Shown here in pieces: positions 1 to 64,000 of a stretch of 64,000 nucleotides of DNA. Source of the DNA: Octopus vulgaris. Its lineage: Eukaryota. Position 1 is the first letter of the stretch, and each line of letters begins with the position of its first letter. The stretch lies in contig OX597821.1 in the NCBI GenBank assembly GCA_951406725.2, positions 105,152,001-105,216,000 on the forward strand, in the 5' to 3' direction. The position numbers were made by a program, and so were the translations under genes. Below the pieces are notes generated by a model that was given only the letters and a program-made list of their open reading frames with translations, was not told where the DNA came from and did not search any database.

Positions 1-362
<362 letters not shown>

Positions 363-639
363 TGAATACACACAAACATGCACACACAGACCTGATGTTC
401 GAGTGACGAATGATAGTATTAGTTTATTTCAATAATGTAAAATTGTAAGTATTGCAAATAATGCGACGGGGTTCCAGAAAGTAATAGGAAACATTATATG
501 TGGGGCAAACCCGCAGTATTTCGGGCTTTGGCCGTGAGAAGCCAGATGATGCGACCTGCAGGCATCAGTCTCCCGATCGGCGTCATCTTCTCAACTTGTA
601 ATGCCACGTGTCGAGTCTTTGTTTTACAGTCCTTCTACC

Positions 640-1110
640 ATCTTCGTCGCTGGAACGAAGGAACAGCGAGCTTCCGTGAAATTCTGTTTTTTCTTTTGTG
701 AAGAAAACGGCAGCCGAAACAGCTTTCATGATTCAAACAGCTTACAAGATGGCTGCCTTGAGCAAATCCCAAATTTACAGTGGTTTACACACTTTGTGAA
801 TGGTGATGTGTCGCTTGAAGACCAACCACCTTCAGGATGACCGTCGTATGAAAACACCATTGAAAATTCGTGAAATGAACTTGGAGGATATTAACTGAAC
901 CATTGATGAAATTTTTCATATGAATGGTATGTGCTGGATCTCCTAGCAATGAATTTTGAGCGTGGATTAGCAAATGAAAAGAGTTGCAGCATAATTTGTG
1001 CCTTGCTTGCTCACGGAACATCAAAAGTAGTCACAACCGAATGAGTGCCGTGAACTGTAAGAACAGATTGAAGTTGATCCGGTCCTTTTATAAAAAGTCA
1101 TCACTAGTGG
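640..1110 (+). mobile_element. Decayed mariner transposase N-terminal (HTH) fragment
   Basis: Translation EQRASVKFCF...QWFTHFVNGDVSLEDQPPSG*PS matches the mariner EQR..IKFCF...WF..F..G..S.ED.PRSGRP motif; frameshifts and stops present. Confidence 0.8.
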
Positions 1111-1531
1111 TAGAACCTGGTGCTACGGAATTTACAGTTTCCAGCACTCCTTCGAATTGCAGAAAACCCGGCTGGACCGATGCATTGCTTCAAATGGAGG
1201 AAAACTTTCAAGGCGACAAAATGTAAGCATCTACAACCAACTGCAAACATAACATTGCAAGGATCCGGTTTATGTTTGGTACCCCCATGCAAATCCGGAA
1301 AATCACACTAAGCTGGAATCTAATTGATTAATATACTCTTCTATACAATAGCATACAAAATTGTATATCTATGTATTTTTTATCTATTTATCAATCTATC
1401 CATCCATCCATACATTTAGTTACGTATATGTCTGTCCGTCTGTCTCTCTTTCTCTCTCTCTACAGACACACAAACACACACACACACACACAAACACACA
1501 GACAGACACACAAACACAAACACACAGACAG

Positions 1532-1570
<39 letters not shown>

Positions 1571-1830
1571 AATGATAAGGATAAACATTGATTGATGTTA
1601 ATCAATAAGAACCAGTGGCTTAGCATATTTAAACATCCGAAAATTAAGAATTGTGTTACATAGAGGAATGACAACTAAAGTGGATACTCTATATGCTAAA
1701 CATAGACGTCAAGTCACCATTACCACGAAGAATGTTTTCTCAAGAAAAAAAAAACTCAGTAAAACGCCAAATTTTAAAAATGAGCAAGACAAATGAAAAC
1801 ATACGAAAAATAAATCGATTACCTACGTAC

Positions 1831-1997
1831 CATTGCTTTCACTTGTAATCATCGACGTATATAAACACGTAGATATATGTAAGTCGTGTGTGTATGTAGG
1901 AGGAGTGGTCTTTATGGAATCCTGTTTATTTTTTTCATACCAAAAATATGTATATGTGTGTCCATATACAATTCGGTATAAAACTGCAATATCGTTC
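1831..1997 (-). pseudogene. Candidate exon of decayed EGF-repeat gene
   Basis: Acceptor ctaatttaattttgtcatatacAG and donor aatg|GTACGT; 167 nt; peptides RYCSFIPN / IVYGHTYTYFW...HDLHISTCLYTS across two frames. Confidence 0.45.
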
Positions 1998-2159
1998 CTG
2001 TATATGACAAAATTAAATTAGCAATTCTACTAGCGTATATATTCACAACGATTACAACTAATGGGGTTTATATAACGGACTACATTTACTCAAAGGATAT
2101 TTTCTACCTATGGCCTGAATCCAAAGACAGGAATGTATAAAATGATAAATGTACTCATA

Positions 2160-2301
2160 TGATGTTGCTTTGGCATAGTTCCAGCAAACCTTTATGAACT
2201 TTCCAATAAACTGTCATCTACCTGTCTAATCATATTTCTGGTAATTAAATTAAGATTTTGCCAAGTGTTACACGGCTCTAATTGGGGTAACATAAACTGG
2301 C
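2160..2301 (-). pseudogene. Candidate exon of decayed EGF-repeat gene
   Basis: Acceptor ttatttatctatattAG after an 85-nt GT-AG intron (2386-2302); reads GQFMLPQLEPCNTWQN...; 3' boundary uncertain. Confidence 0.4.
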
Positions 2302-2386
2302 CTAATATAGATAAATAATCTCATTGTTTTCTACGACTGTCGAAGATTACTTTTCGAATGCAAGAGGTCAGATTAAATGTATATAC

Positions 2387-2512
2387 CTCTGCATGGCTAA
2401 CACATTTGTTTCGTGACAACGCAGTTCTGTGTTCTGTTCTTCTGGCAAATGCTTTCGTAAAAGGTAGGTGCAGCGTATACACGACCGTATATCACACTGA
2501 TAGCAATTGTCC
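2387..2512 (-). pseudogene. Candidate 126-nt Cys-rich (EGF/MEGF-like) exon
   Basis: Acceptor ttgccttttattAG, donor GAG|GTATAT; peptides DNCYQCD.. and APTFYESICQKNRTQNCVVTKQMC*PCRG resemble the C..NC..CD..TG.C..C.PGFYG..C...C..NC repeat. Confidence 0.55.
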
Positions 2513-2725
2513 CTAATAAAAGGCAATCTTTCTATATCACTAGGACTAATAAGATAATTCTGTGCCTTCGGAGAGACATCAAGACTGATTATATAGAGAA
2601 AAGTTTTTCAGTGTATTTGTGCACAAAAAAATAGTATTTTTTCAAACATAACCTAACTATACATACATATATACATACATGCATACATATATTCATTTAT
2701 ATATTTATACATATGAGTATCGGTT

Positions 2726-2779
<54 letters not shown>

Positions 2780-2830
2780 TCTATATCTATATTTATATAT
2801 ACGCGTGTGTTTGTATATATATATACATAC

Positions 2831-2865
<35 letters not shown>

Positions 2866-3022
2866 CACATTCATACATATATATGTATGTATATATGTAT
2901 CTATGTGTATATACATGTACATTTCTCGGTATACACACACACACATAAATATATATATATATGTTGTCTACATAATCTCATAATTGCTCCCTCGGGAATA
3001 TAAGTATTTACAATTGGCATAC

Positions 3023-3155
3023 CACCTGGTAAATTCACTTATTCGGCAAACAATGTTTAGTAAGTAAATGTTTAGTTAGTACATCCGATATATTTCACTA
3101 AAACATTAAAGTCCGTAGACCCCATTTGGCCATGAACATTTATTACACTCAGTAT
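3023..3155 (-). pseudogene. Candidate Cys-rich (EGF/MEGF-like) exon with stops and frameshifts
   Basis: CNKCSWPNGVYGL*CFSE..GCTN*T..TKHCLPNK*..LPG, ending at donor GTG|GTATGC. Confidence 0.55.
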
Positions 3156-3522
3156 GTGAAGAAAATATTATACAAAAGTTCTGCTCTGATTTATCGAAGT
3201 TATATTCTCTTGGCGATTACTCTTGATCAAACATATTAATATTCAGCACGTCTTGTTGTCAAAAGCCAGGATATTTAGAATATGTGCCTGTGGAGTTCAG
3301 CTAACGGGTCCATAATTATTTATTTGTTTTATATACATAACTTATCATTTGTCTTTATTTCTAAATAAAGAAAAACATTAGAAAGAAGAAAGCAAACATT
3401 GAAAACTAAATGAATAAATAGAAGAAAGAACTAGAAAAAATATCTTAGATATTGATTGGAATTACATACATCGACTTCGAGTGTAAACGGTAATGGCAAT
3501 TAAACTTAAGTGAAGAGAGTAA

Positions 3523-3922
3523 TCTCCCTATATATAAAGCTGAAGTTGCCTGTGTGTCTGGCAGGTTTCGTAGCCTTTAACTAACACTATCTCCTCCGAG
3601 ACCCTGCGGCGCAAGTTGAGCAAACTGGAGAGTGTGATAGTCGAAGGCTTGCTCTTCAATCCGTAGTAAGAAAATTTCAAATCGGACCATGTTAACACCA
3701 AAAATTATATACGTAAAAAGATGCATTTTTTCTATGAAAATACCTATTTTATTACGATTTTTTGACTGCAGTATGGTTATCTTTTGGTGTATTTCAACCA
3801 GAAAAATGTTCACTTAAAGAGAATAACAAGCTGCATAATGTAAAATTTTTACTTTTCAAAAATTCCAATTCTAAAGGGTCGAAAAGAAAACAAACCCGAG
3901 CAACGCTGGGCTATACTGCTAG
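3523..3922 (+). mobile_element. Complete non-autonomous Helitron (400 bp)
   Basis: Starts A|TCTCCCTATATATAAA, ends CTAG|T, with sub-terminal GC-rich hairpin CCCGAGCAACGCTGGG; no TSD. Confidence 0.85.
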
Positions 3923-3944
3923 TATCCTTTGAAATATAGCTGGA

Positions 3945-4140
3945 AGGCCCGAAATGTTGGTGAAGGAGCCAGTCAATTAGATCGAAACCAATAAATGACA
4001 GGTACTTATTTTATACACCCTGTAATGGAAAAGATGTGAAGACCATTCCAGCTGAGATGGAACTCAGGATGGAAATACAGAGGAAATGTCGGTAAGTACT
4101 TTGTCTGGTTAGCTAACGATACTGCGAGCCCGTTGCCTTG
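3945..4140 (-). mobile_element. Old SINE copy (same family as 57050-57270 and 60710-60938)
   Basis: Diverged match to ggtacttattttatcgacccc...gaactcag...gctaacgat..gc motif. Confidence 0.65.
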
Positions 4141-4526
4141 ACTGAAATTAGTAATATCGAATATCACATAATATTTTATGCGACGTGTTAACAATCTGTT
4201 ACAAAATGATTGAAATTCGCTACGCTGGTTTATAAAATAAAAATAAGAAAAGAAAACGTGAAGGGAGTGACAAATTTAATTACACATATTATAGTATTTC
4301 TCATGACAGTTGACGTAGAGAAACCCATATTACTGGCATATATATATATATATGGCAAATTTTTCTTCCGTCTTCCATTTATATTGATCTTTCCTCTGCT
4401 CGAAACGTGAACCCACATTTCATTCCTTTCCTCGTCCTCACGTTGGTGTTTCTTTTTGGTTTTGTTCCTCGTTGTGTGTGGATTTCCTATACATACAATC
4501 ACACACATACTTATATATATATATAT

Positions 4527-5770
4527 GATTGATTGATTGATTGATTGATTGATTCTAGTTTCAGCTTATGAGCTGTGGCCATGCTGGGGCACCGCCATTT
4601 GGTGTTGCTACTTGGTTTCACTTCACGAAAGCTTTCTAGCAACTGCCATTTGGTGCATGAGAGAGTTCGATGCAGCTGCCCTCATCTGCACCTCCTGCCG
4701 TGAAGTTGGTTCATCTGGGACACCTGACAGGAACAGATCCAGCTTAATTTTAAAGACATCTGCATCCACCCCATGCAGCTCTCTCAGGTTCTTCGGGAGA
4801 ATATTGAAGAGCTGTGGGCCTCGGAAGCCCAGGCTATCACAGAATCTTGTCCTACATCTTGATGGCAAGTTTGGAGTCCTAGGCACCACGCAGTGGCGCC
4901 GAGTTCTGGCATTTGCGTAACTCTCGATGCCAAAGTTCAGGACACGTCCCTCCAGGATCTTCCAGATGTATATTATGGCATATCTTTCCCGCCTACGCTC
5001 CAGGGAATATAGTTTTAATCTCTTGAGTCTTTCCCAGTAGCTTACATTCTGCATAGAGGCTATCTTCTTCGTGTAGCTACGTTGGATCGCTTCGAGCTCT
5101 GTGATCAACTTGACACTGGATGGTGACCATAACTGAGAGCAGTAGTCAAAGTGGCTTAGGACAAGTGTCCTCCAGAGGACCATCATGGTTTCTTGTTCTC
5201 TTGTTCTAAAGGTTCTGAGGATCCATCCGGCCAGTCGTCTACATTTCATTGCCAATTTAGCAACATGTACACGAAAGGTCGCGTCATCACTCATGTAAAA
5301 ACCTAGGTCACGCACTTATTGTGCCTCTGGGATTGCTATTCCTCCGGGTCCAGTGTATTCATTGGGTATTGCATTTATTTTTGCATGCTGATATTATAGA
5401 GCTTGAAACTTTTCAGCATTGAACTGCATGCTATTCTTTACGGCCCACTTGTATATTTTGTCTAGCTGACATTGCAGGTGTTTAGTGTCCTCAGGGTTCT
5501 GTATTGCCTGTGAAACTTTTGTATCATCTGCATAACTTGTGATCGTGGCTCTCTGCGTGGCTGAGAGCATGTCTGAGAGGGCCATTATGAACAGTAGTGG
5601 TCCCAGAACAGTGCCCTGCGGAACACCGCTCACTATTTGCGTGTTAATGGAAGTGGCCCCATTGGCCACTACCACCTGACTTCTATCTTTCAGAAAGTTA
5701 TGAAGTCATTCTCCCAGTTTTCCAACTATGTTGAGATCACGCAGTTTGTGACATATCATTCCATGATCAT
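4527..5770 (-). mobile_element. 5'-truncated LINE (CR1/L2/Jockey-group RT, C-terminal half)
   Basis: ORFs 5394-5675 (SGVPQGTVLGPLLF, YADD) and 4623-5315 (YCSQLWSP, LYSLERRRER); 3' tail (TCAA)n at 4527-4553. Confidence 0.95.
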
Positions 5771-5800
5771 ATATATATATCCATATATATTATATATATG

Positions 5801-5862
<62 letters not shown>

Positions 5863-5873
5863 CCTATACATAT

Positions 5874-5948
<75 letters not shown>

Positions 5949-6100
5949 GAAATGTCGTATATGTTGAATGTGAGTTAAATGAAATAGCATTTTATGGATT
6001 ATATAATATCTTAAGTTGCTCATATGACCATCTCACTCCCCACTCTCTCTCCCTGTACATGCATACACACATATGTAAATACTATATATATATATATATT

Positions 6101-6140
<40 letters not shown>

Positions 6141-6706
6141 TGTGTCTGTGTATACATACATACCAAGCTGATGTCTCAAAAGTTATCCGTCTGACAATAT
6201 TCAATTCAATTCCTTATTATCTTCTATTCTCATATACATAGAAAATAAATTAAATACCGTTCAGTTAGATATGATTTTCATACTTATGAGTTTAACCGAA
6301 TTATTAATAGTTGGATGAAATTTTCACATAAGAACAATACTTCATATATACACATGGAGGCAAAAGAGGTGGTGATACGGAGTCGTAACTCCCCACTAAA
6401 CTGTACTACTGGTTTAAATCTATTAATATTTGATTTGTGTATATAAGGCAGTAAAAAAAGAAAGCTTGCGTAATTGTTAATAATGATAAATAATTCTTAA
6501 GAGATTATCTGTTCCTTAAAATTTATTGTTGCTCTCAACAGTTTTCAGGCGGCATTCACGAACATTAATATACAATATTACCACCCTGTTATTTCTAGAT
6601 ATATATAAAGAGCTCGGTGCCGCATATTAGTTGCTAAGATTTAATATATTTCATAAAGTAAATGTTGGTTACATGCTTCCTCGTGCAAAACTGATTAAAT
6701 GTGTTA

Positions 6707-7013
<307 letters not shown>

Positions 7014-7570
7014 TGAGTGGCGTGGAGAGAGATTGTTAGAAGTGATGTACAGCTATTCTATAGTGAGGAAAAATGAGGTCACACAGAGTTTTATAAAAAA
7101 ACTTTTCTTTATTCATTATTATTAAATCTTTCGTGCATTTTCGAACTTGTCTAATAAGATTGTGAATGTGCAAACAGGTTGTTAATTTATATTAAAGATA
7201 CGTTTTTTTTTTGTTTTCTTCAGAAAGAGAACATTTGGGGGGGGGGAGGCTCGGGGTTACGTTGCAGGACCATGGGGATAGACATGTAGATAGATAGACA
7301 GAGTGATAGATTGATATACAGATAGATTGGTAGAGATAAGAAGGAAGGAGGGATTCTCTTCACATTGACATCTCTTCACCATTCACTTATTTATTGACTT
7401 ATTTAGTCAACAGACATCTCTAAGATGTCGCGTCTAGGATGGCAAAAATAATGAAAAACGGATGGGATGCGGTCTTCTTTTAAAGCATTGTTATTCTTTT
7501 TTTTTTTCGTTTTCCTAAGGTGGCAGAAGGAAGATAAGAGTTTCCTTGGAAAGTGAAATATATACATGAA

Positions 7571-7611
<41 letters not shown>

Positions 7612-7654
7612 CTGTGCGTGTGTGTGTGTTAATGTGGGGGCTATGCGTGCTTGC

Positions 7655-8083
<429 letters not shown>

Positions 8084-8099
8084 GAATATTTATAGAAAT

Positions 8100-9910
8100 G
8101 AGCATCATGTTTCCAATATCGGAGCTACGTTTAGACTCAAAAATGAAAAGTCCCTGCTTTCTCTTTCAAACTTTCAATTTTGGAGAGAAGTTTTTTATGA
8201 AGTGTAGTTCCATTGCTTCTCGGTATTGAAGGTTCATCCTATGAACATTTGTAAATGGATAATATTTTCAATTTTTCGTCGCTGTCTATTTGAATAGCTT
8301 GCTCAACCTAATATTGTGCGTAATTCCTCTTTTCAAATATGCTGCTTATGGATTGTTGCATGTTGGTAGAAGGAATTTTTTGTTTCGCCAATATAATTTT
8401 CTTTGCAGTTGGGGCAGGTAATGCAGTATATGAGGTTCTGTGCTTTGCAGTTCATGCCTGTATTTATTATGAATGCCACGCCGCTCTTGAACTTTATGTG
8501 GGAAGCACTTTCTAAGTATTTAAATTTGTAGATGTTGTTGCATGTTCCACATCTCCTATCCATTCTCTGATGTGAATTCTGCTCTTGTTAGGTGTTTTTA
8601 ATATTTTTGGTTGGCGTCTGCTATTTCGTAAGGGGTTCTTCCCCTATTGGAGTTTTCAATTTGGGGATTTGTAGGAGTATAGGTAAGTTCGATTTTATTG
8701 CGGGAAAGCTGTAGTTTATCCCAGGGCTGTGTTTGTTAACAATCAGAATCGAGTGTTCATTATTTCTTTCCTGATATCTCCTCAGTCGGGTGAAACTCAG
8801 TATCAACCCCTTATTTAATCCCCTCATTAATTAATCCTGAGGAGTGCTTCAGCATTGTGAAGAGGTCTTTGAGGTAATTGCGTCGGATTTCACGTATTTT
8901 GGGGTCCGACATTATATCACAGATGTGTCTTGCTATACAGTATGGTATGTTTATTTCGATGTGTGATGGATGTTAAGAATAGAGGTTTAAATATCGGTGT
9001 GTCAGATTTTTGTAAAATATGTCTGTTACGACTGTGGAGTTCTGTATTCTTAAGTGGATATCCAGGAATTGTAATACATTGCTACTGGATTCTGTCTTAA
9101 ATTTCGTGAATGGGTGACGTGTGTTCGGTATATTGATAAGTATATATAGGTCCTCATTTTATCTGTCCTAAAACATGAAGCAATCACATAAGAAGTGTTT
9201 CCACTTTTTAATGATATGTTTTATTGTCAAATCTAAAGGTATTTTCGTCTAGTACTGGGCGTGTGGTCTGTTGATGAAGTCAGTCTTGAAGCGTTCATTT
9301 ATCCGTCCTCTATGTTTCTATAACCAGAGTGGTCTAATCTAGACCCAAAGCGTGAGGTTTATTGGTATAAAGATTGATAACATCAACACTTGTAAGTATA
9401 GTACCTTCTTGGACAGTAGGCGGGTTGAGCTTGATGAAATCTATGTCATTTCATATATAACTGGGTATTTAAGAGCATAAATAATTTAGGTGTAAGTATA
9501 AAAAATAACTGAGTTTTGTTGGTGCCTGAGGTCTCGCAACTATTGTTCTTAGTTCGAGGTCAGCATTTTTTTAATGTATTGGTTCTTCTGTTTATTTATG
9601 GTACATTGTACTTTGGAGCTTTTGCGAATTTTGGGCATTCCGTAAAAATGTTTGATTACAGAGTTGCATATATAATCTTTAACCTTGTCTGTGAAGCAAT
9701 CTTTGTATTCATTTACTATTGTTCTGATATTATTCATTATTGTTTTACTGGGTATCTTGGTTCTTCCTTGCAGAAGGTTTGGTTAGTTAAAATGTTCAAT
9801 ATCTTATCTTCATACTAGTCCTTGTCCATGATTCCTATTGCTGCTCCCTAATCAGCTTCTTTTAGGACAATTATGTCTTCATTCTTTAGTGTGAATAACG
9901 ATGCCTTAAC
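8100..9910 (-). mobile_element. Decayed Penelope-like element (RT plus GIY-YIG endonuclease)
   Basis: 8333-8563 RCGTC...NLIYCITCPNCKENYIGET (GIY-YIG); 9549-9737 FYGMPKIRKS (PLE RT N-terminal motif). Confidence 0.9.
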
Positions 9911-9959
9911 TTCTTCACAGAGTTTGCTTGCAAATATAGGTATTTATTATTTTATTCTT

Positions 9960-10210
9960 TTATTTGTTCAGTCATTTAACTTCGGCCATGCTGGAGCACC
10001 ACCTTTAGTCGAGCAAATCGAAAGCAGGACTTATTCGTTGTAAGCCTAGTACTTATTGTACCGCTCTCTTTTATCGAACCGGTAAGTTACGGGGACGTAA
10101 ACATACTAGCATCGGTTGTCAATAGATGTTGGTGGGGACAAACACAGATACACACAGAGGCACACATACGCATACACACGCGCACACAGACACGCACACA
10201 TACACACTTA

Positions 10211-10263
<53 letters not shown>

Positions 10264-10412
10264 GACGGGCTTCTTTCAGTTTCCGCCTACCAAATCCACT
10301 TACAAGGATTTAGTCGGCCCGAGGCTATAGTAGAATACAAATGCCGAAGATGCCACGCAGTGGAACTGAACCTAGAACCATGTGGTTTGTAAGCAAGCAT
10401 TTTTCCACACAT
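9960..10412 (-). mobile_element. tRNA-headed SINE with internal microsatellite
   Basis: Minus-strand head ggttcagttccactgcgtggca (B-box-like); shares body with 39440-39858, 48025-48190 and 50752-50992. Confidence 0.88.
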
Positions 10413-10539
10413 ACACTCGAGCGTCTATAGGAGAAGTTTTGAAATTATGTCAATATACGCGTCTAAATTTCCCATGTACGAGTGAACTCTATACATATTC
10501 AGGTATACACACACACATACACAAACACACACACACACA

Positions 10540-10728
10540 TGATAGATCGTTAGGTCCTACACGCATTTTTTCTCTCCTTGTTTTTTTCTGTGTATCTTTC
10601 TGTCGAAGAGCGTAAGCTCGAAGCGTAAAAGACTTTTTCTATTTCTATTCCTGAGCGCTATACTAATACATTTGTTTGTCTGTACTCCACCTGCCTTCGT
10701 CTTTTGTTTATTTTCGTAAACTTTCCCG

Positions 10729-10732
<4 letters not shown>
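10540..10732 (+). mobile_element. ~190-bp non-coding repeat carrying a hammerhead-like motif
   Basis: Reverse-complement homologue at 33195-33375; both flanked by microsatellite. Confidence 0.8.
10595..10632 (+). ncRNA. Minimal type I hammerhead-like motif (variant core)
   Basis: TCTTT-CTGTCGA-A-GAGC gtaa GCTC-GAAG-CGTA-AAAGA: stems I and II perfect; core deviates from CUGANGA/GAAA. Confidence 0.55.
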
Positions 10733-10773
<41 letters not shown>

Positions 10774-10788
10774 TAAATAAATATATAT

Positions 10789-10884
<96 letters not shown>

Positions 10885-10907
10885 ATATTTTATATATACA
10901 TATATAT

Positions 10908-11255
10908 ATATAACATTGGATTATTCTAACGTTATGTATTTTTCTAATTTCTAAACATTATTTGTTCATGCAAAATATGAAATTCAGAGTCAACGTAAGG
11001 AATGGAAAAATACACTATTAATGTTGTTTCTTCTCCAATATTTATAACATGATACCAATATTTATAACCTGATATTCATTTCTATAACATTAGGTTTCTA
11101 TTTTCTAATTTGTAAATATTGTATTAATTTCTTAGTCGTGCAAAAATATGAAATTCGAGGAGACCTGACTTTATTTTTCGATGGAAAACATCGAAATGGC
11201 ACAGTGTAGGCATAGCCGTATTTCCAAACACATAACCTCACAGGTACACATACAC
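10908..11255 (+). repeat. Inverted partner of 7655-7985
   Basis: See 7655-7985; carries small internal duplications (ccaatatttataac twice). Confidence 0.75.
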
Positions 11256-11297
11256 ACACATACAAACTTACAAACACTGACATACAAACATACACAC

Positions 11298-11434
<137 letters not shown>

Positions 11435-11435
11435 T

Positions 11436-11535
11436 ACGACGGGCTTCTTTCAGTGTTTCCGTCTACCAAATCCACTCATAAAGCTTTGGTCGGCTAGAGG
11501 CTATAGTAGAAGACACTTGCCCAAGGTGCCACTCC
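11436..11535 (-). mobile_element. SINE fragment
   Basis: acgacgggcttctttcag...ccaaatccactc...cccaaggtgccac matches 10263-10360. Confidence 0.85.
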
Positions 11536-11540
11536 TGCGC

Positions 11541-11583
<43 letters not shown>

Positions 11584-11639
11584 CAGGTACACACGCACAC
11601 ACACACATATATATATATATATTAGCGAAATATGTATGA

Positions 11640-11745
11640 TTTTAATCTAATAATGTCTTCGCTGCATACAACGAAACGAATATATTGTGTATGTATACAC
11701 TTGGGTCTGTAGATATTTACAATTCCGTAAACATTGATAACCAAC
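11640..11745 (-). pseudogene. Candidate Cys-rich exon
   Basis: Acceptor atccactatttcAG followed by GYQCLRNCKY; donor not identified. Confidence 0.35.
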
Positions 11746-12074
11746 CTGAAATAGTGGATTAAATGATGGATAAGGTATTCAGATAAACATAAAAATATAA
11801 ACATCTCTCAATACTTTCTAAACGACAAAAGACACAATGGTATCTCATCAGATGTTTTCAATGATTAAGTTAGTATTTATTTATGTATATGATACAAGGG
11901 AAATTGAGATCGAAAAGGGAAAACGCTGATTTTATCGGTGTTGAGTTAAATGGTGGCTCCATTCAGTTAGTGATAAAACATATAAATGTGGACATAAATT
12001 TTGTTATCTCGGATGTTTGTCTGTGATATTCATGCTGTTTGTTTAAATTGTATCATTTTTGTATCTATCAATTA

Positions 12075-12148
<74 letters not shown>

Positions 12149-12212
12149 ATGTATGTGTGTATATATGTATGCATCTGTATATTTATCCATATACACATAT
12201 GTGTATGTATAA

Positions 12213-12251
<39 letters not shown>

Positions 12252-12263
12252 TGTGTGCCAGCG

Positions 12264-12294
<31 letters not shown>

Positions 12295-13342
12295 ATAAAT
12301 ATATACATGTGAGTGTGTGTGCTTGTGCGCGTGTGTTCTTGGTGAGAGAAAGGAAAAGGAATGAGAGAGTGACGTAGCGGAGAGGAAGGGCGGTGTCTGG
12401 GACAGAGCGATACAGAGATGTATATGTAGATTATATTTAAAAATGATTTATCCCACTGTGAATGTAATTGACCCATTGTCACTAAGATAAATTTGTGATA
12501 TGAAAATTTCATTCATACTTTTGTGTACATTTTTATTCATTTTACACTTTGTTAATCGGTTTACGATTGTATTTTACAAGTCAATTATATATCACGTTTC
12601 AATTCGCAATACTACTTTAGGAATCACAAAAGCTCCTACTGAAATTCATTACAATTATCATAATAACGCCATCCAGTGTTATTCTAGTTAAAATTGCAGT
12701 GTTACTATGTTGTTTTAAAAATCTGCTCGTATTTTGAGAAAATGATTACAATTATGTTTTGAATAGCTAGTATCTGTTATATTTCATCTAGTATTCGTTG
12801 GAATCACGAGAGAGTAAAGGCCTCAATTCTTTGAGCCCTATCTCCCCTGGAGATATAACATGCGTGGCCTCTCCCTAAGCATGAACCGTGTGCATATATG
12901 AGTATTATTCATGTCGTTCATAATTTGCCATTAGTTTAACTCCCCTGATGTTTGACTCCTCTTCGCATTGCCGAAGCTGTAATATCTCAATGGGAAGAAA
13001 ATGTGTCTCGCCGTGCAGAGATTACCTGATCTCCGAGCTAAGCACTTTGCCGCGTAGTGTTATACAAGTGATACAGCGAATGGTCCCAATTCTGGCTACC
13101 TGCATTCGCGATCGCACTCTTTCCATCACTGTTGATTTACGTAATATTGAAATCGCCTGAGTACGAATGTCCTGAATTGGCACAATCGTCAACAGTCCGC
13201 GCGAGAGGCATGGCTTCATTTCGTCCATCTTTACGATCTCAATTCAAATTCTGTGAGGTTGACATTTCTTTCATCTTTCTGGAGAATGTTAAAGTAAGTC
13301 CCAGTTGAGAACTACGGCGAATATAATTGACTCACGCTTCCT

Positions 13343-13455
<113 letters not shown>

Positions 13456-13458
13456 TAA

Positions 13459-13788
13459 AGGCGCGTGGCTCAGTGCTTAGAGCGTCGATCTTACGACTGT
13501 GAGGTTGTGGGTTCGAATCCCGGACCGTGCTGCATGTTGTGTTCTTCAGCAAGACACTTTATTTAACGTTGCTTCAGTTCACTCAGCTGTAGAAATGAGT
13601 TGCGGCGTCACTGATGCCAAGCTCTATCGGCTGTTGCATTTCCCTTGGATAACACTGGTGGCGTGGAGCGGGGAGGCTGGTATGCATGGGTGACTGCTGG
13701 TCTTTCCATGAATAACCTTGCCCGGACTTGTACCTTTGACGGTAACCTTCTAGGTGCAATCCCATGGTCATTCGTGGGTGGTCTCCGC
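13459..13788 (+). mobile_element. tRNA-derived SINE (second family)
   Basis: A box tggctcagtgct and B box ggttcgaatccc, followed by a body shared with 23845-24135 and 35335-35635. Confidence 0.88.
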
Positions 13789-13792
13789 ATAT

Positions 13793-13873
13793 ATATACTT
13801 AGATACGCTCAACCACACAATATACTTAGATACGCTCAACCACACAATATACTTAGATACGCTCAACCACACA
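13793..13873. repeat. 27-bp tandem repeat x3
   Basis: atatacttagatacgctcaaccacaca repeated three times. Confidence 0.95.
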
Positions 13874-14066
13874 CGCACATATATGCATGCATAAAAACAC
13901 ATGCTTGCAATCCTCAGATGGGAGATAAAGTCTTGGATAAACTGTTTTGATCGATAAACGAAGATCAGTATGCAAACAAAACTTTACATTACTGTATATC
14001 CATTTCCATTTCTTTTCGTTTCTGAACGGCTGAAAGAGAGCTGGATGTAAAATTTAACGAATTTAC

Positions 14067-14148
14067 CTCATTCAGTTTGTTTTTTTCTTGTGCTTTATAT
14101 AAACATTCACGCATTAAATAATACACTGTGTATTCCGTACCGGTGTAT
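14067..14148 (-). pseudogene. Candidate 82-nt exon
   Basis: Acceptor gaactttcAG, donor GAG|GTAAAT; open frame YTGTEYTVYYLMRECLYKAQEKNKLNE. Confidence 0.3.
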
Positions 14149-16028
14149 CTGAAAGTTCACGTGTGATATATGTCTACCGCTTAGGAATTTAGCGTAGAAT
14201 GTTTGAAGCTCTAACGTGCCTGCTGGAAATAAATATTTGTATTATAGGGAAAGGTAGCTTAAATTATGCACTTGAGTACATGTGAGAGAGAAATATACGT
14301 TAAGTTAAACACAAATAGGAAATAAGTAAAGAATAATTAGAAATAATAGGAGGTATGATTTGAAAATTGAACTTACGTTGTAAGTTGCACTTATGGTGTA
14401 AGCTATGAGGAAAATTATCAAAATATATTCTTTTTGTATATTTTAATCGCTTCGGTTTCATACAATGTTATGATTACATACATAGTAATCATTATAGGAA
14501 ATGTTATGAAAATCTTCAAATGTCATCAATTTTCTCAAACAACCAGACACTACTGCCTATTTGAAACAAAAAGCATGACATGTTCTTATTGAATTGTGGA
14601 AATGGGCTTCATTTTCGACAGCAATCCTGATTCAAATACTCAATTATCCACATCAATTTAATATTCATAATTCTGAGAACAGACTTCAATATGCAACCTT
14701 TTTTTATTAATTTCATATATTTGGTTCATTATGTTTCAAAAGTCGTTTGGGTCATATTCTCTCTAAATTTCTCTTTTAAAGCGCTGCCATTTAATTTTGT
14801 TAAAGTCTGTATTACTTAATTCGTTCCGTTAAAAACCAAATGCTGTATTTATGTCATGAAATTATGATACATTTGTGTGCAACTGGGAATATTCAGAAGA
14901 TATAATTCCATATTTCAGACATTAGATATACATTATAAACAAATTCCATACATTAGCAGCAAGAATTTTCTTTTAGCTAAATAAATAAGCTATGTTTATA
15001 TATTTAAATAAAACTTTTACTTTTGTATTTTATTTCATTCACACGTTTACATTGATACTGGTGAGATTAGTAAGCGCATATAAATGTGTTCATATTGGCT
15101 TTTAAGAAAGAAAAATGAGCTTCAATTGTCATTTATACCAAACAGAATATCCTGCTAATCTGTGGCTCTACTAAGATGAGAATTTAATTGATATTCACAT
15201 CAACGGAACATATAAACTATAATTCTCGAAAGTAATATATAACATACGCTATATGTATGTAATCAATGAGGAAACACACAGATGCTGCATATAAAAAGTC
15301 TTGTTCGGAATGGTAAAGAGAAATTAAAAGAGAGGAGAGAGAGAGAGAGGAAGATTGGAGAAGGACAGTGAGAGAGAAAGAGAGAGAGATAGAAAGAATG
15401 AGTGAGTGGGGGAGTGAGGGAGGGAGATAGAAAGAGAGAACAAAATGTATGAGTACGTATATTATGTTATAAATGTTTCTTTAAATTGGTTTTCTAAATT
15501 TTTGCATTTTCTACTTTACTTTTCGCTGAAGAGCTGTAATTGATGTATATAATATATGCACATAATTCATAGCATTTCAACAGATATTTCCAAAATTATG
15601 AAGAAAAGCATGCAGACTTTCGATGTAATTCTCCGAACAATATTTCAAACATTCATAATAATAGAATGTTTGAACGAAGATATAATTGTAGTGAACGTAC
15701 AAAGAAGTTTTCACCACACTGAAAACAGAATTCCCACACACAAAAATATTGGAATACACCGCCCCCACCCTCACATACACTTACACACCGACATATAGAC
15801 ACACAAAAACACATACATATATATATATATTGGGCTGAAGGGAAGTGAGGACTTACAATAATACTTAACATAACTACAAAGAACAATGTGTCTAGCAGTT
15901 AGTAATAGTTCATTTCACACATCTGATCATCAGTATTAGTGATTACAAGACAAAATACCACTTTGACTACGAAATTTTATAAACATTCGGGGAATAGCAG
16001 CTAATTTCGATTTCGAACTCAGCTCGAA

Positions 16029-16300
16029 AGAGCTTTTAGAAAGGGAAATACAGGAATTGACACTAGGATATAGACGACAAAGCTTTTAGAACGGGAAATA
16101 TAGGAATTGACACTAGGATATAGACGATGCTCCCTCACTACTTATGCTCGTCATCAGAGATGCACATGTCAGTCACTAAGGGACATGCTCAAGTGGCTAA
16201 GTCAAGCAACTGACAAGCAAATTTGTGATTTTGAGCAGAATATTTGCTGTAGTCCATGTGATCGGTTTGGGTGGTTTTCTTTCTTTCAACACATACTATG
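16029..16300. repeat. ~51-bp tandem duplication followed by a fragment of the 59580-60125 family
   Basis: agcttttagaa.gggaaata.aggaattgacactaggatatagacga twice; then gatgctccc...gagcagaatatttgctgtag. Confidence 0.85.
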
Positions 16301-17473
16301 TTCCTTTCATTCATGTTGGGAACGCTTCACGGTATGTTGTCTTCTACGTGAATGCAAGGGAACCGAAAGAAATGTATATATGTAGGTGCGAATGTTTATA
16401 GGCACACAGATGTCTATGTATTTACGTATGTTTATATACTTTGAAATTTACTTCATATTCACATAATTCGGTTTAGACAATAATAACCCAATGTTTCACC
16501 TTTGAAAAATTCATTTCCAAAGTTTGTGTACACGTCAGTTATTAGAATGTTATTAATAACTGGATGCCTACAAGATGGTGGCTATGACTTCACACATGGC
16601 AATTGTCTCCTTGTGCCGACTCATTGTCAGTAGTATTTCTGACATGCCATCTGTGACCTCTCAGATGAACATTCCGTCCAGTTGAAGATCTGTATGTGTT
16701 GAAGTTTAGGTGACCGTCGAAAGTTGTAACCTACTTTGTACTTTCGAATTGGTGTGTCAACGCATGTACCCTCATCTATCGGGCTAGGAATTTAAGGATA
16801 TGGAATGACAAATGAGGTCACTACAACGAAACAGTTTCCTAATCTAAGAGATAGATAGATAGATAGGGAGAGAGAGAGAGAGGGATAGGTAGATAGATAT
16901 ACATATAGGCAGATAGATAGACAGATGAATGGAGACATCAACAGATAGATAGATAGAGAGAGAGAGAGATAGATAGATAGATTGATAGATAGATAGATTG
17001 ATAGATAGATAGACAGATATGTAAGACAAATCGTACCTCTAATATTAGTCAGAAAATATACTATACATAAATAATAAATAAATATTTTCAACGTATGAAA
17101 TGTGTTATTCACATTTTAAGGAAAAATGCCTGTACATAAAAATTATCCCAGTATTTATCAAAATATTATGCAGCATCTAACTGCGGTTGATAAGAACAAG
17201 AACGAAATATTTGAAAGAACTCGTAAAAAAAGAAGTCTGTGAAATCTGTCATCAGAAATAGTAGAATCTGATCCCGCACACTGGAATTCGAGCTGCAATA
17301 ACTTGACAGCTAAATATTTTATGCCCAACCATTTTATTTAGGGGGAGTTACATTAATCATCATATATAATTACTATTTCTGTTGCATACATCACATAAAT
17401 ACATTATTTTCAGACATTATACTATGCTGCTGATGAATACAAAACAAATTTTCAACAGTTTCATCTCTTTGCA

Positions 17474-17513
<40 letters not shown>

Positions 17514-17982
17514 AAATATATTTAAAACAAAGAAATCACTAATAACTTATTTTCCTTTGTATGGTTACTGATGTTGACTGATCATAAGTGAATTTTAATA
17601 AAATATTTAACCAGCAAATAGTGTAATACTAACAGGTGTTTCTGATCAAGAAGAATGATATGCAAACATTATAGACTAAAATATCAAATACATTTGTGAT
17701 TATAAATTTAATAGTTTTAAACAATGATAAAATAAATAAAACTTGAAACATATGCTGCCTTTGAAAGATATTTGGTAGTAAGAAAATATACAATAAAATA
17801 CTTATATCACATTATTTAAATGTGTTGTTTCTTTCCACATAACACAGGAACATGACACATAATTTTATTTAAAACATACTTAAAATATTTATACTGCAGT
17901 GTTAAAGTATATGAAGGCAAATTTTATATTATGTAAACAGAAATTGTAACTCATTTTCGTCACATAGAACTGAAGATGAGTG

Positions 17983-18023
17983 TCTCAACACGTTTTGTGG
18001 TTATTTGGACACTCCTCAGGGAA
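17983..18023 (-). ncRNA. Decayed hammerhead motif
   Basis: TTCC-CTGAGGA-GTG tccaaataac CAC-AAAA-CGTGTT-GAGA; G12 reads A and stem I has a mismatch. Confidence 0.45.
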
Positions 18024-18050
18024 TAATTTCTCAAAGTCTAGTTCACCTAC

Positions 18051-18166
18051 CTAATCACACAATAAGTAACAGTAGAAAACAAATAAGAAATGAATTGCAA
18101 ACAAACTGGTGGAAACATTTTAACGTGCAAAGCATAGTAATACTTTTAGATGTATTCACTGCTGTC
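18051..18166 (-). pseudogene. Candidate signal-peptide exon with in-frame TGA
   Basis: Strong acceptor tattttcatgtttccAG, donor TAG|GTAGGT; MLCTLKCFHQFVCNSFLICFLLLLIV*L then a phase-1 junction. Confidence 0.5.
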
Positions 18167-18231
18167 CTGGAAACATGAAAATATGTAAGGGCTGAAGCTT
18201 TGGTGACAGATGTATATATATATATGTGTGG

Positions 18232-18276
<45 letters not shown>

Positions 18277-18377
18277 ATTACTCCAAAAATTAAACGAGAG
18301 AAACAGAAGAAACAAACAACACGAGCATTTGGTACATGCACATTATCAAAAGACGCTCAGGGAAGCAAAGAAAGATT

Positions 18378-18412
18378 GTTTTACGTTTCGAGTAAAGCTC
18401 TTCTTCAGAATC
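18378..18412 (-). ncRNA. Minimal type I hammerhead motif
   Basis: GATT-CTGAAGA-A-GAG cttta CTC-GAAA-CGTA-AAAC: intact core, ACGU palindromic stem III, GUA site; inside a ~200-bp TA-flanked unit (18280-18485). Confidence 0.65.
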
Positions 18413-19259
18413 GGGAGACAGAGGAAAGTCCAAGAGAAAAGGATGACGGGGAAAATCGTCAACAATCCACATGTAGTTTATTTTGAAATGTATATATATA
18501 TATATATATATATATTTCTATACCCACACAAGCACGAATACACGTGCGCGCGCACACACACACACACGAAAGCACACACACACATACATGTATATGTAGA
18601 CATAATTCGGGTATATTAAGTCTGTGACGTGAGAAAACTGTATATACAGTTAATGCTAACTTTGAAATCTGCAATTAAAAATGACGGAAGTGTGTAGCTG
18701 CCTAAACAAGAATTGGCTATAGGCAGTGTTTTAATAGAGCCGTTTAAAAGAATAAGTGAAGAAACCGACACATAAAGAGGCATCATATCATGATTATAGA
18801 AAAGAATGTTTCAGGGGCTTGAACAAACAGTAACAACAATGTCGGTTCAAGAATGGCATATCATTTTGGATATATGCATATGATGTCATTTTTCCGGGAA
18901 AATTTAAGGTGAGTCTGTATATTAATAATTGATATTAGTATAAGGCAGTTCAGTGTAAATTAAATTCAAATCTGCATGAGAAAGACATGTGCACGAAATC
19001 CCTTATAGCTGTTACAAAAATAAATGCACACTTATTTCAGTTGCTTGGGAGCAGTAAGGATCCAGTATTTTAATGATTATATTTTCCTATTAATAACTTA
19101 ACTTACATCCAACAATTATAACAGTCACCATGAGCATTCCCGAACAAACATTTGTTGAAATATTGCGATATAAGCTAATTTTACGTTAATTTCGACCCTC
19201 ACTTTGTATATAAATGATACATCTGGCATAATACTAGTTGTTTGTCTATCTGTATCTTT

Positions 19260-19340
19260 ATTATCATCATCATCATCATCATCATCGTCATCGTCGTCGT
19301 CGTCGTCATCATCATCCTCATCATCATCATCATTATTATA

Positions 19341-19381
<41 letters not shown>

Positions 19382-19385
19382 CATT
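19260..19385. repeat. (ATC)n/(GTC)n/(ATT)n trinucleotide run
   Basis: Directly visible. Confidence 0.95.
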
Positions 19386-19387
19386 GT

Positions 19388-19850
19388 GTGAGATAGCAGT
19401 GCATGTCATTAAAGTGACACTGGGGTAAAATATACGAAGTCCAGTACACCCACCATGACCACCCATCTGATAGGGGTACACCAGATACATGCATCACAAT
19501 TATATGTGCGCAATATAGTGATCTCATATCAAGATAAACAGCGCATGACATTATAGATAGTGCCCAGTTAGAATTTTCTTCTGGTCAAGTAACCGAACCC
19601 GCTCAAAAGGTCCATAAAGGAGGATTGTCTAAGGATGATGAACAAAATTCCCATGATTCCAAAAGCGAAATGTCCAAACCGAAAAGATTCCTCTCAACAC
19701 ATGGCTATGATGCTCCCCCACTACTTCTGCTCGTGATCAGAGTTGCACATATCGTCAGTCACTAAGGGACATGCTCAAGTGGCTAAGTGCAGCAAATGAC
19801 AAGCAAAGTTGTGATATTGAGCAGAATATTTGCTGTAGCCCATGTGATCC
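19388..19850. mobile_element. Interspersed repeat abutting (ATT)n, same family as 59580-60125
   Basis: Co-linear identity, e.g. gtgatctcatatcaagataaacagcg and ccgctcaaaaggtcc. Confidence 0.88.
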
Positions 19851-21035
19851 ATTCTTCCCCTCCCCACAAAAATCCAGGCTTTGTGTGTATATAAGAAAAG
19901 AGTATTATTATGTTAATATATACATGTGTATGTATGTGTCTCTACATATTTGTGTGCATATTTGTCTACACACACACATATGTATATAATACACATGTAG
20001 GTTTGTATGTTCGCGTGAGTCCTTTCATTTGCCTCTTGCAATTTGATAATTGCTTTGGATATATTTAGATATAGTTAAAAATATTTAGGTTTCAGCAAAA
20101 GAGACATGAATGTGATAAATATTTCGCTCAGACCTATGCAGTCAGAGAATGTTTTATCAACCAAAAAGGACTCTTCTTGGAAAGCCAGCATAGACACTTT
20201 CAAATGAGTCAAATACAAAAAATTAAATTATAAGTAATAAAGAAAATCATAATCAAAACATCTGGAGGGTCACCGCTGGAATCTCTCAAAACTGAGATTT
20301 GTAAAATTCAATTTTAATGATTTTTGTCAATATACCAAGCATACAAAGACAAAGCCAATGCAGAAAATGCAAAAGAAATCTATTTTATGGTAATTTAATA
20401 AAATAAATATTCAATGAACGATAATACTGCTTTTCCCTCGACAAACATCGTCTAATTTTTGTACGTAAAATAAAATCGATACAACAATAACATTATAAGA
20501 GGTGTAACTAAATTTCCGAAGTAAGTTTCCATGGATATGTGAATGCTTCCATATGCTGAAGAAACATTCAAAGGTATACAACAAGCAGAAGTTCCACTAA
20601 TAGGTTTTCTTCAGCATAGTAGAACTAAACAAAGAAATATTTTCGTAGGAACCAAACAAGTTTACAGTTCATGCAACGATAATAATATCATTCATAATAT
20701 ATCGATAACACATTTAAACAATGAGTGCACACGTACATACATACATACATACATATACATACATACATACATACATAAATGTGTATGAGTGTATTAAAGA
20801 AGTAGCGATCTCCCCAAAAAAGTCAGTAACAAGCTTTTGATCTCACCGACAGTTGAAAATCGTGATATTCCACAATAGACTAGACGTGCACGCACTTAGT
20901 GATATACCACAGCTGCAAATTTATATGTATACATACGCCTATGTATGTTTATACAACTGCCCGAACCCACACACATTTATATATCCTGAACGTGTCTAAC
21001 TGCTAAGGAATCTCAGATTTGATAAACCATTACGA

Positions 21036-21079
<44 letters not shown>

Positions 21080-21088
21080 GATATATAT

Positions 21089-21609
<521 letters not shown>

Positions 21610-21664
21610 AATTAGTAAATGAGAAAAAATCCAAGGCTGTGAAAGATTTTAAGACATTTATAAA

Positions 21665-21715
21665 TAGGTCTTAGAGCTGTTTCCGGGATATTTTATATAT
21701 CTCTTTATCGGAAAC
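21665..21715 (-). ncRNA. Decayed hammerhead-like motif
   Basis: CCGATAA-agagatat ataaa atatcccg-GAAA-CAGCTC-taagac; core mutated. Confidence 0.35.
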
Positions 21716-21877
21716 AGTGCAATAACATAGTTAAGCAATAGTTATTCTAGATAAGATATGAAATAGAGAGTGAAGTGGCGGAATGAAAATAGACGTGAGA
21801 TTGTAAATTGTGAGTTAGTTATGTTAGTATTTAAAATTTGTCATATATATAATATAGAAAATGTGAGAGATTTTTGG

Positions 21878-21935
21878 TACAGTTAGATATATTTGAAATA
21901 CCGACTTTACCGTTACTTCTCATCAGTTTAATGTA
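21878..21935 (-). ncRNA. Decayed hammerhead motif
   Basis: CTGATGA, ~10-bp stem II gaagtaacgg/tcggtatttc, then AAA-TATATC (G12 missing); ATATAT palindrome. Confidence 0.5.
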
Positions 21936-22396
21936 TTATTCTTCAATTTTTCTATAATATAAAATTTACACTTCACTTTATAGTTCTAATAAGTTCTTTG
22001 TTATCTTGGGTGGGGAATTTTTTACAAAACTTCCACGCGCGCCAGCTTAATTTAAATCGTAATTAGTTGAAAGACACCTGTTGTTATGTCCTGTTATTTT
22101 TATTTGTGTAACATTCTACTTTTTTTCCCGTCCTTGTTTTCGTATGCATTTGCTGCTTTCTTCCAAGGAATCTAATGCTCTAAGCTTATTTTCCCCTTGG
22201 GACTGGCGAGATTGGAGAAATCTCGAGTATAACCTGCCGAAATTGCAAAGATAATCTGGAACTCGTCGAAGGAAAGATAATTCCGAAAAACCCGTCCTTG
22301 TTTTCTTTGTATCGCTTATCTGGAGGTTTTGATGTGCCTTTCTTGTATCACCAAACTGTCTGGATGTTTTGCGTTCTCGTCGCATTCTGTATTATA

Positions 22397-22495
<99 letters not shown>

Positions 22496-22779
22496 GCACC
22501 GCATGCCATTCTCTAGATATGATCAGAAACATAGGATTCAGGTTTAAGGCGAGCTAGATAGAAACAAGTTAGATAGCATTATATGTAATAAAACTAGTGG
22601 TACCTGCCCTAGATATAGACGTAAAGACTGGAATATGATACAAAGACCTGGTGACAAAGCAAACAGACTGAACATGCGGTGCAAATCCGATAAATAATCC
22701 GAAAAATATCAAGGAGTGATGTTTAGGGAGGCCCCAGCACATGGAGAAGTAACCTAAGAATTAGGAAAGATCTGGAGGA

Positions 22780-23230
22780 GATCAAGCCCAACATTAAGGT
22801 AGTTGAAAAGCCAGGGAAACCCATCAGACCACAACTATGTAGGATATACCCCTTTAACTAAACCACATGCACCAATGATAACTACGTGGTATGTAAAATT
22901 AACCTTGGAATTAACCTTAGAACTAGAAATGAAGTCTTCAGCATAAGGTGCATAGAGATTGCCTGTAAAGTCAAGGTCAGGATATACATAACTGAGACAT
23001 CAAGTAGAATTGCGGAGAGACTAAATGAAACATTTGAGACAATATGACGATAAAAAGCAGTCACCCGCACTCTACCAACATGTCAAAGGCCAACATGGAG
23101 GCATACTGGGTAAACTTGACATTCGCATTTTATCCAAGCACCCCGAAGGACCCAACACCCAAACAAATACAGGAGTACGTCCTCGGAAATGAAACATCTC
23201 TAGTACTAAATAGGAAATATATGTAGAAGG
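22780..23230 (+). mobile_element. Decayed GIY-YIG (Penelope-like) fragment
   Basis: EVFSIRCIEIACKVKVRIYITETSSRIAERL resembles VIY.I.C..C....YIGETSR.L.ERL.EH. Confidence 0.5.
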
Positions 23231-23437
23231 TAGTCATACCCCAATACCCACAGTTTATATATACATACGTATAGGTGTTAGTAGGTTATTATGTAAACGT
23301 GTATATATGTATATACACGTGTGTGTATGTGTGTGTGCGTATGTATGTGTATATATATGTGTGTGTATATATATATATATATAAATATATATATTTAAAA
23401 AAGGAGATGTGGAACACGAGTTGTGTTATATGAAAAT

Positions 23438-23722
23438 AGGAAATGAAGAAAATGCTGACAAAATAATTTAAAGTAAAGGAGAGTGTATTTAATTTACCGG
23501 TTGCGCATTTGTTATGCTTATCAAAAGATATATTTTTAAGAGAGATAGAGTTCCTTTCTGATAAATTTTTTCTCTTATCTGATAAGAGAAAAAAAATGTA
23601 TCAGAAAGGAACTCTATCTCTCTTAAAAATATATATTTTGATAAGCATAACAAATGCGCAAGCGGTAAATTAAATACACTCTCCTTTACTTAAAATTATT
23701 TTGTCAGCATTTTCTTCATTTC

Positions 23723-23724
<2 letters not shown>
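23438..23724. repeat. Near-perfect fold-back palindrome (~143-bp arms, 1-nt spacer)
   Basis: Centre ctcttatc-T-gataagag at 23580; arms are reverse complements with only a few differences. Confidence 0.97.
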
Positions 23725-23801
<77 letters not shown>

Positions 23802-23844
23802 CGTATATGTATGTATATGTATATAAATATACATATTGTGAAAA

Positions 23845-24135
23845 CATGTGGGTTGGTGGTTAGGGAATTTGGTTCGTAAGGCCGTGAGTTCAATATCGGG
23901 GAGGCGTTGTATACTTGGCAAAGTCACTTTATTTCTCGTTGCTCCAGGTCTCTTAGCTGTCAGAAAATGAGTCACAGCTGTATTTCAAAGGGACAGCCTT
24001 GTCAACACTGTCTCCCTCTGGCTCCCTCTCCCTTAGAACTACGTATCTCTTGAGTGCTCAGTCAGTTGTGCGTCAATTTCACGAGCAAGCTGTTTCGTTG
24101 ACCGTATCGGCTGGGGCCCTCATCCTTGTAAGCGA
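23845..24135 (+). mobile_element. Old tRNA-derived SINE
   Basis: Diverged match to 13459 family head and body (ggcaaagtcactttatttc.cgttgctc). Confidence 0.7.
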
Positions 24136-24587
24136 TGTTTATATGTATAAATGTAGGTAAATGGATATATAAGTAAACAGACAAACAAGTATGTATGTGC
24201 ATAGGCAATATGGATAGACATGCACACACACAAATACACACTCACAAACACAAATACAAACACAGAAACACATGAATATGCAAGATACTTACATATATAC
24301 AAACGTATAGACGTATACTTATATATGTGTAAACACATTCATGCATACATGCATAGATTCACGCACATATATATGTTAATACACATGCACACCGACGCAC
24401 TCACATGCCCACTAACAAAGATACAAGCAACAAGAACGCAGCTCTGATAACGGACGGTGTTAACAACTACTGAAAAGTTTGCATGACGCAAAGGAAATTT
24501 TATAAAAAGTAGAGAGAGAGAGGAGAGGAAATCGAACCGGTGAGTGTGTTAAATATTAACGCATTAAAAGAAAATACCACTCCTCTG

Positions 24588-24655
<68 letters not shown>

Positions 24656-24793
24656 ATGTATATATACATGTAAATATTTATATGTTTATATATATGTAGA
24701 TACGTATGGATGTCTGTATATGTAGAGATACACGTAATAATGTCTACTTTTAAGCTTACAGGTACATATGTGTGTGTATATACTACATACATG

Positions 24794-24839
<46 letters not shown>

Positions 24840-25008
24840 TACATACATATATATATATATACATACATACATATATGTATATATATATATATACATACAT
24901 ACATGTATATATAAATGCATATATATATATACATATATATCTATATATATACATATGTATATATATGCATAGATATAAATATATAAATACAAAAACACAC
25001 TCACACAG

Positions 25009-25660
25009 TCGAGAGATTCCCACACCATTATCCTTCTCTTCTCCACTTTTGTCCGACCCCACCTTGAATACTGCTGTCCACTGTGGTCTCCCTACACAAA
25101 ACAAAATATTATGAGAATTGAAGCTCCCCGAAGGTCAATCACAAAAAAGATAGATGGCATGTCAGACCCCGATTACTGGGGTAGATTAGAGAAGCTGAAA
25201 CTGTATTCACTCCAACGACGCCGTGAACGCTATATTACCTGCGTGATGTGGGAAATATTCCATCAGCACTGTTCGAATGATGTTGGCATCACCTTCAAAA
25301 TACATCCAAGGCTTCGACCACGTTCCATCCGTCTACAACAAAAATCTAAATCGCATCACATAACGACAATACTGCACAATTATTTCACCTCAATTGGACC
25401 CGCTCTCTTCAAAATTACACCAGGACACGTCAAAACAGAAACTGACCACACAAAATTCAAGAGGTCTTTGGACAAATTCCTTCAAGCAGTCCCGGACAAA
25501 CCACCCACACCCGGATATGTCACCGCAAACAATAACTCTCTGCTCGAATGGGCCTTGGTGCCTAAATCCTGAATTGAAAGACTTCACCAGGTGGTGCTGT
25601 TAAGTCAGACATGGCCAAGGCCAATAATAGCCAAAACATTTCTAAGTTATTCTAAGTTAT
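25009..25660 (+). mobile_element. LINE 3' fragment (same group as 4527-5770)
   Basis: [15 protein letters not shown]...LKLYSLQRRRERY...VPDKP...NNSL; tail ttctaagttat twice. Confidence 0.93.
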
Positions 25661-25815
25661 GTATGTATATGTATGTATGTATATATACATGTACATATTT
25701 ATATGTTTATATATATATAGATACGTATGGATGTCTGTATATGTAGAGATATACGTAATAATGTCTACTTTTAAGCTTACATGTATATATATATATATGT
25801 ATGTGTATATATGTG

Positions 25816-25882
<67 letters not shown>

Positions 25883-25924
25883 GCATACATACATACATAT
25901 AGATATATATAGATATATATTCAT

Positions 25925-25958
<34 letters not shown>

Positions 25959-26046
25959 ACATACATGTATATATAAATGCATATATATATACATATATAT
26001 CTATATATACATATATATATATAAATGCATATATATAAATATATAA

Positions 26047-26122
<76 letters not shown>

Positions 26123-26849
26123 GTGCACGCACATACGTAGATCAGATTTTGGAATAAACAGGAAAATAGGCAGACGGATCGATCGACAGGAAGATGAAGA
26201 AGCATTTACTTCACTTAGTTCCACTATCATTTACTCTGAGATTTTCAGTTGTTTCTAAAACAAAACTTTATGTAATGAAGCTAGACTTCAAGCTCAAATT
26301 ATTTTCTGGCAAACATCTCTCGTTCATTGTCTCATAATGTGTTTTTCTTTTGTTGAGTTCGCAAATAAAATTTAACTGTACTAAATATAGTCTTGGAATG
26401 TGTTTGCGTATACCTTTTCCAGTGGTTACTAGAATTAAATATCGACGTTTTGACTTACAGTTAATCGAGATATTGTCTGGAAGAATACCTTCGAAGAGAT
26501 TTTAACTTTGCTCTCACTTCTTAGGATAAAAAACAATGTTTGCAATCATTTTCGAAGTCTGCTTATACGCCTATTCCGAGAGATTTTGGATTAACCACCA
26601 GAAAGCAGATATGAAATTGTATCCAAAATGTATACGCATTTTATTATAAACATACCCATAAATGATATCGGCAACATAAAATCAATGAACGTTACTGAAA
26701 ATAGTGTACTCTATTAAGTATGGACTCTGTCTTGTAGATCTTACTGCGGTTGCAATTCGCATTCATCACATAACGTAGGTAATGAGCTATCACGTTCAGC
26801 AACCAAAAACGTATGACCAGTAGAATTATGCTCTTGGATCCTGATGAAT

Positions 26850-27800
26850 ATGTTAATGAAAACATAAAAACAGGCCGACGACAGGTTTAGGAGTTCATAT
26901 TTTCCCTTAATGCTTTTGAGAGCAACAGAAAATGTTTTAGGTCCTTTTAATTTTGGCAAAATCTTTCGTTTGATGTAGAAAGATGTTACTGCACTGGCCT
27001 GAAATGGGATTCCTGCAACGTCGTTCATGATTGCCAGAACTGAAGTAGACTTTTTAACTTGAAGCTATCTCTCAACCTAGCATATAATCAAAATCATGCA
27101 CGAAATATAGGCGGAGCATCTAGATAAAAAGGAAACTTTAAGCAGAACGAGCCAAAAGTATTAGAACACAAATGCTAAGTAGTTGTGAATATGAAGCTCT
27201 CGATTATAAGATGTAAAGTCTTAGCTTGCCATTAATATCGAGATTGCGGTCATAATGTTACGCTCCGGTGATTTCGGGTTATATCTAACTTGTCTTTTGA
27301 AAGGAAATCCCTACGATGCCGTAACATATCGTGCATATAAAGTCGAGGATATAACAATTCGGTTTTCTATTAACACTAGCATTACATGTCACAGAGATTT
27401 CTCAGTTGGTAAAATGTTAATTCTTTTTGTGAGAAATGTTTACCGACCACTTGGTAGTTGAAGTAGAGCTGTCAACCTAGAAATTGGGGAGCATTCAATC
27501 AACACAATGGACTACGATCCAATCTCTCTTATATAGCACAATAGCAATCTAATCCACATAATCACTACTCAGCGAACATCACAGTTCATGGCAACAATAC
27601 TGGTGTGTAAAAAAAGCTTTGCTATACCCACAATTGCATTTGGATGACACATACCTTTAGAGTGGTAGAAGTATAGCTGTTGCAATTGCGATGTTCAACG
27701 TAGAAGGAACTCCAATTACGGGTCCTTAGTTCCTATTAAAACCGTTTCTCATTTTAAATTGTGTGTCCGTTTAGATTGACCAGAAACTATATGAATTAAA
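26850..27800 (+). mobile_element. Decayed Helitron PIF1-type helicase region
   Basis: VTALA*NGIPAT...RT...LKLSLNL and IMLRSGDF match the ALA.SGIAAT..GRTAHS.FKLPLNL and LLSGDFRQ motifs. Confidence 0.65.
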
Positions 27801-28789
27801 TATAACTAGAATCTCTCCATTTCAAAAAATATAATTAAATGCAGGATATAAAAAGTCTGAAAATCTTCCCACATCTTCGAAGTAGTGAAGAATAGAACTT
27901 GTGACTTGAGAGGTGTATTTATTTTCAGTCAAATTCTATGCAAATATAACTTCAGAAGAGCAGTGAATAAAACGGCAATGTTATGAAATTTTATTGCTGT
28001 ACAAAAGTTATAAAAACATGTATGAATCTCGGGATGCATGTAACGCTGGGTTATTCCCTATATAGTGTGCATATATAAAAAATATATATATGGATATATG
28101 CATGGGTGGGTGTTGAACAGAATCTTCAGTGTTAATGTTATTTGTAGTATTTATAGATAATATGGTTGAAGGTAGTCCATACTTTTCAAAGAATATTAGC
28201 TGATGGAAATTGATACTTTATTTCATGTTCTCTGGTAAATTTAGTGAAAAACAATTAAAAACAATTTGTTTTTCTGCAATGGTATTTTCAAATAATGTTT
28301 GAGAATAGCATATTATTAATTTTGAGAGGATGTGTAGTTATTGCCATCTTTCTTTTTTTATTTCTCTTTACTCTTGAAATTGTATCACGTTTTGAGAAAT
28401 TCATTATAATATTAAGAATTATCAATTTTGTTTCGGTTTTCCTCGCAACGGAACAATCAATTACGAACGATGCTTAATTTGTGCTGCCATTTCCAAATGG
28501 AAATTGCTGATTGAAAACGGATTCTTGTTTATGAGCCAACGTGTTATTTGTAAATATTGATTAAAAGCACACTAAATCTGATGGGTAATTATCAATGACC
28601 TCACACCTCGTGCTTATCTATTCCCAGATGAACGAAGTTCGGTTTCAAAGCAAGATTAGTATTATCAGCAACAGATTCCTATGTTAAGACTTCTCATCAC
28701 GCAAAAATACAAAATAAAATCTTGGAACGCACTTCACTGAATACACTTCATTTAAAAGAATGAGAGCAAGCAAACCCAAACAAGCGTAC

Positions 28790-28839
<50 letters not shown>

Positions 28840-28942
28840 ATAGAGAGAGAGAGAGAGAGAGCGAGAGAGAGCGAGAGAGAGAGCGAGAGAGAGAGAGCGA
28901 GAGAGAGAGAGCGAGAGAGAGAGTGAGAGAGGAAGAGAGAGA
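28840..28942. repeat. (GA)n/(GAGC) microsatellite
   Basis: Directly visible. Confidence 0.9.
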
Positions 28943-29026
28943 ATGACAAGATAATGTAGTTACACAATTCTACTTTCTTGGTATGTAAACGTTTTATGTA
29001 GAGCCATGAGCAGGGATTTCTAAGTA

Positions 29027-29093
<67 letters not shown>

Positions 29094-29539
29094 TACATAC
29101 AAAAGCAATAAATAAGAGAGATATGATTGGAAATCCAATAATTTATTTCTATCATAATATACTTGGATGATTAGTAGTTTTTTGTAATATGGCTAGTTTT
29201 TAGAAATAACCAGCTACTTAAATAAGGATTATTCACAGTAACTAACAAGTAAATGTCCCTATATTTGCATATTAATAAAGGGAGGACTCAGTAAATAATA
29301 ATTAATTATTATAAACAAAAACAAGTTTTGAGTACCGATACAATTAGTATAATATTTCATATAAGATATATACTATAAATAGTATATATCCAAATTTTAT
29401 TAATTCTTTTAGAAGTACCAAAATAATATTGTTGTAGTAAGGATATAAGTTATAAACCATACAATACTATAATAATTATTATTGGGGTATTAAATTTAGT
29501 TAGTATTTCAAATAAAACTATTCATATATTATTATCCTT

Positions 29540-29816
29540 ATTATTATTATTACTTTTTTTCTTCTTTCAAATTTGCTTCCATTTCTTGCGGAGTGTCTTC
29601 CCGACTCCTAGGGCAAAGAAACTCATAGTATACATTGGTAGCCCATTAAACCAAACTCAATAGTTCGTTCATTTTTTTTTTAAGTTATATTAAAATACAT
29701 GAGCAGCAACAGTTCTCACATCGACAATGCTCTTCTCAATACGTGTGATGTACCAGTTAAGACAATCTTTTGCACTTCTTGCAGGGATGGTAAGCCAGGG
29801 ATCATTATTATTATTA

Positions 29817-29892
<76 letters not shown>

Positions 29893-30300
29893 TTTTTTTT
29901 CTTCTTTCAAATTTTCTTCCATTTCTTGCCGAGTGTCTTCCCGACTCCTAGGGCAAAGAAACTCATAGTGTATATTGGTAGGCCATTAAACCAAACTCAG
30001 TAGTTCGTTCATTTTTTTTTTTTTTTTTTTTAAAGTTAAATTAAAATACATGAGCAGCAACAGTTCTCACATCGACAATGCTCTTCTCAATACGTGTGAT
30101 GTACCAGTTAAGACAATCTTTTTCACTTCTTGCAGGGATGGTAAGCCAGGGATCATTCTCATATAATTCTCGGTTCCCTTCTTGATCATTCCTAGTGCTC
30201 CTACGATCACTGGTATTGTAACCGCCTTGAGATGCACATTTTCTCATTTCATTATCTTTATTAGCTTGTCATTTTCGCTGATATTATGATACAGGGGATT
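29540..30300 (-). mobile_element. Two tandem R4/Dong LINE 3' ends, each with (TAA)n tail
   Basis: C-terminus IPGLPSLQEVQKIVLTGTSHVLRRALSM*; 29552-29803 is nearly identical to 29891-30156. Confidence 0.88.
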
Positions 30301-30371
30301 ATGTCGATCAATAAGCAAACTTATTATTATTATTTCGGTCTGTATTATGGAAAGTATTATTTTCTCCTTCA

Positions 30372-30374
30372 TTA

Positions 30375-30429
<55 letters not shown>

Positions 30430-30840
30430 TATTATTATTATTATTATTATTATTTATTATTATTATTATTTATTATTTATTATTATTTATTATTATTTAT
30501 TATTATTATTTATTATTTATTATTTATTATTGTTATTATTATTATTATTATTATTATTTTATGTTTGACCTTTGCTTTACATTTGTACAAGTTGGCTCCA
30601 AGTCTCAAGAGATTACAAGTTGGAAGTTCATGTTGGCATTATACCTAGGGTGGCATATATTTGGTCTTGTCCATAGTGTTGTTCTAGAGAATGTTGAAGA
30701 AAATATAGGACAATTTTTTGTTTTAAAACTTAAGATTACATAGAAAGTATTTTGCGTAGGATATGGGCAGTTCCCATGATCACTATATTTTGAAATTTTG
30801 CCATTTTGGGGTTTCCTGGTATTTGAGCTAGGTAGCAATC
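30372..30840 (-). mobile_element. Different R4/Dong LINE 3' end with long (TAA)n tail
   Basis: AKFQNIVIMGTAHILRKILSM* followed by 3'UTR and (TAA)n at 30372-30560. Confidence 0.8.
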
Positions 30841-31291
30841 AGCTCCTTTTGCTATCATTCCCAGGGAACCTATGACAACACGTATTGTTTTACTTTTCAG
30901 GTTCCATATTTTCCTAATTTCTATTTCAAAATCTTTATATATAGCGGCAACAATATCAACACCATGACTTACAACAATGTCAAGGACAGGAAGATCAAGA
31001 ACAACAACAAAATAATATCAACCATGCTGGCAGGACAGTGGGCGAAATCACAAACACAGTGAGTTACAAGAACGGTACAGAAAGTCAGACACAAGGGGAG
31101 CAGCAGCGGCAACGGGGCAGCGTTGGGATTGAGGGGAGGGTTTATAGTGATACTAAGAAAGGTGACACACACACACACACACACACATGTAGAATCACAC
31201 AAACAAGCACGAGTGCATGCGCATATAATGATACACATCAGAGAAGAACTGAACGAAATAAGCAGAACAAAAACACTCATGAAGAAGAAAA

Positions 31292-31336
31292 GTTTCTCTG
31301 AAGAGGTCACAGATGTGTGACGAAATATTCCTGGAC
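31292..31336 (+). ncRNA. Hammerhead-like motif, core intact, stem I weak
   Basis: CTGAAGA-G-GTCACA gatg TGTGAC-GAAA-TATTC. Confidence 0.55.
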
Positions 31337-32735
31337 AATGGACATGAGTTAGAATAAAAAGAGTAATAAACATGTGAAGAACGAATATATAGTGCGTGTG
31401 TTTATTTGGTTAAAAAAATGACCGTCCCGAAATACAATGCAAGGATATTACTATTAACAATTGATAACAATATAAGTTGCTAGAAAGTATTAAAATAAAC
31501 CTAAAGCTACGAATATAAATTTATAATCAGATATACCAGATAGTACCAGCATTGATAGAGATAAAACTGAAAACGATTCAAAACGATGGTTATCACTGTT
31601 CGAATTCGAGGAAACCAGTAAATAGAAAAGTTAACTTAACAATAACGAGTCAAAATCGCAAATGAAATTTGTAGACGTACTGATATTACATGGTTTCGAA
31701 CCCTGCGAAAAACAATTCACATCCGTGAGTATTACTGTCGAGGACTAATGAACATATGTGTCTTCATCATTTGAATGCAGTGGTAAATTCTAAAATGTTC
31801 AATGTGAATAAAATTATAAAAAAATATATATATAAAGTTATTTTAGATAAATAATAATAATAATAATACTATAAGTGGCCAGCAGTCATAAAAACACCCG
31901 TAAGGGTAAAATTATTTATTTACGACCAAGCTTACTAAACAGTACAGTGTTGCTGGAAACAAGATTTTCAAAACGTCTCAAACCACAGTTATCACTCACA
32001 CACACACACTCACAGACACACACACGCACGTACACCCACAACACACACAGACATACAGAGTCTGATTGAAAGAAAGTGTCAGAAAAGAGAAGAGAGAGAG
32101 AGAATTACATTAGGAGAATAACTATTCTCAATAGGATATAAGCCAAGTCATTCCACTTCTTTGCGAATGCTAGTGTAGGATATTCCCATTAAAGACTCCA
32201 AAATTAGAATAAAGTGTTTTATCATTACAAACATTTCGAGTGCGCGATATATTATAGCAAGATGCATGCATGTATCTAAAATGATAGAAAAAGATATATA
32301 CGTGTGAGAATAAAAGCTAATGGAATTGGTAACGTTGCCGATCTACAGACTTACTGAAGGAAATATTTCATGTGGCGAAAAATAAAAGCATGTAGATTGA
32401 CAAACATATTGACAAATGCATGTATACCTTTACATATAAATATGCTGACACCTCAGTGTCTCTTTATCACACACTCCTTCTCTGTATATGTACATATATA
32501 TATATATTCATACATGCACGTATGCATACATACATATACCGATTCATATGTATACGAATATATCGCTATCTTTCTATCAACCTCCCCAATAGCCATCCAT
32601 CTCTCTCTATCTCACCATATATCATATATATAATTATATATATATATATATATACATACATACATAAATAAATATATAAATATACATATAAATATATATA
32701 TAAACATATATATAAACATACATGCATATATATGC

Positions 32736-32767
<32 letters not shown>

Positions 32768-33105
32768 GATATATGTTTTAGTCACAATATATGGATGCAA
32801 TTCTTCCGGTGGTACTCAAAAAGAAGTTCCTAATGCATGATTCTACAAAACATATAATACATATATATTTCAGCACAAGAGAAAAATATTGGAATTAGAT
32901 AATGCTGTAAATAATGAGGGGAATATAGTATTTGCATTGATTTCGATATTGTCTATATTAATGCAGACAGACAAGTATTTTACATATAAAACGTAGTAAA
33001 AATATATCTCCACTTGTTTTAAGTTCCGAAACACTAATTGCGACAAGAAATTCTCATGTTTAAATAAATTGTATCAAACTATGCCCATCTGGTTTTTTTA
33101 AACTT

Positions 33106-33177
<72 letters not shown>

Positions 33178-33194
33178 TAGACATATAGATGGGG

Positions 33195-33375
33195 AGGGGA
33201 GAGTTCACACAAGCACAAAAGACGAAGACAGGTGGTGTAGACAACAAACTGATGTATTAGTATAACGCTCGGAAAGCGAAAAAGTGTTTAACGTTTCGAG
33301 CCTACGCTCCTCAACAGAAAGAGACAAGGAGAGAAAATAAAGAATGTGTAGTGGCTAGCGATCTATCATGGCGAA
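33195..33375 (-). mobile_element. Second copy of the ~190-bp hammerhead-bearing repeat (motif at 33285-33322)
   Basis: TCTTT-CTGTTGA-G-GAGC gtag GCTC-GAAA-CGTT-AAACA; homologous to 10540-10732. Confidence 0.8.
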
Positions 33376-33385
33376 TATATATATG

Positions 33386-34100
33386 TACGTCGTCTGATAA
33401 ATGAGTATTCGAACTGTTACTATAGTGACGACGCTAAAGCACGGACAGTTAACCCGCTTGGTAAATATTGACCTTGAAATCTGTTGTGCATGCTCACTAA
33501 ATATTTAACATTCTAGTTCACTTTTGCTATTCACAGGTCGTGATCGTCGCACTGGCCGTGCCAGAGAAAGTTAAGCAGAGAATCTGCATCATATTTTGCC
33601 ATAAGCTTGGTGAAACCCATTTTCTTTTTAAAATTTCGACTTTCTCGACATAATCAAGGAGATATTATGCAACTGAAACCCGAGTGAAAATTTGTTTAAC
33701 TCAAAGCAGTTTTGGCACAAATGTGGCAGAAACGCCACTCATACACAAATCATCAGTGACAATAGACTGAACTGAATTTTAATTAATCTGCGCGTTCTCT
33801 GATAACTCACAAGTTGTGATTCCACGATTTCCTCTCGCACCTGCACGCACATCTGCGATATGTTTCTCATTTGTGCAGGTTGCCGGTCTCTCAGAGCATT
33901 TTCAATATCGATATCTTTTCGGCCCTCTCATATACGTGTAAAACTCACGTACGCTTTTGTGCTGCTGGCACACTCCTCTCCATACAATTTCTGCAATTTT
34001 TGCGTAGATCACTATGCCGATATTATCATTAAAACTTTCAGTATCATGGTAAAATTCGACGATCACACACTACACACCTAACTTACAAGCACTGCTGTGA
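33386..34100. mobile_element. Two mariner 5' remnants joined in opposite orientation
   Basis: Plus strand: TIR-like tacgtcgtctgataaa and VKQRICIIFCHKLGET (to ~33620). Minus strand 33620-34060: EGRKDI...IVTDDLCMSGVSATFVPKLL. Confidence 0.75.
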
Positions 34101-34126
34101 ACAGCGGAGGCTATAAGGAAGAGGCT

Positions 34127-34220
34127 CCTTATCTTTCCTGATGAGAAGATGGCATAATGCACCATTTATTCCTTCGGAATTAAAAGTATGCCGTCTTCGA
34201 AACATGTGTCGTGAGTAAGG
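34127..34220 (+). ncRNA. Type I hammerhead ribozyme
   Basis: CTGATGA 34138-34144; 12-bp stem II gaagatggcata/tatgccgtcttc; GAAA 34199-34202; CATGTG-TC; predicted cut after C34210; imperfect stem I ccttatctttc/gtgagtaagg. Confidence 0.85.
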
Positions 34221-34579
34221 AAATTTTGTTAAAATCTTCGTTCGACTCCATTCTTTCATTTATTTATATAAAAAAAACACACAAATTTTCACACAAGAAC
34301 CCGGAGTTTCTACCCTTGACAGGTCGCTTCAACCGTGTTTTCTGACGTGAATTTGCTACCCGGGTATCGGTTAAACGAATTTTCCATGCTAAGATATATA
34401 TATATATATATATACATATAAACATATATATATACATATATAATGTGCGTGTGTGTGACGTACATACATATCGTGTTTTCATTCATTATAAATATTTCAT
34501 GTATCTCCAAGCAAGTAAATTGGTTTTATTATTCATAACGCCACTTCTGTATAACGTCGTTGTCGTGGAAATACAATAA

Positions 34580-34800
34580 GAAACCTCCAACATGGCTCTC
34601 TCCGACTTGAGAAAGAATATTGTCTGGATTTTCTTCTAAAGTCACGTAATCACCAGTAGCAAATTGAAAGCTTAGAGAAGCCGCCTTCAAAATATTGCAT
34701 GCGGGATATCTGCAATATTTGCGCGTCATCGGTTGCCAGAATCTTATTTCAACGCAGGCTTAGCCCATTTTCGTTGCAGCTGATATACCGAAAAGCAGTC
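34580..34800 (-). mobile_element. Possible hAT transposase C-terminal remnant
   Basis: FWQ....YP..., FEGGFSK and GD motifs loosely match FW...YP...YL.E.GFS...GDLRL. Confidence 0.3.
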
Positions 34801-35334
34801 ATTAAGGGGCAAATATATTGCAGACATTAATGGTAGCTCGTTGACATTTTTTATTTTATCTCACATAAATTCACAATTAGAGTAGAAAGATCTTTCCTCA
34901 AATCACAGGTTTACAACGTTAATATACATTGAAAACACTTGTATATTTTTGGGAATATTTTGCCATTGAACTTGAATAATGGATATGTATTTTAATAATA
35001 TAGTTTAATAATATATTTAGCAACAGAAATAATGCTAGAAGCATTCAATTCTTTCGCAACATAAGTCTCAGTAATTAGATTTCTCTAAACTCATAAAATT
35101 CAGGAAATATGTAATTTCATGAGATATTTCTCTGTAGTATGAGGAGCAAAAATATATATAAAAAAAAGCTATATATCAAAAAAGTTACCGAAAGTTGCTC
35201 ATAAACAGCTTAAACAGGATTAAATAATGAACATACGAAGACTGACATAATGCAACATCTAATATCTAAAATCCAAAGGCCATAATTACTAAAATATTTT
35301 ATAAATTAATGATGCCTTACGTTATGTGAAGTTG

Positions 35335-35635
35335 TGTGGCTTACTAGATAGCGTAATCAGCTCACGTTCATTGGCTAATGGTTTCGATTACCGGTGACGC
35401 GTTATGTCCTTCAGCAAGAGACTTTGTTTCATGTTGCTCTAATCCATTCGGCCGACAATGATTAATTATTTCTTGTAATTCAAATATCTGGCCTTGTCTC
35501 ACACTTCCCGAGGAATAACTGGAAGCTATGAGTGTCTGTGAAGCACTCAGCCACTTACACGTTCATTCCACGAGGAGACTTTTCTGTTCATCGAATCAAC
35601 CGGAATACTCGTCGTCTTAACCAACAGAGTTCCAA
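35335..35635 (+). mobile_element. Old tRNA-derived SINE
   Basis: ggtttcgattacc B-box-like, cttcagcaagagacttt body shared with 13459 family. Confidence 0.7.
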
Positions 35636-36081
35636 CTATGATATGTACAATTATATAAGAATGTTGTTTTGACCGGTGAGGCATATATTCTCGCTGTAGC
35701 TTAGGAAACGTGCAGGCTACAGAAACTGTGTATCAGTGTGTCACATAATATCTGCTCACAAAAATAAACTTGGTTCCTATGAATAATTGTATTTTTACTT
35801 CAATTAAGACATATGATGCATATTCCACTTTGCAAACACTACTGCAGTAAACACGTTATTACAAGCATTCATTCAATCTGCTATATACTATATCATATTA
35901 CATTGTATTACATTATATTATATTATAGATATATCAGAATATTTGCATGCATGTACGCTTGCGTGTATGTGTGAGTATGTAGGCGTATGTATGTATGAAT
36001 ATGTATGTATATATATATATATACATATATATGTATATATATATATATGTGTGTGTGTGTGTATGTATATATATATATATG

Positions 36082-36138
<57 letters not shown>

Positions 36139-36386
36139 GTATGTATATATATATATACATATATGTGTGTGTATATATATGCATATAAATTAAATTAGAT
36201 ATAAAACCACTATTAGGCAAATCAAACAGTGAAAAACATAAACCAAAACATAAAAATAAACATAATTAATGTGATTGATATAATTTAATTTAATTTAATT
36301 TAATTTAATTTAACATAATTTATATAATTTACAAAAAATGCATGTCTGGTTTCTGTGGTTGAAGCTCTATAATAGTTATATGACAG

Positions 36387-36591
36387 ATAAGTGTACATGC
36401 ATATATAACAGATTAGTCAGCACACATATGTAACAGATGTCGAACGCTTATGCAAATGTAAATACTTGCACACAAAGGCACACATCCGCATAAACACAGA
36501 CATCCGGATAAACACACACACATGTATACATATATATACGTGTTTGTGTAATTATATATGTAAATATATATGTACACACACATGTATATGC

Positions 36592-36627
<36 letters not shown>

Positions 36628-36712
36628 CTATATAAATTTACATTTGCATAAGCGTTCAACATCTGTTACATATATGTGCACGCTAATCTGTTATATATGC
36701 ATGTACTCTTAT
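36387..36712. repeat. Inverted repeat, 77-bp arms (36387-36463 and 36636-36712)
   Basis: Arms are reverse complements at high identity around a microsatellite-like spacer. Confidence 0.92.
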
Positions 36713-37170
36713 AAGGACTACTTCATACTTTGTAAAACAAAATACGTAGGTACACAAATATAATTATCAGAAATGGCACTTGCATTGAGGATTATAATAT
36801 AAAATAAACCGATAAAATACAGCCTACTATAAAATATAATACGTATCTTAACGCATGTCTGGTTTCTGTGGTTGATGCTATATACTAGTTATATGACATA
36901 GCGAAGGTATAAAATCAAAAGTAGTGATAATGAGAGGCCTAGAAATGATATACGGCAGGATGAAAGTTTCAGAAGTAAATAACGATAATCAAATGATTTT
37001 CGAGTATGCAGAAAACAAAATGGAATTAACATCTGTCAAAGAATTTGCAACGGAAAGTGGATAATAAAAGCTGGCGATAACAGTTTTTGTGGACCAATAA
37101 GCACGCTTGAAAGAAATAGAATATGTAAAGACAGCAAGAAACTTTTCATGAGAGAATCAAACATAAGTGG

Positions 37171-37284
<114 letters not shown>

Positions 37285-37897
37285 TAAAGATATATATATA
37301 TATATATATATACATATATATCCATGTATACTTATGTATACATAAACACACATACCCATATATATATATATATACATATATATATACACATATATATACA
37401 TATATATATATATATGTATTTCTTTGTATTGCACATATACACTTACGAATGTATGCGTATGTGTGTCTGTATGTGAGTTTTTGTATTTGTGTGAGTGTGT
37501 ACTTTTTACGTATATTAACAGAAATATGGGATAAATACAAAGAATAGGAGAGAACAAATGGGCTGGTTGCGACAAATGATGGAAATGTGTATTGAACACG
37601 AATGTTGGTTGTGATAATACATACGGAGATATATGAAATATCTTTTGTACTTTCTCCCGTTATTAAATGCTCATTAGCCACCATGTTTCCCTTGGTAACT
37701 AACTGTTCATGTTAAAGGAATTAATATTAAATGAACACAATATAACCACAGTTTTGTCGAGTTAAGTTAAGTTGTATATTCAGATTTTCAAATTAGATTA
37801 CAACTCACTTGGGGTATATAAAATAAAGGGGCATATCGTATAACGATACATATATACACGTATGACTACTGAAATATATATACACATATGACTACCG

Positions 37898-37956
<59 letters not shown>

Positions 37957-38321
37957 TCGTATGTGATCTACCTGTAGCATATGGCTGTCCACATAGTGTT
38001 TATTAGCCCTAAATATACACATGTATAAGAATATTCTCTGATTTTTCAGATTTTTATATGCTAGGCTACTGGTTTTAAATTGATATTAATTAAATTAATA
38101 TTCAATTTATCTCCCTAATTATTTAAATGTTAAAATGATTATGTTCTCTAATAGGCAAAATTAACTGCAGTACTTTATTTGCTGCAGAATTTGTTTTTCT
38201 GGAATTTAGCGCGCCAGAACTCAGACATTTGAAATTAATCCCAATGTAATCGGTAGAACTAAGCACGTGTCTGGTTTTATACAGAAAACTGGTCGTTAAT
38301 TTTACAAATTATATTGGAACG

Positions 38322-38395
38322 ATCGTACTGATGAGTCTACGGACGAAGGATTACGTAAGTAATTTATTCGGTGATAGACGAAACCGGTATACGAT
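38322..38395 (+). ncRNA. Type I hammerhead ribozyme
   Basis: Stem I ATCGTA/TACGAT; CTGATGA 38328-38334; stem II GTCTA/TAGAC with long extension; GAAA 38380-38383; ACCGGT palindrome; predicted cut after A38389 (GUA). Confidence 0.92.
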
Positions 38396-38551
38396 TAATT
38401 CTAGATTTTTATGTAATTTTCATCTGTCCGCTGAATTTTCTCTGGAGAACATTCTTTCTTTGTAGTTTAATCGTATGTGGTCTACGTCCAGCATATGGCT
38501 GTCCACATAGTGTTTTTTAGCCCTAAATATACACATGTATACACACACATA

Positions 38552-38600
<49 letters not shown>

Positions 38601-39439
38601 ATATATATGTATAGAAATATATAACTATATAGAATACATTTATAATAAAGGGCACATAATCTACTATGACCATATGCTGGAAGTAGACGCCAAATACGTC
38701 CAGCCACTGTAGGATTTTGCTTCACAATGTACACAGCTTGAAAGCGGGAAAAGCGGACCGACTAGGAGTTAATAAAATAATTCAGATAGTTCTGGATCGA
38801 TTAATTTCTGGATTAGTTTAATAACTTCTTCATCAGCGAAACATCCTGGATGAAATATATGAAAATATTTATACATCCCCACAGAAAAGCGCACACAAAA
38901 TGCAAGTACATACTCAAAAATATATACATTGAATTGCTTAGTTCACCTCAACACGTGTGTATTTGGTTACAATATTACTGAAGTAAATAAAATGTCCGGG
39001 AATTAATGAGATACATCTAAACATAATTACAGGATAAATCATTAGAATTATTGAATTCCATCAGCGGCAGGCAAATAAGAATAACCTGTTACGTAAATTT
39101 CATACGTATAGATGTATAATTGAATGGAATTATAATTACAGACACAGAAGCTGTCATGCCTATATGCTAGAAGTAGATGCCAAATACGACCAGTGACTAT
39201 TAGATTTCACTTCAAAATATACACAGGTTGAAAGCGAGAAAGATGACCTACCAAACGCGTTTTGAGGTGGACTTCGAAATTTGATGAGTGTATATTTGTG
39301 AATATTTCTATGTAATCGCATTTTGTCTGTGCTTGTCTGCGGTTATGTATAAATATTTTCATTTATTTCACCCAGTGTGTTTGGCTGATCAAGGAAAAGT
39401 TATTAAACTAATCCAGAATTTGAACAATCCAGAACTATA

Positions 39440-39858
39440 ATCTTTACTCTTTTACTCTTTTACTTGTTTCAGTCATTTGACAGTGGCCATGCAGGAGCAC
39501 CGCCTTTAGTCGATCAAATCGACCCCAGGACTTATTCTTTGTAAGCCTAGTACTTATTCTATCAGTCTTTTAAGCCGAACCGCTGAGTTACGGGGTCGTA
39601 AACACACAAGCATCGGTTGTCAAGCGATGTTAGAGGGACAAACACAAATACACAAACATACACAAACGCACACACACACACATGTATATATATATATATA
39701 CATATATACGACGGGCTTCTTTCAGTTTCCGTTTCTCAAATCCACCCACAAGGCTTTGTTCGACCCGAGGTTATAGTGGAATACACTTGCAGAAGGTGCC
39801 ACGCAGTGGGACTGAACCCGGAACTATGTGGTCGTAAACAAGCTACTTACCACACTAT
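39440..39858 (-). mobile_element. Full-length tRNA-headed SINE
   Basis: Head at right end (gtgtggtaagtagctt...cgggttcagtcccactgcgtggcac on minus), (GAGTAAAA)n tail; interrupts the unit above with actat on both sides. Confidence 0.92.
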
Positions 39859-40159
39859 GTGAATAATTTTTGTAGTTTTTGGTGGGTCCAATATTCCTAC
39901 TTTCAACCTGTGCATATTTTGAAGTGACATCTTATACTGGCTGGACGTATTTGGTGTGTACTTCTAGCATGATAGATTGTGTGCCATTAAATATAATTGT
40001 ATTCTGTAGAATTATATATCGCCATACGGGAATTTTTTCTTAAATGATTCTTTATTATATGCTGGCCACATATATATATATATATATATATATCTACATA
40101 ATTGCAAACGCACACAGACACGCATATATTCACACACATATCCCCTTCTCTCAATCTAG

Positions 40160-40285
40160 AAAATCCACTTACAAGGATTTGGTTGGCGCAAAGCTATAGT
40201 AGGAGACACTTGACGATGATGCTACGCAGTGGGACAGAAGACGGAGCCAAGTGGCTGGGAATGAAGCCTCTTATCACACAGTGAC
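40160..40285 (-). mobile_element. SINE head fragment
   Basis: aaatccacttacaagg...acgcagtgggac matches 10294-10365. Confidence 0.7.
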
Positions 40286-40304
40286 ACATATATAAAAATA
40301 AAAT

Positions 40305-40356
40305 GAATAATAATAATAACAACACCACCACCACCAACAACAACAACAACAACAAC

Positions 40357-40409
<53 letters not shown>

Positions 40410-40990
40410 GGAGAAGTAGAAGAAGATGATGGAGATGAAGAAGAAGAAGAAGGAGGAGGAGAAGGAAGAGGAGGTGGAGAAGAAAAGAAGAAGAAGAAGA
40501 AGGAGAAGAAAAAGAAGGAGAAGAAAAAGATGGAGAAGTTGAAGAAGAAGATGGACAAGAAGAAGAAGAAGAAGAAGATGGAGAAGAAGGAGAAGAAGAA
40601 GAAGAAGAAGAAGAAGAAGGAGAGGAAGAAGTAGAAGAAGAAGTTGAAGAAGAAGATGGACAAGAAGAAGAAGAAGATGGAGAAGAAGTAGAATAATAAT
40701 AAGAAGAAGTGGAAGAAGAAGAAGACGGACAAGAAGAAGAAGAAGTTGGAGAAGTAGAATAATAATAAGAAAAAGAAGAAGAGGAAGAAGTGGAATAGGT
40801 TGAAGAAGAAGAAATTGAAGAAGAAGATGGACAAGAAGAAGAAGAAGATGGAGAAGAAGTAGAATAATAATAAGAAGAAGAAGTGGAAGAAGAAGAAGAC
40901 GGACAAGAAGAAGAAGAAGTTGGAGAAGTAGAATAATAATAAGAAAAAGAAGAAGAGGAATAAGTGGAATAGGTTGAAGAAGAAGAAATT

Positions 40991-41034
<44 letters not shown>

Positions 41035-41359
41035 AGAAGAAGATGGAGAAGAAGAAGAAGAAGAAGAGGAAGAAGAAGAGGTAGAAGAAGAAGATGGAGA
41101 AGAAGAAGAAGAAGAAGAAGAAGGAGAAGATGGAGAAGAAGAAGAAGAAGATCGAGAAGAAGAATATGGAGAAGAAGAAGACGAAGAAGAAGAAGAACAA
41201 GAAGAACAAGAAAAACAAAAAAAGAAGAAGAAGAAGAAGAAGAAGAAGAAGATGGAGATGAAGAAGACGAAGAAGAAGAAGAAGAAGAAGAAGACGAAAA
41301 AGAAGAAGACGAAAAAGAAGAAGAAGAAGAAAAGAAGAAGAAAAACAAAAAAGAAGAAG

Positions 41360-41390
<31 letters not shown>

Positions 41391-41565
41391 TGAAGAAGAA
41401 GATGGACAAGAAGAAGAAGAAGATGGAGAAGAAGTAGAATAATAATAAGAAGAAGAAGTGGAAGAAGAAGAAGACGGACAAGAAGAAGAAGAAGTTGGAG
41501 AAGTAGAATAATAATAAGAAAAAGAAGAAGAGGAATAAGTGGAATAGGTTGAAGAAGAAGAAATT

Positions 41566-41609
<44 letters not shown>

Positions 41610-41622
41610 AGAAGAAGATGGA

Positions 41623-41654
<32 letters not shown>

Positions 41655-41996
41655 AGAGGTAGAAGAAGAAGATGGAGAAGAAGAAGAAGAAGAAGAAGAA
41701 GAAGAAGATGGAGAAGAAGAAGAAGAAGGAGAAGAAGAAGATGGAGAAGAAGAAGACGAAGAAGAAGAAGAACAAGAAGAACAAGAAAAACAAAAAAGAA
41801 GAAGAAGAAGAAGAAGAAGATGGAGAAGAAGAAGACGAAGAAGAAGAAGAAGAAGAAGAAGAAGAAGACGAAAAAGAAGAAGACGAAAAAGAAGAAGAAG
41901 AAGAAAAGAAGAAGAAAAACAAAAAAAAAGAAGAAGAAGAAGAAGAGGAAGAAGAAGAAGAAAAGAAGAAGAAGAAGAAGAAGAAGAAGAAGAGGA
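40305..41996. repeat. Complex (GAA)n-based array with higher-order repeats
   Basis: (CAC)/(CAA)/(TAA) run, then ~1.6 kb of nearly all-purine GAA variants; ~180-bp and ~575-bp periodicities. Confidence 0.95.
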
Positions 41997-42557
41997 AATC
42001 TGAAACTATAAATGGAGTTGCAAAACTCGAAACTGAGTCGGTAGGAGCAGCTAGTGTCGTGACTGCACAAACTGGAACACCTATTCAGATATAGATTGAA
42101 TTAATGATGTACACAGGAATGGCAATGGTGAGACAGAAATGAATCATATGGGAGTTTCATTCTCCATATAAATATAGAAAAGTAATAAAATTATTTTCGA
42201 TACAAAATAATTAGTAATTGCATGAATATACGGAAATACAAATGAATCAAATTCGCAAGGCTGTGACAAGCGGGACGAATATCGTATCAATTGTCAAATA
42301 TAATATGAATCAAGTCTTACCTTTGAGAATTAAGTGATAGATTTCTTCATTAGTTCAAGATATGTAGAGAAACGAAGATAATTTACACGAAATTAAACTT
42401 TTAAATTATGCAGGAATAACTCTATTTTGGCATGAAGACTAGTTTTCACTAGTAAATTCTTAGTGCAACACAAATCTTCAACTTTTCCAATAATTTAGAC
42501 TTTCCCTAAGTAAGAATTCATATTGCGCTGTGTTGATTTCAAAATGATACATAAAAA

Positions 42558-42800
42558 CGCGAGTGGTATAGTTGTTAGGTTATTGAACTCACGATCTGGC
42601 CATCATGATTTCGTTTTCTGGACTGAGTGCCGTGGTTTGTTCTTGTGTAAAAAGCACTACTCTTGATGCTTCCCTCGTCCTGGGGTATGACCGTCGAGTT
42701 GAATAATAGACAGAACATTTTGTATGCGTTTCGCAAAAGTGGTTGTGATGAGATTTCCTCTCCAAACTTGTAAAACCCTCACAAGAAGATGACTATCCAA
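42558..42800 (+). mobile_element. Heavily decayed tRNA-derived SINE
   Basis: cgcgagtggtatagttgttagg...ctcacgatc head resembles the 13459 family. Confidence 0.5.
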
Positions 42801-42877
42801 AGAGATTGAAAGGCTGGAATAAGGGATCCTCAACACATGGTGGATGCAGCGACGTGCTATTAGAGCACATACCGACA

Positions 42878-43072
42878 TACTAGTACTACTACTAATTCTA
42901 CTACTACCACTACTTTTGCTGCTGTTGTTGATCCCGACTCCTCCGCCACCAACAACCCCTACCCTCCTGCTCCTCCACCACCACCTGCTCCTCTACTTCT
43001 TCCTCCACTTGCTCCAGCTCCTCCTCCTCCTCCTACTACTACTTCTACTATCACCGACGAACCACCACCACC

Positions 43073-43140
<68 letters not shown>

Positions 43141-43170
43141 AACTACTACTACTACTACTACTACTACTAG
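42878..43170. repeat. (CTA)n/(CTC)n/(CAC)n trinucleotide region
   Basis: Directly visible. Confidence 0.9.
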
Positions 43171-44254
43171 AGAACTAGATATGCGGAATCTTACTGAAGC
43201 GACTATATTTGTCAACACATTTCACAGCCAAAAAAACATACAAATCATAAGATTCCACAGTCGACAATCATTTTAGAGAGAGAAAGAACATTTCGTACCC
43301 TTCAAATCTACTTCGTAATTTTAATCTAATTTGATTGTCTTTGATGATATAAAATAATACGTGTGTTTCGTATACTTTTCCATTATGGATTCCGACCTGC
43401 TTTGCAGTGAAGGCGCCTGGCCTGGTGTTTAGTGTGTTGTAGTCATCATCATAGTATTGTCGTTTCAAATCCTGGACTGAATGTTGCGCTGTATTCATCA
43501 GCGAACCACTTCCTTCACGTTGTTCCAGTTTACTCAATTCATTTAAGTTCCAAATGGGAAGAACACACTGGAAATGTTCGACGTCCTATCCAGTTGGGAT
43601 ACATGTAATCTCAGCTGCTTACATAGCATGAGATTCAGATTAAGCGCCAGAATTATAAGTTATAGGGTTTATAACAGACCTCAGCACGTAGTGAAGAAAT
43701 TTTCGCTCTAGAGATGTCTTTTCCAAGCTTTATAAATTAGATATTTGTAACCGAAATTTCTCTTATTCATTAGAATTTGCACTTTCAACTTCCAACTTTA
43801 AGATATACGAAAGAAAAAAACATTCATATATATATATATACATATATACATGAGCTTTTCCATTTTACATTGATATATTTATGATCTCTATTCAAACGTT
43901 AACAATTTGAAAAGACAGTACGTCATCATATACTTCATTAGTTATCTGTATATGTGCTGACTGGAAATATATACATTTGAAAGATGTAATTAGATGAAGA
44001 TAAATACCACACACTTCCAGAAACAATATCTTCTCAGTCATATATTATTCTCACAGTAATTATGAACGAAGTAAATGGTAGGTCGAAGGTTAAATTCTCA
44101 TATTTCAATAAACGGTATGTTTTTGCAACAGCAATTCTTACTTTGAAAGTGGCTTAAAATTACGTTACGTAAGTTGGCAATCTATTGAATAAATGATACA
44201 GTATTGATATTTTCATACAATCCTTCTATCTATCTATCTATCTATCTATCTATC

Positions 44255-44375
<121 letters not shown>

Positions 44376-44412
44376 CCAGTCTCTCGGTGTGTCTCTCTCT
44401 GTATGTATCTCA

Positions 44413-44452
<40 letters not shown>

Positions 44453-45764
44453 GTGTGTGTGCGCGCGTGTGTGAGCGTGTTTATGTCTCTCTCTCTCTGT
44501 ATGTGTATGTGTGTGTGTATAGATAATGTTTATACTTACGCACAGGTCTGTTTGTGCAGTGTCTGTTCTTGTATGATCATTTGGATTAATGCATTGTAAA
44601 TGAACCGTATTTTCAAAGATAGCTATATTCCCCAGGCAAAATAATATTTTCGGAATGTTGCATTGACAATTTATGGCAGACATATAACAAACACTGAAAC
44701 ATACAAACACTCTTATGTGTATATATATACATATATGTACAATCAAAAGCACTTAGTACTTGCGGCGATATAATATTTTCAACAAATTGCATCGATAGAA
44801 GAAGCATTCAGTTAAAACTTCCCCAACAAATCATGTCGAAAAATGTTGAAAAAATAATAAATCCAAGCCAGATAAACGAAATATATAGATAACTTTGACA
44901 GAAACAGTAAAATCACTCCTTGCGCTCTTTGTGAGAAATATCCAACTCAGTGGAAATAAGTATTAAGTAAAGATAGAGCGGTTGATATGTACAGGTATAG
45001 AAATATTAGAAACGTTGCCCAACGGAATGCAGTTGTGTATATAATGGTAGGGAGCGGGCGAAATTTGACCAGATTTCACTAACACTCTTTAAAGAATCGG
45101 TGGTCGAGAGGAATTCTCGTAAGAGGTAAATCTTACTTAAAAACATATACCGCCATCATTTAAAAAGACAGGACACCTCGATCGTGTAATAAAGGAGACG
45201 CTAAAGTTAGATATATGCTTAATGATTTATTTAATTTCTATACATTTTATGCTATCTCCTGTTGTGTTTTGCCCACACTTGCAGAACTAGACGTACAACT
45301 GTATCATAGTTGTGTGCGTAGCCGTGTACTGGACCCTGTATTATTCATGTGGGTGGAAATAAAATTGTGTCTACGTATAGAAGAATGCACTAGACGTATA
45401 TCACAGTTGTAATTTATACTGATTACATCTTTTGCTACGTTGCTCGTCTTTTCGTTTCACTTGTTTCATTCATATTTGCTTAATGACTGAAACAAGTAAA
45501 AGAGTAAAAGAGTAAAGAGAGTGAGAAAGCATACGTTCGCGCGTGATTTGTCTTTTATTTTGGGGAAAATGAAGGTATGCGCATTACAATTAGCAGAAAG
45601 CTGGGGCGCGAAAGTGCTATACTGACTACAGTACTTTAACCGATTTAAAGTAAAACTCTGTGAGACGTACATCATATTTCTGCAATTAAACACACAAAAG
45701 CGCATACACATAGTTGCGTGCGCACAGAGGCGGTCAGCATATGATACGTTGGACTTGCTAGGTG

Positions 45765-45945
45765 ACTTACCTTCGACTTCCGCCGTTATGTGATGCTGCC
45801 AAGCCACAAAAATGGCCAAAAAACGGTTTCCATCACACCCAAGTAGAATTGTAAGTTATCTCACCTGTCTGTAACGATCAGCTGTTTTTTCAACATCCGG
45901 TGATCTGAGGGTTTATATACGCCACCACGTCAACCGGAAATACAC
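45765..45945 (-). promoter_or_regulatory. Putative Pol II promoter with two alternative first-exon donors
   Basis: CpG-enriched; TATATAAA (45919-45912), TGACGTGG (45932-45925), ETS-like sites (45934-41, 45894-900, 45776-83), YY1-like GCCATTTT (45809-16); donors CAG|GTGAGA (45865/45864) and AAG|GTAAGT (45771/45770). Confidence 0.6.
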
Positions 45946-45983
45946 AAATCATATACATTAATTATATGTGTTAATAATAGATA

Positions 45984-46610
45984 TCTATTATATAAAACCC
46001 GTTCTGAATGGGTGCGTGTGTGTGTGTAATCTATAATGTAAATCCCGTTCTGTGTGTATGTGTGTGTGTTTATAACGGCCGTTTATTTCAACTGGTTCTC
46101 TCCAAACTGGGAAGGTACATCACTTATGGTCCAGGGATGCTTTTAGGCTCTTAAGACTTCTCACATAATGAGTAAAGGGTCCCCTGGCGGGGTGGGGTCA
46201 GAAAATACTTGTCCTTAGGTTACGTGGAGAAAGGAGGTATCTATTTGCGAAGTACCTATTAGAAATTGACTGACTCCCTTACATCAATTGGTCATAAGAA
46301 TATTACTTTTTATATTAGATTCATGTCTTTCAAAGGTTCTAAAAATATTTAGTGCTGCAGTGGCGGAAATGTTAAACTCCCCGTGATACCCCAACCTTCA
46401 GAGCCATTAAAGAAATTATTGTCATTATCGGACAAAGATTCCATGGAATTCCAAAATAAAATCAGATAATACAACGCTGCACTACAGATGACATAATTTG
46501 CAGTCGCAAGAGATTTCAGTGAGCTGGGATCCATGCAAACTTTCAAGATCCAAGGTCAAGCTTATTATCGGATTGGGCCGCTACTACCTCTGTCAAATAA
46601 ATTACCAAAA
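45984..46610 (+). mobile_element. Helitron 5' end and RepHel N-terminal coding remnant
   Basis: A|TCTATTATATAAAA start; CCSGGNVKLP..PQPSEPLKKLL...KIR*YNAALQMT*F...TFKIQGQAYYRIGPLLP at ~46353-46595. Confidence 0.88.
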
Positions 46611-48024
46611 TCGGCCTTTCATTGCTTATAAATGCTTTGTATTTATTTTATATGCATATATGAGTAGTACACTTTGTTTTAACATTTCACTTAACGTCTA
46701 TGTTCCATGGTGGCATGGGTTGGAGAGTCATTAATTTAGAAAGTTAGTATCTCAGCGTAATCTAGACAGTGTTTTTAAAATTCATTATTTCCTTCAACTG
46801 TTTTTACTTGTTATATATTGATCATTCATTTTTATACTTTTTGAGAACTAGTTATGTTTTACAAAAATATATATTATTTGTTATTTATGTTTTGGTTTGT
46901 GTCTATCACTGTTTAAGTTGCATAATGGTGGTTTTATATTCATATGTGTCCATAATTATGCGTACATACATGCTTACATACAGATAAAACTCAATTATAA
47001 ATCTATATATACAGAGTGTTCGGGATAAATTTTCAAGCTTCTATTAAAAGGAAATTAAGCACAATACGCCATCAAAAATTGAAGTATATTTCTAAAAGTC
47101 AAAATATTTCAAATAAATTATAGCTGAAAGATAAGTTTACTCAGAGTAGCCGAATATATTTCCACTGCCGCTTCTACAGGGCTCTGGAATCTGGTGCTTG
47201 CGTTCTTTACTATTCTCAACCGCACCTCACACATAATAGTTCACATATACAAACGTATGTATATTAATACATATATATTAATTAGCTTATTACAATTTGT
47301 GATTAAACGCCTGCTTTTAGTTTTAATTGTAGTGTATTTTAACTTCGCTTGAAGTGTGGTCCACCTTATTCAGGTATATTTGTCTTTCGCCTTACTCTTT
47401 GTGTCAAATCAAACTTAAGGCACATGTTATTGTTGCTGACATTCAAATATGAAATAAGTATTTACTATTTTATTTGCGGTAATGTTGCGGTAGTTGTCAC
47501 GCACTCCTTCAAGTTCTTTAAAGTTGAAGGCTTTTGATTTTGTACCTCTCGTTATCTTTTCATTGTAGCGTACGTTTTCTTGCGGGGAATGGACTTTTCT
47601 TGTTAGGCTTACTCTTACTGGCGTATCCCTTCATGTGATACACAGTAGACGTGTGGTAGAGAGTATTCTGGATCACGTTTGGCGATCTCAGATGAATTAG
47701 TGCAGACTATTGGTTAATATGAAGTGACAGAGTACTTGACTCCTATCGAGACTGACACAGAATACTCGGACCATGAAAATATATGTGCTCGTAAACAATA
47801 TTTATATAGGCCTGAATATATATTGCCTAGGTAAGTCTACATACGTACATATATACATTATAAAAACATATATACATAAAAAAATTAAAAGAATTAAAAT
47901 TTCAAAAAATGCGAGTAATTTTTTGATGAATACTTAGGTACCTACCACAGGCAGTTATATAGAAGCGCCTGTAGTACATATATTTATATCCTTAATGATC
48001 ATATAAAATTTAATTTTATAAACA

Positions 48025-48190
48025 TAGGCTTAGGAATGGTTGTGTGGTAAGTACCTTGCTTACGAACCGCATGGTCCCGGGTTCAGTCCCACTGCGTGGA
48101 ACCTTGGGGAAGTGTCTGCTTTCGCCTCGGGCAGACCAAATCCTTGTGAGTGGATTTGGTAGACGGAAACTGACAGAAGCACGTCGTATA
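48025..48190 (+). mobile_element. SINE 5' half
   Basis: ggttgtgtggtaag...cccgggttcagtcccactgcgtgg; same family as 39440-39858. Confidence 0.88.
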
Positions 48191-48192
48191 TA

Positions 48193-48259
<67 letters not shown>

Positions 48260-48478
48260 TCAAAAATTGTGAAGCATGACTGTCAACACTACTACATGAA
48301 CCCGAAGATTGCAGAATTCAATGCATGAAAGTACTAGTTCAATCAGAATGAATATTTAACATTCTACTATTTCATTTTATTTTATTCAATTATAATATAT
48401 TATCATATAATATATCATATAAGATTGTAAATAAAACGTATCATTGGAATTTTTTTATAATATATATATATATATATA

Positions 48479-50707
48479 CTAGCTGATGGTGACCCGCTCT
48501 ACGCGCGGGTAAGAGTGTGGTTGTTACTTTCTGTTGCTTCCTTTCAGCACGTAAAAAGCACCAACCGATCGTGGCCGCTGCCAGCCCCCCTGGCACCCGT
48601 GCAGGCGGCACGAAAAAAGCACCCACTACGCTCACAGAGTGGTTGGCGTTAGGAAGGGCATCCACCTGTCGAAACACTGCCAGATCAGACTGGAGCCTGG
48701 TGCAGCCTCCTGGCTTCCCAGACCCCTGTCAAACTGTCCAACCCGTGCTAGCACGGAAAACGGACGTTAAACGATGATGATGATGATGATTCTCCCTCTT
48801 TGTTTCTTTCTCCTTTCTCTCTCACTTTCCCACTCTCTTACTCTTCCTTTCTCTCGGACTCTCCCTCGCTTTCTCTTACTCTCTATATTTATGTATCTCT
48901 CTCCCATTTATAAACAACAAAAGATCTTGAGTAAGTTGAGAAATAAAATATTTAGAAAGATCAATCATAAATATCAGGCAGTTACAAAGGAAAGGTCTGC
49001 TTCAAGACAGACAGCAAAACACTAACATTTAAAAGGGACAGACGAACTTGCGAGCTGAAGAAAAATAATAAAATATTGGAAACCAAAGTTTGAAGGGATA
49101 GAATTTGAGGATAGTAGAGTCACCATGGCTGGCATTTCTTAACGACGGACAGCAGCGTATTGACAGTTCAACGGCTGGCGTAAAATTTTGAACTTGATGT
49201 AAAAGAAAATCCCTAAAAACCAAGTTTTGAATTGATTCTTTCTCACGACAGTAGACTCACGATGGCAAGCATTCAAAACTTCTTCATCATGGACGGCAAC
49301 ACATTGACGATTAAAAGGCTGGCGCAAATTTTTTAGCTTGATGTAACAGAGAATTGCTAAACACCCGCTCCTTTAAATTTCAATCCCCTTCCAGCCCCAT
49401 TTAGACCCCTTTTCACATCTTGGGTAATATAACCCGATTTCATTTGGGTCTACTGGGGCCACATTTCATAAGATGAGGACTCAACCAAGTTTCCCAAGTT
49501 CTGGTCATAGACCATAAAACATTCAAACAAGTTTCCCGAGTTCTGGTCATTTGCAGAATAAATAGAGACGGCGGAGGTGGCAGACGTCGTTGCAATGTAA
49601 ACATGATTTGTTATAAGAGAAAGATTGTCCAGATTGTGTGTTGATGGTGGTGGTGGCGATGATAATTATCTTTAAGAATGGAGATAAAGAGAAATTGAAT
49701 GGGAGTTAGAGGTAGAAAGAGAAGGTGTAAATTTTGGAGTGAATCCGACGGGATGTAGTGGGCTTTAACCCCGGCAAAAAAAATAATATCTGTTGCGTTT
49801 CTGAAAGAGGTGAAGTAGGAATATTGAAACTTTTGCGGCTGTCATTAATAGACTCGTTGTAGAATAAATAGAGACGGCGAAAAAAGAGAGAGCTCGAGAA
49901 AGAAAAGGTGATATATGAAAGAGAGGACGGGAAAATGAAATATTTTGCAATGTAAACATGATTTGTTTTAAGAGAAAGATTGTCATGATTGTGTGTTGGT
50001 GGTGTTGGTGGTGGCGATGATAATTATCATTAGGAAAAAGAGTGAGTGAGTGAGGAAGACATACATAAGTTGTGGCGATGATAATTGTAGACCCCTTTTC
50101 ACATTTCGATGAAGAGAACCCGATTTCATTCGGGTGTACTGGCGCCACATATAGGTGTGTGTGTGTATGTGTGCACGCTGTAGAAATTAAATTAGAGATA
50201 AAACTACTAATAGGGAAATGAAACAGTAAAAAACCAAAAACAAAAACATAAAAATAAAAATATAATATTAGATATATGTATATATGTGTGTGTGTGTTGA
50301 CAGGTAGAAAATAGAATGCGATGGAGATGGCGATGGCGAGGGCGATGTAATATTTGTTTCTGTCTTTGAACGCTGATAGATACATGAGTAAAATGTATGG
50401 GAAGCTAAGAGATAAGAGTGAGTGAAAATGTTGGTGGAAGAGAGGAAATAGCGAGAGAGTGATTTGAGGAAGACTTTACATTAAATAACTGGAGTGGACT
50501 TGTCAAATGAAGAGGAGTGAGAGGGTACTGGAGGAAATAGGGTGAGTGAGGAAGATGGCCCCTAGCAACCACACCTTTTAAGATAGGGATTTCTAAGGTA
50601 GCCCACGAGCATCGTCACCTCATTCTACATGTCCCTGTAAATTTTGGAGCGAATCGGACGGGATGTAGTGGCATTGAAAGCGATCCAAGCGGTAAAAACG
50701 CATTTCA

Positions 50708-50720
<13 letters not shown>
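48479..50720 (-). mobile_element. Non-autonomous Helitron with internal duplications
   Basis: Minus-strand 3' CTAG|T at 48479 with hairpin ACCCGC..GCGGGT (48492-48510); 5' TATATAAAACTGAA resembles the 3523 element. Confidence 0.7.
48547..48791 (+). mobile_element. SINE/LINE 3' part with (GAT)n tail (RTE-type tail)
   Basis: ttggcgttaggaagggcatcc...ggaaaacggacgttaaacgatgatgat. Confidence 0.75.
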
Positions 50721-50751
<31 letters not shown>

Positions 50752-50754
<3 letters not shown>

Positions 50755-50992
50755 GTGTGTGCATATGTTTGTGCGTCTGTGCTTCTCCCCCCAACATCGC
50801 TTGACAACCGACCCTGGTGTGTTTAGGTCTCCATAACTTAGCGGTTCGGCAAGAGACTGATAGAATAAATACTAGGCTTACAAAGAATAAGTCCTGGTGT
50901 CGATTTGCTCGAGTAAAGGTGGTGCTCCAGCATGGCCACAGTCAAATGACTGAAACAATTAAAAGAGTAAAAGAATAAAACAGTGAAAGAGT
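50752..50992 (+). mobile_element. SINE 3' half
   Basis: Reverse complement of 39440-39650, including aagagtaaaag tail. Confidence 0.88.
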
Positions 50993-52159
50993 ATTTAACT
51001 TTAGCTTTTAGGAACGAATCTTAAAACGTGTCTGCTCGGAACAGCACCAACAACTCCAGATATTTCCAGGTTACTCCCGAAATCAATTATGTTTTGCAGT
51101 CGAAGCAGGAAGGAAACCAAAAATTTTGGAAATAACTATCACTGATGTACTTCATTTTGTGTCATATATGTAAAGCCATTTTTTAATCAACACTGATATG
51201 AACAGCTGATATAATGACATATAGACAATGTTTGTCTAAGGTGGTCACTTTGTAATTTGTTATTCTATAGGAAGGCTAGCTTTAATGTCAACAATAATTA
51301 ATTACTACCAGCTATTACATTAATCACTTTGTAGCATTTTATTATGTTTACTCCTATCAAAAGTGTTTTTTTTATAAATGCATTTTTTTTATATTCCCAT
51401 TATACTAAGTAATAAATTAAAGAATGTTATTTTCATAGGAAAATATAAAGCAAAAAATTGATAATGTTTTTTATATATAAATTCCCAGTTATGTTACAAT
51501 ATCTAGTAAGCTACTGTGACACAGTATTTTCTTTTCCTCGTGGTCTTCATTGGGCACAATTTTAAATATGATCTGACAAATCGATCAGATCAGTGTACTT
51601 GTTTGCTGGAACTAAATCTGTCGTTTCTTTCTATTAGCCATCCGCTTAGTCACAGTGGCATAACTAACTCAAAGGTCATAGAAGTACGTAGATACGTACA
51701 TACATACATGCACACCTAAATATACGTACACACACGCATATATACATATCAATACATCTATATATGACTATATATACACATATTAATACATCTATATACG
51801 CACGCACACACATATATGTTTTTAGATATATGAGTGTATGCTTGCCTGTGTATATGTTTATGTGTATGTGTGTGTGCTTGTGTGTGTGTGTATACGAGTG
51901 TGCACGTTTGTGTGTGTATGTGACAGGTTTTTTTCGCTTTCTGTGTATAAATTCGTCCATAACGCTGTGTTAGGTCCACTGCTCTTGTAGATAACACTTC
52001 CACAATGTTCTACGTAGTGGATCTGAAACAAAGGCAACCTCTGTTCGGACGGAAGGTCGTAGGAACTTTTAAATGAAATGACATTTTTATCAGTATTCAG
52101 GAATATTAATTGCTTTCCACCAAGAAAAAGATATATTTTCAAAGACAACTACGTGACGT

Positions 52160-52845
52160 AAACGGGCAGGTTGTCATCACTGAACTTAAGTAACTTTGAC
52201 CTATGTTGGTGCTGAAAGGGTTGAGCAGTTGGGCAACCTATGTGCAGTGAGCAAATGCAAAGCTCTATGAGAGAAAAGCTCCTCTCTCATGCTCATGAAT
52301 TCGGATTCATTCAGGTTGTGTTGCACCCTAGGTAAGTTTCTTCTATGTGGAAGAAACTAATAGCCACTGAAACAAATAGCAATATCACTGAACTAAATGA
52401 CTTTGTATATGCAGAAGCCACTTCAGCCACAAACGAAGCTGAATACTCCCTCAAATCCTTCCAAACAGGAATACCACTACCCAAACAAACCCTGTGGATA
52501 AATAACATTAAAAAACACCCAAAAATGAGAAAAGATAAGTCGATTCTTAACGAAATCAGTAGACAATCAACGCCACTAAGCAACAAAAAGAAAACAGAAA
52601 TACTGCGCAAATACAACATCACAGAAAAAGATTTACCTGAGATAAAAGAAAAGCTAAAGCAAGATATCCTTGCCAAAGCAAAAAGGATCCGCCGGTACGA
52701 GAAATGCCAACGTTTCTTTGAACAAAACAAACAGTTCAACTCCAACCCTAAAAAGTTCTACCAAGAACTTGGCAAAAATAAAATAAACATCAATTCAGCG
52801 CCAACGGCAGAAGAAGTGGAATAATTCTGGAATAATTATGAAGAT
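52160..52845 (+). mobile_element. R4/Dong LINE 5' fragment (putative UTR plus pre-RT coding region)
   Basis: ORF 52345-52824: EKLKQDILAKAKRIRRYEK..RFFEQNKQFNSNPKKFYQEL...APTAEEVE. Confidence 0.85.
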
Positions 52846-52904
52846 TCGAATAAATCCATTGTCAGTGAATGTGCTTGGCGGAAAATGAGAGTAAAACTGC
52901 CGTA

Positions 52905-53080
52905 TTAGGCGCAGCTGGGTGCTAAGCAGTTTGCTTCAAAACAACGTGGTGGCGGTTTCAATCCCATTGCGTGACACCTCGAGACAGTGCTTTGTATTAA
53001 AGCATTTGGTTGACCAAAGCCTGTGCCCGACCAAAACCCCAGGAGTGGATTTTTAGTCAGATAACAACAGAAGACAACCA
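52905..53080 (+). mobile_element. Old SINE head
   Basis: ggtttcaatcccattgcgtgacacc...gagtggattt. Confidence 0.65.
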
Positions 53081-53088
53081 TACATACA

Positions 53089-53122
<34 letters not shown>

Positions 53123-53164
53123 CATACATACATATATACATGCATGCATACATGCATACATATG

Positions 53165-55135
53165 AGAAATTAACACATTACAACCCACAGAAACACTAAA
53201 ATACTTATCCTCCTTACACCAAATTCATGGAAAGGGTCTCACTAAACATGAAATAGACTATTTATCCAATTATAAATACATTCCTAGTCTATTCTACGGA
53301 TTACTCAAAATACATAAAAATCTACCCATTTGTGAAGACTGCAAAGTCTCTACAAGCCTAAGCATTAATGTCCCTCCCTCTACTGACCTCAAACTGAGAC
53401 CTATCATAGCTGGCTCTTCTTCTGAAACCCACCGTTTGAGCAACTTCCTCGACATATTACTCAAACCTCTTTTAAAATATGTGAAAAGCTCTATAAGGGA
53501 TGACCTAGACATGCTGAAACATCTCCTGAACACAGTAAAGGAAGGAACCCTGCTGGTATCTTTCGATGTGGTGAATTTATACACCAATATCCCACACGAC
53601 TATGGTATAGAAGCAATCACATTCTGGCTAGAAAAATACCCAGAAGAGATCCCAGGACGCATTAACCACAGTTTTATAATTGAAGCACTCAAATTCATCC
53701 TGCTGAACAATCATTTCATGTTCGATACAACTTACTATCGACAAAAATGTGGAATTGCAATGTGAACCAGAGCTGCTCCAGTGATTGCAAACCTTGTAAT
53801 GGGTTAGCTCGAACTCAAGTTATACCAATCATCAATAGAAAAATATGGTGCCTCTTTTAATTGCTACTTAAAGGAGAACTGGAAGAGATATTTGGATGAT
53901 TTCTTCATACTTTGGAAACACAGCATGGATAAACTCCTTGATTTCAAAATAACGCTCAACAACATACACAGCAATATACAATTTACTATGGAACACAACA
54001 GTATACAACTCCCTTTTCTAGACATCTTAATTAAAAAAGTTAACATCCACATAGAAACAGACATCTTTTATAAACCCACAGATTCTAAACAATACCTATT
54101 ACTTAACTCCTGCCACCCCAAACACATAAAAATCAAGATGCCCTTTAACCTAGCGAAATGAATCTGCACCATAGTTGCGGATACATATACTCGAGAACAA
54201 AGACTCCTTGATCTTAGATCTATACTAACTAAAATACATTACCCAATCTCATTAATAAATGAAGGCATTAAAATAGCTATGGAAATAGATATACAAATGT
54301 TAAGGAAAACTAGCCGAAATACTAAACCAGACTTGAAAATACTCCCATACATTTCCACACATAACCCTAGAAACAACGAAGCCTTCAACATCATCACCCA
54401 AAATCTTCCCATCCTCACAGCAGACAAAACATTGAACGAAATTTTAAGCTCATACAAAATTATATAAAAGGCAAAATGAAACCGAAATCACTGAAAAAAA
54501 TAGTAACCAACGCAAAACTGTATCCACTAACAACAGAGCCAAAAATGAAAAAATGTGGACGTACTAACTGTGGAACATGCCCCCACCTTCTGGAGAGTTC
54601 AAAATTTCACTTCAAACAAGGAGAAATATATAAGATCAAATCGAATTTCACCTGCGCCCCAATAAATGTTATCTATGTCATGATATGCGTAGGATGTGGT
54701 AAACTTTATATAGGACAAACAGGAATTTCACTCCGTCAAGGAACCACCATTCACAAAGAGCAAATCCGCCACCCACAATACAGACAGTTAAAAGTGAGTG
54801 AGCCCAGGAATCTTAATCCCAATTTCCAAATCTTCCCCTTCTTTCAATGTTCACAGAACACCACAATGCAACAAAGGTTGAATAAAGAGGCATTTTTCAT
54901 CAATAAATATCTCCCCCAACTAAATATGAACACACAACTCAATACCGAACACTCCTAACCCTTCCATTTAAACCACTAACCCCTATACACTCCCTACACC
55001 ATTCACATCTCTAAATCCAGAACTACTTACCTCCCTTACAAATAATCTTTTTTCTCAGGAACTATTAGACCTGACACCGTGTATTAGCCGGTGTTTTCAA
55101 AGCGATGTATTTCACTTTGCGGAAACCATGATGCG
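53165..55135 (+). mobile_element. Penelope-like element, near-complete RT plus GIY-YIG, with stops and frameshifts
   Basis: FYGLLKIHK, LRPII, SFDVVNLYTNIP, GIAM*T..AP..ANL.M, WKRYLDD, LPFLD, then CGTC and NVIYVMICVGCGKLYIGQTG. Confidence 0.95.
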
Positions 55136-55300
55136 CTTTGTTTTCTGACTTTATAATCATCTTATAATCATCTCACAATAATGACGTTTATGATTTTTAT
55201 TACTATCTCAGTCAATCTAAATGTATATATTTGCCGTTACCTTTCATAAAAAGCTTTTTTTTTATTTACAATGTGCCTTTTCGTTGATTTTTCACACACG

Positions 55301-55332
<32 letters not shown>

Positions 55333-55334
55333 CA

Positions 55335-55392
<58 letters not shown>

Positions 55393-56871
55393 AGTATATA
55401 TGTATGTATGTGTGTTTATGTGTATGTGTATGTGTGGATTAGGCTAGTATTTATCACTGAATTTTCCTTCTATGTGCAAAAGTAGTTTGTATATGCATAT
55501 ATGGTTGTACCTGTATGTACACGAATAATTTGTTACGTATAAAATTATGTATGACATAATTCTGTACGTGTAGATAGCCATATACATACGATGTCAATCT
55601 ATTTACCTTTTACATTTTAATATTTTTATAATTTTTATAAATATAAGAAATAAAAGCACAATTTTTTCCCGTTATTTGTTATCTCTCCGAAACTACACAT
55701 AACTCTAAATATTTTTTAGCTTTTTTCCACAATTATACAAAACTCTTTTCGTTATTATTATATATAATTTTTCTATACCGCTCCATAGATGATTATATAT
55801 GGTATAATCATCTATGGATTATAGATGATGTAATTGAAGCAGATAATATAATTGTATTTCCCCTCGTCTTCATTATTTTAATTTCTCACTTTTAATTATT
55901 ATTATTTTTTATTTTATTAACTGTCTTTTAGTATCTACCTCTTCATATATCCTTCTACCAGTTTAACTAAATTCCATATTACACTTATGCGTTTCTATAA
56001 AAATTAGACATATTATTTACGAAAAACATTTCAATTATAAATATTATAAACCAGAAATTATTTATGATTACTACTAAACACTGTTTTCTAATTAATTACA
56101 AAACCGTATTCATTATTGATGGTTGAAGTGTCTCCAGTATTTCAAAATTCTTTACGTCTTTATTTGGTTTGTCTTTTCCTTAAAATACAGCCTCACCAGT
56201 TGTTTACTACATATATAGAATTTTTAAATTAGCTCCTTTGTAGAAATCTATAGAGAGAATGTAACACTTATTAATATTATATATATACCAGCACCCAAGT
56301 GTAATCTTTTGGTGTAGTTTGAATAGACATGACTGGAGCAATAGCACATTACAAAAATGGGCACTAACAACATACTTCAGCAATTATAACGTCTTTTTAG
56401 ATTTTATGTTATTTTTTGGCTAATGACGAGTACTTTTTGACGAATCAGATTATTAAAATTAATTTATTGTGTTTCTGTATGAAACGATCGAATACATGCA
56501 TGAAAACCTATCATCCATATTAACATCTAATCTAATATATATATATAGTATATAGTCAATTCAAATTATTTAAACAAAAGAATATTAAATAAGATTAAAA
56601 AACGAGAGAACGTTCACAATGGGTGTATAAATTGGTTCAATTTCTGGTAATAGAGCGTACACTTGACCGATGACCGATAAAATTGGTACCAGTCTTTACC
56701 AAAATAATATATACATGTGCCCATATTTTCCGACTAAAATTCTTCAGCGCATTTCCTTGAACGACAAGAGAATTTTCGGATCTTAGGAAGGAAAATCTTG
56801 GAAATAGAACATGTTAAACTAGGACTAACTAAAAGTCATATGAGAATCATGGACATGCAAAAACAATAATG

Positions 56872-57272
56872 TTTTCTACTCTAGGCCCAATGCTCGAAAT
56901 ATTTGTGGGTAGGACCAGTCGATTTGATCGATCCCCATACGGAACTGGTACTTATTTATCGACCCCGTAATTATGAAAGGGAAAGTCGACCACGGCGGAA
57001 TTTGAACTCAGAACGTAGAGACAGACGAAATATCTATTTCTTTACTACACACAAGGGGCTAAACACAGAGAGTACAAACAAGGACAGACAAACGGATTAA
57101 GTCCATTACATCGACCCCAGTGCGTAACTGGTACTTATTTAATCGACCCCGAAAGTATGAAAGGCAAAGTCGACTTCGGCGGAATTTGAACTCAGAACGA
57201 ACCGGCAGACGAAATACCGCTAAGCATTGCGCCCGGCGTGCTAACGTTTCTGTCAGCTCGTAGCCTTCATAG
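56872..57272 (-). mobile_element. Dimeric SINE with 16-bp TSD
   Basis: Two related monomers (56905-57035, 57050-57270); TSD tgcaaaaacaataatg at 56856-56871 and 57273-57288. Confidence 0.9.
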
Positions 57273-57689
57273 TGCAAAAACAATAATGAAAAAGAAAATT
57301 GTTTCTATTACTATTAGTATTAATAGAAAACAAAAGCAAAAAAAAAACAAATGGGTATTTGGTGGTCTAATAAATAATTTTAATTATTCAGTAAGTCTGG
57401 CGTAGTGTCAACAATAATTAATAGCTATTAGATTAATAATTAATCAACCAATTACTTTATATTTTGTTAGCGGTTCTGATTTTGGCCTATGGCTTTTGCT
57501 AAAATCAATTTTTAAAAATATTTTTGAACGCTCGAATAATACAAACTCAACCTTCGCCTCGCCCCCTCCTCCTCCTCCTCCTCCTCCTACTACTGAAAAC
57601 AATAACAACGACAACAATTATAATAGTGAAAACGATAACAATAATCGCCCCTCTGTATGGTGTGTGGCAGCAAAAACGAAACAATAAAA

Positions 57690-57960
57690 AAATATTGTGA
57701 GTGAGTGTACTAAGCTGGCCCAAAAGCACTACGAAAGGAGGCATGAAAACGTACTTAAGTTTTTTCACTGGATACTATGTGAAAACTACGGCCTAAATAG
57801 ATGAGGTAAATATTACGAGCAAGAAACAGGAGTCACCGAGGACAAGGAACATAAGATAGTGTGGAATTTTGCATTACAATGTAGCTCCGTAATTGACGCT
57901 CAGAGGCCAGACATTGTTGTGGTTAACAATAACCAAGTTCGAGAAATGTCAGAGAAATAT
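57690..57960 (+). mobile_element. R4/Dong LINE endonuclease-region fragment
   Basis: VSECTKLAQKHYERRHENV..FHW.LC...KIVWNF.LQ...VIDAQRPDIVVV. Confidence 0.85.
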
Positions 57961-58029
57961 TAATTGATATGAGAGCAGGGCGATTCCAAATATTTGGACT
58001 GCTGGGCTTAGCTAGGGTTTTGAAACTGG

Positions 58030-58800
58030 TACTTTTGTGCTGAATGTCTTCCACGATAATTAACAACCAATTATCAAAGATTATACTGTGAAAGAAGAGA
58101 CCCTTTCATGATGATGTATGGATCTCCTGTCACTGCTACGTCGAATATTAGGCACTATTGTTTGTCCCTCCTAAATGTTACAATATCTAGCCTTCAATAC
58201 TCTAAGACTTTTTCTCTCTGGAAATCAAATTCCGAAAGGATGTTTGCTTCTCCCTCTTCGTCCATTACGTTTTCCGCTGTATGTTGGTACCAAGCACGCG
58301 TAACCTCATATCCATACTTACGATGTAGTAGCCAGTGGAGGTTTTGGCTACTTTGTCGTGCATACGATTGTACTCTTTCTGCTCAAGACATTCACAAGCA
58401 CTTATAATGTGAGTCACATTTTAGATCCTCTTCCTACACATTCTGAAGTGGTTCAATTCACTTGTGTGTTACATATTCTTTTTCACTGAGTTGGCATTCA
58501 ATGGCCAGTCCTCGGCCGCGATGATGAGGCTTTTAGTATTCCTTTTAGGTCACCCTTCTTGAGCCACCACCATGATACCTCCTGGCATTTTAATTTGTTT
58601 GTTTCACGGTGGAACTCACCATATAATTCGACATGGAGTAGGGTTTCATCTCTCTCGTTGGCTGTTCTTGTTCGAAATTTATAAGCAATCACAAGTCCAT
58701 TTTTGTTAACTCCTTCTGCACTAGCAGCATAACGCACCAGGTCTTCTTTGCTGTTCTCTCCCCCTGCAATTTACTCTTTTCCCCAACTTCAAAGTAAGCA
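58030..58800 (-). mobile_element. R4/Dong LINE C-terminal fragment
   Basis: LYGEFHRE...SWWWLKKGDLK and HIISACECLEQKEYNRMHDKVA. Confidence 0.82.
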
Positions 58801-58899
58801 CCGCACTATTCAGTGACCTTATTTTATCACGTGATTTCACTGCATTACCGAGCGCAGCTCTGTGTGCCTTGGGTATGTGCTGTAGTAAATCGTGGAGCT

Positions 58900-59115
58900 C
58901 TTATTTTCACTGTTTTGAAAATGTTTTACGTTGGATATTTGTGGTATCTAGGGGTGCTATTTTCTGTATGTTACATATACTTTGAAGTCCGGCTGATTTT
59001 GTTATGTATTTGTTTGAATGTTTTTTATCATACCTAATGCGCCTACTGTAATAGTAATTGTTTCTGTTTTTAGGCTTCAAATTCGAGTTACCTCCATTTC
59101 CAAATCTCAAAGTTC
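58900..59115 (-). mobile_element. R4/Dong LINE extreme C-terminal fragment
   Basis: KTETIITTVGALGMIK resembles the Dong IVGALGMI motif. Confidence 0.6.
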
Positions 59116-59529
59116 TCTGAATAAGTGTTGCTTAAGGATGTTGAACGAAACACCTATTTTCCCTAAAGGTGAATTATTCAAGCCCCAATGAATTTCTCTT
59201 AACACATACCTATGATGCTTCTGTCCCTGATCAGTGATGCACGTAACGTCATTCTCTAAGAAACATTCTCAACTGATTATGGTCAAACAACACAACTGAC
59301 AAGGAAATATATGGCATTGTGCAGAATGTAATCTGTAAACCATCTTTTATAACACATGAGTTAATATCAGAAGCCATGCATCGGAAGAATCGATGGCATG
59401 AGGGACAAAGTAATTTGCAAAATAACATCTTTCGGGTTAGATAAAATAAATACAATTGAATTATCGGGGTTAATGTAATCGAATTGTCATTTCCCCGAAA
59501 TGACAGTCCTGCTGTCTTCAGTAGAAAGG

Positions 59530-59578
<49 letters not shown>

Positions 59579-59579
59579 G

Positions 59580-60125
59580 TTAGTCAGAGAGCAGTGTATG
59601 GGGGGGGGGAAATATACGAAGCCCAGTATACCCATCATGACTAAACATCAGGTAAGGGTACACAAGACACATGCATCACAATCAAATGTACGCGACATGG
59701 TGATCTCATATCAAGATAAACAGCGTATGACCTTGCAGGTGGAGCCCAGTTAGAAATTTCTTCTGGCCAAGTAGCCCATCCCGCTCAAAAGGTCCCTGAA
59801 TAAGGATTGATTAAGAATGTAGAACGAACCACCTATGTTTCCAAAGGTGAATTATCAAAACCTCTAAGAATTCCTTTCAACACATGGCTATGATGCTCCC
59901 CCACAACTTCTGCTTGCGATCAGAGATGCACATATCGTCAGCCATTACGGGACATGCTCAACTGGTTAAGGTGAATCAACTGACAAGCAAATGTGTGGTA
60001 TTGAGCAGAATATTTGCTGTAGCCCATCATTTATACCAAGACAAAACAATATACATAACACTTCCAATCATTTAAGATCAGAAGCCATGAGATCCACTCT
60101 CTGGTACTGCATCAGGGCACTAATT
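59580..60125. mobile_element. ~545-bp non-coding element embedded in (ATT)n
   Basis: (ATT)n on both sides; related copies at 16125-16265, 19388-19850 and 59130-59400. Confidence 0.85.
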
Positions 60126-60704
60126 ATTTATTTTTTTTTAGTTTTATTATTATTATTGTTATCATTATTATTATTAATATTATTACTATTATTATTATTA
60201 TTATTATGTTGATGATGATGCGCGTAAAATATGTTAATAGTTAAGTTTTTTTTTTTTTTGTATTAATGTTGTTTGGTAAGGAAATGATTTTATCCGTCCA
60301 CTTCCTTTAATTTATCAAATGATTCATCAATGTAAAATTTTAATTGATTCCTTCAAAAGTTTAATGAATATAAATATTTAATGCATATTCTAACTAATTT
60401 TACACTCATATTCTCGTTTATTAATTTTTGTTCGCTCTTATTTTCTCTATCGTATTTTTTTTAATTTTCAGATGAAGAGATTCATTGATTTCTGTTGACA
60501 TAGTCAACTGGTAGTATAATGAGTATATGAACAAAATATATTTTATCCCAAACGATGAAACGTTAGTGTATCTTAAAATAGCAAAATAGAACAGTGACTC
60601 ATTCGTATGTTGCTCAAATCTAACCAATATATCGCAGCCATAACTTATGCTTTCATTTGAATATATTTTTAAACATATCGGAATATGAAAAGGGAACAAT
60701 ACTT

Positions 60705-60940
60705 ATGTCATTATTGCCCACGAGGGGATAAACATAGAGGGGACAAACAAGGACAGACAAAGGGATAAAGTCGATTACATCAACCCTAGTGCGTAACTGG
60801 TACATAATTTATCGACCCCGAAAGGATGAAAGGCAAAGTCGACCTCGGTGGAATTTGAACTCAGAACGTAAAAGGCAGACGAAATACGGCTATGCATTTC
60901 GCCCGGGGTGCTAACGTTTCTGCAAGATCGCCGCCTTTTG
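60705..60940 (-). mobile_element. SINE with 16-bp TSD
   Basis: TSD aaagggaacaatactt at 60689-60704 and 60941-60956. Confidence 0.92.
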
Positions 60941-60959
60941 AAAGGGAACAATACTTCGC

Positions 60960-62168
60960 AACCGTCTCGATTCGACGAGCTCAGTAAATGATAACGGATA
61001 TGTGAGCGGCTTCAAAATTGCTATACAATGTCTACATACAGACGAGTCAAACTTCAAAGTTATCATAAAGTTTGACCGAACGCCTATCGGAGAGCACCAC
61101 GGATGCTTTAACCAACACCAAAATGACGTAATTGCAGTTCTACTCTGCCCTCAAGATGAAGCCACACCATCGGTTACATCCTTCACCAATTCATCAATAT
61201 TTTTGAAAGCTACCCCCTTCACCAATAAATCAATCTGCTTTTTCATGTCAACTCTTTAGCAGTTGTTTTGACACACCGACGTGGGTCGGCGCGGGATGGT
61301 CTGGGATGGTCCACAAGAGTTTACATCCTCGTGGTGTAAGATGGGCAACATTCTGACTTTGCATTATTTACATTTGACGGATATTTGTCCTCGTCTTGTT
61401 TGTGGGTGTCGCAGCGTTTCGGCTGATATACGTTGTGTTAACAACAAGCAAGATGAGGACAAATATCCGTCAAATGTAAATAATGTAAATAATGTACATA
61501 ATTCCACATCTTTTAAATATAGAACTGTATTCTGACTTTGGTCTGAATGGCAAAAATCTCGAATACAATGCAATTATTCTCCAATTTTCGTCGTGTGTTA
61601 ATGGCGGACAGGATCCTTTTTAATTCTTCATGATGGCTCATTAGTGACTGTCGTTATGTGTAAGGGGACAACTCTAAATAAAGTCTCTGCTCACAATAAG
61701 GCACATCATGGTTATTTTGAGTACGTATATCCATCTATCCTGCTAACTTTTACCGTCAGTACAACTTCATAATTATCAGTCTGCCTTTCAACGAGACATA
61801 TTTTCACTGCGAACTGCTGATAATTCAAAGCAGTATTCGTGAACTGAAGTGAAAGTCTTCATGTCTTCTTTTTAAAGGTTTCATGTAAAACAAATATATT
61901 TTGTAGTCATTATCCGTAATCTACTCCCAAAACGTTTCAGTAGCTCTACATTTCATCTCTTGCAAACTTATATATGTTCTATGATCATCAAAGGGCAACG
62001 ACCTCCAGAATAACCAAACCAAACTTCAATTTGGTTTCCAGTTTCTAAGTTAATCGGAAACATAGTTTGCTGTGCTACTCAAAAACCTTCTCGGTAGTAC
62101 AATTATTTCGTGAAAGAAATACCACCAAAGACACTTAAACCGTCCAGAGCATGGTTTGCGTTTGCTAG
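60960..62168 (+). mobile_element. Helitron remnant (Rep-proximal coding piece and 3' end)
   Basis: FKVIIKFDRTPIGEHHGCFN..QNDVIAVLL resembles FKVVI.ADK.P.GEH.RRFNAP..EVA; hairpin aaaccgt..atggttt then CTAG|T at 62165-62169. Confidence 0.6.
61369..61478. repeat. Inverted repeat with ~35-bp arms
   Basis: tacatttgacggatatttgtcctcgtcttgtttgt versus acaagcaagatgaggacaaatatccgtcaaatgta. Confidence 0.9.
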
Positions 62169-62170
62169 TG

Positions 62171-62221
<51 letters not shown>

Positions 62222-62619
62222 GTGCTATAAGGTGTTGCAAAATTTCGAGAATCTGTGTTTTATAATAAATCATTTCAAATCAACAAGTTGTGTGGTGTCG
62301 ATATTGCAGTTATGTTAATACGAGCAATATAACACGTTTTATCCAATTCAATAATACTAATATCTAAGGCACACACAACTGCGCTCACTAGTGCGGTGTA
62401 ATCACGTGATAAAAATAAGACTACTGAATTATAACAACAACAATAATAATAACAATAAAAACAACAGCAATAATACTAAGTGAGTTTATTTCACCAAAGA
62501 TGAAATCAGTAGCAAAGCAAAATGCACTTGAACAATTGGCTCATATGAGGGAATACAACCTCTGCATGGCAAATATTCGGACCGTAGCAAACAATCTGAC
62601 ACCATCCCCAGTCCTCAAC

Positions 62620-62762
62620 GGGTGCTTAATTTATCGACCCCGAAAGGGTGAAATGCAGAGTTTGAACTTCGTACGTAGCAGCAGACCAAATAGCTATTTG
62701 TTTACTACCCACAAGGTGCTAAACACAGAGGGGACAAACGAGGACAGACAAACGGATTAAGT
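62620..62762 (-). mobile_element. SINE interrupted by the LINE (resumes at 63982)
   Basis: ggacagacaaacggattaagt ... aagtcgattac matches the uninterrupted junction in 57081-57110 and 60750-60780. Confidence 0.88.
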
Positions 62763-63981
62763 GACCAACTTAAAAGTAATGGAAGAATTGGTGACGCGCA
62801 TCCTCGATGATAGTGATGCTGTTGACATCGTTTTACTGGACTTTGCCAAAGCTTTTGACTCGGTAAACCACCGCCTATTACTTGTCAAGCTTCAAGCATA
62901 TAGTTTCCATCCGGATATTGTACGATGGGTTGGTGCCTTCCTCTCAGATCGCTCCTTCCAAGTCCAAGTTAATGGTTCGCGGTCCGACGTCTCCAGTGCG
63001 AGCAGTGGCGTGCCTCAAGGTTCAGTGCTTGGGCCCTTGTTGTTCTTAGTCTTCATAAATGACTTGCCCGACGACCTCACGCAACACACCCTTCTATTTG
63101 CCGACGATATCAAACTGGTCGCTCCTCGCGGTAATATAGAGGGTCTTCGTCGATGCCTCCACCAAATTTGGAAGTGGTCTAACGATTGGGACCTGTGTCT
63201 GAACGTGTCAAAGTGCTGTCATCTGCCTGTCGGCTCTACTCCTGCAACTCAACTTGATTTCGAGCCGGGTCGTCTGCTGCTGGAGAGGACCGATCAGGTA
63301 AAGGACCTAGGTATCTTGGTGGATTCCTCCTTTTCGCCTTCGGCCCAGTGCGTCCATGCTGCCAACAAAGCACGCGGAATTCTGTACTTGATTCGACGGT
63401 CATTCGAAATGCTCACAGAAGCCATATTCCTACCACTCTATGTCACGCTGGTGAGACCCATATTGGAGTATGTGATTCAAGCCTCTTCTCCTTATCTCCT
63501 CAAAGACATACAGCATCTCGAAAGAGTCCAGAAGCTGGCTACCCGCATGGTTCATGGTCTCAAAAATTTGTCCTACGAAGAAAGGCTGAGGACGCTCGAC
63601 CTTTATTCTCTTGAAAAACGCCGCCGCCGTAGTGATCTTATTCTCGCCCACAACATCATAAGCGGAAAGTGTAACCTCTCGAAAGAGCTGTTCTTCACTC
63701 CTGCTCCAGAGCGTCGGCTGCGGGGTCATTCCGAAAAGCTCTACCTGCGACGATTTCAACTCAATCGAAGGAGAAGAGCTTTCTCCGTCCGGGTTGCGGA
63801 TCCGTGGAACAAGCTGCCAGACGAGATGGTGAAGATGCCGACGACCGCTTTGTTCAAAGCCTCCCTGGACCTCAAGTGGCCTGAACTCTTTACATGAACA
63901 CCACCCTGTACTTAACTCCATGTCCCCCTACATGGCCTTGCTATTTGCTTTTGAGCCAAATTAACTAACTAACTAACTAAC
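62763..63981 (+). mobile_element. Young 5'-truncated LINE (CR1/L2-group RT), 378 codons open
   Basis: LDFAKAFDSVNH, SGVPQGSVLGPLLF, FADD, LYSLEKRRRR; stop at 63897; 3' tail (AACT)n. Confidence 0.96.
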
Positions 63982-64000
63982 AAGTCGATTACAGCGACTC

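Follow-up and report, generated by a model that had tools for sequence, protein, structure and literature searches.

The motif at 34127-34220 raises two questions: whether it is a genuine hammerhead, and what kind of repeat carries it at the edge of a mariner-like remnant. It lies in a window (the whole stretch of DNA analysed) of 64 kb, which is AT-rich and rich in TA microsatellites and retroelement debris. The type I hammerhead core reads as complete (C3 U4 G5 A6 N7 G8 A9, G12 A13 A14, A15.1-U16.1, H17). The sequence-only reading had named CUGAUGA, a 12-bp stem II, an inner hairpin, GAAA, a quasi-palindrome and a GUC triplet, and all of these were found in place. G34145 comes straight after A34144, leaving no additional nucleotide ahead of stem II, which contains 12 pairs between 34145-34156 and 34187-34198, one of them U-G and the first of them G10.1-C11.1. 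The inner hairpin pairs 34168-34172 with 34176-34180 in both sequence and fold, and the helix II insert keeps the core halves 54 nt apart. GAAA occupies 34199-34202 and GUC occupies 34208-34210, and ACAUGUGU at 34202-34209 pairs with itself, two G-U pairs included. Stem I of this copy is interrupted in sequence and fold by a U.U mismatch at 34136/34212 and a bulged nucleotide at 34132, as had also been noted from the letters. The parts of the motif are as follows.

34126-34137, + strand: 5' arm of stem I, with 34126-34130/31 as its upper and 34133-34137 as its lower part, from sequence and pairing tables; no variant of at least 5% listed.
34138-34144, + strand: catalytic core C3-A9, CUGAUGA, from sequence; no variant listed across all four runs.
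34145-34156, + strand: stem II 5' arm, 12 nt, pair probability 0.64-1.0; the variants at 34150 and 34151 keep pairing.
34157-34163, + strand: 7-nt side of the internal loop of helix II, facing 34185-34186 in the family (fold with family-majority letters); no listed variant.
34164-34184, + strand: distal hairpin of helix II, which has 5 bp here but in most family copies reaches 8 bp, including one mismatch.
34187-34198, + strand: stem II 3' arm, from sequence and fold; A at 34192 would pair with U at 34151.
34199-34201, + strand: core G12 A13 A14, from sequence; no variant listed.
34202-34209, + strand: stem III, 2 bp with a 4-nt loop as a monomer, an 8-bp self-complementary helix as a dimer.
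34210, + strand: C17, with the cut predicted at 34210/34211 from the hammerhead consensus.
34211-34222, + strand: stem I 3' arm; this copy is unlike nearly all others at 34212, 34219 and 34221, where 97.6-100% of depth has another letter.

A type I descriptor gave only two matches in the 64-kb window, the motif with its core at 34138 (stem II of 12 bp) and a second one at 38328 (5 bp). When the same descriptor was run on 300 block-shuffled windows, there were 12 matches with a stem II of at least 4 bp, 5 at 5 bp or more, and none at 6 bp or more. A chance match in AT-rich DNA would agree with the hammerhead fold not being the lowest-energy fold of this copy and with the Rfam search, which returned no match at the gathering score and none at E<=10 for 34127-34220. 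This blank speaks against membership in the Rfam models but not against the fold itself, and the long helix II insert probably costs the motif its Rfam score. We consider a chance match refuted, its probability being negligible, because no shuffled window reached a stem II of 6 bp and because family-majority letters repair stem I. The 34138 motif is a confirmed type I hammerhead-type motif and a predicted ribozyme.

Homologous copies were obtained from contigs of four public runs from four studies (X2, X4, X8 and X10; organism labels A, B and C). Parts of 33390-34392 are carried by 20 of the 24 listed runs, and four were aligned over 33950-34392 (443 of the 1003 bases searched) at 80% likeness, a cut-off that favours conserved copies. 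Aligned contigs were found in all four runs (1855, 1124, 1090 and 223 per run). Relative to the contig with the unique junction, the summed depth over stem II is ~1,700x in X4 and ~6,800x in X8, ratios that are not copy numbers. The hammerhead-bearing family is highly repeated. No RNA run is listed among those carrying parts of the region; X10 is RNA by guess only, and its depth profile resembles that of DNA runs. One X10 contig matches 34119-34218 with a single difference, reaching 8 letters past the cut site, so a subfamily near this copy exists.

Across the four runs, 40 variable places (at least 5%) were listed, including 14 within 34120-34225 and none at the 13 core positions; a core without variants would be expected by chance about one time in seven, by our estimate. 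In stem II, U to C at 34150 turns a U-G pair into C-G. G to U at 34151 together with C to A at 34192 would turn a G-C pair into U-A, the phase of the two being unseen in contigs. Their shares agree in X8 (74/77%) and X10 (43/52%) and disagree in X2 (24/88%) and X4 (37/84%), with depth differing strongly between both places, and the depth of A34192 does not exceed that of U34151 in any of the four runs. In stem I, 99.8-100% of depth has A at 34212; this letter closes the mismatch and leaves U private to this copy, so the mismatch reflects decay of this copy and is not a feature of the family. G to A at 34213 keeps its stem I pair, and G to A at 34215 (1-9%) breaks one. Other letters at 34219 and 34221 (97.6-100% of depth) give a 5-bp upper stem I behind a 2x2 loop. 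The sole listed variant of stem III, A at 34206 (0-12%), makes the palindrome perfect.

C at 34164 and G at 34184, found in 83-97% of depth in all four runs, extend the inner hairpin, and helix II is therefore a rod with a 7x2 internal loop and not a branch. The branched loop proposed by the sequence-only reading gives way to one internal loop and one distal hairpin, whose single stem is lengthened by these two family letters; its description of a near-canonical hammerhead holds, as the type I core is complete and homologous copies keep the core and mostly keep the helices. Of the 9 pairs touched by variation, 8 are preserved or newly formed (P 0.0006-0.01 against a simple letter-draw null, a partly circular figure, as the helices were partly fitted afterwards). 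With helices drawn from the window copy alone, the count is 4 of 5 (P 0.03-0.08). Such pair-keeping variation appears supportive of the fold but is not proof of covariation. For the 7-nt side of the internal loop (34157-34163), no partner of at least 6 nt was found within 34060-34400. A pseudoknot from this loop was considered and rejected, its sole partner being 5 nt within stem III, which we take as chance.

The neighbourhood of the motif is divided as follows.

33620-34108, - strand: 5' remnant of a mariner-like transposase with part of its leader, by six-frame reading; cut off at 34108.
34113-34119, + strand: 7-nt inverted match to 34126-34132 at the junction, a predicted trap for the stem I 5' arm.
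34120-34270, + strand: hammerhead-bearing repeat fragment, cut at its 5' side and ending in a decayed TA tract; loose ends on both sides.
34271-34392, no strand assigned: second highly repeated segment; some other copies have it attached to the hammerhead part and extend past 34390.

The segment at 33620-34108 is one that we take to be mariner-like from a by-eye reading of motifs; Pfam gave no mariner identity for any of four fragments or two read-throughs, and PDB gave none (0). Other copies of this repeat have different sequence behind 34105/34108, in at least 20 contigs of X2 and at least 13 + 20 of X4, and copies of the hammerhead repeat have T-rich sequence before 34119/34120 in at least 16, 12 and 1 contigs of X4, X8 and X10, respectively. 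Contig depth drops sharply at 34100-34114. As the two families continue differently at 34108/34120, two repeats are joined here, and the hammerhead lies outside the mariner-like remnant. The motif had been described as sitting right beside a mariner remnant; it does adjoin a mariner-like one, but a tie between the two repeats that meet at 34108/34120 is not supported, and the mariner name is unconfirmed by Pfam and PDB. A contig of organism C spans the left junction, with 31 letters to its right; the locus is thus found outside a single assembly, and the junction is older than one assembly. This contig, together with the abutment itself, is what would speak for the hammerhead being part of a mariner-like transposon leader or a regulatory ribozyme kept by the host at this site. 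The different continuations of the two families and the depth collapse at 34100-34114 stand against the leader, and the changes in this copy weaken stem I, which is the opposite of selection for function. We regard both versions as largely refuted and highly improbable.

At the 3' side, the sequence behind 34270 turns into (TA)n in at least 26 contigs of X8, ~60 nt beyond the cut site, and in the decayed TA tract of the window TATAT begins 55 nt 3' of the cut site. At least one piece (among the best 32 of 4304) bridges 34270 with 31 or more letters on each side, and other copies continue beyond both 34270 and 34390; 34270 is thus not one constant end point. Different loose ends were found before 34326, 34338 and 34339, and among the loose ends listed 34271-34392 is common to several repeat families. 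The boundary reading draws on the best 24 of 318 loose ends and the best 32 of 4304 pieces. Words from the mariner-like continuation and from the downstream flank of the hammerhead family are absent from the 64-kb window, and the upstream T-rich word has nine low-complexity matches there.

Two further observations concern this neighbourhood. The segments 33387-33620 (+) and 33620-34108 (-), labelled by eye, are two mariner-like 5' remnants lying face to face with no spacer. Also, 33204-33216, at the end of the PLE-type repeat of 33180-33370, and 34288-34300, where the 34271-34392 segment starts, are nearly identical over 13 nt (92%), each adjoining a TA tract; the likeness may mean that the second repeated segment is an inverted tail of a Penelope-like element (PLE), or it may be chance.

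Our preferred reading, with a probability of about 0.6, is that the locus is a decayed, 5'-cut copy of a repeat with an extended helix II hammerhead, which would be a PLE 3' tail or a non-coding derivative of one and would cleave after 34210 only as a dimer. The core, the helices, the repeat status, the origin apart from the mariner-like neighbour and the (TA)n ends of other copies were observed directly, and by analogy the family is likely to belong to the PLE terminal repeats. In the accessible text of PMC4209133, PLE hammerheads have a palindromic loop 3, G10.1-C11.1 and a larger helix II, occur mostly as single dispersed motifs, and are flanked by U-rich sequence on the 5' side and AU-rich sequence on the 3' side. 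Hydra-clade PLE hammerheads in File S2 of PMC8557442, as far as that file is accessible, have AC...GT palindromic stems III near the 3' end, and those PLEs favour (TA)n. The 34138 motif is like PLE hammerheads in its type I topology, CUGANGA/GAAA core, G10.1-C11.1 pair and helix II above canonical size, and also in its short palindromic stem III, for which dimerisation is predicted to be necessary, its dispersed single copies and, in those copies that end in (TA)n, its position shortly before that end. The palindromic positions 15.2-16.2 and loop 3 are present, forming the 8-nt self-complementary stem III (-6.0 kcal/mol).

The differences are in helix II, in stem I and in the coding part. In PLE minimal hammerheads, helix II measures 7-8 bp, a nucleotide 9.1 is added and loop 3 is palindromic, and the canonical animal helix II is 4 bp (PMC4209133, accessible text). 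Unlike in these, helix II of the 34138 motif combines 12 bp with an internal loop and a distal hairpin that set the core halves 54 nt apart, stem I goes on past an internal loop of its own, and no PLE ORF is linked to the motif. Nucleotide 9.1 between A9 and G10.1 is absent, as in some Hydra-clade PLE hammerheads, and the motif is therefore not of the minimal subtype. The sequence-only reading had seen no Penelope ORF nearby, which is locally true; a broken RT + GIY-YIG element (weak matches) is nevertheless found 19 kb away in the window, and a minimal PLE-type hammerhead, one of those in the window, 0.8 kb away. In the 64-kb window, the flanks of the hammerhead family match nothing else, the broken PLE of the window included. 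When eight short family words were compared with the Naiad, Chlamys and Hydra consensi of PMC8557442, seven were absent and one generic 9-mer occurred in two unrelated Chlamys entries.

Naiad elements were considered as the carrier and rejected, as the published 3' ends of Naiad_Obim and Naiad_Ovul do not contain the 34138 hammerhead; the motif is unlike both in having no sequence match in these 3' ends. It resembles the octopus Naiads marked HHR_half_core (Naiad_Ovul and Naiad_Esco) in its apparent (TA)n preference (PMC8557442, accessible part). In the same source, octopus and squid Naiads were scored as half cores with core halves 35-50 nt apart, beyond its 7-17-nt descriptor. The 34138 motif escapes descriptors for the same reason as these half-core Naiads, its core halves being far apart. 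The tails of Naiad_Obim and Naiad_Ovul in File S5 (accessible part) contain a 6-bp stem closing a 23-nt loop right before GAAAC. These stem-loops are possibly a long-loop hammerhead-like fold or another ribozyme fold, the authors having scored a half core only (Ovul). In the accessible text of the 2026 repeat annotation of Octopus vulgaris, 30 Penelope families are given as recently active, and the terms ribozyme and hammerhead do not occur (PMC13282606).

The family may instead consist of free non-LTR retrozymes, of which this copy would be a stray cut monomer: a tandem 200-400-bp repeat with a circular RNA and no coding part of its own. The core without an extra nucleotide, the stem I of 5 bp, internal loop and 5 bp, and the 2-bp stem III fit canonical retrozyme hammerheads, and the conserved family sequence covers at least 34120-34390, continuing at both ends. 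In the accessible text of PMC7229834, the mussel has ~5000 copies in 350-390-bp repeats without the usual loop contacts. The 34138 family is like animal non-LTR retrozymes (newt/axolotl, mussel, coral) in being high-copy, non-coding and AT-rich with a canonical core and an internally looped helix I, and like axolotl Amex1 in its weak stem III and palindromic tetraloop. It differs from them in helix II, which is three times the canonical 4 bp, and in that no tandem array or circle is known for it. No tandem copy is present at this locus, no contig shows a go-back joint (at most two contigs fit two places within the 443 bases aligned), the 30-35 letters of the upstream and downstream loose ends listed do not overlap, and many copies end in (TA)n. 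We consider this reading possible, though unlikely. Retrozymes are tandem, often leave monomers and are pLTR-derived in the accessible parts of the literature (PMC7229834, PMC7761336, 10.64898/2026.07.22.740005); with monomers and a pLTR origin common among them, this alternative overlaps the reading as a PLE tail.

Another carrier would be a SINE-like repeat such as Sm-alpha, the tail of a LINE or some unclassified repeat, which we consider very unlikely. The segment 34271-34392 is common to several repeat families among the loose ends listed, and the accessible text of PMC13282606 counts 893 unclassified SINE families with recent activity in Octopus vulgaris. The (TA)n ends 55-60 nt past the cut, the 5' truncation and the palindromic stem III are PLE traits, however, and this copy, which lacks the 5' part of the repeat, shows neither a Pol III box nor a tRNA head.

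Returning to the PLE reading with cleavage as a dimer, we folded this copy and the family-majority sequence. The hammerhead fold of this copy has -23.8 kcal/mol versus -26.8 kcal/mol for the minimum-energy fold (whole-region z -2.1), with pair probabilities of at most 0.37 in the lower part of helix I and 0.64-1.0 in helix II. When the 25-nt upstream flank was added, the stem I pair probability was at most 0.17, with 34113-34119 predicted to trap the 5' arm. This trap is weaker in organisms B and C, since their junction contigs read A at 34118. The modelled folds suggest that this copy is probably a weak or silent relic, because a stem I pair is lost, no partner lies nearby and misfolding with the flank is predicted. 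With family-majority letters, all stem I pairs have probabilities of 0.83-0.98, stems I and II together 0.83-1.0, and stem III 0.01-0.02. The predicted dimer with family letters has -71.4 versus 2 x -31.2 kcal/mol, 9 kcal/mol better than two monomers; both CUGAUGA stretches are unpaired, the stem I arms are swapped and the palindromes are paired. Stem III of this dimer sits two bases off the active register, both registers having -6.0 kcal/mol.

We propose that, in a tandem transcript, two family copies would exchange stem I arms, and their two 8-nt palindromes would join as one long helix III, completing both cores. Hammerhead cleavage leaves a cyclic phosphate and a 5'-OH. In it, G12 acts as the base and the G8 2'-OH as the acid (PMC6155905, accessible text), and these residues would drive the usual cut here, freeing a unit-length element RNA that is possibly circularised. 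This RNA could then be reverse-transcribed by a PLE RT/GIY-YIG protein and inserted into (TA)n. A double-hammerhead arrangement is described for newt, viroid and PLE motifs in the accessible parts of PMC4209133, PMC6155905 and PMC6765202, and the 34138 motif is predicted, by analogy, to work like a PLE or retrozyme type I hammerhead. Excision of element RNA from tandem transcripts for reverse transcription is a hypothesis of the literature surveyed, which, in its accessible parts, offers no in vivo proof that hammerheads process PLE RNA. In the accessible text of 10.64898/2026.07.22.740005, 8 of 9 predicted frog retrozyme dimers were uncleaved in vitro.

Hammerheads are well known and very common in animal retroelement repeats, so one more copy is ordinary; the value of the 34138 family lies in its architecture: the core is of full size, helix II contains a 54-nt insert, and the family, though highly repeated, is overlooked by Rfam. 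In File S2 of PMC8557442, the stems II of PLE hammerheads measure 3-9 bp, the longest normal one being that of spike moss PLE-X1 (9 bp, loop of ~35 nt), and viral type I motifs with a 'longer' helix II have 6-8 bp (PMC13725137), in the accessible parts of both sources. The 34138 insert exceeds the spacer limits of the published PLE survey (7-17 nt, and 35-50 nt for half cores; PMC8557442, accessible part) and, in the accessible parts of the published hammerhead sets compared, is longer than any other. Pattern scans gave three metagenome matches and one viral match, none alike beyond the search words and none folding as a hammerhead, and a 19-20-nt family word had no matches in prokaryote genomes and viral contigs. 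The literature surveyed, in its accessible parts, contains no octopus or cephalopod hammerhead family like this one and no 12-bp interrupted helix II in animals.

With helix II three times the canonical length, the usual loop I/loop II contact would be impossible in its usual place. One may speculate that octopus-type genomes contain an overlooked hammerhead class of at least two unrelated families (34138 and 38328), in which helix II is a conserved 45-54-nt rod with internal loops. The conserved internal loop of this rod would replace the loop I/loop II contact by docking at the outer end of helix I, or would bind the protein of the retroelement. The family would rank among the genome's most repeated ribozymes and yet escape both Rfam and descriptors with short spacers, and some 'hammerhead-free' PLE clades may carry this form. 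We hold this idea to be decidedly unlikely as stated. If the family is active, genomic ribozyme counts in cephalopod-like genomes would be too low, and its many variants would offer a natural test of a possible control of PLE RNA processing by dimer cleavage and by the distal structure of helix II.

The second descriptor match belongs to a hammerhead at 38322-38395 (+) whose helix II, long and interrupted, separates the core halves by 45 nt; it has a perfect 6-bp stem I, a GUA triplet and no extra nucleotide. Its palindrome is ACCGGU (-8.3 kcal/mol as a dimer), and its Rfam match reaches only 20 bits (E 1.3). A 51-bp direct repeat (37956-38006/38470-38520) adjoins it and could mark a partial tandem. 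The two motifs had been called unrelated. By sequence they are distinct families, with no blastn match between them and with CUGAUGAG plus scattered AT-rich identities in common, but their architecture is shared. This common architecture without sequence similarity hints at a recurring form.

Other related features are scattered through the window. A ~200-bp repeat between microsatellites at 33180-33370 (-) contains a minimal PLE-type hammerhead with its core at 33317 (CUGUUGA, extra G, 4-bp stem II, GAAACGU), and a partial second copy lies at 10538-10591. Half of a minimal hammerhead is found at 31298-31325 (+), with CUGAAGA, an extra G, a 6-bp stem II and GAAA; its 3' side no longer fits, and a TA tract follows 56 nt later. 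The broken Penelope-like ORF is located at 53166-54958 (+), with a tail to ~56540 and a cysteine linker before the nuclease; its matches to RVT_1 (E 0.011) and GIY-YIG (E 0.001) are both below the curated cut-off. At ~56420-56495, a degenerate hammerhead-like stretch without a hammerhead fold lies 46 nt before a TA tract. Finally, 40190-42100 is a purine-rich simple repeat of GAA type of ~1.9 kb, with a GC skew of 0.70 and an AT skew of 0.70 over 40001-42000.
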